64,000 bases of DNA from an uncultured Chloroflexia bacterium (lineage in GTDB: Bacteria; Chloroflexota; Limnocylindria; Limnocylindrales; CSP1-4). Under the pieces are notes generated by a model that saw only the letters and a list, made by a program, of their open reading frames with translations, had not been told where the DNA came from and ran no database searches. The position numbers and the translations under genes are program-made. This document shows, one piece after another, positions 1 through 64,000 of the stretch (position 1 is its first letter; every line of letters starts with the position of its first letter). The stretch spans positions 392,782-456,781 of the forward strand of contig CAWAGP010000010.1 in assembly GCA_963781705.1 (NCBI GenBank). Reading direction: 5' to 3'.

Positions 1-384
1 GGCCTTGGACTGTCGATGGACAAGATGTTCGTCAACCTCGACCGGTACGGGAACACCTCGGCGGCGTCGGTACCCATCGCGCTCGCCGAGGCGGTGGATT
101 CGGGCCGCGTCAAGATCGGCGACAAGATCGTGCTCGTCGCCTTTGGCGCCGGCCTGACTTCGGGCGGCATTGCGCTCGAGTGGACCGCGGATCCGCGCTG
201 TGGCGAGCGGGCGGCGCTGGTCGAGCCGGTGGCGCACGTGCGCGAGCCGCTCGACTGGTCGTCGGTCGACCCGATCCCGGATCGCCTGCGCGAGGTACTC
301 GAGGGCGGCAGCGGCCCGCGCGTGCCGCTCGACGACGTAGTTCCCGGCGACCCCGAACCGGCCCATCGCGACGTTCCCGCCTAA
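1..384 (+). CDS. fabH: 3-oxoacyl-ACP synthase III, C-terminal part (5' truncated by window)
   Basis: [17 protein letters not shown] and AFGAGLT motifs of KAS III; lies upstream of fabG. Confidence 0.93.
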
Positions 385-423
385 CCCGTCGTCCGGACGG
401 GCCGTGAACACCGGCGGGCCGCG

Positions 424-640
424 ACTTCTGACATTTGTCGCCGCTGACCGACCTTAATCGCCTCCCAGCAGCCAACTTCTGACATTTGTCGCCGATGGAC
501 GACACTACGCCGGTCGTCGGCCTCCCCGGCACCTTTCCGAAGCCTGATCACGCTCAAGCTGAGCGTGGCGGCGCCTTCCGTACCCGTCGGATGGTTGACG
601 GATTGCGCGTACGGTCGACAGAGCCGACATCTGACAGAAA
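424..640. repeat. Hairpin repeat cassette A: two direct units (424-456, 475-507) plus an inverted unit (610-640)
   Basis: Exact 20-bp repeat ACTTCTGACATTTGTCGCCG at 424-443 and 475-494, each followed by a CGAC(C/A)(T/C)TA box giving a GTCG-N8-CGAC hairpin; a reverse-oriented copy TACGGTCG-N7-CGACATCTGACAGAAA lies inside the end of the HTH-nuclease gene. Confidence 0.8.
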
Positions 641-1288
641 CCAGATGCCACCGATCGCCCCGTCCGGTTGGCGAAGCCAGCGGCGCAGCGCCCGCGAGCC
701 CTCCGGCAACGACGCACGCAACGCGCCAGCATGACGCTCGACCTGGCGCCGACAGGTCCGATCTTCGGGCAGGACAAGTACGCGACCAACGTGCCGGGCG
801 TGCCAGCCGAAGCGCTCACGAACGACCTGAGCCGCCAGCCGGCATTTCACGTCGAACGGTCGAAGCGTGCCTTCGACGCTCGCGAGTTCTGACTTGACTT
901 CGATCACAAGCAGTGTCCGGCTGGTGGCGTGCCAGGCGACCACGTCGATCGAGCCTCGCTCGCCATAACTCGAGTACGAGACCTCGACGCGCACCTCCCA
1001 GCCGTGGCGTTGGAGAAGCCCGGTCATGGCGCCGACCAGCCGCGCATGTGTCTCGTCGATCAGTCGGTCCCCTGCTGCCCCGCGGTAGGAGGCGTTCAGC
1101 AGCAGGCGGATTTCGAGCGCGCCCAGGCATCGCTCGAGCTCGTCCAGGCGAAGATCGCCCAATCGCCCGGCTTCCACGTCGATCACTTTCCAGCGCCCCA
1201 CGTGCGCACGGGCTGCGAGATCCGCCTGCGTTATCCGCGCGCGATGCCTGACGACTCGCACCAGCCGGCCGAGTTGCCGGTCGTTCAC
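554..1288 (-). CDS. XRE-family HTH protein fused to a PD-(D/E)XK (DUF559/Vsr-like) nuclease domain
   Basis: N-terminal HTH (ITQADLAARAHVGRWKVIDVEAG); C-terminal E...SIDVVAWH...LLVIEVKS motif. Confidence 0.85.
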   Translation of the reverse strand: MNDRQLGRLVRVVRHRARITQADLAARAHVGRWKVIDVEAGRLGDLRLDELERCLGALEIRLLLNASYRGAAGDRLIDETHARLVGAMTGLLQRHGWEVRVEVSYSSYGERGSIDVVAWHATSRTLLVIEVKSELASVEGTLRPFDVKCRLAAQVVRERFGWHARHVGRVLVLPEDRTCRRQVERHAGALRASLPEGSRALRRWLRQPDGAIGGIWFLSDVGSVDRTRNPSTIRRVRKAPPRSA

Positions 1289-1304
1289 CCTCAGATGATC
1301 GGCA

Positions 1305-1370
1305 CGGCCGCTTATCGGCCGCTCATCGGCCGCTTATCGGCTGCCTATCGGCCGCTCATCGGCTGGTTAC
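1305..1370. repeat. 11-bp tandem repeat x6 (consensus CGGCCGCTYAT) between the divergent HTH-nuclease gene and fabG
   Basis: Units cggccgcttat, cggccgctcat, cggccgcttat, cggctgcctat, cggccgctcat, cggctggttac read directly. Confidence 0.9.
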
Positions 1371-1373
1371 ACT
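1368..1373 (+). promoter_or_regulatory. -10 element (TACACT) 6 nt before the fabG ATG; likely leaderless promoter
   Basis: TANNNT hexamer 6 nt before ATG 1380, no Shine-Dalgarno. Confidence 0.6.
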
Positions 1374-1379
1374 CGGTCG

Positions 1380-2129
1380 ATGATCGATCTGAGCGGCAAA
1401 TCGGCCATCGTCACCGGCGGCTCGCGCGGCATCGGGCGCGCCATCGTGCTGCGCCTCGCGGCGCAGGGCGCGGACGTCACCTTCTCCTATCGCGGCAACA
1501 CCAGCGCGGCCGACGAAGCCGTCGCGGCCGTGCAGGCGCTCGGCCGGCAGGCGCTCGCGATCCAGGGCGACGCCGCCGATCCGGCGGCGGCCGAGGCGCT
1601 CGTCAAGGCGGCGCTCGAGGCGCACGGCAAGGTCGACGTCCTGGTCAACAACGCGGGCATCACCCGCGACGACCTCATCATGCGCATGAGCCCGGACGAC
1701 TTTCGCGCGGTGCTCGAGACGAACCTGTTCGGCGCGTTCTACGCGATCAAGGCGGTCACCCGGCCGATGCTGCGCGCCAAGTCGGGCAGGATCGTCAACA
1801 TCACATCGGTCAGCGGCCAGGCCGGCCAGATGGGCCAGGCCAACTACTCGTCGGCCAAGGCCGGCCTGATCGGGCTGACCAAGGCCACCGCACGCGAGCT
1901 GGCGTCAAGAGGAATCACCTGCAACGCCGTCGCGCCCGGTTTCGTGCTGACCGAGTTGACCCAGGGGTTGGCCGATGAATGGAAGCAACGCATAACCGAG
2001 CAGACACCGCTGGGCCGCTTCGGGACGCCCGATGAGATCGCCTACGCCGTCGCCTTCCTGGCCTCCGACGAAGCCGCTTTCATCACCGGCCAGGTGCTGG
2101 CCGTCGACGGCGGCCTGGTGATGATGTAG
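1380..2129 (+). CDS. fabG: 3-oxoacyl-ACP reductase
   Basis: TGGSRGIG, NNAGITRD, GQANYSSAKAG (YxxxK), ITGQVLAVDGG. Confidence 0.96.
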   Translation: MIDLSGKSAIVTGGSRGIGRAIVLRLAAQGADVTFSYRGNTSAADEAVAAVQALGRQALAIQGDAADPAAAEALVKAALEAHGKVDVLVNNAGITRDDLIMRMSPDDFRAVLETNLFGAFYAIKAVTRPMLRAKSGRIVNITSVSGQAGQMGQANYSSAKAGLIGLTKATARELASRGITCNAVAPGFVLTELTQGLADEWKQRITEQTPLGRFGTPDEIAYAVAFLASDEAAFITGQVLAVDGGLVMM

Positions 2130-2148
2130 TTGCCAGCGCGCGGGCCGG

Positions 2149-4665
2149 TCAGGGGGCCGGGTAGAAGGCGGTCAGATTCAGCGGGCCCGGCTTCGACCAG
2201 CCGTTGACGGTCACGAAGTCGGTGCGACCGTTGTGGTCGTAGTCGATCGCCAGCACCTCGTCGGCACTGCCACTGCCCGGCTGGGGGATCGCCATCTGGC
2301 TGAAAGAGCTGCCGTCGCCGTCGTTGACCAGCATCAGGTTGCCGCTGTTGCCGGCGACGTGGCGCGCGACGTAGATGTCCGGCAGGCCATCGCCGTTGAC
2401 GTCGCCGACGGCCATCGACACGCCGTCGGTGACGTCCAGTTGATACGCCTGGTGGAATGTGCCGCCGGATTGCAGACTGACGCTCAGCAGTTGCTTGCTC
2501 AGCTCGGCCAGGTCGGGCGTGCCGTCGCCGTTGAAGTCGGCGACGAGCATCTGCGACACGCCGCCGATCAGGATGCCCAGCTGGGCCGTGCGGTCGACGA
2601 AGTGGCCGTTCTCGTTGTAGTAGATGCGCGCGCCGGCCGGCATCGTCGCGGCAGAATGGACGGCAGCCGTCGGTGAGCTGGCCGCCGCTTCTTCGGCCGC
2701 ATCGGTCGGCTCGGTGGTGCACACCAGCAGCTCGTCCTTGCCGTCGCCGTTGAGGTCGGCCGCGTTGACGCAGCCGTAACCGATCGACAGGTCGACACCC
2801 CAACTGGGCGCGGAGACGAAGCCCGTGCCATCGACGTTCTGGTAGAGCCGGTTCGAACTCCACAGCCCGTCCGAGCGGTTCGGCTCGTTGACAACGTAGA
2901 CGTCCGGGTACGGGTCGCCGCCCAGGTTCAGGAAGTGCACATCGCGAGCGCGACCGAAGCCGTCGATCAACCCGAACTGGGTCGACGCCCAGGTGCCGCC
3001 GCCGTCACCCACGTTGAGCGTGAGCTCGTCGGGCTTGTTGCTCGTGCCCTTGTTGACGCCGACGGCGCAGAACAGGTCGAGCTGGCCGTTGAGGTCCACG
3101 TCCGCGGCGTCGCAGCCGTGCCGGTCGCGCACGGTGAAATCGCCGACCAGCCGGCTGAATACGCCCGACGCGCTGTTGAGCATCAGCACCGGCACATCGA
3201 GGTAGTGCCGATTCATATAGATGTCGTCGTAGCCGTCACCGTTGAAGTCGCCGACCACACCACCCCACGTGAGCGACGAGAGTTCCGGGATGTCCAACCC
3301 GGCGCCGTCCGTGACGTCGATCGCGACCGTGTTGGCGATGGGCACCGTGTCGGCGACGAACGTGTCGGGCACATCGGGCGTGGCGGGTACGTCGTCATCG
3401 ATCTCGTCCACGGTTCCGCCTCCGGCGCCATCCTGCGCCGCTGGGTCGGGCACGCCGAGCGGACCGCCGACCGCCGGCCCGCCGGACGCGCCACCGCTGC
3501 ACGGCAGCAGCGTCACGCCGTGCCCATCGACGAAGCCGACGGCGACGGCACCGCTGCCCAGCGATGCCGCGCTCATGATCGCGGACATCTGCGCGGCGCT
3601 TCCTGTCGATAGGCTGGTCACCTGCCAGCTGCCACCGTTCAGCACAGCCAGCACATCGCGGACCTGTGCGTCGACCCGCATGCCGCCCACGACCAGTGCG
3701 CCCGCGGCGTCGACGGTGACCGTCTCGAGCACGAGCGACTGGCCGGCTGCCCACGGCAGAGCGACGTTGCTCCACCTTGTGCCATTCCAGTGCTGCAGGA
3801 TCGGAACGTAACCGTGGGCGCCCTCGACGAAACCAGCCGCCCAGCCGTCGGTCGGACTCGCAAAGGCCAGGTCGAGGATCGAGGCGCGGCCGGCCGGGAC
3901 GGCGGCCAGCGGTGTCGTGTGCCACTTGCCCGACGACGTCCGGTAGACGACCCACGGCCGGCCCTGACCGGTGTCGTCGGTCCGCCATCCACCAGCCCAG
4001 ACGCGCCCGCTGGGATCGACCGCCGCGGCGGTCAGGCCAGCCTGCGCGCCGGCGGGGACGTGCGGCGACAGCGTTCGCCAGCCCTTCGGGCGATGGAGCA
4101 TCGCCACGGGTTTCATCTTGCTCGTTTGGAGTCGCGCGCCGACTGCCCAGAAACGGCGACTGTCGAGCGCGGCGAGGTCGGTGAAGACTGCCCATTGGCC
4201 CTTCGGCCGGGGAACAACGAGCCTGGCCCAGGACGTGCCGTTCCACTGCGCCGCGATCGGCCAGCGCACGTAGATGCCCTTCGCACCGACCATCCAGGCG
4301 TTGTCGGCCGATGTCGCCTGGATGGCGTTCAGGACGCCGTATGACTTCCACGGTGCGGGTACCTTCACCCAGCCGCCGTTGCTCCAGCGGCCGATCATCA
4401 TCACGCGCGGATCGGCGCGCGGCAGGGGCAGGCCCACGATCCAGGCTGGCTGCCCGTCGATCGCGGCGACGGCATGCGGCTCAAGGCCGTCGAGCGAAGC
4501 GGGCAGGCCGACCGTCGTCCAGCCGTCGACGCAGCTGTCGTCGGCCAGTGCCGCCGGCGGCGATGCGGTCGCAGCCGGCGCCGATGCGGTCACGGCCGGC
4601 GCCAGCACCAGTACGAGCCCGGCCAGCGCGACCCATGCGGCGCGCGCATAACCGGCGATCATCAT
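2149..4665 (-). CDS. Secreted FG-GAP/VCBS repeat protein with an N-terminal beta-propeller
   Basis: Signal peptide; Trp-rich propeller repeats (WMVG, QWNGTSW, QHWNGTRW); several GDFNGDGYDD/ADLNGDGKDE/GDVNGDGLPD repeats. Confidence 0.85.
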   Translation of the reverse strand: MMIAGYARAAWVALAGLVLVLAPAVTASAPAATASPPAALADDSCVDGWTTVGLPASLDGLEPHAVAAIDGQPAWIVGLPLPRADPRVMMIGRWSNGGWVKVPAPWKSYGVLNAIQATSADNAWMVGAKGIYVRWPIAAQWNGTSWARLVVPRPKGQWAVFTDLAALDSRRFWAVGARLQTSKMKPVAMLHRPKGWRTLSPHVPAGAQAGLTAAAVDPSGRVWAGGWRTDDTGQGRPWVVYRTSSGKWHTTPLAAVPAGRASILDLAFASPTDGWAAGFVEGAHGYVPILQHWNGTRWSNVALPWAAGQSLVLETVTVDAAGALVVGGMRVDAQVRDVLAVLNGGSWQVTSLSTGSAAQMSAIMSAASLGSGAVAVGFVDGHGVTLLPCSGGASGGPAVGGPLGVPDPAAQDGAGGGTVDEIDDDVPATPDVPDTFVADTVPIANTVAIDVTDGAGLDIPELSSLTWGGVVGDFNGDGYDDIYMNRHYLDVPVLMLNSASGVFSRLVGDFTVRDRHGCDAADVDLNGQLDLFCAVGVNKGTSNKPDELTLNVGDGGGTWASTQFGLIDGFGRARDVHFLNLGGDPYPDVYVVNEPNRSDGLWSSNRLYQNVDGTGFVSAPSWGVDLSIGYGCVNAADLNGDGKDELLVCTTEPTDAAEEAAASSPTAAVHSAATMPAGARIYYNENGHFVDRTAQLGILIGGVSQMLVADFNGDGTPDLAELSKQLLSVSLQSGGTFHQAYQLDVTDGVSMAVGDVNGDGLPDIYVARHVAGNSGNLMLVNDGDGSSFSQMAIPQPGSGSADEVLAIDYDHNGRTDFVTVNGWSKPGPLNLTAFYPAP

Positions 4666-4671
4666 TGGGGT

Positions 4672-5622
4672 CTAGTCCCGGTAACCCAGCCGGCGCATCG
4701 GCGCCGACAGGACGCTGGTCAACCAGCGCCGAGCGACCGGATGGATGAGCGAATGCCAACGGGTGGCAGCGCCCGGGTCGAGGCCCTGCTCGCCCCATCT
4801 GAATCCGTGTGAGTACACCTTCACGGCCGCCGGGTCGGGCGGCATGGGCACGCCAAGGAAAGCAAATACCTGCTCCAGCGTCTCGTCCGGCTTCTGCACG
4901 ACATCCTCGAACCGCACGAGGCGATACCGATCTGGAAAACGCTCAGCGAAGTCGGCATGGCGCCGGGCGGCTCCGCTCCACACGATCGTCACCTGGAGCA
5001 GGAGCACGGTCGACAGTGCCAGCGGCACGTGTGCCAGCCAGCTGTACGGGCGGCGAAGCTTGGTCTCGCGGCGATGCTGCTCGGATACGTAGACCGCCCG
5101 CGGATCGCGGATCATATGGACGACGCGTCCGTTGGGGAACCACGACAGCAGCGTATCGACGTGGCCCAGATGAGCGGGAGTCTTCTCGCCCATGATCGGC
5201 CGGCCCCGGCTGTCCGCGTATGCGCGCAAGAACGCGGCCATCAGGCCCCGCTCATTCCGGTCTGCCGGCGGCATGTCAAGCAGTCGCCGCTCCATCTCAT
5301 CGCGCGGCACGTTCTTGACCAACCAGCGCCAGTACGGGCTGAGTTCGCGTAAGTGTGACCTGCGCTGAAACTCGCCCGAATAGATCATCTCGACGATCCT
5401 GCTCAGCACGGCGTCGTCTGTCAGATTGCCGGCCCTGCGAAAGTAGTAACGCGCACCTTCGCGTTCGAGCAGGTGGCCCAGGAAGTGATTCTCCGGCGCC
5501 AGTGCTATCAGCTCGGAGCGCTCGAGGATGTTGCGCATGAGCGTCGTGCCGCTACGGCTGACGCCGACGACGAAGATCGCCTCCGGGGCCTCCTCGGCCG
5601 GGCCGGTTGGTTGGGGCGTCAC
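4672..5622 (-). CDS. Sulfotransferase (Sulfotransfer_3 type)
   Basis: 5'-PSB GVSRSGTTLM, GEKTPAH, 3'-PB IRDPRAVYVS, VRFEDVV; overlaps the cysC stop. Confidence 0.92.
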   Translation of the reverse strand: MTPQPTGPAEEAPEAIFVVGVSRSGTTLMRNILERSELIALAPENHFLGHLLEREGARYYFRRAGNLTDDAVLSRIVEMIYSGEFQRRSHLRELSPYWRWLVKNVPRDEMERRLLDMPPADRNERGLMAAFLRAYADSRGRPIMGEKTPAHLGHVDTLLSWFPNGRVVHMIRDPRAVYVSEQHRRETKLRRPYSWLAHVPLALSTVLLLQVTIVWSGAARRHADFAERFPDRYRLVRFEDVVQKPDETLEQVFAFLGVPMPPDPAAVKVYSHGFRWGEQGLDPGAATRWHSLIHPVARRWLTSVLSAPMRRLGYRD

Positions 5623-6188
5623 CCTTGGCGTGCGCTCTGTTTCCGGAGGTGGTCGATGACCGCGGCCGCATTCTGCTCGACGGTGCGGTCCACCGTCGTC
5701 AGGTGCAACTCGGGCGAGAGCGGCGGTTCGTAAGGGTCACCGACGCCGGTCATCTGCTTGACCTCGCCGCGCTGCGCGCCGGCGTACAGACCCTTCACGT
5801 CGCGCTCGGCACAGACCTCGAGCGGCGTGTCGACGAAGATCTCCACGAACGATCCCGCCCCGCCGGCCACCTCGACCATCTCTCGTGCCTCGGCCCGTGC
5901 CGCGCGATAAGGGCTGACCAGCGCGCACACGACAACTCCACCATGGCGCACGATCTCGGCGGCAACGAAGCCGACCCGACGGACGTTCTCGTCGCGATCC
6001 TCTCGTGAGAATCCGAGGCCGCGCGACAGGTGGGTGCGCACAACATCGCCGTCGAGCACGGTCACCGGCCGGCCAAGGGCCTCGATCAGCGGCACGACCG
6101 CCTCGGCGGTCGTCGTCTTGCCCGAGCCTGACAGCCCGGTGAACCACAGGCATACGCCCGGGCTCGGTGAGGAATGATCCTGGTGCAT
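5619..6188 (-). CDS. cysC: Adenylyl-sulfate (APS) kinase
   Basis: WFTGLSGSGKTT, LDGDVVRTHLSRGLGFSREDRDENVRR, ERDVKGLY, DPYEPP. Confidence 0.97.
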   Translation of the reverse strand: MHQDHSSPSPGVCLWFTGLSGSGKTTTAEAVVPLIEALGRPVTVLDGDVVRTHLSRGLGFSREDRDENVRRVGFVAAEIVRHGGVVVCALVSPYRAARAEAREMVEVAGGAGSFVEIFVDTPLEVCAERDVKGLYAGAQRGEVKQMTGVGDPYEPPLSPELHLTTVDRTVEQNAAAVIDHLRKQSARQG

Positions 6189-6420
6189 GGCGGTGAACAG
6201 GCTACCGTCCCGCTGACAAACCGTATCGGCCGGGGGTCGAGGGCCCGCGATTGATGGTCACTTCGGCCACGATCTTGCGGGGATGGCCGTTGGGGACCGC
6301 ATACCATACGGGAGATGATGCCCAGCGAGGAGTCGATTGCCACCTACTGACAGCCGCTTGCCTCCGGCGAGGTCAGGGCGTCTTGACCACGTGCAGGACG
6401 GCCCCAGTCCCGCTTCCGAA

Positions 6421-7269
6421 ATGCAGGTAACTGCGGTCGTCCCGATGTATAACGCCAGGGCGACGATCCTTCGCGCACTCGATTCAATCCGGATGCAGAC
6501 AAAGGCTGTCACGCAAATCCTGGTCGTTGACGATGGATCAACCGACGGATCACGCGATGTGGTTGAGTCAGCCCAAATCCCGAACCTGGTGCTCATCCGC
6601 ACGCCAGCCAACGGGGGACCAGGTGCGGCGCGCAACCTGGGGGCTAAATCGGCTGTCACTGATTGGGTGGCGATGCTGGATGCGGACGACATCTGGATGC
6701 CGACGTTCCTGGAGCGCGTGTGTGAGGCGATCTCCCGCTTCGACGCCCAGTTCGGAAGCAGTGGTGGCGTGCGCTCCAAGACCTATCAAGGGAAGTCGTC
6801 GAGGCAAACCCGTCTGATCGATGGGCCGCACGAAGCACTCGATCTCTCGCCGCGCCTTTGGCGCGTCGCGTTCCGTTTCATACCAATTCATTGCTCGGCG
6901 CTGGTGGTAAGCAGACGCCTATTCGAGCACGTCGGTGGTTTTCCCGAAGATGTGCGAACCGGCGAGGACGTTTCGTTGTGGGCAACATTGTGGTTGAACG
7001 GGCGATTTGCGTTCGTCAATGAGCCGCTGTTTGAGTCAGTTGCCACCGATAATGGCCTTAGTGCAGGACGTCTTTCGTACACGGATGTACGACGGGGCAG
7101 CGCGCGGATGCTGCATGCGCTGGTTGAGTCGCTTGGTTCTGGGCGCAAGGGAAGAGGTTGGTTCGCGGCTTGGCTCATTGTGCGCATCGCCCGGCGCCAC
7201 CTGTCGTGGATGGTCCGCAAACTGAGGCTGCGCGCTACGTGGAACCGCCTGTCGTCCGTCCGCGCGTAG
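6421..7269 (+). CDS. Glycosyltransferase family 2
   Basis: VVPMYN, VVDDGSTD, AARNLG, LDADD, GED; start could lie upstream (ORF opens at 6337). Confidence 0.9.
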   Translation: MQVTAVVPMYNARATILRALDSIRMQTKAVTQILVVDDGSTDGSRDVVESAQIPNLVLIRTPANGGPGAARNLGAKSAVTDWVAMLDADDIWMPTFLERVCEAISRFDAQFGSSGGVRSKTYQGKSSRQTRLIDGPHEALDLSPRLWRVAFRFIPIHCSALVVSRRLFEHVGGFPEDVRTGEDVSLWATLWLNGRFAFVNEPLFESVATDNGLSAGRLSYTDVRRGSARMLHALVESLGSGRKGRGWFAAWLIVRIARRHLSWMVRKLRLRATWNRLSSVRA

Positions 7270-7271
7270 AC

Positions 7272-8231
7272 CTACGGTTCAGTGCCGAACCATTCGGCGC
7301 CCAGGTTGCGGCCGATGAGCCGGCCCAGGCGGGCGACATCGGGGGCGAAGAACTCCTCCAGCTGCGCGTACAGCTCGGGCGACATCGGCGGACGCTGGTA
7401 GGCGCGCCGATTGAAGCGGCTGCGGCTGAATCGGCGGGCGATGCGATAGGCCGACTTTTCGCCGATTACCGCAGGCAGCACGCGATGGCGCAGGCCCTGG
7501 GCCACCCGGCTGTCGACCAGCCCGCGCACGAAGCCGCCGCGCCGGCGGTTGCTGCGGTTGCGCGCCTCGAAGGAAGCCGGCGTGTACGTGGGGTCGACGG
7601 CCAGGAACTCGAGCACCTTGCGGAACTCGCCGGCCGTGTCGCGGGCAAAGTCTCCGAACACGATCACGTGCACCCGCTCGCGCCCGAAGGCGTCCAGCCA
7701 GCGCTGCAACTGCTCGCCCAGCAGCGCGTTGTCGGCGTAGACCGCGCCGAGCGAATTGAAGTTCTCCGGCAGCCGCCGGCCGGCGCGTCGATCGTCTTCC
7801 GCGGCCACGGCCGCGGCGAAGTCGACGATCGGCTCGGCACCGTTCGAGACGCGTTCGTTGTGCAGCGCGTACATCAGGTCGACCGGATTGCGCAACATGG
7901 CGATGATGCGCGACTCGGGCTGGAAGTCGTGCACCAGTCCGGCGGCGACCTTTGAGACGAGGTAGTTGGTCGATGCCTCGCCCAGCCACTTCTGGTCGGT
8001 CGCGTCCTCGAACAGGGCCAGGTAGGCGGCCTCGTCGTCGGGGTAGTGATACGGACGGCGCAGGCTGCCGTGCACGTCGGACGAGAAGTAGAACGGCTCC
8101 TTGACCGGTGACATGTAGATCTCGGGATGACCCTCGAGGTAGGCATACAGCGAGGTCGTCGCCGATTTGGGCGCGCCCACGATGAACAGGTTTGGCTTGT
8201 GGACGGCCGCCGTCGGCGCGGTCGCCGTCAT
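7272..8231 (-). CDS. Sulfotransferase (heparan-sulfate ST-like, Sulfotransfer_1)
   Basis: FIVGAPKSATTSL, KEPFYF, GEASTNY, MLRNPVD; ATG 8231 overlaps the upstream stop. Confidence 0.93.
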   Translation of the reverse strand: MTATAPTAAVHKPNLFIVGAPKSATTSLYAYLEGHPEIYMSPVKEPFYFSSDVHGSLRRPYHYPDDEAAYLALFEDATDQKWLGEASTNYLVSKVAAGLVHDFQPESRIIAMLRNPVDLMYALHNERVSNGAEPIVDFAAAVAAEDDRRAGRRLPENFNSLGAVYADNALLGEQLQRWLDAFGRERVHVIVFGDFARDTAGEFRKVLEFLAVDPTYTPASFEARNRSNRRRGGFVRGLVDSRVAQGLRHRVLPAVIGEKSAYRIARRFSRSRFNRRAYQRPPMSPELYAQLEEFFAPDVARLGRLIGRNLGAEWFGTEP

Positions 8232-9049
8232 CGCGACCGCCTCCGCAGCCGGCGCACCAGCCAGGTGCCGTTGCGCCTGACGACGGCTGCGGCGAACCAG
8301 ACCAGGAACCAGCCACTGCCGCGCTTGCGGGCGCGCAGCGAGCGCAGCAGGGTTCCCGCGACGGAACGCAACGGCACGTACACGTCCGTGTAGCGGATCC
8401 GCCCGGCACTGAGGCCGGTCGGCGGCGCGACCGAGGTGAACAGGGCGGCGTTGACGAACGCGAATCGTCCGTGCCGCCACAGCTCGGCCCACAGCGGTAC
8501 GTCTTCGCCGTTACGCGCGCCCTCGCAGTAGCCGTGCGTGGCGTTGAACAGGTCGCGCCGGACCACCGCCGACGAGGGATGGATGGGCATGAACTTCAGC
8601 GCCGTGCGCCAGAAGGCGTCGGTCAAGTCGAGCGCGTCCGGCGCACCTTCCAGCACACGCCGGAAGGTAGATCCGTCGCCGCGATAGCTGAGCCGGCGAA
8701 TGCCGCCGCTGCTGCCGAAATCGGCACCGAAACGCTCGATGGCGGCGCACACCGACGCCAGGAACTCGGGCGCCCACACGTCGTCGGCGTCGAGGAAGGC
8801 CAGCCACTCGGTTACCGCCTGCCGGGCACCAGTGTTGCGTGTGGCTGCCGGGCCGACGTTGCCGGCCAGGGAAATGACCTCCAGGTTGGCCAGTCCGGCC
8901 TGCCTGACGATCTGAACGGAGTCGTCGGTCGACTTGTCATCGACGACGAGGATCCTGGTCACGGGCTGCGTCTGCGCCTGGATCGACTCGAGCGTCTTGA
9001 TCACCGTCGCCTGCGCGTTGTGCATCGGCACAACGACGGTCACATCCAC
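8228..9049 (-). CDS. Glycosyltransferase family 2 (paralog of 6421-7269)
   Basis: VVPMHN, VVDDKSTD, TRNTG, FLDADD, GEDVPLW. Confidence 0.9.
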   Translation of the reverse strand: MDVTVVVPMHNAQATVIKTLESIQAQTQPVTRILVVDDKSTDDSVQIVRQAGLANLEVISLAGNVGPAATRNTGARQAVTEWLAFLDADDVWAPEFLASVCAAIERFGADFGSSGGIRRLSYRGDGSTFRRVLEGAPDALDLTDAFWRTALKFMPIHPSSAVVRRDLFNATHGYCEGARNGEDVPLWAELWRHGRFAFVNAALFTSVAPPTGLSAGRIRYTDVYVPLRSVAGTLLRSLRARKRGSGWFLVWFAAAVVRRNGTWLVRRLRRRSR

Positions 9050-9077
9050 GCGGCTGGACCTGATCGACGGCTCATGA

Positions 9078-10013
9078 CTACCCGCCTGCAACGACCGATC
9101 CGGCACCCTGTTCCGCGGTCTTGTGCCACCACAATTGGCGCAGGTCACGCCCGAGGAGCGTGGACAAGCGTTCGACGTCTGGCGCCAGCTCCTCCTCCAG
9201 TCGAAGCCGCAGTTCAGGATTGACCGGTGGGCGGCGAATGCGTTGCCGGTTGACGCGCCGCACCAGCCGGGAGGCACGCAGCATGACGCGATCGCCAACG
9301 CCACGAGGTACGAAATAGTGAGACAGTCGCGCGTCGAGCCGGGCGAGCAATAGGCTGCGCGGCCACACCCGGCTGTTATACGTCTTGTACGTGTCCGGCT
9401 CGTAGCTGTCGTCAACGTCGAGGAACCTGAGCACTCGGCTGAACTCGGCCTTTGGATCGGCGGCCATGTCCTCGAGGAGCATCACGTGGACCCGGTCACG
9501 CCCGAAGCCCGCGAACCACCATGGCAGCATCACGTCAAATCGAGCGCGGTCGCGATACCTCACGGAGCTCTGATTGCCGACCACGCCGTAGCCGGGCCGA
9601 TTCCGCTCATCGGCTAGTGCGGCGCCGAAGTCGGTGATGCGTTCAAGACCCTGATTCACGCGCATCGCATGGAGCGAGTGCATCATGCCGATCGGGTCGC
9701 GCAGCATGGCGATGATCCTCGCGTCGGGATTGAACTCGTGGATGCGTTGCGGCGCCTCCGGGGATTCGAGGTAGCTGGTTGAAGCCTCGCCGATGCGCTT
9801 CGCCCCGCCCGCGTCGGCGAAGAGAGCCTCGTAGTGAGGCAGGTCATCTGGATAACGCATCCCGAACTTGGACAGTTGATCGGCCGCAAAGAAGTGCGGC
9901 TCCTTCGGGTGGCGCGGCAGGTAGATCTCGGGATGGCCGATCAGGTACCGGTGGAGTGATGTGGTCCCGCACTTCGGTGCGCCAACCACGAAGAAGTCGG
10001 GACGATTGGTCAC
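9078..10013 (-). CDS. Sulfotransferase (Sulfotransfer_1)
   Basis: FFVVGAPKCGTTSL, KEPHFF, GEASTSY, MLRDPI; GTG 10013 preceded by TAGAAT. Confidence 0.93.
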   Translation of the reverse strand: MTNRPDFFVVGAPKCGTTSLHRYLIGHPEIYLPRHPKEPHFFAADQLSKFGMRYPDDLPHYEALFADAGGAKRIGEASTSYLESPEAPQRIHEFNPDARIIAMLRDPIGMMHSLHAMRVNQGLERITDFGAALADERNRPGYGVVGNQSSVRYRDRARFDVMLPWWFAGFGRDRVHVMLLEDMAADPKAEFSRVLRFLDVDDSYEPDTYKTYNSRVWPRSLLLARLDARLSHYFVPRGVGDRVMLRASRLVRRVNRQRIRRPPVNPELRLRLEEELAPDVERLSTLLGRDLRQLWWHKTAEQGAGSVVAGG

Positions 10014-10064
10014 GGGTCGGCATTCTACGGTAGATCGGTTCAGCGGTGCCATCCGCGGCGCCAT

Positions 10065-10142
10065 CCGCGGCGCCGCCCGCCGCGACCGAGTACCGCCGCG
10101 TCCGCTGGTCGGTCGTCCAGCGACAGATCTTCGCGCCCGAGC
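10065..10142 (+). pseudogene. 78-bp remnant of a sulfotransferase paralog
   Basis: 66/78 nt ungapped identity (hand alignment) to 12037-12114; AAPPAATEYRRVRWSVVQRQIFAPE vs AAPPAANESRRVRSRVVQRLIFAPK. Confidence 0.8.
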
Positions 10143-10145
10143 CTG

Positions 10146-11321
10146 TTATGACTGCGCCGCGAATGAGAACGCGCGTGGGCCGCGATCGGGCAGGGCAAAG
10201 AGCAGCCACATCACAGCCGTCACCACGAACGGACAGAACGGCCAGGGCAGCCAAGCGAGTAGCGGAACCAGCAAGAACAATCGACGGCCGTATGCAGCTC
10301 CCAGGGCTGCAGGCACGATCAGAATTGTCAGATAGTGAACCCACATGAGTGGCGAAAGGAGCAGCGTCGCCGTAAGGGTGACCGCAAAGCTGATTGCGAC
10401 GTCGCGACGCAAGCTTAGGAGAATCGCCCCAACCGCCATCACGTATCCGCACACCAGGAACACAAACGCGAGGGATTGCGGCAGGCCGAGGCGGAGCATC
10501 GTCGATCCAAATTCATGGTTGTCATGCACGCCCATTTCGTAGCTGACGTTGCGGAGGACTTGAACCCATTCGAGCCACGGCCTCAATCCGACAAACGGCA
10601 AGCTCACAGCCACGATTACGAGCAGGCTGCCGGCTAACCAGATGAGCGCGCGCCATTGCCTGCGCAACACCCACCAGCCAGCGACTACTCCGATCCAGGG
10701 ACGAATGGTCAACGATGCGGCGATGGCAAGGCTCCCGATCGGCTTGTCAAGCCACCGCCAGCAAACGACGGCCAAGAAGGTCACGATGAGGCTGACGTTG
10801 CCAAACTCCAAGTCGTAAATGACAGGAGCGCTAACGATCGCGACTGCGAAGATTGCCAGCTTGATCGAGCGCGGGACAGGCATCAGGCCGCAGGTCAAGC
10901 CCAGCAGGACCAACCGGAAGACCAACCAGACGGCCGTGGCGGCGCTCAAGCCTAATGAAGTCAGCGGTACGAGTGCTAGTGACAGAACAGGCGAGTAGAC
11001 GTACAAGCCGGCAGTGCCCGAATGCCACGGGCCGTCGAGTGTCCTTGCCTGGTACGGCGACCCGGTGGCAACGAGGCGCACGGCTGCGTCGTAATAAGCC
11101 TGGAAGTCGACGGGCGATCTGCCGTCCCGCCGTGTCAGCCACCAGAGGCTGAGTGCTGCGCCGGCGACGACGACGGCGATCGCGACGAGGATCAGGCGAT
11201 CCTTCCAGGCATGGGCAGTTGGAGCCGTAGCGCGCGCGTCCTCGAAGTCCGTGATGCGTTCGGAGCCGTCCGGAACGCGCTCGTTGTGGAGCGAAGGCTC
11301 CTTGTAGCGCGTCCTGAACAT
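10146..11321 (-). CDS. GT87/DUF2029 family GT-C membrane glycosyltransferase
   Basis: VDFQAYYDAA, YVYSP, FGNVS, SPLMWVHY, many TM segments; AAGGAG RBS before ATG 11321. Confidence 0.88.
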   Translation of the reverse strand: MFRTRYKEPSLHNERVPDGSERITDFEDARATAPTAHAWKDRLILVAIAVVVAGAALSLWWLTRRDGRSPVDFQAYYDAAVRLVATGSPYQARTLDGPWHSGTAGLYVYSPVLSLALVPLTSLGLSAATAVWLVFRLVLLGLTCGLMPVPRSIKLAIFAVAIVSAPVIYDLEFGNVSLIVTFLAVVCWRWLDKPIGSLAIAASLTIRPWIGVVAGWWVLRRQWRALIWLAGSLLVIVAVSLPFVGLRPWLEWVQVLRNVSYEMGVHDNHEFGSTMLRLGLPQSLAFVFLVCGYVMAVGAILLSLRRDVAISFAVTLTATLLLSPLMWVHYLTILIVPAALGAAYGRRLFLLVPLLAWLPWPFCPFVVTAVMWLLFALPDRGPRAFSFAAQS

Positions 11322-11426
11322 CTGCGGGTGCTCCTTGGTAGCGGTGACGCGAGGTAGTCGCGGACTTTGGCGGACGGATGATAGGCGCGCCTGGGCGGTC
11401 CGCCACGTACGGTATTCTGCCGGAGC

Positions 11427-12395
11427 ATGCCGCGCCCCGATTTCTTCCTCGTGGGCACCTTCAAGGGCGGCTCGACGGCGCTCTACGAGGCACTCCGGCG
11501 CCACCCCCAGGTCTTCATGCCGTTCCACAAGGAGCCGCTCTATTTCGGCGACGATCTGACGCGGCGCTACGGCCGCTTCACGCTCGAGGACTACCTGCGT
11601 CTCTTCCGTGACGCGAAGCCCGGCCAGCGGGTGGGCGAGGCGAGCACCTGGTACCTGTACTCGACGTCGGCCGCCGGCGAGATCCACGACTTCAACCCTG
11701 AGGCCCACATCCTGGTCGTGCTGCGTAACCCGGTCGACGTGATGTACGCGCAGCACAACCAGCTCATCTTCAACGTCATCGAGGACATCCCCGACTTCGC
11801 CGAGGCACTCGCCGCCGAGCCCGACCGCCGCGCCGGGCGGCGGATGCCGCCCGGGCCGATCAACGTCGAGAACCTCTTCTATCGCCACAGTGTCCGTTAC
11901 GTCGAACAGCTGCAGCGCTACTTCGACGCGTTCGGCCGCGAGCGCGTGCACGTGATGCTGTTCGATGACCTGCGTGCCGATGGTTCGGCCGTTGTGCGTG
12001 ACTGTCTCGAGTTTCTGGGCGTCGACGCCAGCCTGGCCGCGGCGCCGCCGGCCGCCAACGAGAGTCGCCGCGTGCGCTCGCGGGTCGTCCAGCGACTGAT
12101 CTTCGCGCCCAAGCTGCTGCTGCCGCTCGCCCCAGTGCTGCGCAAGGTGCCGCTGGTGCGCTCGGCGCGCAGCCGGTTGCTCAACATGAACAGCGAGACG
12201 CGGCCGCGCCAGCCGATGGATCCGGCCCTCCGGCGGCAACTGCTCGACGAGTTCGCGCCGCAGATCGAGCAGCTCGGCCGGCTGATCGGCCGCGACCTCT
12301 CGCCGTGGACGCAGGGCGAGCCACTGCCGAAGCCCGAGCCCGGGCCTGAGGCCGAGCCCGAGCCGGAGCCGGAGGCGTCAACAGCCGGCGCCTGA
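11427..12395 (+). CDS. Sulfotransferase (Sulfotransfer_1)
   Basis: FFLVGTFKGGSTAL, KEPLYF, GEASTWY, LRNPVD. Confidence 0.92.
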   Translation: MPRPDFFLVGTFKGGSTALYEALRRHPQVFMPFHKEPLYFGDDLTRRYGRFTLEDYLRLFRDAKPGQRVGEASTWYLYSTSAAGEIHDFNPEAHILVVLRNPVDVMYAQHNQLIFNVIEDIPDFAEALAAEPDRRAGRRMPPGPINVENLFYRHSVRYVEQLQRYFDAFGRERVHVMLFDDLRADGSAVVRDCLEFLGVDASLAAAPPAANESRRVRSRVVQRLIFAPKLLLPLAPVLRKVPLVRSARSRLLNMNSETRPRQPMDPALRRQLLDEFAPQIEQLGRLIGRDLSPWTQGEPLPKPEPGPEAEPEPEPEASTAGA

Positions 12396-12485
12396 ACTCG
12401 CTGACACCCCGGGCCGGCGCTCAACCACTGGCCCGCGTGAAGCGACCGGACCGCGGCCGCCTGAACCTGTCGCTGGCGCGTCCGA

Positions 12486-12707
12486 CCGTCATTTGTCGAT
12501 CTCACCGACACTAACCGGCCCGACGAGCGGCTCTTCCGTCATTTGTCGGCCGGGTCGGACCTTATGCGGCTCTGGGGCCTCGTTATGCGGCTCCATGGCT
12601 TGTTTGGTCGGCGTCGGCGCGCCGTCTGAGCGTGGAGTAGGCCCGTCAGAGCGTCAAATCGGTGCCGGAAGTCGCGTAACGTCGGCATAGCCGACATTCG
12701 ACGGAAG
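12486..12707. repeat. Hairpin repeat cassette B, gene-less homolog of cassette A
   Basis: Direct units 12486-12513 and 12533-12564 (CCGTCATTTGTCG core) plus an inverted unit at 12677-12707; 12626-12706 aligns ungapped to 559-639. Confidence 0.78.
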
Positions 12708-12780
12708 TGTGCGTGCCCAGGTGACGAGGCACGCGCCCAGGGTGACCGTGCAGCACCCGCAACTGCGATCATGCGTGGCA

Positions 12781-13686
12781 GTGAAACGACCCGAGATCTT
12801 CATCGTCGGCGCGTTCAAGGCGGGTACGACCGCGCTGTACGAGTACCTGCGCGCTCATCCCAACATATTCATGTCGACGCCCAAGGAGCCGATGTACTTT
12901 GGCGGGGACCTGACGCCGCGCTACAAGCGCATGAGCGAGGCCGAATACCTGGCGCTGTTCAAGCGCGCGGCCGACGGACAGCACGCCGGCGAAGCGTCAC
13001 CGTGGTACCTGTACTCGACCGCTGCTGCGCGCGAGATCCACGACTTCAACCACGCGGCACGGATCATCGTCATGCTGCGCAACCCGGTCGACGTGATGTA
13101 CTCGCAGTACAGCCAACTCGTCTTCAACCAGCGTGAGGACCTGACCGATTTCTCAGCGGCCCTGGCCGCCGAGCCCGACCGCCGAGCCGGCCGCCGACTG
13201 CCCGCCGGCGCCATCCGTCCCGAGGCGCTCTTCTACCGCCACAGCGTGCGCTTTGCGGAACAGGTGCAGCGGTATCTCGACGTGTTCGGTCGGCCGGGCG
13301 TCCACTTCGTCGTCTTCGACGACCTGGTCGCCGATCCACGCGCGGTCTATCGCGCAACGCTCGAGTTCCTGGGCGTCGACCCGACTTTCCAGGTCGACCT
13401 GTCCGTCTACAACCCCAACCGCCGTGCACGATCCGGCCGGTTGCAGGGGGCGATCTTCAACCCGCCGCCAGCGCTGCGCGGCGTGGTCGGCCGCCTGCGC
13501 CAGATGCCCATCGCGCATCGGCTGCGCGATGCGCTGGTGTCGGCCAACAGTGCCCAGGCGGCCCGGCCGACGATGGACCCGGAACTGCGCCGTTCGCTGA
13601 CGGCCGAGTTTGCGCCGCAGGTAACCGAGCTGGGCGAGCTGGTCGGCCGGGATCTGTCCGCCTGGAGCAAGGTCGGCAGCACGTGA
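12781..13686 (+). CDS. Sulfotransferase (Sulfotransfer_1), tandem paralog of 11427-12395
   Basis: FIVGAFKAGTTAL, KEPMYF, GEASPWY, MLRNPVD. Confidence 0.92.
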   Translation: MKRPEIFIVGAFKAGTTALYEYLRAHPNIFMSTPKEPMYFGGDLTPRYKRMSEAEYLALFKRAADGQHAGEASPWYLYSTAAAREIHDFNHAARIIVMLRNPVDVMYSQYSQLVFNQREDLTDFSAALAAEPDRRAGRRLPAGAIRPEALFYRHSVRFAEQVQRYLDVFGRPGVHFVVFDDLVADPRAVYRATLEFLGVDPTFQVDLSVYNPNRRARSGRLQGAIFNPPPALRGVVGRLRQMPIAHRLRDALVSANSAQAARPTMDPELRRSLTAEFAPQVTELGELVGRDLSAWSKVGST

Positions 13687-14444
13687 CCCACCAGGACGGC
13701 CTGCGCGAGATCCCCATCAAGCCGGTCGGCACCACGGTGCACGACGTGTCGTTCGACGAGGCGGTCGAACTGATCATCAAGTGGGCGCGCGAGGGGAGTG
13801 GCGGCTACGTGTCGACGCCCAACGTCGACCACCTCGTGCGCGCCCGACGCGACCCGGCCTTTCGCGCGCTGATGATGGGCGCCCGCCTGCGCCTGCCCGA
13901 CGGGATGGGCCTCATCTATGCCTCGCGGCTGGCCGGCACGCCCATCCGGGAAGCCGTCCACGGCCGACTGTTACCGGAGGAGATCGTGCGTCGCACGGTC
14001 CCCGACTCGCCACCGCTGGCGATGATCGGCGGCCGCGACGATGCGCCGCAGAAGGCGACCGACTACCTGCGCGGGCTGGGTGCCAACGTGGTCGCCGCGG
14101 TCAGTCCGCCGATGGGTTTCGAGATCGGCGGCCCGCTGGACGAGGAGGCGACGCGGGTGCTGGTCGAGGCCGATCCGCGCATCCTGATCGTCGGCTTCGG
14201 CGCCCCCAAACAGGAGACCTGGATGGCGCGCCATGCGGCAGAGCTGCCACACACGGTGATGTTGGGCATCGGCCAGACGGTTGACATCCTGGGCGGTCGC
14301 GTACCCGCCGCGCCGGCGTGGATGACGCGCGTCGGGCTCGAATGGGCCTTTCGCATGCTGCGTGATCCGGTGCGCATCGGCCGGCGAGTCTTCATCAACG
14401 ACCCCCCGTTCTTCTGGTGGATGCTGCGATCGCGCTTCGGCTGA
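13683..14444 (+). CDS. WecB/TagA/CpsF family glycosyltransferase (GT26)
   Basis: TPNVDH, PDGMGL, VGFGAPKQETW, APAWMTRVGLEWAFRM. Confidence 0.93.
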   Translation: MTHQDGLREIPIKPVGTTVHDVSFDEAVELIIKWAREGSGGYVSTPNVDHLVRARRDPAFRALMMGARLRLPDGMGLIYASRLAGTPIREAVHGRLLPEEIVRRTVPDSPPLAMIGGRDDAPQKATDYLRGLGANVVAAVSPPMGFEIGGPLDEEATRVLVEADPRILIVGFGAPKQETWMARHAAELPHTVMLGIGQTVDILGGRVPAAPAWMTRVGLEWAFRMLRDPVRIGRRVFINDPPFFWWMLRSRFG

Positions 14445-14451
14445 CTCACGC

Positions 14452-14646
14452 CGGGTTGCCACTCATCCAGAGTGAGTCCATGGCGGCGCACTTGGGAGCG
14501 TCACCGGGTGGCCACTCATCCAGAGTGAATGGGAGACCATGGCTGCCCACTTGGCCGTTCCATCTCCGCCTTGAGTGGCCACTCATCCAGAGTGAATGAG
14601 GGCCAGGAATTGGACACCTGCGCCCGCCATTCAGGCTGGGTGAATG
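14452..14646. repeat. Intergenic palindromic repeat cluster GCCACTCATCCAGAGTGA x3 plus one degenerate copy
   Basis: Exact 18-mers at 14458, 14511 and 14578; 16/21 copy at 14626-14646; inner palindrome CACTC-ATCCA-GAGTG. Confidence 0.88.
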
Positions 14647-14679
14647 ACGGGGGAGTAAGCTGCCCGCGAGGAGGTCGCC

Positions 14680-15801
14680 ATGACGGGATCGGCGCGCCGG
14701 CTGCGGGCGGTCGTGTTTGCTTTGGCTCTGCTGATGACGGGATCCGGCGCGCTCGCCGGACCGGTTTCGGCGGCGCACTTCAAATTCAACCCGTTGCCGT
14801 GGCTGAACCTTGCCTCGGACATGCTCGCCAACGTGCCCGGCGGTTCCGCGATGGTGCAGCAGCTCGTCGGGCCGACTTCGCTCAGCTACGGCACCGACGG
14901 TCGCCTGACGGTATTGCTCGTGGGCTCCGACTATCGGGCACGACTCGCCGGCACCGGCGAACGGACCGACACGATCATGGTGGTGACCATCAACCCCAAC
15001 ACCCACCAGGTCGCCGCGGTCAGCCTGCCGCGGGACGTCGGCAGGGTGCCCATCGGTCCCGGCCAGACATTCAAGGGCAAGATCAACGGCTTGTTCAAGT
15101 CGTACAAGAGGGCATACGGGACGCGCGAAGCGGCGCTGGAGCATCTGCGCCAGGCAATTTCCTATGCGTTGAACGTCCAGATCGACTACGTCGCGTACAT
15201 CCGCTTCACGGGCGTTGAAACGCTGGTCAGCCAGGTCGGCGGCGTGCCGGTGACCGTCACCAAGACGATCCTCGACAAGCGGATCGTGGACGATCGGGTC
15301 AGCGGCCACCCGCACGGCGCCAAGTTTCTGCAGAGCTCGAGCACGCTGATGCTCGGCGCCAACGCGCCGTGGTGCTGGGGTCCCGGCACGTCGGGTAACT
15401 GGAATGCCGTGCCCAACTGCACGCGGGCGCTGCTGTACGTGCGCAGCCGGCACGGCCGGGGTAACAACGACTGGGTGCGCGCCAAGCGGCAGCAGACCTT
15501 CATCATGGCCGCCATCCAGCGCGTGGACAGCCAGAACGCCGGCGACCAGAACGCGCTGTACGCGCTGGCCAACAAGGCACGCAGCATTCCGAGCGACTTC
15601 TACACGACCCTGCCCATGGCCACTGACGGCGACGTCTTCGCGCTGTACAACCTGCTGCGCTATGCCAGCCCGAACAACTTCCTGCATGCGGTCTTCAAGC
15701 CGCCCAAGTACGCGTCAAACGTCAGAGGAACCTCCAAGCAGGTGCTGAACCTGAGCGCCGTGCGCGCGCTCACCGCCGCCTGGTTCGCACCGGTTCACTG
15801 A
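14680..15801 (+). CDS. LCP (LytR-CpsA-Psr) family protein with signal peptide
   Basis: VLLVGSD, RTDTIMVV, SLPRD, KIN, YVRSRH, DWVRAKRQQ; GAGGAGG RBS. Confidence 0.92.
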   Translation: MTGSARRLRAVVFALALLMTGSGALAGPVSAAHFKFNPLPWLNLASDMLANVPGGSAMVQQLVGPTSLSYGTDGRLTVLLVGSDYRARLAGTGERTDTIMVVTINPNTHQVAAVSLPRDVGRVPIGPGQTFKGKINGLFKSYKRAYGTREAALEHLRQAISYALNVQIDYVAYIRFTGVETLVSQVGGVPVTVTKTILDKRIVDDRVSGHPHGAKFLQSSSTLMLGANAPWCWGPGTSGNWNAVPNCTRALLYVRSRHGRGNNDWVRAKRQQTFIMAAIQRVDSQNAGDQNALYALANKARSIPSDFYTTLPMATDGDVFALYNLLRYASPNNFLHAVFKPPKYASNVRGTSKQVLNLSAVRALTAAWFAPVH

Positions 15802-15811
15802 TCTCAACTCG

Positions 15812-16534
15812 ATGCAGGCCGGGGTCGCATCGCGGGTGGATTTGCACTGCCACAGCTCGGCCTCGTTCGACGGCAGCATCGATCCCGTAGCGCTGCTCGA
15901 GCTGGCCCGCGAGCGTGGGCTGACGCACCTGGCAATCACCGACCACGACACCATCGACGGCGCTCTGGCGGCCCGCGCTGCGGCCGTCCCAGGCATCCAA
16001 TTGATCGTGGGCGAGGAGGTGCGTACGAGCGAGGGCGATCTCATCGTGCTTTTCGTCGAGCGGCGCATCCCGTCTGGCCTCCAGCCTGAGGAGACCGTCC
16101 GACTGGCACGTGAGCAGGGCGCGCTCGTTGGCCTTGCCCATCCTTTCGACGCCACGCGGCCGTCAATCGGCCGTGGCAGCAGTCGCCCAGAGCAACTGGA
16201 GCGCCTGGCGCGCCTGGCCGACTATGTCGAGGTCCACAACGGCCGGGTCCGCGAGCAGATCGCGAACGGTCGCGCGGCCGACTTTGCGCGCGAGTTTCAT
16301 GTGCCGCAGGTGGCCGCGTCGGACGCGCACACCGAGCCGGAGGTCGGGCTGGCCGCGACCGTCTTTGACTCTGACATCGCGACGGCCGCCGACCTGCGCG
16401 CTGCCCTGCAGGCAGGCGGCGCATTGCGGGTCCGCGAGCCAGACCAGGCGGCCGGGGCCACCGGCGAGCAGAGTCGGGGCCTGCGCGGGCTCGTAGCACG
16501 GCTGACTGGGCCCCGGGGAGAGCAGCGCGACTGA
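15812..16534 (+). CDS. PHP-domain metallophosphoesterase
   Basis: DLHCHS..DG, AITDHDT, GEEV, AHP, ASDAH. Confidence 0.92.
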   Translation: MQAGVASRVDLHCHSSASFDGSIDPVALLELARERGLTHLAITDHDTIDGALAARAAAVPGIQLIVGEEVRTSEGDLIVLFVERRIPSGLQPEETVRLAREQGALVGLAHPFDATRPSIGRGSSRPEQLERLARLADYVEVHNGRVREQIANGRAADFAREFHVPQVAASDAHTEPEVGLAATVFDSDIATAADLRAALQAGGALRVREPDQAAGATGEQSRGLRGLVARLTGPRGEQRD

Positions 16535-17892
16535 TGCGCCGTCCGGCCCTGGCCGCGTTGCTCTCTTTCATCTGGCCGGGCCTGGGCCAGGCCTACCAGC
16601 GCCAGCCACGACGCGCTCTGGTTCAAGCCGGGCCGCAACTGATCGTCGTCCTGCTGGTCGTGCTGGCTGTCCTCGTCCTGCACCCCATCGTCTTTGTCGC
16701 CTACCTGGTCAACCCGCTCGTGTCGATCGGCCTGGTGGTTGTTGTCGGCCTGCTCGCCCTGTGGCACGCCTGGTCGATCATCGACGCCACCGGCGAACCG
16801 TCACGTCCGACACGACTGTGGGCCACCGCGCTGATGGTGCTCGTCCTCTTGATCCATACCTGGGTGGGCTACAACCTGCTGCTGTTCTATCGCGTGGGCA
16901 CGCTCATTTACGAGCCGCCCCCGGTGGCGGTCATACCAACACTGGCGCCCGGGCAGACCATGAGGCCAGGCGAGAGCGGCGGCCCGGCCACGCTCCAACC
17001 GGGCGAGACGCCGAGCTCGACGACGCCGGATCCCAGCGCCACGCCATTACCGCCGCTGCCCGGTGCGAACGGACGGGTCACGATCCTCCTTGTTGGCCTG
17101 GATAACACGCATGGCGATCTGCTCGCACTCACCGATACCTTGATCGTGGCCTCGTTCGACCCACGCGATGGAACGCTGGACATGATCAGCCTGCCGCGCG
17201 ACACGTCGCACCTGCCCTACTACGGCGGCGGCACGTTCTTGCCGCGCATCAACTCGCTGGCTCAGCACACCGTCCGCGATCCCGCGGCGTACCCAGATGG
17301 CCCGATGGGCACGCTGGTCAATGAAATGTCGTACCTCGTCGGCATTCCCATCGACTACTACGCCGTGATCGGCATCAGTGGCTTCAGCCAACTGGTCGAT
17401 GCGGTCGGCGGCGTGGACATCAATGTCACGCAGCCGGTCAACGACCCGGGCTACCAGTTCGCCCCGAACGAGGTCGGCTTCTACGTCGCCGCGGGCGAGC
17501 ACCACTTCGACGGAAAGTACGCGACCGCCTACGCGCGCTCACGCCACGGCAGCAGCGACTATGCGCGAGCCGCTCGCCAGCAACAGCTGCTGTTGGCGCT
17601 GCGCAGCAAACTGAGCGATCCGTTCGTGCTGACCAACCTGCCCCAGATTTTGGACGCGGTATCGCAGATCGTGCGCACCGACGCACCACTGGATCGACTG
17701 CCGGACATCATTTCTATCGTTGAGCGCAGCACGTCCGCCGACACGAAGAACATCGTGCTGGATCCGCCCAAGTATGCCCATGGCTACCGCACCACGGCCG
17801 GCGACCCGACCAACATGAACCAGCTCGACATGGACGCGGTGGCGCAATTGTCGATCTCGCTGTTCGGCAGCGACAGCCTGTACAGCCACTAG
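16534..17892 (+). CDS. Membrane-bound LCP family protein (multi-TM N-terminus)
   Basis: LSFIWPGLGQ TM region; LLVGLD, TDTLIV, SLPRD, RIN, YARSRH, DYARAARQQ. Confidence 0.92.
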   Translation: MRRPALAALLSFIWPGLGQAYQRQPRRALVQAGPQLIVVLLVVLAVLVLHPIVFVAYLVNPLVSIGLVVVVGLLALWHAWSIIDATGEPSRPTRLWATALMVLVLLIHTWVGYNLLLFYRVGTLIYEPPPVAVIPTLAPGQTMRPGESGGPATLQPGETPSSTTPDPSATPLPPLPGANGRVTILLVGLDNTHGDLLALTDTLIVASFDPRDGTLDMISLPRDTSHLPYYGGGTFLPRINSLAQHTVRDPAAYPDGPMGTLVNEMSYLVGIPIDYYAVIGISGFSQLVDAVGGVDINVTQPVNDPGYQFAPNEVGFYVAAGEHHFDGKYATAYARSRHGSSDYARAARQQQLLLALRSKLSDPFVLTNLPQILDAVSQIVRTDAPLDRLPDIISIVERSTSADTKNIVLDPPKYAHGYRTTAGDPTNMNQLDMDAVAQLSISLFGSDSLYSH

Positions 17893-17951
17893 CGCAGCCA
17901 CTCGACCGGCTAGACTGGCGACGTTCAAGGCACAAGAGGGGGACCAATCAC

Positions 17952-19061
17952 ATGCCCGTCCGCCGCCTCAACCAGGCACTCTCGAGAGTCGCCATCACCA
18001 TAGGCCTGGCCACGCTCATCGGCGTGTCCGGCCTGCTGGGCCCGGCACCGGTGATCGCCAAGGGCCAGTCAGGCACCGGCCCCGGCGGCTTGCTGGCGTG
18101 GGCTGATCTGGGCGCCTCGCTCGCCTCGCCGCTGCGACCACTCCTGGCGGCACTCGGCCAGAAGCAGATCAGCACCGGCACGGATGGGCGCTTGACCATG
18201 CTGCTGCTGGGGTCGGACACGCGCGGCAATGGCATCCAGCGCACCGACACGGTCATGATCATGTCCATCAAGAACGGCCAGATCTCGGTCGCGAGCATTC
18301 CGCGTGACACGTCACGGATCCCGAATCCGTATCACCCGGGAACTACCTTCAGAGGCAGGGTGAATACGCTCGTCAAGCAGTTGCGCAAAGGTGTGTCGAG
18401 CGATCAGGCGGCCCTGCAGCAGTTCGAATATGTCATCGAGAACCTGCTCGGCATCGAGATCGACTACTACGCGCTGGTCAAGTTCACGGGCTTCAACGAC
18501 CTTGTACAGCAGGTCGAGCCGATCACCATCAACACCCAGCGGATCAAGGACAAGAAGTTCTGGGACGATCCCAATCTGCTCAAGGGCATATATGTACCGG
18601 CGGCGAGCAATTACCAGCTCTATGCCTGGCAGCCGACAGCCCTCGCCAGTGACGGGCTGTGCAACGGCCTGTATAAGACGCACGGCACGTCGGCGTCGCA
18701 GTACTGGTGCCATCGCGCCCTCGACTACGTGCGCAGCCGGAAGGGCCCCGGCAACAACGACTTCGTGCGCGCGTCGCGCCAGCAGAACTTCGTGCTGGCC
18801 ACGATCAGGGCCGTCGCCTCGTCCGAGCTGTCGGGCCTGGTCGATACTGCGACCGCCAAGGCGGGCGAGAGCTCGCTGATCACGGACATCCCGATCAACA
18901 TTTCGACCGCGACGGACATGTACAACCTGCTCAAGAGCGCGTCCGTATCTGCGCAGGTTGTGTTCAGTCCACGCACATACTCGAAACACATCCGCGGCAC
19001 GACCGCTTATCAGCTGAACCTGGCGGCCGTCCGCGCCTGGGCCGCAGCGCACCTCAAGTAG
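17952..19061 (+). CDS. LCP family protein with signal peptide (paralog of 14680-15801)
   Basis: GTDGRLTMLLLGSD, RTDTVMIM, SIPRD, YVRSRK, DFVRASRQQ. Confidence 0.92.
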   Translation: MPVRRLNQALSRVAITIGLATLIGVSGLLGPAPVIAKGQSGTGPGGLLAWADLGASLASPLRPLLAALGQKQISTGTDGRLTMLLLGSDTRGNGIQRTDTVMIMSIKNGQISVASIPRDTSRIPNPYHPGTTFRGRVNTLVKQLRKGVSSDQAALQQFEYVIENLLGIEIDYYALVKFTGFNDLVQQVEPITINTQRIKDKKFWDDPNLLKGIYVPAASNYQLYAWQPTALASDGLCNGLYKTHGTSASQYWCHRALDYVRSRKGPGNNDFVRASRQQNFVLATIRAVASSELSGLVDTATAKAGESSLITDIPINISTATDMYNLLKSASVSAQVVFSPRTYSKHIRGTTAYQLNLAAVRAWAAAHLK

Positions 19062-19067
19062 TCGACG

Positions 19068-19882
19068 GTGGCCGTGAACCTGCGCCTGCTTAGTCGTGGG
19101 TTGGTGCTCGCCGTCGTCTTTGCCGGCCTGGTCTTTGCCGGCCTATTCGCCCGCGGCGCGGAGGCGTACATCGGCCAGAACCCGTACGCGGTCCATCTCG
19201 ACGGGCCTGCTGGTGTCGTTTCCTGCCAATCGCAGGTGGTCATCACCGCCACCGTGAGAGATGCCGAGACGGGAGTCCTCGTGAGTCACCAGGCCGTCGA
19301 GTGGGACATCAAGGTCAGTCTCTCCCCTGGTGATCGGCTGAGCGACCGCAGCACGGTCACGGGCGCTGACGGCAAGACGAGCGTCACTCTCAGCTTCGGG
19401 CCGGCGGAGGGCACGCGCACCGTCCGTGCGACGATATCGACCTTCCCGGCCACGATCGACGTAACCTGCCGCGGCGGCGTGCCGGCGCCCACGCCAAGCC
19501 GGCGACGCCAACGGCCAAGCCCACGGCAACGTCATCGGCCGTGCCTACCGCCAACCCGACAGCGAGCTCATCCACGCCGCCCACGCCCACAGGCTCGCCC
19601 GCGGCCACGTCATCGGCCGTGCCTACGGCCAGCCCGACGGCGAACACATCCCCGTCGCCCACGGCCACCGTGCCCGCGGGTACGCAGCCGGCCCCAACCA
19701 GCGGTGCTACTGCGGTCACGCAATCGTCCGGGCCCACCGCCACGGCGCCCGTACCAACGGCGTCCCCCTCTCCCGACTCGACCCCAGCCTCTGGTTCGGG
19801 CCCCGATCTGGCCCTGGTTCTCATCGCCAGTGTCGTCGTGATGGGCGCCGGCGCGCTCGTGCTGGTAGCTGCGCGGCATTGA
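19068..19882 (+). CDS. Surface protein: Ig-like (Big_1-type) domain, Pro/Thr/Ser-rich stalk, C-terminal TM anchor (frameshift near 19495)
   Basis: Signal peptide; ITATVRD...TVTGADGKTSVTL; PT-rich tail and hydrophobic C-terminus in a second frame (19541-19882). Confidence 0.75.
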
Positions 19883-21309
19883 CCTCGAACCGAACACGCG
19901 CCCCGCGGCGGCAGCTGGTCATGCAGTGGGTCGGCGTGGTCCTGATCGTCTGCGGCAGCCTGGTGCCGCTCGCTGCGCAGTGCCTGCCTTTGCTCGATGA
20001 CTACCAGCCCGTGACGCACATCCTTGGCTGGGGCGGCGAGAAGCGCTATCTCATCCTGGCCGAGGATCCTGCGGAACTGCGCCCAACCGGCGGCTATATC
20101 GGCACCGTGGGCATCGTCGGCATTACGCACGGCAGCTTGTCTGAGCGTTCCTTCCAGGACGTCTATCACCTCGATCTTCAGCCCGGAGTGCCGTTCGTAG
20201 AGCCCCCGGTACCGCTGGCGAATCACCTACTCACCGGCGGGAGCAGTTGGCAGCTGGCCGACTCCAACTGGTCACCCGACTTTCCGACAGCCGCCCAGGA
20301 GGCGCTGCGGCTGTACACGCTCGAGTCGGGCGACAGCAACGTCGACGGGGTCGTCGCGCTCACGACCTTCGCCATCGACCGATTACTGGAGGTTACCGGC
20401 CCGGTCGAGGTGCCCGACTACGGCGTGACCGTGCATGCCGGCGAGGTGACCATGACCACCCTCGCGCTCACGCGCGGGATCTCGACGCCGACCTCAGCGC
20501 GAAAGGCTTTTCTTGACGAGCTGGCGAACACGGTCATCGATCGCCTGAAGTCGTTGCCGGCAAGTGAGTGGCCGACCCTGCTGCAGGCCTTCACTGACAT
20601 AGGCGACCAGCGCCTGATGCTGGTCTGGTTCAAGGATCCTGCGGCGCAGTCGCTCGTCGCGGACCGCCCGATGGGCGGGGCCGTCAGGCAGGATCCGGGC
20701 GACTACGTTTACGTGGTCGAGGCGAACCTCGCCCCAACCTCCAAGTACGACCTGGTTGTCGATCGCCGGGACTCACTCGACGTGACGCTGGCGCCGAACG
20801 GAGACGCCACCGACAGCCTGCGGCTCGACTGGATGAACAACGCCATGGACCCCGGCGAGCCCTATGCGTCCATCCGCTCCTATTCGACGAGCACGACCGG
20901 CATCTACGGCGCCTACGTTCGCGTGCTCACTCCAGGCGCCAGCCAGCTCTTGTCCGCGAGCGGCATGGCGCTTGATCCGGTCACCGCGGCCGAAAGCGTG
21001 GCGCCGGAGGTGGGTCGCAACGCCTTCGGCAACTTCCTGCTCATGGCTCCCGGACCGTCCGATCTCACCTACCAATGGGCCACCCAGGCCGTCGCCACCC
21101 AGGCGTCGAATGGCGAGTGGACTTACACCCTCACCGTCCAGAAGCAGCCGGGGTTGCGGCCGATGCCGTTATCAGTGACCGTGGTGCCGCCGGAAGGCGC
21201 GACCATCGACTCTGTCTCTGCCGGTGCCACGGCAGCTGGCGGCGTGGTCACCTTGGCCACGACCCTGACCGAGGACGCGCAGCTCCAGGTTCGCTACCGG
21301 CTGCCGTGA
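19879..21309 (+). CDS. DUF4012 domain protein
   Basis: DPAELRPTGGYIG, DSNWSPDFPTAA, VDGVVAL, YTLTVQKQPG. Confidence 0.85.
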   Translation: MTSNRTRAPRRQLVMQWVGVVLIVCGSLVPLAAQCLPLLDDYQPVTHILGWGGEKRYLILAEDPAELRPTGGYIGTVGIVGITHGSLSERSFQDVYHLDLQPGVPFVEPPVPLANHLLTGGSSWQLADSNWSPDFPTAAQEALRLYTLESGDSNVDGVVALTTFAIDRLLEVTGPVEVPDYGVTVHAGEVTMTTLALTRGISTPTSARKAFLDELANTVIDRLKSLPASEWPTLLQAFTDIGDQRLMLVWFKDPAAQSLVADRPMGGAVRQDPGDYVYVVEANLAPTSKYDLVVDRRDSLDVTLAPNGDATDSLRLDWMNNAMDPGEPYASIRSYSTSTTGIYGAYVRVLTPGASQLLSASGMALDPVTAAESVAPEVGRNAFGNFLLMAPGPSDLTYQWATQAVATQASNGEWTYTLTVQKQPGLRPMPLSVTVVPPEGATIDSVSAGATAAGGVVTLATTLTEDAQLQVRYRLP

Positions 21310-21312
21310 GGG

Positions 21313-22308
21313 TTAGGGGAGGGTCCCCTGGAATCCCTTCTTCGCGACGATCGCGCGGTAGGCGGTAAGAGTGCTCGAGGGGCTGTCGAGTCGCCAGTCG
21401 GGCTGATTTACGAAGCGCATGTCGAGGTCGAAGTAGACCATCGCCACCAGCCGGGGCCACTTGGCGCGTACCTTGGGGTAGCCCGCAGAGATCCATGCCG
21501 CCTTGTTACAGCGACTGCAGCCTGGGACGTTGGCGGCGCCCATCTCGGCGGCGATGATCGGTTTCCTGCTCACGCGCATGAGCGCCCTCATCGAAGGCTT
21601 GAAGTTCACGACCATGCTCCGCCACGGCTGGTTGTTGTTGCTCCCCGACGGGCCCCAGTTGAAGGCCGTCAGGCCGACGTAGTCGACGTAGCTATTGCCG
21701 GGGTAGTAGGCGCGCAGGTGCGAGGCGCCGTAGATGCTCCACAGGAACTTGACATTGGTGGCGCCCACTGAGCTGAAGATGTTCCAGACGTGGCGCCAGG
21801 CCGCGACGAACTTGGCCGGGGTATTGGTGCAGCGGCTGGCGCCCCAGATGAACCAGTACCCGTTCATCTCGTGCGCGAAGCGCACGATCAGCCGGCCACC
21901 GTAGGCCTTGGCCGCCGTGGCCCAGTCGAGGATGTACGAGTCGTGGTCGCCGTTGATGATGTTGTCGAGCGACCAATGGCTGCAGTCGGTCTGATGCGCC
22001 GGGTCAATCGGCTCCCAGTTGACCATGGGCACGGTCGTGGGGTAGTGCGAGTGCAGGCTGTTCAGGAAGCTCGTCGGGAAGGCTCCGTCGCTGCCTCCCC
22101 AGTCGCTCCACACTGCCCACAGGGCCGGTGCGCGGCCGACACTCTGCGTGTAGTCGTTGACTGCGGCCAGGGTCTGGCTGTCGGCCACTGCCACCGATAC
22201 GCCCAGTGCGACCTTGCGGCCCCTGGCGTCCGTGGCCGGGGCCGACGCGGGAAGGACGATGGTCGCCGCGAGCAGCGCCACGGTCAGTAATCGGACGGTG
22301 TGTTTCAT
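21313..22308 (-). CDS. Secreted glycoside hydrolase family 26
   Basis: RFAHEMNGYWFIW, YYPGNSYVDYVG, KPIIAAEMG; signal peptide. Confidence 0.9.
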   Translation of the reverse strand: MKHTVRLLTVALLAATIVLPASAPATDARGRKVALGVSVAVADSQTLAAVNDYTQSVGRAPALWAVWSDWGGSDGAFPTSFLNSLHSHYPTTVPMVNWEPIDPAHQTDCSHWSLDNIINGDHDSYILDWATAAKAYGGRLIVRFAHEMNGYWFIWGASRCTNTPAKFVAAWRHVWNIFSSVGATNVKFLWSIYGASHLRAYYPGNSYVDYVGLTAFNWGPSGSNNNQPWRSMVVNFKPSMRALMRVSRKPIIAAEMGAANVPGCSRCNKAAWISAGYPKVRAKWPRLVAMVYFDLDMRFVNQPDWRLDSPSSTLTAYRAIVAKKGFQGTLP

Positions 22309-22406
22309 GTACCTGGTGTCCCCCTCGACGACAACACGATGGTGCTGCAAGTCAACCTATAGTCTCGTTCGCCGCGCCTTGCCGTGTCAATGTCGCCGGC
22401 TGACCG

Positions 22407-23564
22407 TCAGGAGGGCTCACGCTCCCATGCCCCCACACGGCGCCGCGCCAGGACATTGAGCCAAGCCAGGGCAAAAGCCAGGTTGACCACGAGGATCGTC
22501 AGCGCGAAGCTGGTCAGGGGAACGTTCCGGCCAATTCGGTGGGCCAGGTAGCCCACCAGCGCGAGCAGCCCGCCCAGCACGATCAACCCGGCCGGCAGCA
22601 GGTAGGCCACGGATCGACCGTCGAGCCATAACGCGATGCCTCCGAGCACCGCCAGCATGGCGATGAACGGCGTCGCCCAACGCAGCAGCTTGTGCGACCA
22701 GATGGCCAGGAAGCTGCCCGGCCGGCGCCAGGGCGGGATGTGCAGGGACATGCGCAGGTTGGCCTCGATGCCCTGCGTCGCGATGCGCGTCCGGCCGGCA
22801 AACTGGTCCGCCAGCGACACCGTGCCGCGATCGGTTCCCACTGCCCCGGGCGCGACGAGCACCAGTTTGCCCGATTCGCGCGCGATGAGCGGCAGCATCT
22901 GATCGAGCGATGCGTGCGCCGGCACCGGGCGGTAGATAGAGCGCCGAACGGCGAGCAGAGCACCGGTACCGGCCGACAGCCATCCGGCACGGCTTTCCCA
23001 GGCGCGCACCGCCAGCTCGTAGCGCCAGTACAGGCCCTCGTGACGGGCCGTGCTGGTGGCCTGTCCGTAGCGCCAGCTGAGAATGCCCGTCGTGCAACCC
23101 ACGCGTGGATCGGAGAACGGCGCGACCAGCGCCGCCAGGCAGCCCGGGGCGAAGCGTGTCTCGATATCCGTCAGCACCACCACCTCGCCACGAGCCGCGT
23201 CGAAGACCGCCATCTGGGCCGCGGACTGACCGCTGCGCGGCAGGTCGAGCACCTTGATGCGCTCGTCCGTGGCGGCAAGCGACCGGGCGATCTGCCGGGT
23301 GGCGTCGGTTGAGCCGTCGGACGCGACGATGATCTCGATCGTGAACGGCGGCGCCTGCTCGAGGACGTTCGCCAGCCGCTGCCGGAGCTGGTCCGCTCCA
23401 TCGTGGACTGCAACGCCGACGCTGACGAGCGCCGGCCAGGCGCCCTCCTCCAGGCGAGCAGCCGGCCGGAGCCTCGCCCATGTTGCCGCCAGCAGCGGAT
23501 AGCCGAAGTAGACCCACGTCAGCAGGGCCAGCGAGCCCCACAGGGCGAGCGGGGCGAGCCACAT
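22407..23564 (-). CDS. Membrane GT2 glycosyltransferase
   Basis: YFGYP, SDGSTD, FSDPRVGC, EGLYWRYE, WSHKLLRW; flanking TM segments. Confidence 0.9.
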   Translation of the reverse strand: MWLAPLALWGSLALLTWVYFGYPLLAATWARLRPAARLEEGAWPALVSVGVAVHDGADQLRQRLANVLEQAPPFTIEIIVASDGSTDATRQIARSLAATDERIKVLDLPRSGQSAAQMAVFDAARGEVVVLTDIETRFAPGCLAALVAPFSDPRVGCTTGILSWRYGQATSTARHEGLYWRYELAVRAWESRAGWLSAGTGALLAVRRSIYRPVPAHASLDQMLPLIARESGKLVLVAPGAVGTDRGTVSLADQFAGRTRIATQGIEANLRMSLHIPPWRRPGSFLAIWSHKLLRWATPFIAMLAVLGGIALWLDGRSVAYLLPAGLIVLGGLLALVGYLAHRIGRNVPLTSFALTILVVNLAFALAWLNVLARRRVGAWEREPS

Positions 23565-23571
23565 CGCGGGG

Positions 23572-24749
23572 CTACGTAAACAACTGGGGGAATTGGCGGC
23601 TGAGCCACCCGATGAGCCGCGTCGCCTCGCGTTCCGCCGTGTGATCGGCGGCCCAGGCAAGACCACGATCGCGCAGCAGCGTTCGGGCAGCCGGGTCCAT
23701 CAACAGGCCGCGCACTGCCTGGGCCAGCGCCTGCGCGTCGCCTGCGCGTACCAGCCGTCCACGGTCACCGCCGCCCAGCACCTGACCGATCGCACCCGTA
23801 TCGGCGGCCACTATCGGCAGGCCCGCGGCCATTGCCTCGACGAGCACCTTGGGCACTTTGTCGGCCTGCGACGGGTGTACGAAGACATGGGCGTCACGCA
23901 GCATATCGAGGAACTCCCGCCGCTCGCCCACATAGCCGGCAAACCTGACGTGGCCCGGAGGCAGCTGCGCGACGGCCCGTTCGACGTTGGGTCGCTCAGG
24001 TCCGTCGCCGATGAGCGTGAGCGTCACGTCACAGCCTGATTGGAGCAGCAGCTGTATCGCCTCGACCAATACCGGCAGGCCCTTCTCGCCGGCCATCCGG
24101 CCGGCCCACGCGATCCGCCACGGCGGCCCCTCACCAGCGGGCCGGATGGCGCGCGTGGCCGCCAGCTCTGTGCTGCTCACGATGCTGCTGAACAGTTCAC
24201 CATCCAGGCGGACGAGCGGTCCGTGCCGCCCAGCCAGTTCGCTGACGCGCGTCATAGCCGGCGCCTATGGCCTGGGCGAGCCACTGCTGCGGCGCGGGCC
24301 GCGACTGCGCGCGCGCCACGTCACTCACCCTGCCGGCGAGCCAGCCGAAATATGGAACATGTGCCCGCCGCGCCGCCGCCAGCGCAAGTAGCGCGTTGGA
24401 CGCCGGCAGCCTGAGCCAGAGCAGGTCCGAATCTTCGATCGGTCCGGCTGATCGGGCGCCAGTTGCGTGCGGACATGTAACCCGCCCGCGCGACGTAGTC
24501 GGCGATGCCGGAAAACCATGCGGTGGGTACGACCTCGAGCAGGTCCTGGTCGACAGGCCCAAGAGCTGGGTCCTTCTCCCCGGCCCTCAGTTGGCGGACC
24601 GGCACCAGGTAGCGCACACGATCGAAAGCGCCCGCCGAAGCGACGGCTTCGACGAAGCGATGGAAGGTGGCCGACACGGGATGAATCGTGTTTGCAGCGG
24701 TACGAACAAACAAGCCGTCATCGAGCACTGCCAGCCGGATTCCAGACAT
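23572..24749 (-). CDS. GT4 glycosyltransferase (frameshifted near 24440 and 24255)
   Basis: GRMAGEKG, PSQADKVPKVLVEAMAAGLP; N-terminal part in adjacent frames (LLWLRLPAS). Confidence 0.82.
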
Positions 24750-24762
24750 GTGGCGCGGCGGC

Positions 24763-26178
24763 TCAGGCGCGGCCCGCGGCGGGCTGCCGGAAGCGGCCAC
24801 GCAACAGGGACGAGGCGCGCTTCACGTCTGAGCGCCGGACGAGCAGCGTCTGGCGCAGCCCCTGGCCCGACAATCGCTGGTAGAGGACGAGGATCACGGC
24901 GGCGGTGAAGGTATAGCTGATCGTCGATGCGGCGGCCGCGCCGTTCATGCCGAACTGCGGGATCAGCAGCAGGTTGGCGCCGAGGTTGACAGCCAGGCCG
25001 GCAATCAGTACTGCCGTGACGCGACCAGGAGCGCCCCACGCGATGAGCGGGTTCGATAGCACGGCGACGATGGTGTACGCGAGCACGCCGGGCAGCATGA
25101 TCTGGAGAGCGGGGCCGGCGTCGCGGAAGGCCGTGCCGTAGAGGATCTCGACGAGGGCCGGCGCGACAAGCCACAGCGGAACGGCCACAACCACCATCAG
25201 CGCGAGGACGGTGCGGGTCATGGCGCTGGCGATGGCGGCGCTTTCGGGGCCGCCGCGGACCGCCCGGCTGAACAGCACCAGCCCCACAGATGTGGGCAGA
25301 TACCAGAGCGTTTCGGCCAGGCCCAGGGCAACCGAAAATACGCCGGTGGCGGCGACGCCCACCAGCGCGTTGAGCAGGAACGTGTTGGCGCGGAAGTGGA
25401 GGCGCTCGGCCAGCGTGCCAACCACGGTTCGCCCACCGAACGACAACTGCTGGATCAGTAGGCGAGAGCTGGCGTGAACGCCAACCATGCCGATGCGCGC
25501 CATCGCCCACACGATGCCCGCCACGGTGATCGCCAGTGCGGCCAGGTTGAGCGACAGGACCAGTTCGAGGTCGAGCCGGCTCAACAGCAGGAAGGCCACC
25601 AGCAGTACGACGAAGCTTGTCCGGCGGACGAAGCGCAGCACGTTGTAGGCAAGGACCCGCTGGCGGCCGAGCAGACCCACCAGGCCGATGCTGAAGGCGA
25701 TCTCGCCCGGCAACGCGAGGGCGCCAAGCCACAGCTGCGCCGGGGTGAGCTCGGGCATGATCGGCGCGAGCAGGCCGGTGGGGGCATGGTCGGCCGTCCG
25801 TGGCCCGTAGAGGGCGATGATCGCCAGCACGCCAAGGCCGCCCACCACCAGGGTCCAGAGGGCGACGTTGGCGAACGCGCGCCGCGCGACGTCGAGCGAC
25901 CGCGCAGCAAATACGGCGAGTGATCGCTCCAGGCCCAGGCTGAGCACGAGTGCGCCCAGGCTGCCCAGGGTCAGGATGAGCACGAAGGCGCCCTTGCCCT
26001 CTGGTCCCAGGGCGCGGGCGAGGATGATGTCGCCCACCACCACTGCGGCGGTGAGCGCGAGGCGTCCGCCGAACGTCAGCAGGACGTCCCGGCCAACACC
26101 GCGCCGGGCATCGACCACCTCCTGGGCCAGGGCCGCTGGGTCGGTCGCCTCCTTCAGTTCAGTCGCGCCAGTTGCCAC
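24763..26178 (-). CDS. wzx: Wzx-type oligosaccharide flippase
   Basis: ARALGPEGKG, about 12 TM segments, TGVFSVA, LLIPQFGMNGAAAAS. Confidence 0.9.
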   Translation of the reverse strand: MATGATELKEATDPAALAQEVVDARRGVGRDVLLTFGGRLALTAAVVVGDIILARALGPEGKGAFVLILTLGSLGALVLSLGLERSLAVFAARSLDVARRAFANVALWTLVVGGLGVLAIIALYGPRTADHAPTGLLAPIMPELTPAQLWLGALALPGEIAFSIGLVGLLGRQRVLAYNVLRFVRRTSFVVLLVAFLLLSRLDLELVLSLNLAALAITVAGIVWAMARIGMVGVHASSRLLIQQLSFGGRTVVGTLAERLHFRANTFLLNALVGVAATGVFSVALGLAETLWYLPTSVGLVLFSRAVRGGPESAAIASAMTRTVLALMVVVAVPLWLVAPALVEILYGTAFRDAGPALQIMLPGVLAYTIVAVLSNPLIAWGAPGRVTAVLIAGLAVNLGANLLLIPQFGMNGAAAASTISYTFTAAVILVLYQRLSGQGLRQTLLVRRSDVKRASSLLRGRFRQPAAGRA

Positions 26179-27106
26179 GGAACCAGTCGAGTGTGTCGGC
26201 CAGCCCGTCGCGCAGGTTGACTCGCGGCGAGTAGCCCAGCACCCGTTGGGCCTTCGAGATGTCGCTCACGTTGCGTGCCACGTCACCCAGGCTGGGCGGC
26301 TCATGACGAATTGGCACATCACCGCCACCGGCCTCGAACAGCATTCGCGCCAGGGTGAGCAGGCTGGTTTCCTGGCCGGTACCCACCTGGAAGGTCTCGC
26401 CGGCAACCAGCTCGGCCGGTGCGTCCAGGCAGGCAAGCACGATCGCCGTCATGTCGGCGACATGCACGTAGTCACGCGTCTGCTGTCCGGTGCCCCTGAT
26501 GGTCAACGGCCCGCCACGCAGGTAGGCCTTGACGAAAGCGGCGACGACGCTGCTCTTGTGCCCAGACCACGGACCGTAGGCGTTGGCGAAACGTAGCGCC
26601 ACGCCCTCAAGCCCGTACGACTGGTGGTAGGCGCGCAGGTAGGCTTCGATGGCCGCCTTGGCGGCGCCGTAGGGTGAAACGGGGAAGGGAACCAGGCCCT
26701 CGTGGGCGGGCGGCGGATGTCCGCCGATGACGGCGTTGGACGAGGCAAAGACGACCCGCTTGATACCCTGCTTGCGGGCCGCCTCGAGCAGCCCGAGCGA
26801 AGCATCGACGTTGATCGCGGAGTCTTCGAGCGGCTGGGCGATGGACTCGGGCACGCTCGCCTGCGCTGCCAGGTGGACGATCGCCGCGCAGCCTTCCAGC
26901 ACCCGCTCAAAGGCGTCCGGTTGGCGGATATCAGCTTGCTCGATTTGTGCGCGCGTGTCCGCGACGTTGGCGAAACCGGCGGCAATGCCGGAGTCGAGGA
27001 CCGTTACCTCGTCGCCACGGTCGAGCAGCGCCCGGGTGACCGCCGCACCCACGAATCCCGCGCCGCCGGTGACCAGATATCGACTGCCCAGACCGTCCTC
27101 CCGCAT
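26159..27106 (-). CDS. NAD-dependent nucleotide-sugar epimerase (GalE-like)
   Basis: TGGAGFVG, HLAAQASV, ASS, PYGAAK, RFANAYGP, QTRDYVHV. Confidence 0.92.
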   Translation of the reverse strand: MREDGLGSRYLVTGGAGFVGAAVTRALLDRGDEVTVLDSGIAAGFANVADTRAQIEQADIRQPDAFERVLEGCAAIVHLAAQASVPESIAQPLEDSAINVDASLGLLEAARKQGIKRVVFASSNAVIGGHPPPAHEGLVPFPVSPYGAAKAAIEAYLRAYHQSYGLEGVALRFANAYGPWSGHKSSVVAAFVKAYLRGGPLTIRGTGQQTRDYVHVADMTAIVLACLDAPAELVAGETFQVGTGQETSLLTLARMLFEAGGGDVPIRHEPPSLGDVARNVSDISKAQRVLGYSPRVNLRDGLADTLDWFRGNWRD

Positions 27107-27125
27107 CGGCGCAGTCTATTCGCGG

Positions 27126-28823
27126 TTAGTCGTCGTTAAGGATCGTGCCCACTCCCTGTGCCACGGCGATGGACGCCTTCGTAGCCCTGGACAGGTTGAC
27201 GTAAAGGATCTCGTTCGGCTCCACGATCTTGTCGCTCTTGACGGTGATGACGATCCTGGCGCTGGTCTTGCCTTTCTTGATCGTCAGCGTGCCGTGCCTG
27301 GCGATGTAGTCCGAGCCGGCGGTGGCGGTGCCGTTGGCGGTGGCGTAGTGGACGGTCACCTTGGTGCTCGCCTTGTGCGACAGGGTCACGCGGAAGACGA
27401 GCCTGACTGTCCCATGCCTGCGGCTGCCCTCGCGCACGGAGGCGTTGCCGATCGAGATGGTGGCCCCGGGCTGGGGATCGTTGTCAACGATCGTGCCCAC
27501 GCCCTGGCCATCGGCGATGGCGGCGTTGGACGGGCCGGACAGGTTGACGAAGAACGTCTGGGTCGGCTCATACACGCTGTCGTCGACGATGGGCACGTTG
27601 ATCGTCTTGGACAGGTCGCCCGGGGAAAAGGTGAGCATGCCGCTGGTAGTGGTGTAGTCGGCCGGCGCAGTGGCGGTGTTGTCGGCGGTGGAGTAATTGA
27701 CCGTGACGGTCTGGGCGCTGGCCTCGGAGAGTTTGACCGTGAAGGTCGCCGGGCCGGCGTTCTCGTGGACCGATACGTCGTTGATCGCGAGGGTCAACGG
27801 AGGCAGGCCCAACGTACCCTGAAACTCCGGCTGGGCGAGGATCGCGCGATACGCGGTCAGCGCGTCGGCCGGTGTCGTCAGCCGCCAATCTGCCTGGCCG
27901 GGGGACGTATCGACGTTGAAGTAGACGAGAGCGACGATGTCGGGGTAATTGGCATAGGCAGCCGCGTATCCGGCGCTGATCCAGGCCGCCTTGCTGCCGC
28001 CAACCGGATTGCTGCCCATCTCGGCGACGATGATCGGCTTGTTGAACTTGCGTGCCTTTGTGACCAGGCCTGACAGGATCCTGTTCATGCTGTACCACGG
28101 CTGACCGTGCACGCCGGCCCAGTTGAGCGCCGTGAAGCCCACGTAGTCAACGTACGCAGCTCCCGGATATACAGCCGCGTTGGGCACGTACGGGCTCCAC
28201 AGGAAGCGCACGTTGGTCGCGCCCTCGCCGCCCGGCCCGCGGAATATGTTCCAGATGTGTTGCCAGGCGGCGATGTAATTGGCCGCCGTGTTGCCGTTCC
28301 TGCCTACGCCCCAGGGAAACCAGTTGCATTCCATCTCGTGCGCATAGCGGACCACGACCAGACCGCCGAACGCTTTGGCATCCTGGGCCCACTGCCTGAT
28401 GTAAGCGTCGAAATTGCCGTCGATGATCTTCTGGTTGGTGAAGGTGGAGTCGTTGAGGTTGCCGGTGGTGACCGGTTGCCACCAGATCATCGGAGTGGCG
28501 CCGCGAGCGGCCACCTGTTGGGCGAGGGCCGTCGGGAACGCCGGGTTTGAGCCGCCCCAGTCGTTCCAGATCGTCCACAGCGCCGGGACATGACCGTCCA
28601 CGGACGCGGTGAAGTTGTCCAGCGCGGTGGCGTCCCACGGGATCATCGCCACTCCCAGGGCCACCTTTCGCGCGTTGGCCGCCGGTGTGGCCACCGCTGG
28701 GGCAGAAGGAGGCGCCGCGCTGGCAAGCGCAACCGGGGCGCCGACTGCCGTGCTGCCAGTGCCGAGCACGAGCATGGCGCCGAGCAAGATCACCCGGGCG
28801 GCCCGGATGGACGTTGGTGGCAT
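27126..28823 (-). CDS. Secreted GH26 hydrolase with two C-terminal Calx-beta domains
   Basis: RYAHEME.NWFPW, YPGAAYVDYVG, KPIIVAEMG; two TAxxTATAxxDY..G.LT repeats. Confidence 0.9.
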   Translation of the reverse strand: MPPTSIRAARVILLGAMLVLGTGSTAVGAPVALASAAPPSAPAVATPAANARKVALGVAMIPWDATALDNFTASVDGHVPALWTIWNDWGGSNPAFPTALAQQVAARGATPMIWWQPVTTGNLNDSTFTNQKIIDGNFDAYIRQWAQDAKAFGGLVVVRYAHEMECNWFPWGVGRNGNTAANYIAAWQHIWNIFRGPGGEGATNVRFLWSPYVPNAAVYPGAAYVDYVGFTALNWAGVHGQPWYSMNRILSGLVTKARKFNKPIIVAEMGSNPVGGSKAAWISAGYAAAYANYPDIVALVYFNVDTSPGQADWRLTTPADALTAYRAILAQPEFQGTLGLPPLTLAINDVSVHENAGPATFTVKLSEASAQTVTVNYSTADNTATAPADYTTTSGMLTFSPGDLSKTINVPIVDDSVYEPTQTFFVNLSGPSNAAIADGQGVGTIVDNDPQPGATISIGNASVREGSRRHGTVRLVFRVTLSHKASTKVTVHYATANGTATAGSDYIARHGTLTIKKGKTSARIVITVKSDKIVEPNEILYVNLSRATKASIAVAQGVGTILNDD

Positions 28824-29009
28824 GGAAGGTGACCCCCTTGAGACCGGCCCTGAGCCTGACCGGGCGCCGCCAGTATCTCATTGGTCCGCGTGACCGCGAC
28901 CCCCGCCCTACGATGGCGACGGCTGGTACTAACGGTCAACTGCTCATCGAGGCATGAGGGGAGGGGCGAATACTCGCGCAGAAGCGACTGGTCGCGTTCA
29001 CCGCGGTCC

Positions 29010-30338
29010 GTGTCTGATTTCGGGTGGGGCTTGGCGCTGGTCGCCCTCTACGTCGCCCTGCGCACGGTCGGCGCGCCAGAGCCGCTCATCCTGGCCTGGA
29101 CGATCGCGGCCGTGGCAGCCACGATCGTTTCACCCGTGCTGGGGCTGACCGTCCTGGCCGCGATCGGACCATTCACCGGCGCGGTTGACGACAACGGCCA
29201 GATCACGGCCGTTCCTTTCCTGCTCGCGGCGTTGGGTGCAGGACTCGTGGTGCAGTTCGCGACCACCAGACCGTTGCCCCGCTTTCGCCCGCCGTGGCCC
29301 TTCACCGCGTGGCCGGTAGTCCTCGCCGTCGTGCTGATGATCGGGACGGCCCTTGGTGTTGCGCACAGTTGGCTGAGCTACGGACCAGAGCGGGGCCTGC
29401 AGGCCGCCCAGCTGTGGGTGCCGGGCATCGGCGGGGCGATGACAGTCCTGCTCGCGGCGGTCTGGGTCGCGCGGCGCGGCGAGCTTCGCCCGTTGTACGT
29501 CGTTGTGGTGAGCATCACCCTGGCGGCCCTGCTGGCACTGCTTGATTTCTTCTCGATGGGCCAGGTCAACGCCAGCGCGTTGGGCTGGCTGCTGCACGAT
29601 CAGGTCGACACCAACCGGCTGGGCGGCATCATCCTGGCGCCGGACGCCGCGGCGACGATCTTCCTGGTGGGGGTGTCGGTCAGTGCCGCTGCCGCGCTGC
29701 TCGTCGGGCGGGTGGTCCTGCGGCTGCTGGCACTCGCGGCCGGCCTGGTGACGCTGCTTGCCGTTCTCCTGACCTACAGCCGCTCGGCGCTGATCGTCGT
29801 GGGGCTCGTCGCGCTCATGGTTGGCTGGCGCTGGCGCCGCTGGGTTGGGGTGGCGGCCGTTGCGTCAATCGGCCTCATCGCCGTCGTGGGCCTCACGGTT
29901 CTGATGAATGGCGGGGTGCTGCGCGATGTGCCGGCCGTCGCCGATCAGGCGCGGGTCGACGCGTGGGGCGCCGCCGTGCGCATGTGGCTTGCCGATCCGC
30001 TCCTGGGACAGGGCTTCCGCAGCTTCGAGTGGCTCCACGCGGCCTATGGCAGCCCAGTGCTTGATGCCGCGCACAACGAGTGGCTGCGGCTATTTGCCGA
30101 AGAAGGAACAGTCATTGGGCTCGCCGGTATTGGCTTCGGCCTCGCCACACTGTGGGTCATCTTGCGCGGCAGAACCTGGCTGGCCGCCGGCACCGCCGCG
30201 GCGATGGCCGGACTCATCGTGATGGCCTGCTTCAACAACCCGTTCCTCTATGCGCAGGTGAACATTCCTGCGTTCATCGTGATCGGGACGGGGCTCGGGC
30301 TGGCGCAGCGGGCTGTGGCGCCCAGCGGATACCCATGA
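29010..30338 (+). CDS. O-antigen ligase/polymerase (Wzy_C) family protein
   Basis: Multi-TM; LLTYSRSAL, PLLGQG, AHNEWLRLFAEEG. Confidence 0.87.
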   Translation: MSDFGWGLALVALYVALRTVGAPEPLILAWTIAAVAATIVSPVLGLTVLAAIGPFTGAVDDNGQITAVPFLLAALGAGLVVQFATTRPLPRFRPPWPFTAWPVVLAVVLMIGTALGVAHSWLSYGPERGLQAAQLWVPGIGGAMTVLLAAVWVARRGELRPLYVVVVSITLAALLALLDFFSMGQVNASALGWLLHDQVDTNRLGGIILAPDAAATIFLVGVSVSAAAALLVGRVVLRLLALAAGLVTLLAVLLTYSRSALIVVGLVALMVGWRWRRWVGVAAVASIGLIAVVGLTVLMNGGVLRDVPAVADQARVDAWGAAVRMWLADPLLGQGFRSFEWLHAAYGSPVLDAAHNEWLRLFAEEGTVIGLAGIGFGLATLWVILRGRTWLAAGTAAAMAGLIVMACFNNPFLYAQVNIPAFIVIGTGLGLAQRAVAPSGYP

Positions 30339-31499
30339 GCAGCTTGGAGCGGTCGACTCCGTCGACGTAGCGCTGGATCGTGCGCAGCATCGAGCGGATC
30401 AGCTCGGGGCCCAAGCAGGTTCGGCTCGCAGGCCCAGCTCGAGCAGCTTGGTGTGCTGGGGGTTGTAGTAGTGCTGCTCGGCCTCGACGCGGGGGTTGTC
30501 CGCGTGGACGATGTTCGGTGAGAAGCCCAGCTCAGTCGCGGCGTCGGCCACCTTCGCAGCCAGCTCGTTGACGCTGAACAGCTCGGTGAACTGGTTGTAC
30601 ACGCGCAGCTCGCCGCGGTCGGCCGGATTGCACACGGCCAGTTCGACGCACGCCATGGTGTCGCGGATGTTGAGGTAGCCGCGCGTCTGGCCGCCCCGGC
30701 CGAAGGGCGTGATCGGCTCGCCACACACCGCCTGCACGCAGAAGCGGTTCAAAGCGGTGCCGAATACTTCGTCGTAGTGGAATGCCGTGGCCAGGCGCGG
30801 ATCCAGGGCCGACTCGTCCGTCTCGATGCCGTAGACGACGCCCTGGTTGAGCTCGGTCGCGCGCAGGCCCCAGATGCGGCAGGCGAAGTGGATGTTGTGC
30901 GAGTCGTGCACCTTGGACAGGTGGTACAGCGAGCCGGCCGTCTTGGGATACAGGAACTCGTGGCTGCGGCCGTTGTGCTCGACGCGCAGGTAGCCCTCCT
31001 CGATGTCGATGTTGGGCGTGCCGTACTCGCCCATCGTGCCCAGCTTGATCAGGTGAGCGTCCGGCGCGATGTCACGCAGCGCGAAGAGCACGTTCAGCGT
31101 GCCCACGACATTGTTCGACTGGGTGTAGGTCGCGTGGGCGGCGTCGATCATCGAGTACGGCGCGGACGGCTGTTCGCCGTAGTGGATGACGGCATCGGGC
31201 GCGAAGTCGCGGATGACGCGGGAGACGAAGGAATAGTCGGTAAGATCGCCGACTTCGCAGGCGATCGACCGCCCGCTGATCTCGTGCCAGGCGGCCAGCC
31301 GCTCAGCGAGAGTGCCGACGGGCATCAGCGGTGCTACGCCGAGTTCGCGCTCCCACTCGCGCTTGGCGAAGTTGTCGACCACGCCAACGTCGTGCCCGCG
31401 GGCCGACAGATACATCGCCGTTGGCCAGCCCAGGTAGCCGTCGCCGCCCAGCACCAGCACGCGGCGGCCTTCGCCACTCGTCACCCCTGATGGCTCCAT
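30274..31499 (-). CDS. sqdB: UDP-sulfoquinovose synthase (C-terminal frameshifts near 30410-30430)
   Basis: GGDGYLGWPTA, EQPSAPYSM, KLGTMGEYGTPNIDIEEG, YHLSKVHDSHNI; tail ELIRSMLRTIQRYVDGVD in another frame ending at 30274. Confidence 0.93.
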
Positions 31500-31524
31500 T
31501 CGATCACGTGCATGCTGACCAGTA

Positions 31525-31900
31525 TCAGCCGTCCGATCGTGCGCGGCGCAAGAGGACCATGCGGGCGCTCACGACCGCGATCAACGCGCCGGTGGCGTCG
31601 ATGCCCACGTCCACCGCAGACGGGTCACGTCCGGGGACGAACCCCTGGTGCGCCTCGTCCGTGATCGCGTAGAGGACGGCGATGATCAGCGCCCACACCA
31701 ACGGACGCCGGAGCCCGGTGCCGCTTAAGGCGCGCCAGAGCAGCAGCGCGAGGATGCCGTAGACCCCCATGTGCCCGATCTTGCGGACGATCAAGTCCAG
31801 GGTTGCCTCTGGCAGGAAGCGCAATTCCGGGGTAGCCGAGAACGCGAAGATGACTCCGGCCCAGACGAGGACTGCCGCCCACGCTAAGAGTGACGGCCGG
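31525..31900 (-). CDS. vanZ: VanZ family membrane protein (start uncertain)
   Basis: IFAFSATP, RKIGHMGVYGIL, YAITDEAHQGFVPGRDPSAVDVGID. Confidence 0.87.
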
Positions 31901-31982
31901 TCACTGGGTAAGACGGCCGCGAGTGATACCTTCGCTCAGCGCCCGGGCATTCCACATGCGAGCAGCGTAGAGGAGCGATCGT

Positions 31983-32516
31983 GTGACCGCAGGGGCATGG
32001 TTGGCGACGGAGATCGATGGCGTGATGCGCCGTACGGCCACCGCGCTCGCGGACGAACGGGGCACTTTCACTGAGCTATGGCGGGCGTCGCAAACGCGCG
32101 AGTTGGCCGCAGAACAGTTCGTGCAGGCGAACATGTCGCGGTCACGCCCGGGAGTGCTCCGCGGTATGCATTTCCACTACCGCCAGGCTGACCTGTGGAC
32201 GCTCCTGGGCGGCAAGGCGCTCGCTGCCACGACTGACCTGCGCGCGTTCATGGGCGAGCGCGGCGGGGAGGTTCGCAGCCAGGTGATTCAGCTGAACGCG
32301 GGAGACAGCCTGTATATCCCCCGGCTTGTGGCGCATGGTTTCTGGGCACTGGAGGAAACCGCGCTCCTCTATCTCGTCTCGAACGAGTACGACGGCACGG
32401 ACGAACATGGTTTCCTGTGGAATGACCCGACCGCAGGCATCAACTGGCCGGCCGGCGAACCCATCCTGTCAGCGCGCGACCGGACGAACCCCACCCTGAG
32501 CGAGCTGGCGCGTTGA
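31983..32516 (+). CDS. rfbC: dTDP-4-dehydrorhamnose 3,5-epimerase
   Basis: DERGTFTE, QANMSRSRPGVLRGMHFH, AHGF, WNDP, ILSARD. Confidence 0.93.
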   Translation: MTAGAWLATEIDGVMRRTATALADERGTFTELWRASQTRELAAEQFVQANMSRSRPGVLRGMHFHYRQADLWTLLGGKALAATTDLRAFMGERGGEVRSQVIQLNAGDSLYIPRLVAHGFWALEETALLYLVSNEYDGTDEHGFLWNDPTAGINWPAGEPILSARDRTNPTLSELAR

Positions 32517-33475
32517 TCAGCTAGCTCTGCCCGTGCAGCCTCGACCGAGCGTGGAGATAGACGCCCAGACATCGGCGAGGGTCTGTGCCAAGGGCTCGTC
32601 GCGCGCCAGCCGGTGATCTTGCTCGATGAGCTGAAGCATCGCCGCGGATCTCGGGCGGGTCGTCCTGCTCTGACGAGCGATCGTCAACGACACGGATCCG
32701 CGGCTCGACGCCTGCCAGCCGGCAGAGTTCTTCCAGCGATCCACCGGATAGAAACCGATCGGCCCGAGCAGACGTTGACAGCGACGCCGCCAGTGGCGAT
32801 AGTCGCCAGCGGCAGCGCGTTCAGGAGCAGCCGGTACGTAAGCGTCGACCACGTCGCGGACGTCGCTCATGTCACGCCGGACATCCAGGTTGCCGACGGG
32901 GATATCGATCGATCCGTGCCGGCCGCGAGTGCGAGGACCCTGTGAGCGAGGGCGGGTACCACGAACACCGGCCTCTGTCCGGGACCGGCGTGGTTGAACG
33001 AACGCGTCGTGACGACGACACGCAGTCCGTATCGCGTGCGCGTAGGCGATCGCGACCGACTCCTGCGCCAGCCTTCGACAGGGCGTATGGAGTCGAGGGA
33101 CGCAGCGGACGGTGGTTTCAACGAGGGGCAGGTCGCTCGACGACGGGGTCGCCGTACACATCAGCGGAGCCGGTGACAAGGACCGGCGGCGGCGGGTGCG
33201 CTGGCGCGGGCGGCCTCCATGCACATTGATCGTGCCGGCGACGTGCGTCCGCGAACGCGGTGACCGGGTCGGCCGCGGCGTCGGGCACGAACGAACGCCC
33301 GCGAGGTGGGCGACCGCGTCCGGGCCGCGCGCGCTGACGGCGGCCAGCACGGCAGCGGCGTCGCGCGACGTCGACGCCATCGTGCAGAGCGGATTACTTC
33401 GTGACCGGCATCGTGGAGCGCCGTGGTCAACCAGCGGCCCACAAATCCGCTTGCGCCCGTGATCAGGACGCGCAT
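32517..33475 (-). CDS. GDP-mannose 4,6-dehydratase/Rmd-like NAD-dependent enzyme (many frameshifts)
   Basis: MRVLITGASGFVG, RSFNHAGPGQ...FVVP and VGNLDVRRD.SDVRDVVDAY spread over several frames. Confidence 0.72.
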
Positions 33476-33504
33476 GTTCTCAGGCGTGAGGCAGTACGGG
33501 TCAC

Positions 33505-34397
33505 TCAGTCGAGTCTAGGGCAGAGCTGGTCGAGATAGTCCGACAACGCCGTATGCCAATCGCGCAGACTCACACCCGCTGCGGCCGCCTTCGCGCCATT
33601 GAGCACGCTCCAAGCCGGAGGAGCCGACGCGCGTACGAAATCGCGCCGCGAGATCGGCCGCAGCCGGCGGCCCGGACGGCAGCGATCGAGCACCGCCGTC
33701 GCCCAGTCGTAGCGTGAGGCGACGCCGGCGTTGACCAGGTGGTAGAGACCTCCATCGACGGCTGTCACCAGCTCGAGTAACGCGCGTGCCAGGTCACGGG
33801 TGAACGTGGGCGATCCTGTCTCGTCGGCGACGACTGGAAGCGGTTCCTGGTCGCCATGGCGGTCTGATGCGGCGAGGATCTTCTCCGGGAAATCGTTGCC
33901 GGGCGGGCCGTACAGCCAGGCCGTCCGCACGATCCACAGTCCCGGCATCGTGCCGAAAGCCGTCCAGCGCAGCTTCCTCGCCCGCGAGCTTGCTGGCCCC
34001 GTAAGGGTTGCGCGGTCGAGGTGGATCGGCCTCCGTGTAACCCAAGCCGTCGCTGCGTTCGCCGTCGAACACCTCGTTGGTCGAGATGAGCACCAGCGGA
34101 ACGCCCTGCGCGGCGCAGGCGCTGGACAGTGACGCAACAGCCGTGGCATTGCGGCGCATGGCCAGGGCGGGTTCGCGCGCGCATCCGTCGACGTCCGTCC
34201 ACGCCGCGCAGTGGATGACCAGCGATGGTCGATCGCGAGCCACGAGCCGGCCCGGGTCGGCCGAATCGAGGTCGTACTCCGGCCGGCGCCAGGGGAGTGC
34301 TATCGATCCTTCGCGCTGGCTCAGCTCGGTGAGGAGGGCGGAGCCCAGCCGGCCACCGGCGCCCGGTGACGGCGACACGCTCCAGCAGGGCGGTCAC
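33505..34397 (-). CDS. rfbD: dTDP-4-dehydrorhamnose reductase (frameshifted)
   Basis: VAVTG/AGGRLG, IHCAAWTDVDGCA, ISTNEVFDG, YGASKLAGE, RTAWLYG, GSPT. Confidence 0.88.
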
Positions 34398-35445
34398 GCC
34401 TCGACCGACTTCTCCAGTCTCCAGCCATACTGCCGGCCGTAGTAGTCGGCCCAGTCGGCGTCGCGCGCCGTCCGCCACCAGGGCTCGTTGGCGACATACC
34501 ACGCTACGGTCCGCTTCATGCCTTCATCGAAACCAACGCGCGGCGTCCAGCCCAGCGCGGCGATCTTCGACCCATCCATGGCATAGCGCCGGTCGTGGCC
34601 GGGGCGGTCGGGCACGCTCCGGACGAGCGACCAGGGCTTGTCCAACTGTCTGAGTATGGCGTCGGTCACGTCGCGGTTTGTCCGCTCGTCTGGACCGGGC
34701 ACGTTGTAGATTTCGCCGGCCTGCGCCGCGATCAAGAACCAGCGAAATGGCGTCGGCATGATCGTCCACGAACAGCCAACTGCGGCGCTGCAGTCCGTCG
34801 CCATACAGCGGCAGCCGCTCGTCGCACAGCGCATTGGTGATGAACAGCGAAACGAGCTTCTCGGGGTGTTGGCGCGGGCCGTAGGTGTTCGCGCCACGGG
34901 TGATCACCACATCGAGTCCATGAGTCGCGTGGTAGGCACGCGCCAGGAGTTCACCGGCCGCCTTGGCCGCGCTGTACGGGCTGCGCGGGTCGAGCATGTC
35001 GCTCTCGCGGCTGACACCTTGTGCGACCGAGCCGTAGACCTCGTCGGTCGAGACCTGCACGAACCGGATGGCCTGCCCGTCAGCGCGACGGTCAGTCACT
35101 TCGCGGGCGGCCTCGAGCAGCGTGTGCACGCCAATGACCCCGGTGCGCAGGAACGCCGCGGCGTCAAGGATCGACCGATCGACATGCGACTCGGCAGCGA
35201 AGTTGATGACCGCGTCCTGGTCGACCATCAGCTCGTTGACGAGCGCGGCGTCGGCAATATCACCCTTGACGAACCGGTAGCGGTCGCGCGTCCCGGGCTC
35301 CGAGTCGAGCCCTTCCAGGTTGGCCAGGGTGCCGGCGTAGGTGAGCTTGTCGAGGACGGTGATGTGGTCGTTCGTCTGGCGCGAGCCGGCGGTGAACGAA
35401 CGCGCTGCCGATGAAGCCGGCGCCGCCGGTGACAAGAAGCCTCAC
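34394..35445 (-). CDS. rfbB: dTDP-glucose 4,6-dehydratase (frameshifted)
   Basis: TGGAGFIGS, LDKLTYAG, FAAESHVDRSI, VSTDEVYG, SPYSAAKA, DRPGHDRRYA. Confidence 0.94.
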
Positions 35446-36182
35446 GATGTCGGCGTCAGCGTAGAGGCTGAGGCTGAGGCCATCAGGCTGGCCTGCAGGA
35501 GCGACTCGACCGTCCCGGCATCGGTCCAGTGCCCCTCGTAATGGCGCCAGAACAGGTCGTGCCGCGCGAGGTAGTGGTTGAGCACGTCGGTAATCTCGAA
35601 TTCGCCACGGCCGGATGGCTGGAGATGTTCGATCACTTCGAATGCATCCGGGCGCAGGAAGTAGACGCCGATGGGGATCGAATCGCTCTTGGGCACTTCC
35701 GGCTTCTCCTCGAAGCCCACCAGCTCGCCGGCGGCGTCGAACTCGGCAACACCAAAGCGCTGGGCGTCGGGGACCCGGCAGAGCAGCGTCCCGGCGCCCG
35801 ATCCGCCCGCCTCGAACGCGGCGGCGATGTCGGCCAGCGGCTCGCCCTGCAGGATGTTGTCGCCGAGCACGACGCAGAAGCTGTCGTCACCCACGAAATC
35901 GCGCGCCAGGCCAATGGCATGGGCGATGCCCAGCGAGCCACGCTGGTAGCGATACGCGAGGTCCAGGTCGAAGTCCCGTCCGTCAGACAGCAGTTCGACG
36001 ATGTCGCCCACGCTCCTGCCACCCAGGATGACCATCACCTTGTCGATGCCCATGCCGCGCAGGGTCTGGAGCGGGAAGTAGATCATCGGCCGGTCGTAGA
36101 CCGGCATCAGGTGCTTGTTGGTTACCAGCGTCAGCGGATGCAGTCGAGACCCGGTGCCGCCAGCCAGCAAGACGCCTTTCAC
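35442..36182 (-). CDS. rfbA: Glucose-1-phosphate thymidylyltransferase (short form)
   Basis: LAGGTGSRLHPLT..TNKHL, LGDN, EEKP, SGRGEFEITD, WTDAGT. Confidence 0.93.
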   Translation of the reverse strand: MKGVLLAGGTGSRLHPLTLVTNKHLMPVYDRPMIYFPLQTLRGMGIDKVMVILGGRSVGDIVELLSDGRDFDLDLAYRYQRGSLGIAHAIGLARDFVGDDSFCVVLGDNILQGEPLADIAAAFEAGGSGAGTLLCRVPDAQRFGVAEFDAAGELVGFEEKPEVPKSDSIPIGVYFLRPDAFEVIEHLQPSGRGEFEITDVLNHYLARHDLFWRHYEGHWTDAGTVESLLQASLMASASASTLTPTS

Positions 36183-36189
36183 GCGAGGC

Positions 36190-36210
36190 AGTCTACCGAG
36201 TCGATACGAT
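36190..36210. promoter_or_regulatory. Back-to-back -10 elements (TAGACT on -, TACGAT on +) for divergent leaderless genes
   Basis: Each hexamer lies 7 nt before a start codon (GTG 36182 on -, ATG 36218 on +). Confidence 0.6.
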
Positions 36211-36217
36211 GCCCCGC

Positions 36218-37148
36218 ATGCCAGCTCGACGACGAACAGCCGCGCTACAGCGCCGTCGTCGTCAACTTCCGCCGTTACGACCTGCTGGTGACTTGCGTCG
36301 ACTCTCTGACGGCGTCGTCCAGCCCACCCGCCGAGATCATCGTCGTCGACAACGAGTCCGATGCCAGCGGGCTGGCCGAGTTCACCGCTCGCTATCCGGC
36401 GGCGCAGGTCATCGCCAACAAGACGAATACAGGCTTTGCCTTCGCCTGCAACCAGGGCTGGCGGGCGAGCAGCGCGCCCTTCGTACTATTCATGAATCCG
36501 GACGTGACGGTCGAGCAGGGCTGCCTGCGCGAGTGCCTGGCCGAAATCGGCTCAGCGGCGGACATTGGCGCGCTGACCTGCCGTCTCGTGCTACCTGACG
36601 GCAGACTCGACCATGCCTGCCATCGCGGCATCCCCACCCCGTCTGCCTCGCTGGCCTACAAGCTGCGTCTGAATCGCCTGTTCCCACGGTCGCGGCTGTT
36701 CGGTCGCTACACCATGTCCTGGCTGGATCCTTTGACGGTTCACGATGTTGAGGCCTGCTGTGGCGCGTTCATGCTCGTCCGGCGCAGCGTGCTCGAAACG
36801 GTTGGTGGTTGGGATGAGCACTACTGGTTCTACGGTGAAGATCTCGATCTGTGTGTGCGTATCGGAGGGCTTGGCAAGCGCATCCGATACCTGGGCACGT
36901 CCACGGCCGTCCACCTCAAAGGCGCCTCGAGCCATCTGCGCGAGCGGACGCGCGACCTGGGTCCGCGTGATCGCGCCACGAAGCGAAAAGTGCAGGCCGC
37001 GATCATCGATTCGCATACCCGGTTCTTCCGCCAGCATTTCGAGCGCTCGACGCCGTGGCTGATCGGCGCGCTGATCCGGGCGTCCTTTGCGGCGCAGAGG
37101 GTCCGCCTGAAGATTGCCCTCCGGCTGGACAGCATCCGAGGCCTGTGA
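36218..37148 (+). CDS. GT2 glycosyltransferase (WbbL-like, possible rhamnosyltransferase)
   Basis: VVVNF, VVDNES, NTGFAFACNQG, MNPD, GAFML, FYGEDLDLC; ATG 36218 is one base out of frame (probable indel). Confidence 0.87.
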
Positions 37149-37697
37149 CGCAGTGCGTGGGCTCGATCGCTCGTGCGGACGTGGTGACGACGATCGTCTC
37201 GCTTCCGCTGACCGTCGGGCTGGTCGTCGGCTTCGGCCTGGCAGGGGGTGTCGTTGCCGTGGGCACGGGGTTCGCCGTGCCGACTCGCGGCGCTTCGGCT
37301 GCTCAGCCCGGGTGTCCGCCCGCAGGGCGAGTGGCGGCGCAGCCTGCGCGTGCCTGCCGGCGCACTGCGACCCATCCTGGTCATTGGCTCTGGCGGGGCG
37401 ATCCTGGGCATCGCGACAACGCTTGGAGCTCTCATGGTGCGGGCGGAGATCGTGCGGACGCTGGGATTGGCAACGAGTGGCCTGTATCAGCCCATCGCCG
37501 CCCTGTCCGACACGTACCTGGACGTGGTCGTCGCCGCGACGTCGGTATACCTGTTTCCGCGGCTGACCGACCTCTTGGCCCGTGGCGAGCGGGTCACTGC
37601 TGAGCGCGAGTTGGGCCGTGGTCTGCGCTTGTCGCTCGCCGTCGGCATGCCGGTGATCAGTGACCCAGGAACCAGCCGCGAAGATCGGTTGCGCTGA
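37149..37697 (+). pseudogene. Internal fragment of a Wzx-type flippase
   Basis: VRAEIVRTLGLATSGLYQPIAALSDTYLDVVVAATSVYLFPRL; both ends missing. Confidence 0.6.
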
Positions 37698-38675
37698 CCC
37701 GCCGCCGCCGCTGGAGGAATCGCCGCTTGCGCATGGCGCCCGGCAGCGCCCGAATGAATGCGGGCACAGCCGCCAGGCGCCGTGGGATCGGCGACGACGA
37801 TGAACGCCAGCGACAGGAGTTCCCGACGCAGGATCCACGGCAGGTCGCGCAGGTACATCGAGGGCAACTCGTTCTTGACCTGCATCAGGCGCTGATTCCG
37901 CCACGACATCGCCTTCACCCAGCGGGGGATGGCATTGTTGGTGCGCGCGATCTCGACCAAGGTGCGTGCGCGCGGCCCGCCCGCACCACGGGCGTGCCAG
38001 CCCAGGGCTTTGGGCTCGTACCACGCCGTCCAGCCCAACAGTTGCAGTCGCCAGGCGAGGTCGACGTCCTCCTTGTACATGAAGAAATCCTCGTCGAGGA
38101 TCTCCCAGCCTCCGTTGCTGGCTGGCAGGCGCGCGTCGAGCAGGGCCGCGCGACGGTAGACCGGCGCAGGCCCGTCCGCACCGAAGATCGGGCCAGGCGC
38201 GAGGTGGGCCGAGCCGTCCAGCTCGCCCTGCGCCCGACTCACCACGCGGCGGTCGCGCTGCATCTGCAGCCCGGTGGTGTCCAGCGTCTCCGCCCGTTCA
38301 CCGGGCGCGCTCAGCCGACGCAGCCTGCCCTGCACCGCGCCGACCGCAGGCCGACGGTCAAACGCGCTCGACGGCCTGGTGCAGGAAGTCGGGGTCAAGC
38401 TCGATGTCCTGGTTCAGGAGGCACACGAACTCACCGCGGGCGGCAGCGATGTTGCGGTTGTGGGCGCGCGCATAGCCGAGATTCTCTGATGACTCAACGA
38501 GGCGAATCCGCTCGTCGCTCGCCGCTTCGGCTCTAAGGCGCTCGACAGTGCCGTCTGTCGACGCGTTGTCGAGCACAAGAAGCTCGTAGTCGGCCATGGT
38601 CTGTGCCTCGATGGAGGCAAGACAGCCAGGGAGCCAGCGCATCCCGTTGAACGTAACCAACGACACGAGTGACAT
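37657..38675 (-). CDS. GT2 glycosyltransferase (frameshifted)
   Basis: LVTFNG, LDNASTDG, NLGYARAHN, LNQD, FFMYKEDVDLAWR; tail LRGWFLGH stops at 37657. Confidence 0.87.
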
Positions 38676-38716
38676 GTGGCCGAGCCCGTCTCTCAACGGT
38701 CGCCGGATCAGGAATT

Positions 38717-40244
38717 TCAGGCCTCTTCTTTGCCTGCGAACGGATCCAGCCAGGCGATGGAGAGGATGATGGGGGCGAGCCCGAACGCCGCCAGGAGATA
38801 CGGATTGGTCGCGCCGACCACGAGGACGGAGACGATGATGGCGAAAGGCACGGCAGCTTCTTGCCGGGTGACTCCGACGGCCAGGCGCAGCCGACCCAGC
38901 CTTCCCCGAACCGCGTCGAACAGGAGCCGTAACGGGAAGGACAGGAACAGCAGCAGACCCACGATGCCGGTCTTGTACGTCAGGTCCAGGTACTGCAGTC
39001 TCATAGGAGTAGATCTGTCCGTATGGGTAGTCGGGAGCGATCGTGCCGAAGCCCCAGCCCAGAACGGGGCGCTCGGCGATGTGGCTCGTCAGTACCTGAG
39101 CCTGCTTCAGTCTTGACGGCGTTGGACCGATGCCGCTGCGTCCTCGCCGTCCGAATGCGCTGGCCGCGCGGTCGAGGAGGTCGTGCGGCAGGTTGAGCCC
39201 GCGCCAGACCCAGAACGGTCACGGCCAGGACGAGCGCAGCGCTCGCGCCCAGGATCTGGGCCGACGGCGGAACCCGCCCGCTCCGAGAAGCAGCACCAGT
39301 GCGACGGCGATGCACGCCCCCAGCCAATAGCCACGAGTCCAACTGGCAACCACATCGAGCGCCAGAAGCCCAAAGCAGCAACCAGGGCCACAGCCGTCGG
39401 GGCTGCCGCAACAGCTCCCACGTGACGAGGGCCATGCCCGACCTGGAGGTACAGCCCGCTCCCCAGGTACAGCCGGAAGAAGCCGTCCGGAACGGGATGA
39501 GACTGCCGCCACCCATGTCGAGTCGTCCGAACAGGATCTCGTAGAGCGGTGGCGCCGAGCTGAACAAGTCCGCTCAGGGCCACAAGCGTCAGCAGCGCTG
39601 GTCACCAGCGCATTCGCCGCGCAGGCGACCAGTAGCCATCTTCGCAGCCACCCAAGGTCGCCTCGTTGGGCCAGGGCCGCCAGCGCTACCGCGAAGGCGA
39701 AGAAGAAGTGGACCGTCGCCGTCGCCGAATACGTCACTTGGGGCGTTGCCATTGAGCAGCCCAAGCGTCATCCATACGCCTGGCAGCACAACGGCTAGGA
39801 CGACGGCGTGCACTGTGTATCGCCCGAGACGAAGTTGGTGCGCGCGCGCAGCGAGGCCGAGCTGAAAGAGGCCGCCGGCGAGGACCATCACGTCCAGCAC
39901 GATCCGCCCCGAAACACCACCTGGAAAGACCGTCCAGTGGCCCGAGGCCCCAGCGACAGCAAGCTCGAGCACCGCGATCGCGACCGCCGCCCTGTAGTAG
40001 ACGACGGTCAGCCCAGCGAAACTCACCAGGAGGATGGCTTGGCAGGCCAGTTCGGCGCTCTGGAGGAACGGATCCAGTGGCCCGCCCGTGCCCGCGATCC
40101 GCAGCGCGGTCAGGGCGACGATGTCGACCACGACGAGAACCACGAGCGCGATGCGCGCAACCGCCGCGATCCGTGCCCTGGGTCGCGCGCTCTCTGAGCT
40201 GCTGCGGCCGGTTGTCGCGGGTCGAACTCAGGATCTTGGCCCAC
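38717..40244 (-). CDS. Wzy/O-antigen ligase-like multi-TM protein (many frameshifts)
   Basis: Hydrophobic pieces in several frames; ASWTRGYWLG, LQYLDLTYKTGIVGLLL, ATNPYL. Confidence 0.72.
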
Positions 40245-40298
40245 CGCGGCATCGTACCGGACGTCTCACGTGAGCTAATACGTGGGAAGATGGCGCCG

Positions 40299-41709
40299 AT
40301 GATCCGACGCCACGTGCGGCTGCTCCGGCTGGGCCTCGTGGCTGCGGACGCGCTCAGTGCGTTCCTGCTGTTCGTCCTCGTGGTCGGCCTGCGCTTCGAC
40401 TATCTCGACCCCGCAGCGAATTGGGACGTTCTGGGCGTCGACCCAGCGCAGTTGGCCGCGGCCTACGGCGTCCTCTGGGTCGCCTCGCTCTGGATTGTGG
40501 GGCTCTACCGGCTGCGCACGTACTGGTCGCTACGCGGGGAGGCAGTGGACATCCTGAGGGCGGTGGCGGTGGCGGCCGTGGCCTCCTTCAGCCTCACCTA
40601 TCTGCTCAAGCTCGAGAACATCAGCCGACTCTTCGTTCTGATTCTCTTCGTCGCCCAGCCCGTCCTCACACTGGCGAGCCGTCTCGCGCTGCGTGCCTAC
40701 CTCCGATGGGTCCGGGGCAGAGGGCAGAACGAACAGCAGGTGCTGATAGTCGGCTCGGGCAAAGAGGCACGTGAGTTTGCCCGTGAGATCGAGGGACACA
40801 CCGCGCTTGGCATGCGGGTGATCGGCTATCTTGCCGGGCCGGGCACCTCCCCAATGGCCGGAGACCATCCCGTACTCGGGACGATCGACGAGATCCAGGA
40901 AGTGCTTCATGGCAGAGTGGTCGACGAGGTTGTGATCTGCCTCCCGCCCAACGACTGGAGCTACGTGGAGCCGGTCACGCGGATCTGCGCGGATGAGGGA
41001 AAGATCGTTCGTGTCGCGATGCAGCCACTGGGCGACATCCTGAGCGGTGGCCGTTTCGAACAGCTGGGCGACACGCCCCTGGTGACCTATCTTCCCGGGC
41101 CGGACCGCGTTGTGGCGCTCGCGCTCAAGCGTCTCTTCGACATAGTCGTCTGCTGCGCTGGGCCTCGTGATTCTCAGCCCGGTCCTACTTGGCGTGGCTG
41201 CCTATATCCGGATCCGCGACGGCTCACCGGTGCTCTTCCGGCAGGAGCGCGTGGGCCTGCACGGCCGCGTATTCACGTGCCTCAAGTTCCGCACCATGAG
41301 CCGCGACGCAGAGGAGCGTTTCCCGGAGATGGCGCACCTCAGTGATATCCGCGGTCCGGCCTTCAAGATGACGGCCGACCCAAGGATCACGCCCACTGGG
41401 CGTTGGCTGCGCAGGACGAGCTTGGACGAGCTGCCGCAGCTGGTCAACGTGCTGAAGGGTGAGATGAGCATCGTTGGGCCCAGGCCGGCGCAAGCGTTCG
41501 AGGTGGCCGGCTACAGCGTCTGGCACCGCCGGCGGCTGGCGATGCGGCCGGGCATGACCGGCCTATGGCAGGTGGAGGGCCGCGGTGGCGACGACTTCGA
41601 CAACCGGGCCGCCCACGATCTGCGCTACATCGACCGCTGGTCCTTCTGGCTGGATCTCAAGATCATGCTCCGCACGATCCCGGCGGTCCTGCAGCAACAG
41701 GGCCGCTGA
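40299..41709 (+). CDS. Priming undecaprenyl-phosphate hexose phosphotransferase (frameshift near 41160)
   Basis: TM region, VLIVGSG, KRLFD, FRQERVGLHG, KFRTM, DPRIT, TSLDELPQL, PGMTGLWQV. Confidence 0.92.
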
Positions 41710-42005
41710 AGCGTGTGGCCGGTGGCGCGGGTCGACCTGCAGTCGGCCATCGATGGCCAGGTGGCTCAGTCGACTGGCAGCGGATGCTGATCGTCCGCAA
41801 GCCCTGTCCGAACCAGGCCGTGGTTCCGGGCTGCGCCGAACTGGCTGCAAGCCTCTGCCTTAGGTGTAAACGCGCAGCGGCAATCCCGTATTTCCCTCTC
41901 CCTGGTGCTATGTACACGAGCGGTAACCTAAGCAGTGCAGGCTGAGTAGAGAGGGATCCCAGCAAACGCTCTCCCAGCCGCCGAGCGAGGAGGGTACGTG
42001 CCGCC

Positions 42006-43412
42006 GTGATTCGCCGTCACGGGATGTTGCTGCGTCTCTTGCTCGCGCTGGTCGACGGCGCGGCCGTCCTCGTCCTGATCGCGCTCATCTCCGGGCTGCG
42101 CTTCGGCGGCGACTGGCGCGCCAACTGGGACCAGATATTCGACGTGCCCTGGGCGCCTGCGCTGCTCGTCGCGCTCGGCTGGATTGGCGTGCTCTGGACG
42201 CAGGGCCTGTACCGCCTCCGGGCGAGGTGGTCCTTCGTGGCCCAGGTGATCGGCGCTGGCCCGCGCGCTGGCGGTGATGATCCTGCTCACCTTCGCCGCA
42301 CTGTTCCTGTTCAAGCTGCCCGAGGTCAGCCGGTTGTTCGTCCTGGCGCTGCTGCCCGCGATGGCGTTCGCGTCGCTGCTGCTGCGCGCCGCCATCCACT
42401 ACTACCTGACGGCGCTTCGCCGGCAGGGCCGGAACACGCGCAACGTGCTGATCGTGGGTTCGGGCCCGTCGGCCGTCCACTATGCGCAGGAAATCGAAGC
42501 CAACTCCACCCTGGGCCTGAAAGTCTTGGGCTATCTCAACGGCGACCAAGCCGAGCCGAGCATGGGCGTGCCCTTCCTGGGCGCTTACGACCAACTCGGC
42601 GAGGTGCTGCACAGCCAAGTCGTGGACGAGGTCGCCGTCTGCCTCGACTTTGCCGAGTGGGAGCTGATCAACAAGGTCGTTGAGTTGTGCCGGGCGGAGG
42701 GCAAGCTTGTCCGCATCCCCATCGGTGGCGCCTTCCTGGCCGGCGCGCAGACGTACCTTGAGAACCTGTCCGGCATGCCCGTCCTGTCGGTGCTCGAGGG
42801 TCCCGACCGCCAGCTGGGCCTGGCCGTCAAGCGCTTGCTGGACATCGCGAGTGCGGCGATCGGCCTGACGCTCGGTTCGCCCGTGTTCCTCGCGGTGGCA
42901 TTGGCGATCGTCGTGAAGAGCGGCCGCCCGGTCTTCTTCCGGCAGGAGCGCGTGGGCCTTCACGGCCGCCGCTTCCGCGTCCTCAAGTTCCGGACGATGG
43001 TCCCCGATGCGGAGGATCGCCTCGCCGAGCTGGCCGCGATGAACGAGATCAAAGGCCGAGCTTTCAAGGTGACCGATGATCCGCGGGTGACTCCGATCGG
43101 CCGCTTCCTTCGGCGCACCAGCCTCGACGAGCTACCGCAGCTGTGGAACGTGCTGTCGCGGCGAGATGAGCCTGGTCGGGCCGCGCCCGCCGCTGCCGTC
43201 GGAGGTCGACGAGTACGACGTCTGGCACCGTCGGCGGCTGTCGATGAAGCCGGGCATCACCGGCCTGTGGCAGGTTGAGGCGCGGCGGGAAGCTGGACTT
43301 CGACCGATGGGTTGAGCGGGACCTCGAGTACATCGACCGCTGGTCGCTCTGGCTCGACACCAAGATCGCCATCAGGACCATCCCGGCGATGCTGCGGTCA
43401 GAGGGACGGTAG
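42006..43412 (+). CDS. Second priming sugar phosphotransferase (frameshifts near 42250 and 43160)
   Basis: Same architecture: KRLLD, KFRTM, DDPRVT, TSLDELPQLWNV, KPGITGLWQV. Confidence 0.92.
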
Positions 43413-43559
43413 GCACCAATGACACAAGCCCAGACCTTTGTAGCCCACGTGAAGCCGGACAGCACGGGGCTAGCCTCGGCTGCGCCTCACGCCGATCAGG
43501 AGCATTTTCATGTTGTCTGACACTGTCGCTTGGCCGGCGCCTCCTCTATTCTTCCGAAA

Positions 43560-45685
<2,126 letters not shown>

Positions 45686-45896
45686 ACCACTCCGCGCAGC
45701 CGACAATGACGTCCTCGCGAAGTCCGTGTTGTCGAGCGACAACAGTAAAAGGCATGGCCGTACGTCAGGGTGGCCTACCTGTTGGGGTCGCTCCCAACGA
45801 CGCAGCCACTGACCTCCGCACCATCGCCTGCCATCGGGCCGTGCCAATCGACAACGCGTCCCCTTCCGTCCGGCTATCATCGGGGACGAGCGAACG

Positions 45897-46628
45897 ATGA
45901 CGACCGTCGCGATAATCCAGGCTCGCACAGGCAGTTCGAGGCTGCCGTGTAAGGTTCTCCTCCCTCTCCTCGGTGAGCCGCTGCTCACACGGGTCGTGCG
46001 TCGCGTCGGTCGAGCCGATAGTCTCGACAAGGTCGTCGTGGCGACAACGACCCTACCCGCCGACGATGCCATCGTGTCATTGGCCGAGCTTCAGGGTTGG
46101 CCCGTCGAGCGCGGCAGTGAGACGGACCTACTTGATCGATACGTGCAGGCCACACGTCGTCATCAAGCGGACGTGGTCGTCCGGATCACCTCCGACTGCC
46201 CACTAATCGACCCGCGACTGATCGACGACACGGTGGCCCAATTCCAACAGGGTCGATGCGACTACGCGAGCAACTCGCTCGAGCCCCGCACCTACCCAAG
46301 GGGCCTGGATGTCGAGGTCGTGACCGCCGAGGCCCTGGAGCGCGCGTGGCAGGAGGACGGGGATCCCTTGTCTCGTGAGCACGCAACCCCGTGGATCCGG
46401 CGCCATCCCGAGCGCTTTCGACTGCTCCGGGTCGCCTCCGACGATGACCAATCGCGCCATCGCTGGTGCGTGGACACGGTGGAGGACTTCGAACTCGTTC
46501 GGAGGATCTACGGCGCATTCGGGCGCGACGACTTCGGGTGGCGCGATGCACTAGGTCTGGTCGATGCCCATCCGGATTGGTTGGAACTCAACAGACATGT
46601 CGCGCAGAAGGCGGTGCTGGCTCCATGA
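45897..46628 (+). CDS. spsF: SpsF-type cytidylyltransferase (probable CMP-Pse synthetase)
   Basis: IIQARTGSSRLPCKVL, RGSETD, RITSDCPLIDP, YPRGLDVEV, REHATP, VDTVED. Confidence 0.87.
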   Translation: MTTVAIIQARTGSSRLPCKVLLPLLGEPLLTRVVRRVGRADSLDKVVVATTTLPADDAIVSLAELQGWPVERGSETDLLDRYVQATRRHQADVVVRITSDCPLIDPRLIDDTVAQFQQGRCDYASNSLEPRTYPRGLDVEVVTAEALERAWQEDGDPLSREHATPWIRRHPERFRLLRVASDDDQSRHRWCVDTVEDFELVRRIYGAFGRDDFGWRDALGLVDAHPDWLELNRHVAQKAVLAP

Positions 46629-47722
46629 CGTCGCCTCGCCGCCTGTCGCCGGATCGCCTGCTCACTGTACGTGCGGATGCCTCGGGGACCATCGGCACAG
46701 GCCATCTTCTGCGAGTTCTGGCGCTCGCGCAGGCATGGATCGACGCTGGCGGTCGCGCTGCCTGCCTTGTGGCAGAGGCGCCTGAGGCTCTCACCGCTAG
46801 GCTGACCGGCGCTGGTGTCGAGGTCCGTCGAGTTCCGGCGAGGCACCCGGATCAATCGGATGCGGCCACGGTCCGGGCCGCGGCCGCCGACCCGGAGGCA
46901 CGCGTGGCGATTGATGTGCCGTGGGCAGACACGAGCTATCTCGACGCCCTCGGCGACGTCCGCCAGCGAGCGCTAGTGATCGACGACATGGCGATGCTGT
47001 CCCACTATCCGGTCGGCATCGTCGTCAACCAGAACGCGCACGCAAGTCGCGCGTCGTATCCCGCCACGTCTGATGGCACGCGGTATCTGCTTGGCCTGCG
47101 CTACGCGATGCTCCGGCGCGAGTTCTGGGTTGAGCCGCCCGCCCGAACGATCCCGGTCCGAGCTCGTCGATTGCTGGTGACGTTCGGCGGCGCCGATCCG
47201 TTGGGCCTGACCATCCGCACGGTCGCTGCGCTTAGTGGTCTTCCGGCGGCTATCCGGCAGGATCTCGCGATCCGTGTGATCGTCGGCGCGGCCAATCCGG
47301 CCGCCGACGCGATCGAGGCTGCGATCGCTGCGTCACCGATCGTCGCTACACTAGAGCGTGCCGTCGAGGACATGGCAGGGGCTATGGCGTGGGCCGATCT
47401 TGCGGTCGCTTCGGGTGGAACCACCATCTGGGAACTCGCTCGGGTAGGGTGCCCCGCTCTCGTCGTCGAGTCCGGTCCATCCGAGGCGTTCCTTGTGCGA
47501 GGACTCGAGCGAGTTGGCCTATTCGACCGCCTCGGCGCGGCGGCCGAACTCGACGATACCGTGCTCGCGGCGGTGATCGCCCATCGGCTCGAAGACGTCG
47601 GATGGCGGACTAGAATGGCCGACATGGGGCCTCGCTTGGTTGACGGCGCCGGGGCGCGCAGGGTGGTCGATGCGCTCGCTCGTACCGAGGAGGTACCGGC
47701 AGGGACCCATGTTGGGGGATGA
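46625..47722 (+). CDS. pseG: UDP-2,4-diacetamido-2,4,6-trideoxy-beta-L-altropyranose hydrolase
   Basis: RADASGTIGTGHLLR.LALA, IDD, LLGLRYAMLRREF, FGGADP, ADLAVASGGTT.WE, VDGAGARR. Confidence 0.88.
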   Translation: MTSPRRLSPDRLLTVRADASGTIGTGHLLRVLALAQAWIDAGGRAACLVAEAPEALTARLTGAGVEVRRVPARHPDQSDAATVRAAAADPEARVAIDVPWADTSYLDALGDVRQRALVIDDMAMLSHYPVGIVVNQNAHASRASYPATSDGTRYLLGLRYAMLRREFWVEPPARTIPVRARRLLVTFGGADPLGLTIRTVAALSGLPAAIRQDLAIRVIVGAANPAADAIEAAIAASPIVATLERAVEDMAGAMAWADLAVASGGTTIWELARVGCPALVVESGPSEAFLVRGLERVGLFDRLGAAAELDDTVLAAVIAHRLEDVGWRTRMADMGPRLVDGAGARRVVDALARTEEVPAGTHVGG

Positions 47723-48717
47723 CCGAGAGAGCGCGGAGCTGGCTGGGGAGCGCGTACTCGTAACCGGTGGCGCGGGCGTCATCGCGCGAGAGGTCCTCGA
47801 GCTTCTCGCAATCCGAGGTGCCCGTGTCCTGTCGGTCGATCGTCTGGGGCTTTCGTTCCAGCCGCCGCCCGGCGTCGATCACATGGTCGCCGATCTGGCC
47901 ACGACCGACTTCGGGCCGATCGCTGCGTTCCGGCCCCGGACCATTCTCCATCTCGCGGCGACGTTCGAGCGATCCGTCGAGTCGGCTGAGTTCTGGGAGC
48001 AGAACTGGTCGGACAACGTCACGGTCACCCATCGCCTCGCGGAGATGGCGGCGCGGGTGGGCGGTGTCGAAGCGTTCGTCTTCGCTTCGAGCTACCTCGT
48101 CTACCGGACGAAGCAGTATCTGTTCGCGCGTCCCGTCGGAGACGCCGTCCCGCTGACGGAGGAGTCCGTCCTCGATCCGCGGAACCTGTGTGGCTCGGCC
48201 AAGCTCTACGGGGAGGCCGAACTCGCGTTCGCCCGCGACGTGCTGGGCGGGCGATGGCGAACCGTGAGTGCCCGGATCTTCCGGGTCTACGGGCGCGGAT
48301 CGCGGGACGTCGTGTCGCGCTGGATCCGGGCCGCGCTGCGCGGCGATCCAATCGAGCTCTACCATGCCGAGAATTGGTTTGACTACATCTTCAGCCGCGA
48401 TGTCGCGGAGGGGCTGATTTCGGATGGCTTTCGAGCCCCGGGCCTATGGGCCAATCAACTTGGGGTCAGGTCGCGCCCGTTCGGTCGCCGATGTCGTAGC
48501 GGCAATCGAAGCGGCGACTGGCGCGTCACTTCATGTCGAGATGCGCCGGGTCGACGACCCGTACGAAGCGAGCCAGGCCAGTCTCGATCGGCTTCGCGCG
48601 TGCCTCGACTGGAGCCCCGGCATCGACCTCGAGGCCGGGATCGATCAGGTCGTGGCCCACGAGCGGGACGCCCTCGTTGCCAGTCTTGACAGTCGGATCC
48701 GGAGGAAGAGACCGTGA
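47709..48717 (+). CDS. NAD-dependent epimerase/dehydratase, atypical (frameshift near 48420)
   Basis: VTGGAGVIA, HLAA, FASSYLVY, CGSAK in place of YxxxK, RIFRVYG. Confidence 0.8.
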
Positions 48718-49621
48718 GAACGCAGAGGGCTTCGGTCGTCGTTGACGAGCGATGGGGCTATCGCCGGCTCGACCCGCTGCCGTCGAGTTCGGAGCTCGAC
48801 GGGTTCTATGAGAGCCGGTATCGCGACGAGCTCGATGCCGGCGGGCGGGCGCCGGATCTGGCCCGCCTGATCGCGGGTGGGCCGGACGCGGCCCGCGAAC
48901 GTGCCTGGCTAGCCGCGACCATCCACAACGACGTACTCGATGCGATCGATAGAGGAGCTGAAGAAGGGGCGCCCAGACGCGTGCTCGACGTAGGCTGTGG
49001 AACTGGCGATCTCGTCAAGTTCCTGGGCGACCGTGGTTGGGATGCGTTCGGGACCGAACCATCCGTCGAGATCGCCGCGGCCGGCCAGGCAGGGGGCTGC
49101 GGATCGAAGCGGCGACCGGCGCCGTCTTCGTCGAAAGGTGGAGGGCAGCCAACGATCCTTCTTTTGGCGCGATCGTCCTGCTCAACGTGTTGGAGCATGT
49201 CCCCGACCCTGCGGCACTCCTCGCGACCCTCGCGACCACGCTCGCGGTCGACGGTCGACTTGTCGTCCGTGTCCCCAACGATTTCAGTCCGCTCCAGGAG
49301 GCGGCTCGACGGGCGCTCGACCGGGAACCGTGGTGGATCGTCGCCCCGGACCACGTGAACTACTTCGATCACGCCTCAGTCGCGGGCCTCATCGAAGGGC
49401 TTGGGTTCGAGATTGTGGATCGTTTGGCCGACTTCCCGATGGAGCTGTTCCTTCTGATGGGTGACGACTACACGTCGGACCCAGCTGTCGGGTCGGCGTG
49501 CCATGAGCGGCGGCGGCGTCTTGATCTTTCGCTCGAGCCGAGCGTCCGGCGATCGCTCGGGCGAGCATGGGTACGCGTGGGCATGGGGCGGAATGCGTTC
49601 GTTGTTGCCCCGCTGCCATAG
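48714..49621 (+). CDS. Class I SAM-dependent methyltransferase (frameshift near 49095)
   Basis: VLDVGCGTG, GTEPS, NVLEHVPDP, VPND, PDHVNYF. Confidence 0.88.
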
Positions 49622-50628
49622 TGACCGCTCTTCCAGGACGCGCATCACCAGACCGGCCGAACGTGCTCATCACGAGCGCGTCGCGGAAGGTGCTCCTTGT
49701 CCGTGCGTTCCGCGAGGCCCTCGCCCGCGTTGGCGGCGGCCGGGCCGTCGCCGCAGACATCAGCCCAATGTCGGCGGCGCTCTACGAGACGGACGTGGCT
49801 TGTCTCCTCCCTCGATCGGAGGACCCGGCGTTTCTCGCGGCGCTCTCTCGGCTGTGTAGTGACGAACATGTCGGCCTCGTCATCCCCACTCGCGATGAAG
49901 AGCTTCCGGTCCTTGCCGCAGCCCGCGCGCAGTTCGCCGACGAGGGGACGCTGGTCCTTGTCTCGGACCCGATCGCCGTGGCGACCTGCCGTGACAAGGT
50001 GCTATTCAAGACGGCCGTCGACGTGGCTGGCCTCGATGCACCGACAGGCTACGCGGACCCGGCGTTGGCGCCGCTCCCCGCATTCGTCAAGCCGCGTTTC
50101 GGCAAAGGCGGTCGCGGGGCACGGGTCGTCACCACGCGCGAGGAGTTAATCGCCGCCGTCACAGGGCTCGGAGAAGATGCCGTCATCCAGGAGCTGGTCG
50201 AGGCGCCGGAATTCACAATCGACGTCTTCGTCGACCTCGATGGCCGCGCAATCTCGTGTGTCCCGCGCGAGCGGATCCTCGTCGTGGCGGGCGAATCCGT
50301 CGTCTCGCGCACGGTTAAGGATCCTGGCCTGGTCGAGGCCACGCTCCGCCTTGTCGGCTCGATCGGGCTCGTGGGTCCTTTGACCGTCCAGGCCTTCCGC
50401 ACCGCCGACCGAATAGCGTTCATCGAGATCAACCCGCGCTACGGCGGCGGGGCCAACCTCAGCTTCGCGGCGGGCGCACCGACACCCGAGTTCGCCATCC
50501 GGCTTGCCCGCGGTGAGCGCCTCGATTGCCGACTCGACGCCTACGAAGCGGGTCTCATCATGCTCCGCCACAGCGAAGACCGCTTTGTACGGACGGACGA
50601 GCTCGTCGTGCAGGAGTTAAAGGCATGA
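49621..50628 (+). CDS. ATP-grasp protein (carbamoyl-phosphate synthase-like)
   Basis: NVLITSASRK, IPTRDEEL, CRDK, FVKPRFGKGG, QELV..EFTID, IEINPRYGGG. Confidence 0.9.
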   Translation: MTALPGRASPDRPNVLITSASRKVLLVRAFREALARVGGGRAVAADISPMSAALYETDVACLLPRSEDPAFLAALSRLCSDEHVGLVIPTRDEELPVLAAARAQFADEGTLVLVSDPIAVATCRDKVLFKTAVDVAGLDAPTGYADPALAPLPAFVKPRFGKGGRGARVVTTREELIAAVTGLGEDAVIQELVEAPEFTIDVFVDLDGRAISCVPRERILVVAGESVVSRTVKDPGLVEATLRLVGSIGLVGPLTVQAFRTADRIAFIEINPRYGGGANLSFAAGAPTPEFAIRLARGERLDCRLDAYEAGLIMLRHSEDRFVRTDELVVQELKA

Positions 50629-51407
50629 TCCGCTCGACTGCCGAGCGCCCGATCCAGTCAGGACCGCTTCCTGCGGGCAGCCGAGTTGGTGGAGCTAAGG
50701 ACAGCGTGAAGGCTGTTCTCTTTGATTTGGATGACACTCTGTACTCCGAGGCTGCGTACGTTCACTCTGGGTTTGCGGCGGTCGCAGCGTTCCTCGCGCC
50801 CCGGCTTCAGACCCAGGCGACCACCTTGGCCGCGCGTCTCGACGCGCTACACCAGAGAGATGGCAGGGGTCGCCTTTTCGACACACTGCTTGCAGAGCAG
50901 GGAGTAGTCGACCCGAATAACATACTCGCGCTCGCATCCGTCGTCGCATATCGAACGCACGTCCCTCAGCTAACCCCTTTTTGGCAGGTCGTCCCTGTGC
51001 TTGATCAATTGCGTGCAGCTCGCATCAAAATTGGCGTCGTCTCGGACGGTCTAGCCAGCGTGCAACGCACCAAGCTACGAGCTATGACTGAGCTGGTGGC
51101 CCGTTTGGACGCGATAGTCCTAACCGACGAACTGGGTCCCGAGTATCACAAGCCTTCGCCCGTGCCGTTCCGCGTTGCATGCGTCCTCTTGGGAGTCGAG
51201 CCCGCTGATGCCGCGTACGTGGGGAACGATCCTCGCAAGGATTTCACTGGCGCGCGCGCCGCGGGACTTCGCACAATACGCGTAGGCGAGTGGCCTGATG
51301 AGGGCGGCACGCAAATCTCGGACTATTTCATAGATGACGCCGACGAGCAGATATCGCCGTTTGCGGCGCTGCCCGCGGCGCTTGGTCTTGCCTGTCCCAG
51401 AAGGTGA
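50625..51407 (+). CDS. HAD-superfamily hydrolase
   Basis: FDLDDTLY, VSDG, KPSP, YVGNDPRKD. Confidence 0.9.
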   Translation: MIRSTAERPIQSGPLPAGSRVGGAKDSVKAVLFDLDDTLYSEAAYVHSGFAAVAAFLAPRLQTQATTLAARLDALHQRDGRGRLFDTLLAEQGVVDPNNILALASVVAYRTHVPQLTPFWQVVPVLDQLRAARIKIGVVSDGLASVQRTKLRAMTELVARLDAIVLTDELGPEYHKPSPVPFRVACVLLGVEPADAAYVGNDPRKDFTGARAAGLRTIRVGEWPDEGGTQISDYFIDDADEQISPFAALPAALGLACPRR

Positions 51408-51412
51408 TAGAA

Positions 51413-52486
51413 ATGGCACCCGATGCGCTCTTCTCGATTGGTGGACGCCTCATTGGCGCCGGCTCTCCCACGTACATCATCGCTGAACTGTCCGCGAACC
51501 ATAGGCAGGAGTTCGACATTGCAGCGCGACTCGTGCGGGCTGCGGCTGACGTGGGCGCGGATGCAGTTAAGCTCCAAACCTACACTCCAGACACGATCAC
51601 GATTGCTAGCGACGCCCCGGCTTTCCGGCATGGCCCGGGCTCGCTCTGGGAGGGGGTGACCCTCCACCAGCTGTACAAAGAGGCGTATATGCCATGGGAA
51701 TGGCAGCCGCGTCTAAAGGCGCTTGCCGTAGAACTTGGGCTCCAGTGCTTCTCATCGCCTTTTGATCCCACAGCTGTCGACTTCGTTGCCTCGATCGACA
51801 TGCCGGCTATTAAGATTGCGTCTTTCGAATTGGTCGACCTACCCCTGATCCGCCGAGCCGCGAAGACTGGCCTCCCGCTGGTCATGTCGACGGGAATGGC
51901 GACCTTCGACGAAGTCGATGAGGCGATCGCCGCTGCGCGAGGCGCTGGTGCGAACCAGATCGCCGTCCTGAAGTGCACGAGTGCGTATCCGTCCCCGCCC
52001 GAGGACATCCGGTTGTCAGCGATCCCGATAATGCGTACCCGGTGGGGCCTACCCGTAGGCCTCTCTGATCACACTGCCGGTTATGTCATCCCCGTGACGG
52101 CAGTCGCACTAGGCGCATGCATCATCGAGAAGCACTTCACACTCTCGCGCGCGGACCCATCTCCGGACGCGGTGTTCTCTCTGGACGTTGAGGAATTCCG
52201 GTCGATGGTCCAGGCCATCCGACAGGCCGAGGCCGCCTTGTCGGGGCCGGGGATACTGGAGCCAACGGACAGTGAGAGGGAGTCACGCAGGCTCCGCAGG
52301 TCACTCTTCGTCGTTCTGGACGTTGCGGTCGGCGAGACGCTGACCGAAGCGAACGTCCGGTCGATTCGGCCAGCCGCCGGCTTACACACACGCGAGTACG
52401 AGCGGGTGCTCGGACGGCGGGCCGTGAAGCCGATCAGCAAGGGGACGCCTCTCAGCTGGGACCTGCTCGAAGGCGAGAGTGGCTAA
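51413..52486 (+). CDS. pseI: Pseudaminic acid synthase with C-terminal SAF domain
   Basis: IIAELSANH, KLQTYTPDTIT, KIASFE, KCTSAYP, GLSDHT, IEKHFTL, RRSLF. Confidence 0.94.
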   Translation: MAPDALFSIGGRLIGAGSPTYIIAELSANHRQEFDIAARLVRAAADVGADAVKLQTYTPDTITIASDAPAFRHGPGSLWEGVTLHQLYKEAYMPWEWQPRLKALAVELGLQCFSSPFDPTAVDFVASIDMPAIKIASFELVDLPLIRRAAKTGLPLVMSTGMATFDEVDEAIAAARGAGANQIAVLKCTSAYPSPPEDIRLSAIPIMRTRWGLPVGLSDHTAGYVIPVTAVALGACIIEKHFTLSRADPSPDAVFSLDVEEFRSMVQAIRQAEAALSGPGILEPTDSERESRRLRRSLFVVLDVAVGETLTEANVRSIRPAAGLHTREYERVLGRRAVKPISKGTPLSWDLLEGESG

Positions 52487-52499
52487 GGGCCCCGTTGCG

Positions 52500-52988
52500 A
52501 CGAAGGCCGGCGTCCATCCTGCGCGGACCGCCAGTTGTGCAGCTCATGTAGAGCGGTCATATCGGGCTGCCCGTCTTCCGCTGCAGTCGTGCGTATGGAG
52601 TCTGGCCGCCGAGTCGCGCAGCTTGGGGATGCGCAGTTCGACGTCGCCCGGCCTTGGTCCACAGCAGCCGGCTGCGGCTGCCGTTGCCCTGCGTCGTGCG
52701 CGTGCGCTCGTCGCTGCGTTCGTAGCGGTCGGCGCCGATGACGGCTGTGGCCTCCAGCTCGATCATCTCTTGGAGCACCAGTGTCATTGCCGATCGGATG
52801 ACTTCTTCGACGCCGCCGGCGCGGGTGGCGTCGAGCAGCTCGGACAGTGCAGACTGTGACAGGGCCATCGGAGACCTCCTCGCGCTCTTGCAGGAACACG
52901 CTGAGCATCACACCGGTGGCCCCGACGTTGCTGGCCCTCAGCGCACGTCGCGGACTGGGCTCAATTTCCAAACTCTGGGCGACAGCCA
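52500..52988 (-). mobile_element. IS256-family remnant (internally deleted transposase)
   Basis: MALSQSALSELLDA...IELEATAVIGADRYERS...NG.R.R...TKAG then DVELRIPKLR in another frame; probable terminal IR near 52960-52988. Confidence 0.85.
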
Positions 52989-53188
52989 CGCTCCGCGTCG
53001 GCATGCGGCAGCCGAACCGTCACTGGTTGTGTGTCGGAGGGCGGACCGGGCGGACAGGCACAAGCGGACTCATGACGGCATTGCCGACCAAGAAGATCCC
53101 CCCGTGGGGAGGTCGGCCCGGTGGGCAGTGAGGCAGACCGCGCATGGTGCCATGCACTGGTCGGTAGTATCGCAGACCCGCCCAGAGT

Positions 53189-54832
53189 TCAGGAGAGGCC
53201 GATCTGTGGACGTTGAAATGAACGCCGTAAGACCTCATCGCCATTTGAATCCACACTTACCCCAGTTAGCATGCCAGCAATCCCGGTTATGAACAACGCG
53301 ATCTGGGGTCCCATGACGTTCTCTTGGAACACCCAACACGCCACCCATGCAGTGAGGATGTACGCGGCAGCCGGTGCGACTCGAGAAGCAACACGAACGC
53401 ATGCTGACCATGTGCCCAAGAATGCGACTAAGCCAGGTACACCCAATTGCGCCAGCAGGACGGCTACTCCACTCTCCGCGCCTGTCGACAACCAACCTGT
53501 CGTATCCGCGTTTCCGGCAATCGTGGATAGGTTCCCGCCAACTCCAAGACCATTTCCGAAGAAGTTCGATGGAACGAGCTGAATTGCCGATGCAAACCCC
53601 ACTAGGTGGTACTCGACCGAATTGCCTCCCCCTTGAAACGCAGCAGGGTTGGCTATCAGTTGGTAAAGGCGGTCGACTGATCCGCTCGTGAGGAAGGCGT
53701 AGCCGACCATGACAGCGACAGCTGTGACTAACGCGCCCATTAGAGTCAGCGTGGGCCGTGCCGCAAGCAGCGTTCCGAGTTTCGGCGTCGCGCTGAATGC
53801 AAGGAACACTGCCCCAAAGAAGAGTCCGCCTTTGCCCCAACCCAAGACACCCACCAAGAGAGCTGCAAGTATGGCGGGCACGTGCTTCCTGATCGCAACC
53901 GTTCGAGCTGTCGCAACAAGAGCGACCGCGGTCGCGATGCCGATGTAGCTTGCATTGATGGGGTCGACGATGAAAGAGGCAAATCGCGGCAGCGTCAGTG
54001 AGAACAGGTCGCTATTTGACGGTAAGCCGCCGCGCACATCTACCAGAAAGGGAGCACCAATCGCGGACCATAATGCACTCTGCCCTAGTAGTATCTCAAT
54101 AGCCAACCCAACGAGCAATATGGCGGCGATCAACTGCAGCAACCAGGACAGGTCACGAAGCGTGTGTCGCCTCTTGATGCCGATGGCGACACCTAGAAAG
54201 AACGCCACAAAGCCAGCCGTGAAATTGCGGAAGTATCCTAACGTCGTGAGCACATTGGCTCCATCGGAGAGCCTCACTACTGACCACCCGATAAACAGTG
54301 TCGCGAAGATAAGTGCCCATTTCAGCCGCCTCACAGCAAGTAGTTCGCCAAGCGCCAAGGTGGCCAGCATGTAGAGGCCGAGTGTCTTCAGCTCGATGAG
54401 CACCAAGATGCTGCCATTGGCAGGAGAGGACAGACCGATGCCGACCAGGGTGTTCTGAAACAGCGCTAGTCCAAGTAGACCGGCAAAGCCAGCTAGGGGG
54501 TCTTGGAACCACAATCCAAGCAGCAAGGTGGACGCGGCAATGGTCGCGACTGCGATAGCCGGCGCACTGGCGATGATGTCCGTGTTCAGCTGCCCGACGA
54601 GCAACGTCAATGGGAGAAGGAACAGCCCGACCAAAGGCAGCAAACGACTCGCTCCTGGCCGATCGCGGGCCGGCAGGTGACGGCGAACGCCGCCGCCCAG
54701 GATGGACGGATGAATGCTTGAACTGGCCCTACCGCCGATAGCGAGCGCCGCAGATGGCTGCGGGGCCGTTGGGTCGGTAGTCATACGGGAGAGATGTACC
54801 TGGTCAACCAGACGGAATAGCACTGGTTGCAT
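53189..54832 (-). CDS. Multi-TM Wzy-like polymerase (lower GC; start may be 54785)
   Basis: More than 10 hydrophobic segments; RFASFIVDPIN, FFGNGLG, AESG...LAQLG. Confidence 0.65.
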   Translation of the reverse strand: MQPVLFRLVDQVHLSRMTTDPTAPQPSAALAIGGRASSSIHPSILGGGVRRHLPARDRPGASRLLPLVGLFLLPLTLLVGQLNTDIIASAPAIAVATIAASTLLLGLWFQDPLAGFAGLLGLALFQNTLVGIGLSSPANGSILVLIELKTLGLYMLATLALGELLAVRRLKWALIFATLFIGWSVVRLSDGANVLTTLGYFRNFTAGFVAFFLGVAIGIKRRHTLRDLSWLLQLIAAILLVGLAIEILLGQSALWSAIGAPFLVDVRGGLPSNSDLFSLTLPRFASFIVDPINASYIGIATAVALVATARTVAIRKHVPAILAALLVGVLGWGKGGLFFGAVFLAFSATPKLGTLLAARPTLTLMGALVTAVAVMVGYAFLTSGSVDRLYQLIANPAAFQGGGNSVEYHLVGFASAIQLVPSNFFGNGLGVGGNLSTIAGNADTTGWLSTGAESGVAVLLAQLGVPGLVAFLGTWSACVRVASRVAPAAAYILTAWVACWVFQENVMGPQIALFITGIAGMLTGVSVDSNGDEVLRRSFQRPQIGLS

Positions 54833-55689
54833 TAGGTCAAGAGCGAGTCGAGCAGTGTCTTCGACTCTTCGATATGAGCCCTAGTGGAGGATCCGAACAC
54901 GACGGCCTCGAGTCCATCTAGGCCACACACGTACTCGAATGCCTCTCGCGGTGGTAGCGCTCCGGCAGCCAGAACCTGCATAGCGACCACGCGAACGGTG
55001 CCCGAGCTGATCACATCACGGTAGACATCTAGCCCACCGGTCATACGGAATCCCACTTTGTTAATCGACGCACAGATGATTGGTCGGGTCATACCCGCCG
55101 CGGTGAGGAGGGAAGCCGCCATCGGGAGGTTCATTGTGATGAAGCCGGCATCGGCGCCATAATGGGATCGCACGTATTCCGCAAATGACCGTAGCACATC
55201 AGCCATGCCCAATCCGAGAAGCAGGTCAGTTAGCGTGTTCTGAAGAAATATGACTGGAGTGGTTATCCCGCGAAACATCTTCATCTCGGCGTCGATCGCG
55301 AGACGCATCATTGCGAGAAAGTCTCGCCGAGCAAATGCAAGCCCGCCACGGGCAACCGTCGACAACAAGTTAGCAGGCATATATTGCCGCGCCATGCCTA
55401 CGACCCCGAGCTCCGTCAGGGCGTTGGCGTACTTGTGGGCGTAAGGCATGCATGGGAGTATCTTGAACCCACGGTACCGCTCAGGCTTCGAGCGAATTGA
55501 GTCGCACACTTCGATCATCCGATCGTGCGTCGTGCACATGAATGACATCACGCCGCAATCTATCGCGTCATCAAGAACCCGAACAATCGACTCGGCGTCG
55601 CGGAAGCGAATTGCCTGCGCCCGAGCTCTCTCGTCGGAGAGGTGACTTACGCCGAAGAACTGATTGTCGCCGAGAAGAACTCTATCCAT
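54832..55689 (-). CDS. Conserved hypothetical aldo/keto-reductase-like TIM-barrel protein of EPS loci
   Basis: LLGDNQFFGVSH, PCMPYAHKY, INKVGFRM, AMQVLAAG, VFGSST; coupled to the Gfo/Idh/MocA gene. Confidence 0.7.
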   Translation of the reverse strand: MDRVLLGDNQFFGVSHLSDERARAQAIRFRDAESIVRVLDDAIDCGVMSFMCTTHDRMIEVCDSIRSKPERYRGFKILPCMPYAHKYANALTELGVVGMARQYMPANLLSTVARGGLAFARRDFLAMMRLAIDAEMKMFRGITTPVIFLQNTLTDLLLGLGMADVLRSFAEYVRSHYGADAGFITMNLPMAASLLTAAGMTRPIICASINKVGFRMTGGLDVYRDVISSGTVRVVAMQVLAAGALPPREAFEYVCGLDGLEAVVFGSSTRAHIEESKTLLDSLLT

Positions 55690-56768
55690 TGCTGACGCTA
55701 GCCTCCTGCATGGCGTCCTCCTGGAGCATTAGGATGGAGCGATCCGTGTCGAGCGCTGTGCGAAAGGTGCTCCTGGTGTTAGTGTCGTGTTCCAATATGT
55801 GTCTGAGAAAGTGATCGACCTGACTTGAGTACTCCTCACCGCGTAAGTAGAATCCTACCGGCTCTTGCAGCGTTACGGCGTAACGGACGTTCCAACCTGG
55901 CTGTAGTTGAGAGTCGTCCGAGATAGACTTAAGGAAGATCCGCACTTCTTGCGCGTCGGCGTAAATCGACCCGAGGGTGCCCAAGGCGCTGAAGTTCACG
56001 GTCATCTTTCGGTAGGAATTCGTCGCTCCAGTTGACGGCGAGCGTGCCGGTCGCGCCGTTGGCTAGAGTAAGAGTGGAGTACACAGCATCTTCTACCGCT
56101 CTCGAATACACCCGCTTGAAGATCGTCGCGCGCGCTCGCACGACTGGGCTCAACAGATAGTGGATAAGGTCCAAGGCGTGTGAGGCATAATCGTGCAGGC
56201 ACCCGCCGCCTTCCGCGCTTGAGGAACGCCAGGTCCCTCCCTTCTGCTTCACGACAACTGGACCATACGACTCGATTGAGAAATGGACTAGGTCACCAAG
56301 CAGGCCTCGTGAGAGGAGGCGCTTGCACTCCTCAAAAGTACCTAGGAACCGCAGCTGGTAGCCGACCTGATTGACGAGACTCCGGCGCTCAGCCTCGGCC
56401 GCGAGGTCAATCCCAGCTGTGTTGTGAAGTAGGAACGGTTTCTCACAGAAGGTGTGGAGTCCGTGCATCAGCGCAGAGGTGACGACTGCAGCGTGGGAAC
56501 TGGGCGGCGTAGCGACAAAGACGGCGTCAAGGGGCTCCCGACTGATCATGACCTCGAAATCGTCGTAAGTGGTGATGCGGGAGTACCTGCGGAAGGCGTC
56601 GAGAATCATTCCCGAGGTATCGCATACCGCAACCACGGACGCCTCTGGATGAGCGTTGGCAATCGCACATTGTGAAATGCCCATCTTGCCCAGCCCGACG
56701 ATGCCCACTCTCAGCCTCTTGAGCGGAGCGCCTGCTACATGCATGTTTGGATCAAGGTGCGCGATCAT
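55682..56768 (-). CDS. Gfo/Idh/MocA oxidoreductase (frameshift near 56010)
   Basis: GIVGLGKMG, FCEKP, NQVGY, GGGCLHDYASH. Confidence 0.88.
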
Positions 56769-56789
56769 TCGACTGGTACCCTCAGATGC

Positions 56790-57780
56790 GGCGAGATCAG
56801 GTTGGCGCGGAGCGTGCGGACTGCCTCCGAAAGGGGAGGCCCTGATGAGTCAGCGTTGTGGCGAGTCCGGCTGGCGCTTGTTGATCTTCATCCGCGCGAT
56901 GCGTCCCAACGTTGCTAGACGCGCGAACCCGTGGACGTCCTCCGGTGTCTTGACTATCGTCTAGGTACTCGACTAGGAAGAGTATGCCGAGCGCCATGTA
57001 CGGTCCCAGCACTGCCGCAAGGGCGGTATTCAGCAGGATACCCGGAGTCGAGGGTCCGGTAGGCCGCAGAGTGGGATCCACGGCGCTGAGTATCGTCGCC
57101 GCGGAATGCGACGGGAACTGCGGCAACGATGAGTAGGCGCTGCGGCACTGGACGAGGCGGACGTCCGCGGTCTGGAGCTGGTTGTTCTCGTCACCACGCC
57201 GGCCCGGCAGAGCGCTCAGCCGATTGACTTCGACCTGTAGTAGCCGCCGGTCTGATTGGTGAGCCGATTGATGGCGGATCCGAGCAGCCGGGCGCTTACG
57301 CGCTTCCGCCGAACCAACCGCGTGATGACCAGCGGCCCTGCTGGTTCGGCCGGAGTCGATCACGAGAAGAGTACCGTCAACTTCGGAAGCCAGAATCGCC
57401 GCGTTATCCACCAGCTGACGCGGCTGACTGTCGACGATGACTACGTCACTGTATCCCCGTAGTCGCCGGAGGGTCTCCTGTATACGACGGAACGCGAGGA
57501 GTTCGGCAGGATTGGGCGGGAGCGCGCCGGTCGTGAACACCTTTTGACCGGCCTCGGGGGTGCCCCGGGCAACCGAATCAAATGGCCGCTCCTCCGTTCG
57601 GAGAAGGTTGCTCAACCCACAGGGCTTAGGGAGCTCAAATAACCGATGGGCGCAGGGGCGGCGCATGTCAGCATCCACGAGCACAACACTCTTCCCAGAC
57701 TGCGCAAAGACCACAGCTAGATTGGTCGCGAGCCCTTGTCTTGCCCTCGCCCGGGCCGGTTGCTAGAAGCCAGAATTGTC
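56790..57780 (-). pseudogene. Degenerate tandem fragments of Wzz/CpsD (Wzc-like) kinase
   Basis: VLVDADMRRP, LPPNPAELL, DGTLLVI, then a Wzz C-terminal piece (ILLNTALAAVLG...EYLDD); Walker A and DSPP motif degraded. Confidence 0.82.
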
Positions 57781-57825
57781 TCGATCGGTTCATCGGCGCT
57801 CGCAAACTCGCAACGCACCATCGGG

Positions 57826-59453
57826 TCACTGAGGGTGGTCGCGCACGGTTGCACGCGTTCGAGTTCTGGCTGGCTCAGCGTCACGCGACGACTTGTCGTC
57901 GGCCGCGTAGTAATCGCCGTAGTAGCGGTAGTAGTAGCCGGCGCTGGAGCGTGCGGTCAGCCGATTGAGCGCCACGCCTACAACATTGGCGCCTACCCGT
58001 TGGAGTGCCTCCGCAGCCTGGCTGACCGCGCCGCGCCGTGTCTTTCCGGCGTGAATGACCAGCAGCGTGCCGTCGGCTTCCGCTGCCAGAACGGCAGCAT
58101 CCGTGACGGCATGTAGCGGTGGGCTGTCGATCACGACCAGGTCTGCATCAGCCGCCAGCTTTGCGAGCACGTCGCGCATGCGCTGCGAGCCCAGCAGTTC
58201 AGCCGGGTTTGGCGGCAGCGGACCAGTCGTGATGACCCGCAGGTTTGGCTCGTCTGTCTGTTGTGCGATTGAGGCAAGTGCGGCGTCTTCTGTCCGCAGC
58301 AGTGTCGTCAGGCCCTGCGAGTTGGGCAGCTCGAAGAACTGGTGAATGCTGGGCCGGCGCATGTCCGCGTCCAGCAGGATCACGCGCTTGCCGCCCTGCG
58401 CAAATGTCGCCGCGATATTGGCCGACATGGTGGACTTGCCTTCACCCGGGACGGCGCTGGTGACGAGCAGTGATGCGCAGCGGTTTGTCCACGCTCGCGA
58501 ACTCGAGGTTCGTGCGCAACGTCCGGAATGCCTCTGCAGTGGGCGAGCGCGGCGCAACCAATACGGCAAGATGCTGCCGCTCGCCCTGCTTTCTGTCCGT
58601 GCGCATCTGGCTGATCACGCCCAGGTTTGGCAGTTGGGCAATCTCGTTGACGTCATCTGGGCTCTTGACGGTGTCGTCCAGGTAATCGAACAGGAAAGCG
58701 AGGCCGAGCGCGAGCAGGAGGCCCGAGCATGGCGGCGAGCGCCGTGTTGAGCAGCACCCGCGGCGAGGACGGCTCGATCGGCGGAGTCGCGGGATCGACC
58801 ACCGACAGCAGGTTCGACGCCGAACTCGCCGACGATGCGAGCAACTGGGCATAGGTTTGGCGCAGCGTGACGAGCCTGCCCTGGAGCGAATCGACCTGCT
58901 GGTCTTCCGCCGGCGTTCGGTCAGTCTTGGCCAGCAGGCTCTCGAGCTGCCCCTGGACGGTCTCGATCTGCTGTTGGGTCGCGGTGAGCTGATCCTGCAC
59001 GAACGAGCCGCTCTGACCCTGGCCCTGAACGGCAGGAGAGTCGGCGATCAACTGAGCCGCGATCCCATTGGCAATGTCAGCTGCCGTCTGCGGGTCGCCG
59101 TACGTCACGCTGACGGTCACCAGTGTGCTGTCGCTGGCAGCGCTCGCCGTGACCTGCTTCCCCAGGTCGTCCGCTTGATCGGGCAGTCCCAGCTGGGCGA
59201 TGACCTTGTCCAGGATGGGCGTCGTGGTCGCCAGCTGGGCAAAGGTTGTCGACAGGCGCTGCGAGGCGAGGATGTCGTTGTAGTTGGGGTTGACCGAGCT
59301 GAGCGACTGGCCAACGATCAGCTTCGCGCTGCTCGAGTACATCTTGGGCAGCGAGATGCTGACGACGTAGGCGGCACCGGCGGCGAGCACCGTGCACGCG
59401 ACAATCAGCCACAGCCAGTGGCGCACGACCAGCATCTGGCGGCGCAGGTCCAT
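57826..59453 (-). CDS. wzc: Polysaccharide co-polymerase/tyrosine autokinase fusion (frameshifts near 58720 and 58480)
   Basis: Wzz N-terminus; AEAFRTLRTNL, SAVPGEGKST, LDADMRRP, IDSPP; tyrosine cluster YYYRYYGDYY. Confidence 0.9.
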
Positions 59454-59582
59454 ACCTAGATCGGGCCTCTCATGACGGGTGGTGTCCCCCTCTTGGGCAA
59501 GCGTGACTTGCCGAAGGGCAGTCTAGCCGACCGAGTTGGCGACGCAACAACCGCCACGGGTGCGTGCTTTCACCTAAGCCGG

Positions 59583-60387
59583 CTATGGAACGGGAATGAT
59601 CAACTGCTCGCCGATGTAGATCCGGTTTGGATCAGTGATGCCGTTCGCCGCGGCGATGTCCGCGACGGACACGCCGTACAGCGTGGCGATTGACCTGAGG
59701 GTTTCGCCGCGGGCGACCGTGTGCACCAGCGGCGTGGGCGTTGGTGTTGGTGGGAGCGGGGTCGCGGTTGGGGGGGGCGTGATCTGCGGCGTTGGCGACG
59801 GCGTTGCGCGTGGGCGTTGGTGAGGCGGTCGGGCTGGGCGACGGCGTTGGCGTGGGCGGGGCAGGGGTGAGTGTCGGCGAGGGCGTCGATCGGTCGGCGA
59901 AGGGGAGGTGGTCGGCTGAGGCGTCGCAGTCGGCAGTCCGGCAACCAGGGTCGACGCCGGCGGCGAGGCGCTTGGGCTGTGGCCCAGACCCACGAACACC
60001 CACAGTGCCAGCACGGCCAGCGCGGCAACGGCAGCCAGGGCGGTGAGCACAGGAAGCGGCGACCTGCGCGGGCGGCGTGGCGCGCGCAGATGATCGACCG
60101 GCGCGGGCGACGCGGTGGCGGCCGGATGCCAGGCGGGGATGGGTCGGTCGGCTGATTGGAAGCGGGCGCAACTGGCGTACTTGCCGGCCATGCACGTGCC
60201 CGACTGGTAGGCGAGATCGATGACCGCTGGCTTGCCGGCCACGCGGGCAAAGCAACGGTGGGCAGCGTCGGCCGAGTAGAAGTGCGACGCGCTATCGTCC
60301 GGCAGGCCCAGGTAGGGGCAGACGAGTGCGGCGCTGTCAGGCTGGGCCAGCGGTCCTTCAGCGTGGCTCGCTTACTGGTTGCGTCAT
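59583..60387 (-). CDS. Membrane LysM protein with Cys/His-rich N-terminus and PT-rich linker (indels)
   Basis: HTVARGETLRSIATLYGVSVADIAAANGITDPNRIYIGEQLIIP; upstream in-frame CPYLG...HRC...C...C. Confidence 0.85.
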
Positions 60388-60488
60388 TCAGTGTCGATGT
60401 TAGGTGTGTCTGGCGTTCTCAGCGTGGCGTGACTCAAGTCGAACGGCGCTCAAGGGCCAGCCTGAGCATCCGGTACCATCGCGATCCG

Positions 60489-61361
60489 ATGACCACCGCA
60501 CAGCAAATGGACCGCGGCGCAGGTTCGACCGCCGCGGCCCCCTTGGTGAAGACGGTCATCAGGCCTCCTGGCCGCTGGCCGACGCTCGCGCTGCGCGAGC
60601 TCTGGCGCTACCGCTCGATATGCATGGTCCTCGTCCGCCGGTCGCTCATGGTCCGCTACCGCCAAACGGCCGTTGGCGCAGCCTGGGCGATGCTGCAGCC
60701 GCTGCTGCTGATGCTCGTATTCACGGTCTTCTTCGGAATTCTCGCGAACGTGCAGTCTGACGGCGTCCCATACGCGGTCTTCGTGATGGTCGGGCTCACT
60801 ATCTGGCAGGTCGTCGGCAAGGTGCTCAACGAGGCCAGCCTGAGCGTCGTGGCGAATGGCGGACTCGTGAACAAGATCTACTTCCCGCGAGCGTACTTCC
60901 CGATTGCTTCCGCACTGGGCAGTCTGGTCGACCTGGCGTTCGGCCTCCTGGCGCTGGCCGGGTTGCTGGTCATCTTCAGGGTCCTTCCCGGCTGGCCCAT
61001 CGTCCTGGCGCCCTTGCTTGTCGCCATCGCACTCGCCGCGGTGACCGGGGTGAGCTTCTTCCTGTCAGCGCTGAATGTCACCTATCGCGACGTCGCCCAG
61101 CTCCTGCCCTTCTTGACCCAGATCTGGATGTTCAGCTCACCGATCTTCTACTCCAGCTCAATCATCCCAGCCGTATTCCGGCCGCTGTACTGGCTGAACC
61201 CGATGGTCGTCGCGGTCGATGGGTTGCGCTGGGCGATCGCGGGCACCGCTGCGCCGCCGATCCAGGAGTGGATCGAAGGTATCGTCGTCGCCGCCATCCT
61301 CCTGTGCTCGGGTTACCTCTTCTTCCGCCAGCGTGAGCCGGGCTTCTCCGACACCGTATGA
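60489..61361 (+). CDS. wzm: Polysaccharide ABC transporter permease
   Basis: ELWRYR, VRYRQTAVGAAWAMLQPL, KIYFPR, YRDV, SPIFY, LNPM. Confidence 0.94.
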   Translation: MTTAQQMDRGAGSTAAAPLVKTVIRPPGRWPTLALRELWRYRSICMVLVRRSLMVRYRQTAVGAAWAMLQPLLLMLVFTVFFGILANVQSDGVPYAVFVMVGLTIWQVVGKVLNEASLSVVANGGLVNKIYFPRAYFPIASALGSLVDLAFGLLALAGLLVIFRVLPGWPIVLAPLLVAIALAAVTGVSFFLSALNVTYRDVAQLLPFLTQIWMFSSPIFYSSSIIPAVFRPLYWLNPMVVAVDGLRWAIAGTAAPPIQEWIEGIVVAAILLCSGYLFFRQREPGFSDTV

Positions 61362-62131
61362 CGACCCTGGGCGGAGCGCTGGCGATCAGTGTTGAGGGCC
61401 TCGGCAAGCAGTACCACATTGGGGCGGCGCCCGGCAGCGCAAGCCTGTACGAACGCATAGGCGCCGTCCTTGGCCAGAGATCTCGCGGCCCGTCTGATGC
61501 GCATCCCACCATCTGGGCCCTCAAGGACGTTGAGTTCGATGTACCGCATGGGCAGGTGCTCGGCGTCCTTGGGCGCAACGGCTCCGGCAAGAGCACGCTC
61601 ATGCGGATCCTCGCGCGCATTACCGCGCCGACCAGGGGCATGGCCGAGATCAACGGACGAGTCGGCGCATTGTTGGAGGTTGGCACGGGCTTCCACCCGG
61701 AGCTCACCGGGCGGGAGAACATCGCGCTGAGCGGCGCCATCCTGGGGATGACCCCGCACGACATCGCCAGGGTCCAGGATCAGATCATCGACTTCTCCGA
61801 AGTCGGGAAGTTCCTCGACACGCCCGTCAAGCACTACTCGAGTGGAATGTTCCTGCGCCTCGCGTTCAGCGTGTCGATCCACCTTGAGGCTGAAATCCTC
61901 CTGGTCGACGAGGTCCTCGCGGTGGGCGACGCAGCGTTCCAGCTGAAGTGCCAAGAGCGGATCCGGCAGGCGGTGGCACAGGGTCGGACCGCGCTCTTCG
62001 TAAGCCACAACATGGCGTCGGTCGCGGCAATTTGTGATCGCGCGATCGTGTTGGACCAGGGATCGCTGCTTTTCAGCGGCGAGACGAACGCGGCGGTCGA
62101 CTTCTACACGAACAAGATCCTGGGGATGTAG
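61358..62131 (+). CDS. wzt: Polysaccharide ABC transporter ATPase (no C-terminal CBM)
   Basis: WALKDV, GRNGSGKST, LLEVGTGFHPELTGREN, YSSGM, VDEVLAVGD. Confidence 0.95.
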   Translation: MTTLGGALAISVEGLGKQYHIGAAPGSASLYERIGAVLGQRSRGPSDAHPTIWALKDVEFDVPHGQVLGVLGRNGSGKSTLMRILARITAPTRGMAEINGRVGALLEVGTGFHPELTGRENIALSGAILGMTPHDIARVQDQIIDFSEVGKFLDTPVKHYSSGMFLRLAFSVSIHLEAEILLVDEVLAVGDAAFQLKCQERIRQAVAQGRTALFVSHNMASVAAICDRAIVLDQGSLLFSGETNAAVDFYTNKILGM

Positions 62132-64000
62132 TGAAGCCAACACGCAGGCAGACCGCCGATGGGGATCCCGCCGATGGGGATCTCGCCGACGCGATCGCAG
62201 AGGCGGAGGCTCTGAAATCGGAAGTGGCGACACTGCGCTCCGACCTCGCGCGCAGCGAGGCGGACGGCCGCGCCCGGACCAGCAGCCTTGAGCAACGTCT
62301 TGCGGCCATCGCAGCCGAGAACGCCAGGCTCACGCAGTACGCGGCCGACGTCGAAAGCAGCACATTGGGGCGCCTGGCAGCGAGGTGGACGCGGTTCAAG
62401 CGTCATCACCCGCGGCGTGCCCGCTGGATCGGCAGGCCGATCTCGATGGCGCGGTGGCTCAGGGGAATGCACACGGGGACGGCACACAGCGGGGCGGAAC
62501 GGACCTTGTTCATCCCGGAACCACCGATCGATGCCGCGGCCCTGGTGGCCGCCAGGGAGGCCGTTAGCCGTGTTTGCCATCGCCGTGGGATCAAAACGTC
62601 CAGGACCGATGTCGAGACGGCCGCGGCACTCGTATGCCGATGCTTCGACGCCGGGTTCTACCTCGAACGCAATCCCGATGTCGCCGCCATGGCCGTGCAC
62701 CCGCTTGTCCACTACATCACCACGGGCGCTGGCGAGGGCCGTGCACCCAATCCCGTGTGCCACATCGCGGGATACACATACGACCACCCTGATGTGGCCG
62801 ACTTCGAAGACAACCCCCTCCTGCACTATGTCCTCGAAGGACGTAGGCGGGGCGCAACGCTGCACCCACTGTTCGACGCCTCGTGGTACAGCGATCGTTA
62901 CGCCGATGTCCGCGCTGCCCGAAGAGACCCGTACGAGCACTTCCTAACTCTTGGCAGGCACGAAGGTCGCGCAACATCTCCCGCGGTAACCGAGGGCACG
63001 GACATTACCGCCGTTGAGATCAGGTTGCCGCACGCGGATCCCGAGGAAGTGACGATCATCATTCCCGCGTATGAGCATTACGCGCTGACATACAGGTGTC
63101 TGTATGCGCTGGCAAAACGCACCCCAGCGTCGCTCAACGTTCGCGTCATCCTTGCGGATGACTCCCCCGGCCGACCGCTCCGTTCTCTGTTGGACCAGGT
63201 CGATGGCCTGGTGATAACCGAAAACCACGAGAACCTGGGCTTCGTCGGAAACTGCAATCAGGCATCTCGGCTGGCCAAAGGTGACTTCATCGTCTTCCTG
63301 AATAACGATACGGTGGTTGCCGACAACTGGCTCGAGGAACTGGTGTCGCTCGCGCGCGGCGATCGCGCGATTGGCATGGTGGGCTGCATGCTGCTCAACG
63401 CCGACGGTTCACTCCAGGAAGCCGGGAACGTGATGTTCAAAGATGGCTGGGGGTATCCCTATGGCCGCGGTGATGATCCGGACAAGCCAGAGTACGGCTT
63501 TGTGCGCCATGTGGATTGCGTCTCAGGTGCATGCTTCCTGGTCAGACGCGACGTATTCGAGGGAGTAGGGCGGATAGACGAGGCCTTTGCTCCCGCCTTC
63601 TTTGAGGAATATGACCTTGCCTTTGCGGTCGCGAAGGCAGGTTACAAGGTGCTCTATCAGCCAGCTTCACGCATCTGGCACTACGGCAGCGCGTCATATG
63701 GGCCGGAGGTGCGCGACCGGCAGAGCAGCATCAACCACGCGCGCTTCGTGGATAAGTGGCGTGACACGCTTGAGACGCGGCGCCAGGGCCCGGCGGAACT
63801 GTTCCTCGCGCGCGAGCGACCGCATGCGAACGGCACGATTCTCGTGATCGAGGACAAGGTGCCGGAATACGACAAGCACGCAGGCGGCCTCTCGGTGTTC
63901 CAGTACTTGCGCTTGCTTGCGTCGCTGGATTTCAAGGTGATCCTGCTTCCCGATGATCGACGCCGAAGTGAGCCCTACACAACGACGCTGGAGCAGCTTG
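62131..64000 (+). CDS. Large multidomain glycosyltransferase (coiled coil, repeats, GT2, start of a GT4-like domain); 3' truncated by window
   Basis: My translation from GTG 62131 stays open to the window end (absent from the ORF track): FDAGFYLERNPDV..HPLVHY..G..EGR repeats, IIIPAY, NLGFVGNCN, FLNNDT, SGACFL, FEEYDL, IEDKVPEYDKHAG. Confidence 0.9.
   Translation, partial: MKPTRRQTADGDPADGDLADAIAEAEALKSEVATLRSDLARSEADGRARTSSLEQRLAAIAAENARLTQYAADVESSTLGRLAARWTRFKRHHPRRARWIGRPISMARWLRGMHTGTAHSGAERTLFIPEPPIDAAALVAAREAVSRVCHRRGIKTSRTDVETAAALVCRCFDAGFYLERNPDVAAMAVHPLVHYITTGAGEGRAPNPVCHIAGYTYDHPDVADFEDNPLLHYVLEGRRRGATLHPLFDASWYSDRYADVRAARRDPYEHFLTLGRHEGRATSPAVTEGTDITAVEIRLPHADPEEVTIIIPAYEHYALTYRCLYALAKRTPASLNVRVILADDSPGRPLRSLLDQVDGLVITENHENLGFVGNCNQASRLAKGDFIVFLNNDTVVADNWLEELVSLARGDRAIGMVGCMLLNADGSLQEAGNVMFKDGWGYPYGRGDDPDKPEYGFVRHVDCVSGACFLVRRDVFEGVGRIDEAFAPAFFEEYDLAFAVAKAGYKVLYQPASRIWHYGSASYGPEVRDRQSSINHARFVDKWRDTLETRRQGPAELFLARERPHANGTILVIEDKVPEYDKHAGGLSVFQYLRLLASLDFKVILLPDDRRRSEPYTTTLEQL

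Follow-up and report, generated by a model that had tools for sequence, protein, structure and literature searches.

The window analysed here, a stretch of 64,000 nucleotides from a Limnocylindria-type Chloroflexota genome, carries near its start a minus-strand open reading frame (554–1288) that lies convergent to the 3′ end of fabH (1–384; Pfam ACP_syn_III_C, E 2.5e-22) and divergent from fabG (1380–2129; Pfam adh_short_C2, E 2.4e-67). It is the single gene of an insert of about 1 kb, which agrees with the sequence-only reading of a stand-alone gene in opposite orientation between the two, and the list of open reading frames contains neither a toxin gene nor a recombinase gene adjoining it. 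The features referred to below are as follows.

385–423, no strand: spacer from the fabH stop codon to U1, within inserted DNA (comparison with empty sites)
424–456, plus strand: U1, the repeat unit farthest from the gene and opposite to it in orientation; the left box of this unit, CTTCTGACA, marks where the cassette ends on the outside
475–507, plus strand: U2, the inner non-coding unit, inverted relative to the gene
554–1288, minus strand: HTH/PD-(D/E)XK gene, 244 amino acids (reading frame, Pfam, conservation among 36 homologs, structure model, fold matches)
608–642, minus strand: U3, the unit within the gene (local alignment, family comparison)
1289–1379, minus strand: 5′ region of the element (tandem repeat, upstream motif, TTACACT box)
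12480–12707, plus strand: gene-less cassette of the window type (motif scan, sensitive search, boundary comparison)

Comparison with empty sites showed that the TAA stop codon of fabH in the filled allele is itself supplied by inserted DNA. On the other side, the 5′ region contains an 11-nt tandem repeat (1305–1369) with GATAAGCGGCC-like units read on the gene strand, as well as a TTACACT box on the plus strand (1367–1373), 7 nt ahead of the fabG ATG, that has similar counterparts in insertion alleles. A GATAAG(C)G motif occurs 28–39 nt 5′ of the start codon at 32 of 75 homologous loci, compared with none of 66 control stretches, and the GATAAG upstream motif is present in seven of nine paralogs of the source genome. 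A small antisense reading frame (486–734, plus strand) was dropped as a candidate gene because the two loci compared show no conservation of the U2–U3 interval.

Residues 1–66 of the encoded protein form a HipB/XRE-type HTH domain, followed by a long helix, a PD-(D/E)XK core at approximately residues 98–218, and a disordered, basic C-terminal tail (RNPSTIRRVRKAPPRSA) in which RNPSAIRRVR is conserved across homologs. In Pfam, HTH_31 was matched at its gathering score (27.1 versus 27 bits) and HSDR_N_2 weakly. E102, D115, E130, and K132, corresponding to the catalytic E, D, and ExK, are invariant among 36 homologs, and judged by these residues the nuclease is apparently active. The structure model has a pLDDT of 87, falling below 50 at residues 221–238. 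Its HTH is closest to HipB/HigA antitoxins and the controller proteins of restriction-modification (R-M) systems (Z 9.8–11.7; TIGR03070 E 1.6e-8), with matches to HipB 8ezt (Z 11.7, rmsd 3.0, 69 residues aligned), 7ewc (Z 11.3), and 1y7y (Z 10.5). Residues ~75–222 match 2okf (Z 10.4, 112 aligned), 1y88 (Z 9.2), 2vld (Z 8.9), 9dou (Z 7.9), and 2fok (Z 7.7); XisH, AF1548, NucS, Can2, and the R2 endonuclease are structural matches at Z 7.9–10.4. By fold and catalytic residues the protein thus belongs to the PD-(D/E)XK nuclease superfamily, and by the Pfam threshold it carries a five-helix XRE/HipB-type HTH. The domain fusion first proposed from the sequence is backed by Pfam, residue conservation, and structural evidence.

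No family match was obtained at the level of the nuclease: searches of NCBIfam, PADLOC, and PDB sequences returned HTH-type or chance-level rows, PADLOC giving nothing beyond weak HTH and Cas4 rows. Pfam and NCBIfam likewise revealed no DDE, HUH, serine, or tyrosine transposase domain in the element's only gene, and in particular no HUH Y1 domain in Pfam, as had been anticipated. A search for Y1_Tnp (PF01797) yielded no match in the source genome, which is 90.87% complete, and was positive in 6 of 14 control genomes. A homodimer formed through the HTH region is predicted with a score of 0.59 (best control 0.00). Among proteins of solved structure, 20 of 30 pairs and 1 of 23 single chains attained that mark; the runs agreed on at least 82% of contacts, partner pLDDT was at least 79, and the interface fell within residues 1–77. 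This pass may rest on resemblance to solved HipB dimers. The nearest clusters in the ESM Atlas are hypothetical proteins of Chloroflexota, and more than 1300 homologs exist, accompanied by many distinct palindromes.

Two direct repeat units lie downstream of the gene, as the sequence-only reading had described: positions 424–452 and 475–503 form a 29-nt direct repeat with 90% identity, 51 nt spacing, and identical first 20 nt. The 17-mer ACTTCTGACATTTGTCG, allowing up to three mismatches, has three matches in the window compared with 0.11 expected, and none of 100 shuffles reached three. The left box of U3, TGGTTTCTGTCA, encodes WFLS, its right box is CGTACGCGC, and its palindrome, GTCGG-N5-TCGAC, encodes variable, disordered residues. 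The inverted copy in the last codons of the gene is more diverged, matching the downstream units at about 21 of 33 positions by eye, and is marginal when taken alone (local score 14.5 versus a 99th-percentile shuffle score of 13.5). What makes it convincing is that this arrangement (two direct units, ~100 nt, then an inverted one) is found again at G000:C10:956.9-957.1 kb and among members of the protein family.

The same reading had also proposed that each unit forms a GTCG/CGAC hairpin. The arms are present, but single-strand folding is weak, with energies of −2.0, −4.4, and −2.9 kcal/mol (z −1.5, −2.5, and 0.0) for the three units. Palindromic operators, bound by an HTH dimer in double-stranded form, describe their appearance no less well than hairpins do. 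An Rfam search of positions 1–3000 at E values up to 10 returned only chance-level eukaryotic families. Long-range RNA pairing of U3 with U1 or U2 was considered and dropped, since the differences between them are mostly transversions and pairing is consequently poor.

Unit sequences are not conserved between species, and we therefore compared each locus with itself. A search of 41 genomes with CTGACATTTGTCG, allowing one mismatch, gave mostly chance coding matches such as CTGACATTCGTCG. From Limnocylindria-type MAGs we fetched 80 homologous loci, of which three were too short and one could not be anchored, leaving 76 for analysis. An inverted copy of the locus's own 3′ coding unit was detected downstream at 37 of these 76 loci, so that the association is incomplete, compared with a direct copy at 7 of 76; at least two significant inverted copies were present at 14. 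What recurs at the 37 loci is the codons for WFLS plus approximately eight variable residues, 20–230 nt downstream of the gene. An independent genus set gave a consistent picture (inverted 12/25, direct 1/25), and by eye the cassette was present in all six intact paralogs of the source genome. These results tie the units to the HTH/PD-(D/E)XK family, as had been suspected. The test replaced an earlier self-comparison of the 150-nt tail with 450 nt downstream, which used a maximum-shuffle threshold and missed the window locus. Upstream of the gene, unit copies were found at 11 of 75 loci in direct and 10 of 75 in inverted orientation, mostly as whole extra cassettes.

The palindromes have arms of 4–8 bp and span 13–17 bp, and the arms differ between paralogs (GTCG/CGAC, TGCCCA/TGGGCA, ACGCGC/GCGCGT, and CCACC/GGTGG). 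Palindromy of the arms is kept in the non-coding copies, and the spacers vary. TA(G/A/C) follows the palindrome; GTAG, which along with CGTC is a tag of the stable, imperfect REP palindromes of 20–40 nt, is not consistent. Among the ten loci with ACGA-N7-TCGT arms, the HTH recognition helix has S-L in nine and S-Y in one, and S-R is found at all five loci with ACGC...GCGT arms. The recognition helix thus covaries with the palindrome half-site, though shared ancestry, uncorrected for here, may reduce this pattern to one or two events.

The gene and its repeats constitute a single-gene insertion of ~1–1.1 kb for which close relatives provide clean empty sites at two loci. Across 30 fabH-fabG junctions, seven were filled, nine empty, two contained the cassette only, six were occupied by other genes, and six were unresolved; at empty junctions the stop and start codons overlap or lie at most 47 nt apart. 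Filled alleles fell in at least four supported clades of the fabG tree in which junctions that are empty or contain something else are found as well. The empty sites sought in relatives were thus found, and vertical fixation between fabH and fabG, which would have spoken against a mobile gene, was not seen. A second member of the family in the source genome, paralog 2, is an insertion of 1106 nt with empty sites in the relatives G021 and G006, and its outermost unit begins within a few nucleotides of the insertion junction. G024 has a frameshifted gene copy at the fabH-fabG locus, and some copies in the source genome have in-frame stop codons. Genomes carry 5–11 divergent gene copies, and paralogs in one genome are only 36–46% identical, which gives no indication that transposition came in bursts in the recent past. 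Short duplications were seen by eye only (CTGAGC, a CTCGCC-like sequence, and a ~16-nt GTGAAGCGACC... copy), none of them a clear target-site duplication.

Elsewhere in the source genome we found four gene-less cassettes of ~210–230 bp with inverted copies of the same terminal box at both ends; three belong to the window's type and the fourth to that of paralog 2. They span CTTC(C/T)G(A/T)CA to its inverted copy and so have terminal inverted repeats; the full gene-bearing element has no matching unit at its 5′ end in most loci. The cassette at 12480–12707 consists of two direct units (12480–12513 and 12531–12569), a remnant of the tail-coding sequence, and an inverted unit (12672–12707); the corresponding site is empty in G021 and holds cassettes in G046 and G018. 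In three of the four cassettes, similarity to the full copy begins no more than 3 nt from the terminal box of U3, and the fourth, of the paralog 2 type, may keep ~75 nt more of the gene. The cassettes were recovered by blastn-short with 1/−1 scoring, default scoring having given no dispersed copies. A 16-mer with up to two mismatches has six sites in the source genome. Each type is represented there by one full copy and 1–3 gene-less cassettes, in searches that covered two of approximately nine types, and a generic scan for the unit pattern showed no enrichment (11 matches versus 30 in a reversed control). The REPIN-like population that had been proposed is not borne out by these numbers.

Several known systems share parts of this arrangement. 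As in REP/REPIN-RAYT systems, short inverted palindromic units are linked to a single gene, the product of which is their presumed processing factor, and REP elements are likewise placed between genes, mostly 3′ of coding regions (PMC3733652). The window element differs in that its enzyme is an HTH joined to PD-(D/E)XK rather than an HUH Y1 protein, and in having units solely on the 3′ side, one of them within the reading frame. A genome also holds several divergent copies of the gene, every one with a unit type of its own, and gene-less cassettes number 1–3 per type rather than tens to hundreds, with weak palindromes.

With insertion sequences and MITEs the element shares discrete insertion with empty sites in relatives (at fabH-fabG, paralog 2, and 12480–12707) and short non-coding derivatives with terminal inverted repeats. 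Its several repeats, protein-binding-like and confined to one end, may be compared with those of Tn7 or Mu ends. Unlike insertion sequences, it has no DDE, HUH, serine, or tyrosine enzyme, its gene lies outside the unit bounded by inverted repeats and overlaps one of them, near-identical copies are absent, and a clear target-site duplication was not seen. Free-standing homing endonuclease genes are comparable as single nuclease genes inserted between conserved host genes, sporadic at the same locus in close relatives and accompanied by pseudogenes and remnants; such genes pass through a cycle of gain, decay, and loss that the pattern here resembles. Homing enzymes, however, have their site in the unoccupied target, cleave that allele at or near the insertion point, and no longer find the site once insertion has taken place, whereas the likely sites of the window element are within or beside its gene, and gene-less cassettes occur elsewhere in the genome.

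At the protein level, HipB/HigA antitoxins and R-M C proteins share the N-terminal fold, the predicted dimer through the HTH domain, and palindromic sites with arms about one helical turn apart, but the window protein is fused to a nuclease, has no partner toxin or restriction gene, and has its sites at the 3′ end of the gene. Minimal PD-(D/E)XK proteins (XisH, AF1548, the NucS C-terminal domain, the R2 endonuclease, and FokI) share the fold and catalytic residues, and FokI also joins a sequence-reading domain to a separate cleavage domain; at the sequence level, Pfam, NCBIfam, and PADLOC gave no sign that the window protein is a member of such a family. We know of no nuclease among XisH, AF1548, NucS, R2, and FokI that has its own site within its coding sequence.

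We consider it about an even bet (a probability of roughly one half) that these loci represent a family of small selfish or mobile elements in which a dimeric HTH-nuclease recognises the units in double-stranded form and works on their ends. Positions 385–1379 would then be one copy of a ~1–1.1 kb single-gene selfish, probably mobile element of Limnocylindria-type Chloroflexota. Its unit, of ~40 bp and specific to each type, comprises a terminal box (TTCCnGTCA), a palindrome of 13–17 bp with type-specific arms, and a TA(A/C)GCGG box, one unit sitting in the codons for the last β-strand (WFLS) and the disordered linker after it. Together with 1–4 inverted copies downstream, the in-gene unit delimits a cassette of ~210–270 bp with inverted-repeat ends. 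The HTH dimer may read the palindrome as double-stranded DNA, the nuclease domains may cut or nick next to it at the terminal box, and host repair or recombination could then move or copy the cassette into gene junctions, more rarely with the attached gene; cassettes that lack a gene would be non-autonomous derivatives, dependent on protein supplied in trans. A fuller version is more tentative: a novel class of mobile element with an XRE-HTH/PD-(D/E)XK protein as its sole enzyme and a terminal repeat in that protein's own C-terminal codons, the cassette being excised or copied in trans in a MITE-like manner and ~5–11 types with HTH-matched palindromes co-residing. Movement of the gene itself is not accounted for by this scheme, as the inverted repeats that bound the cassette do not enclose the gene and at most loci no matching 5′ unit was found. 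It also counts against a mobile element that a PD-(D/E)XK nuclease by itself cannot join DNA, and that internal recognition sites would be self-destructive for a simple cutting enzyme. A search of full-text articles listed no published account of this element family.

The strongest competitor, which we nevertheless regard as unlikely, is a stationary, autoregulated accessory gene, either an antitoxin-like HTH-nuclease fusion or a defence gene, whose units are operators or insulators through which the HTH dimer would control its own expression and convergent transcription; the pattern of presence and absence would be ordinary gene flux, driven by homologous recombination through the conserved flanks, and the cassettes would be decay remnants. 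The HTH is indeed nearest to antitoxins and R-M controllers, the geometry of the palindromes is operator-like, the GATAAG(C)G motif ahead of the start codon is conserved, the paralogs are old and divergent, and the −10-like box for fabG in insertion alleles suggests long coexistence with the host. Yet the operator-like units lie at the 3′ end rather than at the promoter, no partner toxin gene adjoins, and PADLOC was blank apart from its weak HTH and Cas4 rows. Random decay, moreover, would not predict that three of four gene-less cassettes at unrelated loci begin at the same terminal box. An improbable alternative is that the units act as RNA or single-strand hairpins (terminators, 3′-end stabilisers, or REP-like sequences), were copied by inverted duplication of the 3′ end, and do not involve the protein. 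The units follow coding regions and separate genes that converge or run in the same direction, a position often taken by REPs (PMC3733652), and the palindrome arms covary between paralogs; weak folding (−2.0 to −4.4 kcal/mol, z 0.0 to −2.5), the lack of a relevant Rfam match in 1–3000, and the transversions that separate U3 from U1 and U2 argue against it. An RNA role would also not predict that the arms track the recognition helix, and it leaves the conserved non-palindromic boxes without explanation.

Two further readings seem to us very improbable. A REPIN/RAYT-type system in the strict sense, with one domesticated enzyme gene per genome and hairpin doublets scattered by it in large numbers, would fit inverted palindromic units tied to one gene and the TA(G/A) tag adjoining the palindrome, but it is largely refuted by copy numbers: genomes hold 5–11 divergent gene copies instead of one, no more than four cassettes per type were found, and the generic scan fell below its control. 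HUH/Y1 is in addition absent from the protein and was not found in the genome at its 90.87% completeness. We would be similarly surprised by a DNA-inversion switch, in which the in-gene unit recombines with one of the inverted units beyond the gene, so that ~100–150 bp flip and the C-terminal tail is swapped. An inverted repeat does span the end of the coding region, and short open frames read by eye would run on from U1 and U2 after a flip; the repeats, however, are only ~65–80% identical with differing central spacers, the native tail is conserved across homologs and alternative tails are not, and no recombinase gene is adjacent.

Taken as a selfish or mobile element, the locus looks like an undescribed kind of small selfish DNA in Limnocylindria bacteria. 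Should the protein indeed act on the units it carries, none of the known transposase chemistries would be required for the spread of small selfish DNA, and the family would be a natural set of matched nuclease/site pairs that combine a programmable-looking HTH specificity with a separate cleavage domain. DNA-level sites encoded within a disordered protein linker would also present a case in protein evolution. For the host lineage, many Limnocylindria genes annotated as ‘XRE family regulators’ would belong to such elements and not to the regulatory repertoire of the host, and the elements may account for the turnover of genes at junctions so tightly coupled that stop and start codons overlap.

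Around the fabH-fabG junction the window carries two direct repeat units, an inverted copy and an HTH-nuclease gene, a layout that the sequence-only reading had described correctly.

Features of the window
1-384: 3' end of fabH, one flank of the HTH-nuclease ORF
424-456: U1, downstream repeat unit
475-507: U2, downstream repeat unit
554-1288, minus strand: HTH-nuclease ORF, 244 aa, on the opposite strand to fabH and fabG
608-642, minus strand: U3, inverted unit inside the 3' end of the gene
1305-1369: 11-nt tandem repeat, CGGCCGCTTAT/CGGCCGCTCAT, about five copies, between the nuclease gene start and fabG
1367-1373: box upstream of fabG
1380-2129: fabG, the other flank of the ORF
12480-12707: cassette without a gene

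Positions 424-452 and 475-503 form a direct repeat of 29 nt (90% identity, 51 nt apart) whose first 20 nt are identical. A 17-mer of the unit had three matches in the window at up to three mismatches, against 0.11 expected, and 0 of 100 shuffles gave three; U3 taken alone was marginal, scoring 14.5 where the 99th percentile of shuffles was 13.5. Single-strand folding of the units was weak (-2.0, -4.4 and -2.9 kcal/mol; z = -1.5, -2.5 and 0.0). Directly 3' of fabG and on the opposite strand lies an 838-aa FG-GAP-repeat protein (2149-4665, minus strand; Pfam FG-GAP_3, E 2.5e-25).

The ORF matched HTH_31 at threshold and, weakly, a restriction-enzyme N-terminal family, and no family in Pfam, NCBIfam or PADLOC covered the nuclease part; we found no description of the HTH-nuclease family in the literature searched. 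The homology search gave 3335 candidates, 1308 of them at E <= 1e-3; the named proteins come from Chloroflexota MAGs, where they are labelled as XRE regulators or as hypothetical. Relatives are encoded at 257 reference-genome loci, the best 80 of which are, by their labels, almost all Limnocylindria, Limnocylindrales or Chloroflexota MAGs. The family is multi-copy per genome and is present in 23 of 24 genomes from the rest of the genus, against 0 of 16 from the sister family. All genomes used are MAGs; the window's own (2.67 Mb, 10 contigs, 68% G+C, 90.87% complete) gave 11 match rows, some of them split copies or copies interrupted by in-frame stops. Identity between its paralogs and the window's protein is 36-46%.

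Across 36 aligned homologs E102, D115, E130 and K132 are invariant, which is the PD-(D/E)XK signature, and the C-terminus is conserved as WFLS, about eight variable residues and RNPSAIRRVRRPxPRS. In the AlphaFold model (mean pLDDT 87.1) an HTH domain (residues 1-66) is followed by a long helix and then by a nuclease core, with W216 and F217 in the last strand of the core and residues 221-238 disordered. In structure comparisons the HTH domain matched HipB, HigA2 and controller proteins (Z 10-11.7), and the nuclease domain matched XisH (Z 10.4), the Upx nuclease (9.5), AF1548 (9.2), NucS (8.9), Can2 (8.1), the R2 endonuclease (7.9) and FokI (7.7). A homodimer via residues 1-77 was predicted with a score of 0.59, against 0.00 for the best control, with at least 82% of contacts common to runs and pLDDT of at least 79. 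Of proteins solved as pairs, 20 of 30 attained this mark, against 1 of 23 solved as single chains; the pass may rest on likeness to existing solved HipB dimers.

To survey the repeats across the family, we used 42 nt from the codon aligned to W216 of each homolog as a query against both strands of its own locus, from that codon to 350 nt beyond the stop, with the 99th-percentile shuffle score as threshold. Of 80 loci fetched, 76 were analysable (three were too short and one had no anchor); at least one inverted unit copy was found at 37 of these and two or more at 14, against a direct copy at seven, one of which is a second gene copy. A separate genus set of 25, containing one locus from the unpublished genome G004, gave inverted copies at 12 loci and a direct copy at one. 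By eye, all six intact paralogs of the window's genome have a cassette, a block of about 210-270 bp bounded by inverted units; the cassettes of paralogs 3-6 and target duplications were likewise judged by eye from sequence. At several loci of the wider set a further complete cassette lies 100-300 nt upstream of the gene.

Each unit consists of a left, terminal box, which reads TGGTTYCTGTCA in the gene and is TTCCnGTCA-like where the unit is non-coding, a palindrome with arms of 4-8 bp spanning about 13-17 bp, and, on the right, a box of TAAGCGG or TTACGCGG. Arm sequences vary among paralogs, and palindromy is kept in non-coding copies though spacers differ. In the protein, the last beta-strand corresponds to the left box and the variable, disordered linker to the palindrome; a DNA-level constraint can be accommodated in that linker. 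Some homologs (alignment A3) appear to read through into downstream units; their C-terminal extensions share the motif (L)IDPHK(V)G, apparently such a unit in translation.

When the 76 loci were sorted by palindrome, those with ACGA-N7-TCGT arms had S-L in the recognition helix at nine of ten and S-Y at one, those with ACGC...GCGT arms had S-R at five of five, and both ACCG(G)C loci shared SQQxVSDLERG. This match fits a dimer reading a double-stranded palindrome, although relatedness is uncontrolled and the match may reflect few events. Against the REPIN-like character proposed from the sequence stand the lack of an HUH enzyme, the small number of copies per type and the weakness of the hairpins. 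The likeness to REP/RAYT systems (PMC3733652) is that of a gene tied to its own palindromic units; mechanism and population structure differ.

At the 5' end, GATAAG (usually GATAAGCG) occurs on the gene strand 25-53 nt before the start codon at 32 of 75 loci against 0 of 66 control stretches, often as two copies 11 nt apart; it lies upstream of seven of nine copies in the window's genome, where it occurs 203 times in all. The 1305-1369 repeat amounts to five copies of this GATAAG motif; on the gene strand it reads GATAAGCGGCC, which is present once or twice upstream of homologs. The GATAAG motif resembles the right box of the units and could be a promoter element, an operator or an element end. 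Separately, in every allele with an insert between fabH and fabG (the window, L069, L072, L081, L084 and L086) a TTACACT/TAAACT/TAGACT box precedes the fabG ATG by about 7-10 nt. Such a box could be the promoter of a leaderless or near-leaderless fabG transcript and may have come with the insertion or evolved alongside it.

Occupancy of the junction varied among the 30 loci found with FabG. The gene was present at seven, one of them frameshifted with an extra cassette between it and fabG; nine were empty, including one from G004, with the fabH stop overlapping the fabG start or at most 47 nt away; two held only a cassette, with an unrelated gene beside one; six held other genes (ArsR-family, with a cupin gene too at one, OsmC or FkbM-type methyltransferase); and six were unassigned, with fabH outside the locus. 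In a fabG tree of 28 rows, filled alleles were spread over at least four supported clades, alongside alleles that are empty or occupied in some other way. Paralog 2, another gene-plus-repeats copy, is a 1106-nt insertion between two convergent genes; its site is empty in two related genomes (G021 and G006), with flanks 32 and 45 nt apart, and its outermost unit starts within a few nucleotides of the junction.

Other contents of the fabH-fabG junction include an ArsR-family HTH gene (Pfam HTH_5) at L075, L082 and L083 (G011, G045 and G001), a different insertion with hairpin-like CTTCCGCTCAAGCGGAAG units on both sides, possibly a further small element that carries its own repeats. L085, L088, L092 and L086 hold an OsmC-like gene (L088; L085 labelled by eye), an FkbM-type methyltransferase gene and an unannotated gene with a Walker-A-like motif that adjoins a gene-less cassette. 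Gene turnover in the genus has a hot spot at the overlapping fabH stop and fabG start.

A sensitive search with units of the window's and paralog 2 types, two of about nine, found four cassettes without a gene in the window's genome, one of them in the window.

Gene-less cassettes elsewhere in the window's genome (C10)
604.95-605.16 kb: paralog 2 type
632.24-632.46 kb
956.9-957.1 kb: between a gene and a tRNA cluster

All four cassettes are built of a single unit, a leftover of the tail-coding DNA and a pair of inverted units. In three of the four, resemblance to the full copy starts within 3 nt of the U3 left box; in the fourth it may run about 75 nt further. The 956.9-957.1 kb cassette has the window's arrangement, two direct units, about 100 nt and one inverted unit; the three units and about 20 nt beside U3 are conserved, the roughly 100 nt between are not, and similarity ends at the outer end of U3. 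In the gene's frame its remnant still translates, by our own reading, to SDVGLVDLMRNSTAV, where the window's protein has SDVGSVDRTRNPSTI, and the cassette therefore derives from a gene 3' end. At least four tRNA-like genes, recognised by eye, cluster beside it at 956300-956800. The site of the window's own gene-less cassette is empty in G021 (L185), with an overlapping GTGA stop/start (GCGTGAAG), holds diverged cassettes in G046 and G018 and 2.4 kb of other DNA without the gene in G047, and is split over two contigs in G006. Within 12300-12800 of the window, about 16 nt from the start of the downstream gene (GTGAAGCGACCGGAC) recur on the upstream side of the cassette, perhaps as a long target duplication.

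The main rival explanation is a stationary autoregulated gene, with the cassettes as its operators and the gene-less copies as remnants. Site-directed breakage or copying, with the terminal box as the site, is indicated by the boundary that the gene-less cassettes share, by their presence at unrelated loci, by the clean empty sites, by the pseudogenes and by the patchy phylogenetic distribution. Weighing against a simple transposon are the lack of near-identical copies, the position of the gene outside the repeat-bounded unit, the absence by eye of a clear target duplication and an enzyme that cannot ligate DNA. As a conjecture, a homing-like or repair-dependent mechanism would fit; alternatively, the gene might be mobilised only when flanked by two cassettes. 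The best reading is that the gene and its units are a family of small selfish elements, in which a dimeric HTH-nuclease would recognise type-specific palindromes in the units bounding the cassette, one recognised unit being embedded in the gene's own end.

Follow-up and report, generated by a model that had tools for sequence, protein, structure and literature searches.

Two sulfotransferase genes of an uncultured Chloroflexia bacterium are separated by a group of short repeats that recalls the 3' end of a nuclease gene 12 kb away. What is this segment, and how does it come to stand there without the gene? The original prediction, drawn from the DNA letters alone, called it a gene-less copy of the nuclease cassette. 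We addressed the question in the window (the whole 64,000-nt stretch of DNA analysed), in the genome to which it belongs (2.67 Mb in 10 contigs, 68% G+C, 90.9% complete; designated G000) and in other genomes of the genus, likewise given G numbers.

Copy B belongs to the family of the nuclease gene's 3' module

The segment, copy B, is intergenic and lies at 12483..12707 on the plus strand. Its parts run in the order unit 1, unit 2, spacer, inverted unit, and an intact nuclease ORF is absent from 12483..12707. Its features, those of its neighbours and those of the gene-linked copy (copy A) are:

425..640, plus strand: copy A of the module (units 425-461 and 476-512, box 559-568, inverted unit 604-640), overlapping the 3' end of the nuclease gene
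554..1288, minus strand: XRE-HTH / PD-(D/E)XK nuclease gene P0001, 244 aa, with the codons from F217 on inside the module
11427..12395, plus strand: upstream sulfotransferase gene (Pfam PF13469/PF00685)
12437..12480, plus strand: GTGAAGCGACCGGAC start and LLLPLAP-like fragment left from a third sulfotransferase gene, by comparison with empty sites and G014
12483..12519, plus strand: direct unit 1 of B, CGACCGTCATTTGTCG...CCGACACTAACCGGC, with an internal imperfect palindrome GTCG..CGAC
12533..12570, plus strand: direct unit 2 of B, 50 nt past unit 1, with an arm that pairs with the inverted unit
12562..12603, plus strand: 21-nt local tandem duplication TTATGCGGCTC... in the spacer of B, missing from the G014 ortholog of B
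12621..12709, minus strand: decayed homolog of the ~30 final nuclease codons, its reading frame interrupted by TGA
12626..12635, plus strand: central box CTGAGCGTGG of B, at a fixed position in the family; its other strand gives codons P-R-S of the decayed tail
12671..12707, plus strand: inverted unit of B, decayed counterpart of the nuclease codons after W216
12781..13686, plus strand: downstream sulfotransferase gene (Pfam PF13469/PF00685), GTG start at 12781 by homology to relatives, ORF open from 12709

The predicted architecture was recovered in every measured part. The motif CCGTCATTTGTCG occurs at 12486-12498 and again at 12536-12548, a spacing of 50 nt, compared with a period of 51 nt in cassette A (424-452 and 475-503), and the arms at 12533-12550 and 12690-12707 are complementary over 18 nt at 83%. 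Without gaps, 12626-12706 is identical to 559-639 at 53/81 positions, and the inverted units of B and A match at 27/34. In the homologous frame on the minus strand B reads TLPSNVGYADVTRLPAPI*RSDGPTPRSDG against WFLSDVGSVDRTRNPSTIRRVRKAPPRSA* in A, a CGA>TGA change making the stop (as aligned, ...LPSNVGYADVTRLPAPI*R...PRS in B against ...FLSDVGSVDRTRNPSTIRR...PRSA* in A). B therefore retains a decayed copy of the last ~30 nuclease codons. The other gene-less copies do likewise: in each, the homologous frame is broken by stops or shifts but still shows traces of (L)PSNVG...N...PRS.

We evaluated in several ways whether this resemblance could have arisen by chance. Among 20,000 random 81-mers from the window, the only one to reach 53/81 was the self match. 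A local alignment of 385-700 with 12400-12770, the comparison proposed at the outset, scored 37 and gave a z of 5.9 against 500 dinucleotide shuffles (mean 21.1, sd 2.7), but the best shuffle also scored 37, so this alignment is a weak test taken alone. The cleanest of the chance tests is a leave-out profile (nhmmer) built from copies C, D and F, all of which lie outside the window. It recovers B at 12486-12707 with an E of 1.5e-25 and A at 425-640 with an E of 2.6e-22, and finds no further sites in the 64-kb window beyond reverse-strand echoes of A and B. The covariance model R1, built from eight copies with B among them, gives 136 bits over 12531-12709. The leave-out profile and a profile search of the genome together establish, as predicted, that B and the 3' module of the HTH-nuclease gene belong to one family, B being a member without a gene.

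Eight copies share a core of two inverted units

The genome profile search found eight copies of the module, A and seven gene-less ones; A is the only one attached to a gene. A copy measures ~170-225 nt: one or two 37-nt direct units, then a variable spacer of ~100 nt in which the GAGCGTGG box has a fixed place, and a single inverted unit. The unit (~37 nt) follows the pattern TTCCGTCA-nn-TGTCGG-n6-CCGAC-nTTAnGCGG, also cTTCCGTCAnnTGTCGGn6CCGACnTTAnGCGGg, and contains a small palindrome of its own. Unit 2, the ~100-nt spacer and the inverted unit form the core in every copy, and the distal unit is often doubled with a period of 50-51 nt: five copies (A, B, C, D and F) have two direct units and three (E, G and H3, the last with diverged units) have one. 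The terminal inverted repeats thus bound a short non-coding element, as is characteristic of MITEs.

The spacers differ among all compared copies and are weakly conserved apart from GAGCGTGG. Allowing at most one mismatch, this box was present in 26/30 gene-less and 8/9 gene-linked copies of the genus and in 5/39 reverse-complement controls, a count somewhat favoured by the fact that the copies were gathered with a model containing the box. Each of the eight G000 copies is intergenic, in most cases with co-directional neighbours, and the module faces either way with respect to them (about 4 forward, 2 reverse, 1 between convergent genes). A weak profile match at C10:604990-605153 represents a different subtype, a gene-less copy of the p890 type at C10:604947-605156. 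The p890 gene type thus has one gene-less copy of its own type, and the A type has seven.

The arms co-vary above chance

Pairing between the arms is maintained above chance across the genus. In 39 copies, each taken on its better-scoring strand, 78.3% of arm positions form Watson-Crick pairs, compared with 71.0% after shuffling of the partners, where the highest of 500 values was 73.4%. RNAalifold applied to the eight copies pairs unit 2 with the inverted unit through 25 pairs, with double changes in seven of them; CGG/CCG to TCA/TGG is one compensatory change in the arm alignment. The original prediction had illustrated co-variation with Box1, which reads TTCTG with inverted CAGAA in A and TTCCG with inverted CGGAA in B. 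This example is partly borne out but does not extend to a general rule: among the eight copies the position is UA in two, CG in two, UG in two and unpaired in two. Copies C and F mix CTG, GTG, CCG and CGG boxes inside one element.

On the chosen strand, G:T mismatches outnumber A:C mismatches by 79 to 41, a count that the choice of strand biases. The predicted fold of B is modestly better than that of shuffled sequences, with a z of -2.0 for the DNA plus strand (4/200 shuffles as good); for a minus-strand RNA, in which the inverted unit pairs with unit 2, the energy is -95.4 kcal/mol with a z of -2.6 (1/200 shuffles as good).

The partner is a nuclease-fold protein whose tail is written in the repeat

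P0001, the protein encoded by the gene that overlaps copy A, begins with an HTH domain recognised by Pfam (HTH_31, 27.1 bits against a cut-off of 27). For the second domain, no nuclease family of Pfam or NCBIfam scored above its cut-off. PADLOC and NCBIfam returned just the HTH and sub-threshold Cas4/Upx matches, and a sequence-profile search of the PDB gave HTH proteins alone, plus Upx at an E of 0.042. The AlphaFold model has a mean pLDDT of 87.9, with residues 222-238 disordered, and its secondary structure runs H70-94, E98-107, E110-120, E125-131, H139-160, E166-174. In this model the helix, three strands, helix and strand that follow the HTH have the alpha-beta-beta-beta-alpha-beta order of the restriction-endonuclease core. 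In an alignment of 43 sequences E102, D115, E130 and K132 are invariant, leaving the E...D...ExK site intact, and W216, R228 and P230 are invariant or nearly so.

The closest fold neighbours of the HTH are HipB/HigA (Z 11.5-11.6). The nuclease domain (residues ~80-222) superposes on the XisH-type fdxN-element excision factor 2okf_B with a Z of 10.1 and an rmsd of 2.9 over 112 residues; further neighbours, with Z of 8-9.3, are NucS/EndoMS (2vld), AF1548 (1y88), Upx (9wuf) and the RLE of an R2 retrotransposon (9dou), and Foldseek also returns the R2 endonuclease domain, SduA and NucS. XisH and the R2 endonuclease have roles in DNA rearrangement or mobile-element integration. XisH, NucS, AF1548, Upx and the R2 RLE share the fold of P0001 at an identity of only 14-21% and are without its N-terminal XRE HTH and its repeat-encoded tail, and likeness of fold is not proof of common function. 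With its intact E...D...ExK site, this fold and a HipB/HigA-like HTH, P0001 is plausibly a DNA enzyme.

The connection between protein and repeat lies in the tail. The inverted unit of the module supplies the codons right after the last strand (F217 to ~N229), GAGCGTGG encodes P-R-S on the other strand, and the stop codon falls in the spacer. Across the family the tail is conserved as WFLS-x8-RNPSAIRRVR-x3-PRS, although it is predicted to be disordered, and each of the conserved pieces falls on a DNA box retained in the gene-less copies as well: W-F-L-S with ..TTTCTGTCA, R-N-P-S with ..AATCCGTCA and P-R-S with CCACGCTC. Because a disordered tail is conserved in just those pieces, we suspect that constraint at the level of DNA shapes the protein.

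A second type of repeat lies on the other side of the gene, between the nuclease start and fabG:

1303..1366, minus strand: five tandem 11-nt boxes of the CCGATAAGCGG type on the gene's sense strand, a candidate operator

The same GATAAGCG/GTAAGCG box stands upstream of 50/79 family genes, always in the sense orientation, and in 0/77 control stretches; usually there are two direct repeats ~11 nt apart, 30-50 nt ahead of the start. These boxes are probably the operator of the HTH. Their resemblance to the unit boxes and their presence upstream of 50/79 genes suggest autoregulation by the same HTH. We rejected a fourth unit upstream of the nuclease start, where the best local alignment scored 22, likewise at other gene copies, and where the GATAAGCG array is found instead.

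The layout recurs across the nuclease gene family

G000 contains ~9 copies of the nuclease gene, some intact and some broken by frameshift or stops; the broken ones include C10:241769-242361 (frameshift), C10:719801-720508 (two TGA stops) and C2:207016-207537 (truncation). The gene family is turning over inside the genome. In an ungapped scan of six gene copies, five had inverted copies of their own tail codons downstream, with 21-25/36 matches; the scan missed the units of A itself because of an indel. These five gene copies have one or two downstream arms, 51 nt apart when there are two, and the internal palindrome varies with the gene copy (GTCGG/CCGAC in A, TGCC../..GGCA in p890).

A protein search gave more than 1,300 homologs of P0001, and we analysed 76 homologous loci in other genomes, all with records that carry the label Chloroflexota or Candidatus Limnocylindrales. 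The 39 nt that follow the W codon recur in inverted form, at most 330 nt downstream, in 37/76 loci at z>=4 and in 42/76 at an empirical p<=0.005; a clear arm is missing in 39/76, which counts against the reading that we favour below. These figures come from a mapped-arm test that replaced a first pass with a mismatch score of -3, in which many z-scores were weak. The arms are specific to their own gene copy: the mean arm score is 14.0 within a locus and 8.9 between loci, and in 27/76 loci the downstream region of the same locus is the single best match among all 76. Of the 37 loci with clear arms, 18 have GAGCGTGG or its complement in the loop, against 5 and 4/37 in gene-body controls, in both orientations and in some loci as a palindrome. 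We therefore rejected the box as a family-wide feature; it belongs to some lineages only. In G014 (L018), ~10-nt tandem repeats of the GCCGCCGATG type lie to the right of the module, within the 3' part of the orthologous nuclease gene.

These results show a discrete, hairpin-capable doublet that is coupled physically and evolutionarily to one nuclease gene type and that is, as described next, present or absent at orthologous sites.

The sulfotransferase site is empty in several relatives

Between the ends of the flanking alignments, the sulfotransferase gap measures 473 nt here and 51-93 nt in seven relatives (G003, G009, G016, G017, G011, G002 and G008). The original prediction had asked whether such gene pairs in relatives lack the insert. 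Five of the short gaps were read and none contains the element; two more are short by coordinates only. Of the other relatives read, three have other repeat types in the gap and one has an ortholog of B amid unrelated genes. In the former the repeat sits just ahead of the second sulfotransferase gene: G018 (L012) and G005 (L009) have an inverted-repeat element that is related to B but distinct from it, and G012 (L008) has another in the opposite orientation. The occurrence of other subtypes at the same spot suggests a preferred landing place.

The ortholog of B is in G014, where the gap is about 2.8-2.9 kb. It has one direct unit and is identical to B at 118/152 positions (78%), about as conserved as the flanking genes. 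LicD-like and methyltransferase-like ORFs, read by eye from the sequence, also lie in this gap. These extra genes and the remnant of a third sulfotransferase gene in G000 indicate that the cluster has been remodelled. The nuclease protein has no match at the B site in the 31 other genus genomes searched, and tblastn gave none in the G014 gap.

A candidate 15-nt target-site duplication around B, formed by GTGAAGCGACCGGAC (12437) and GTGAAACGACCCGAG (12781), was rejected: its left copy is the decayed start of a sulfotransferase gene, and the ~30 nt after GTGAAGCGACCGGAC match a piece of a sulfotransferase gene that is likewise found ahead of the G014 ortholog of B. On the minus strand, an ORF with a GT87 domain (10146-12239) overlaps the upstream sulfotransferase gene (11427-12395, plus strand) by ~800 nt, and the N-terminal portion of this ORF is probably spurious.

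Gene-less copies arose at least once by loss of the gene, and elsewhere probably in another way

Two further sites bear on the origin of the gene-less copies. At the fabH-fabG junction, the genes overlap by four bases (ATGA/GTGA) in G003 and G009, and in G000 a 995-nt cassette lies exactly there; the nuclease gene also occupies the junction in G007, G014, G031 and G034. In the fabH-fabG gap of G002 (L017 / L119) the module and five tail codons (PIWLLSD) are kept without the nuclease gene; gene loss in place thus produced at least one gene-less copy. In the same gap a minus-strand P-loop ORF (G.PASGKST) stands where the nuclease gene would be. The site of copy F is different: the flanking genes are 13-67 nt apart in 11 relatives, G014 shares the element, and the nuclease protein has no match there in the 31 other genus genomes searched. 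Just upstream of the gene after F, in every relative read (G000:C1 ~238400-238440 and L136-L141), we observed a palindrome ATACTCCCCTGGGGTATGCAG followed by TCCTGCTAnGAT, which could be an operator or an RNA motif.

On balance we lean toward reading B as an old, non-autonomous, non-coding copy of a dispersed REPIN/MITE-like repeat, whose partner is the nuclease and whose mobilisation by that partner would account for its position. The original prediction had left a choice between a non-autonomous derivative and a deletion scar. Its first half is supported. The second half, in its general form, holds that all gene-less copies mark former sites of the nuclease cassette, from which the gene was deleted while the module, which never moves alone, was left behind. 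The G002 fab site is such a case; the whole 995-nt cassette is itself inserted relative to G003 and G009, and several G000 nuclease genes are decaying by frameshift or stops. Against this stand the ends of the copies: all seven gene-less copies of G000 cease to resemble the gene at one point, where the inverted unit ends near the W codon, whereas independent deletions would be expected to leave ragged ends. The sites also argue against it, with a nuclease match at B or F in 0/31 other genomes and tight empty sites in many. As a scar of deletion at its own locus B is thus unsupported, and we consider it unlikely that gene loss explains the gene-less copies in general.

The repeats are widespread in the genus and old

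R1 matches 20/32 genus genomes, with 0 matches in 12 genomes, 31 in G014 and 30 in G031. Because both strands score in this search, the number of copies is about half the number of matches (0 to ~15 per genome). Matches were found in 12/13 genomes with a P0001 homolog of at least 52% identity, against 7/18 others; this cut-off was picked post hoc, the genomes are related, which makes the counts non-independent, and R1 also detects the gene-linked module. G004 enters as one row only in the tallies of sulfotransferase gaps, R1 matches, nuclease-protein search and F site. In two soil DNA runs from one study, 0.10 and 0.05 of the sampled words were present; no RNA run was listed as containing them.

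None of the compared copies are near-identical. The best pairwise identity is 71% among 11 of the ~15 copies of G014 (55 pairs) and 69% among 9 of the ~14 copies of G031 (36 pairs), indicating that any spread is ancient. We saw no transposition event, and no target-site duplication could be defined at three comparisons of filled and empty sites or in the flanks of 33/39 copies; at the fab and F sites, short similar strings occur at both junctions but are ambiguous and not adjacent to the unit ends. B is itself old: its ortholog is found in a relative with ~79% identical genes, and both B and F predate the split from G014. B probably no longer moves. The lack of a definable duplication, identities of at most 69-71%, the age of B and F and the loss of the gene in place in G002 together suggest that the system may be ancient and largely static.

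A model for nuclease and doublet

In the model that we propose, the element is a doublet of ~37-nt units set in opposite orientation around a ~100-nt spacer with a central GAGCGTGG, and its home is the 3' end of XRE-HTH/PD-(D/E)XK nuclease genes. One arm is formed by the codons just past the last structured strand (W-F-L-S...R-N), the stop falls in the spacer, and the other arm lies downstream. The HTH might read the unit boxes, and the nuclease domain might cut at or near the doublet; repair or replication could then copy gene-less doublets to new intergenic sites in trans, much as RAYTs are thought to act on REPINs. The doublet would work as a DNA hairpin or cruciform, not as RNA. Against this model, PD-(D/E)XK nucleases with an XRE HTH are not known to act as transposases. 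Tentatively, and well short of conviction, we suggest that this is a new repeat-and-partner system, in which a nuclease with XRE HTH and restriction-endonuclease fold, and not an HUH or DDE enzyme, maintains and spreads REPIN-like doublets; one arm would be embedded in the nuclease's own gene, and the DNA boxes would dictate the motifs of its tail, an overlapping code that ties each gene to its repeat type.

A model without mobility would treat the units as operators or architectural sites for the HTH or for a host protein, so that the copies form a regulon or help to organise the chromosome and are not selfish. The closeness of the XRE HTH to the HipB/HigA repressors is consistent with this, as are the upstream GATAAGCG boxes, loosely like the unit end TTAnGCGG, and the 78% identity of B to its G014 ortholog, similar to that of the flanking genes. 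However, the copies are present or absent at orthologous sites, lie beside unrelated genes in both orientations and contain decayed coding sequence of the nuclease tail, and an operator would leave the intact active site of the nuclease unexplained. We regard an array of binding sites as improbable. A structured RNA, in which the doublet would fold in the transcript into a long hairpin serving as terminator, mRNA 3' stabiliser or small RNA, with the gene-less copies doing the same for other operons, seems highly improbable: the minus-strand fold of B, the excess of G:T over A:C mismatches and the location of most copies between co-directional genes speak for it, but Rfam 15 at gathering thresholds has 0 matches in the whole 64-kb window, the copies take both orientations to their flanking genes, the folding z-scores are modest and the mismatch asymmetry is biased by the choice of strand.

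Relation to known repeat systems

The mobile-repeat reading invites comparison with REPINs, which are inverted doublets of REP sequences that form hairpins and whose partners, the RAYTs, are REP-associated tyrosine transposases (Bertels and Rainey 2011, PMC3337134). Anatomically the two agree point by point. In both systems two short inverted repeats, each with an imperfect palindrome and 5' and 3' flanks, enclose a weakly conserved spacer; the copies are intergenic, a protein gene is physically tied to the repeats, and gene-less copies outnumber the gene. Each type of gene goes with its own type of repeat, here seen in copy-specific arms with the gene's own region best in 27/76 loci. The gene-linked copy is mostly inherited vertically, as is the fab cassette common to G000, G007, G014, G031 and G034.

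There are also differences. The partner here is an XRE-HTH/PD-(D/E)XK protein, not an HUH/Y1 (IS200-like) transposase; Y1_Tnp (PF01797) had 0 matches in G000, which is 90.9% complete, in a search whose control matched 6/14 named genomes. One arm lies within the coding sequence of the partner, and the partner gene is multi-copy (~9 copies) and decaying. REPINs form large populations, tens to hundreds, of highly conserved repeats, whereas the doublets number eight here, and up to ~15 per genome, with identities of at most 71%. Given a partner that is not a RAYT, the lack of a Y1 domain and the far lower copy number and arm conservation, the element is not a member of the REPIN-RAYT family.

Bacterial MITEs such as the Correia elements of Neisseria, and modular repeats such as the pneumococcal BOX, are 150-230 bp long, with ~35-nt terminal inverted repeats and a conserved central site; repeats of this type have no coding capacity, are intergenic and often co-transcribed, and contain a variable number of one internal module. 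The element resembles them in its size, terminal inverted repeats, central site, lack of coding capacity, intergenic and often co-transcribed location and variable number of internal modules. It differs from MITEs in that no target-site duplication is definable and no DDE transposase is involved, and in that its presumed parent has the module at the 3' side only, the 5' side being formed by the different GATAAGCG boxes. Literature searches returned papers on REPINs and RAYTs but no description of this nuclease family or of these repeats.

Significance

The interest of these results lies in the coupling of nuclease and repeat, and not in copy B itself. Few non-coding features of bacterial genomes are as common as REP/REPIN and MITE-type repeats, and the protein that spreads them is mostly unknown or a RAYT. 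Here a different class of enzyme is tied to repeats, physically and by co-variation, in a widespread and little-studied soil lineage, and the tie is unusually testable because each gene has one arm of its own repeat in its coding sequence. For annotation, the family accounts for 200-nt inserts and for contig breaks in these genomes that would otherwise be puzzling. Should the doublets prove to be mobilised by the nuclease, the REPIN lifestyle would have arisen a second time, independently, and the system would offer a compact module for DNA recognition that is programmable by sequence; otherwise, the family would still be a clear case of DNA-level constraint on a conserved protein tail.
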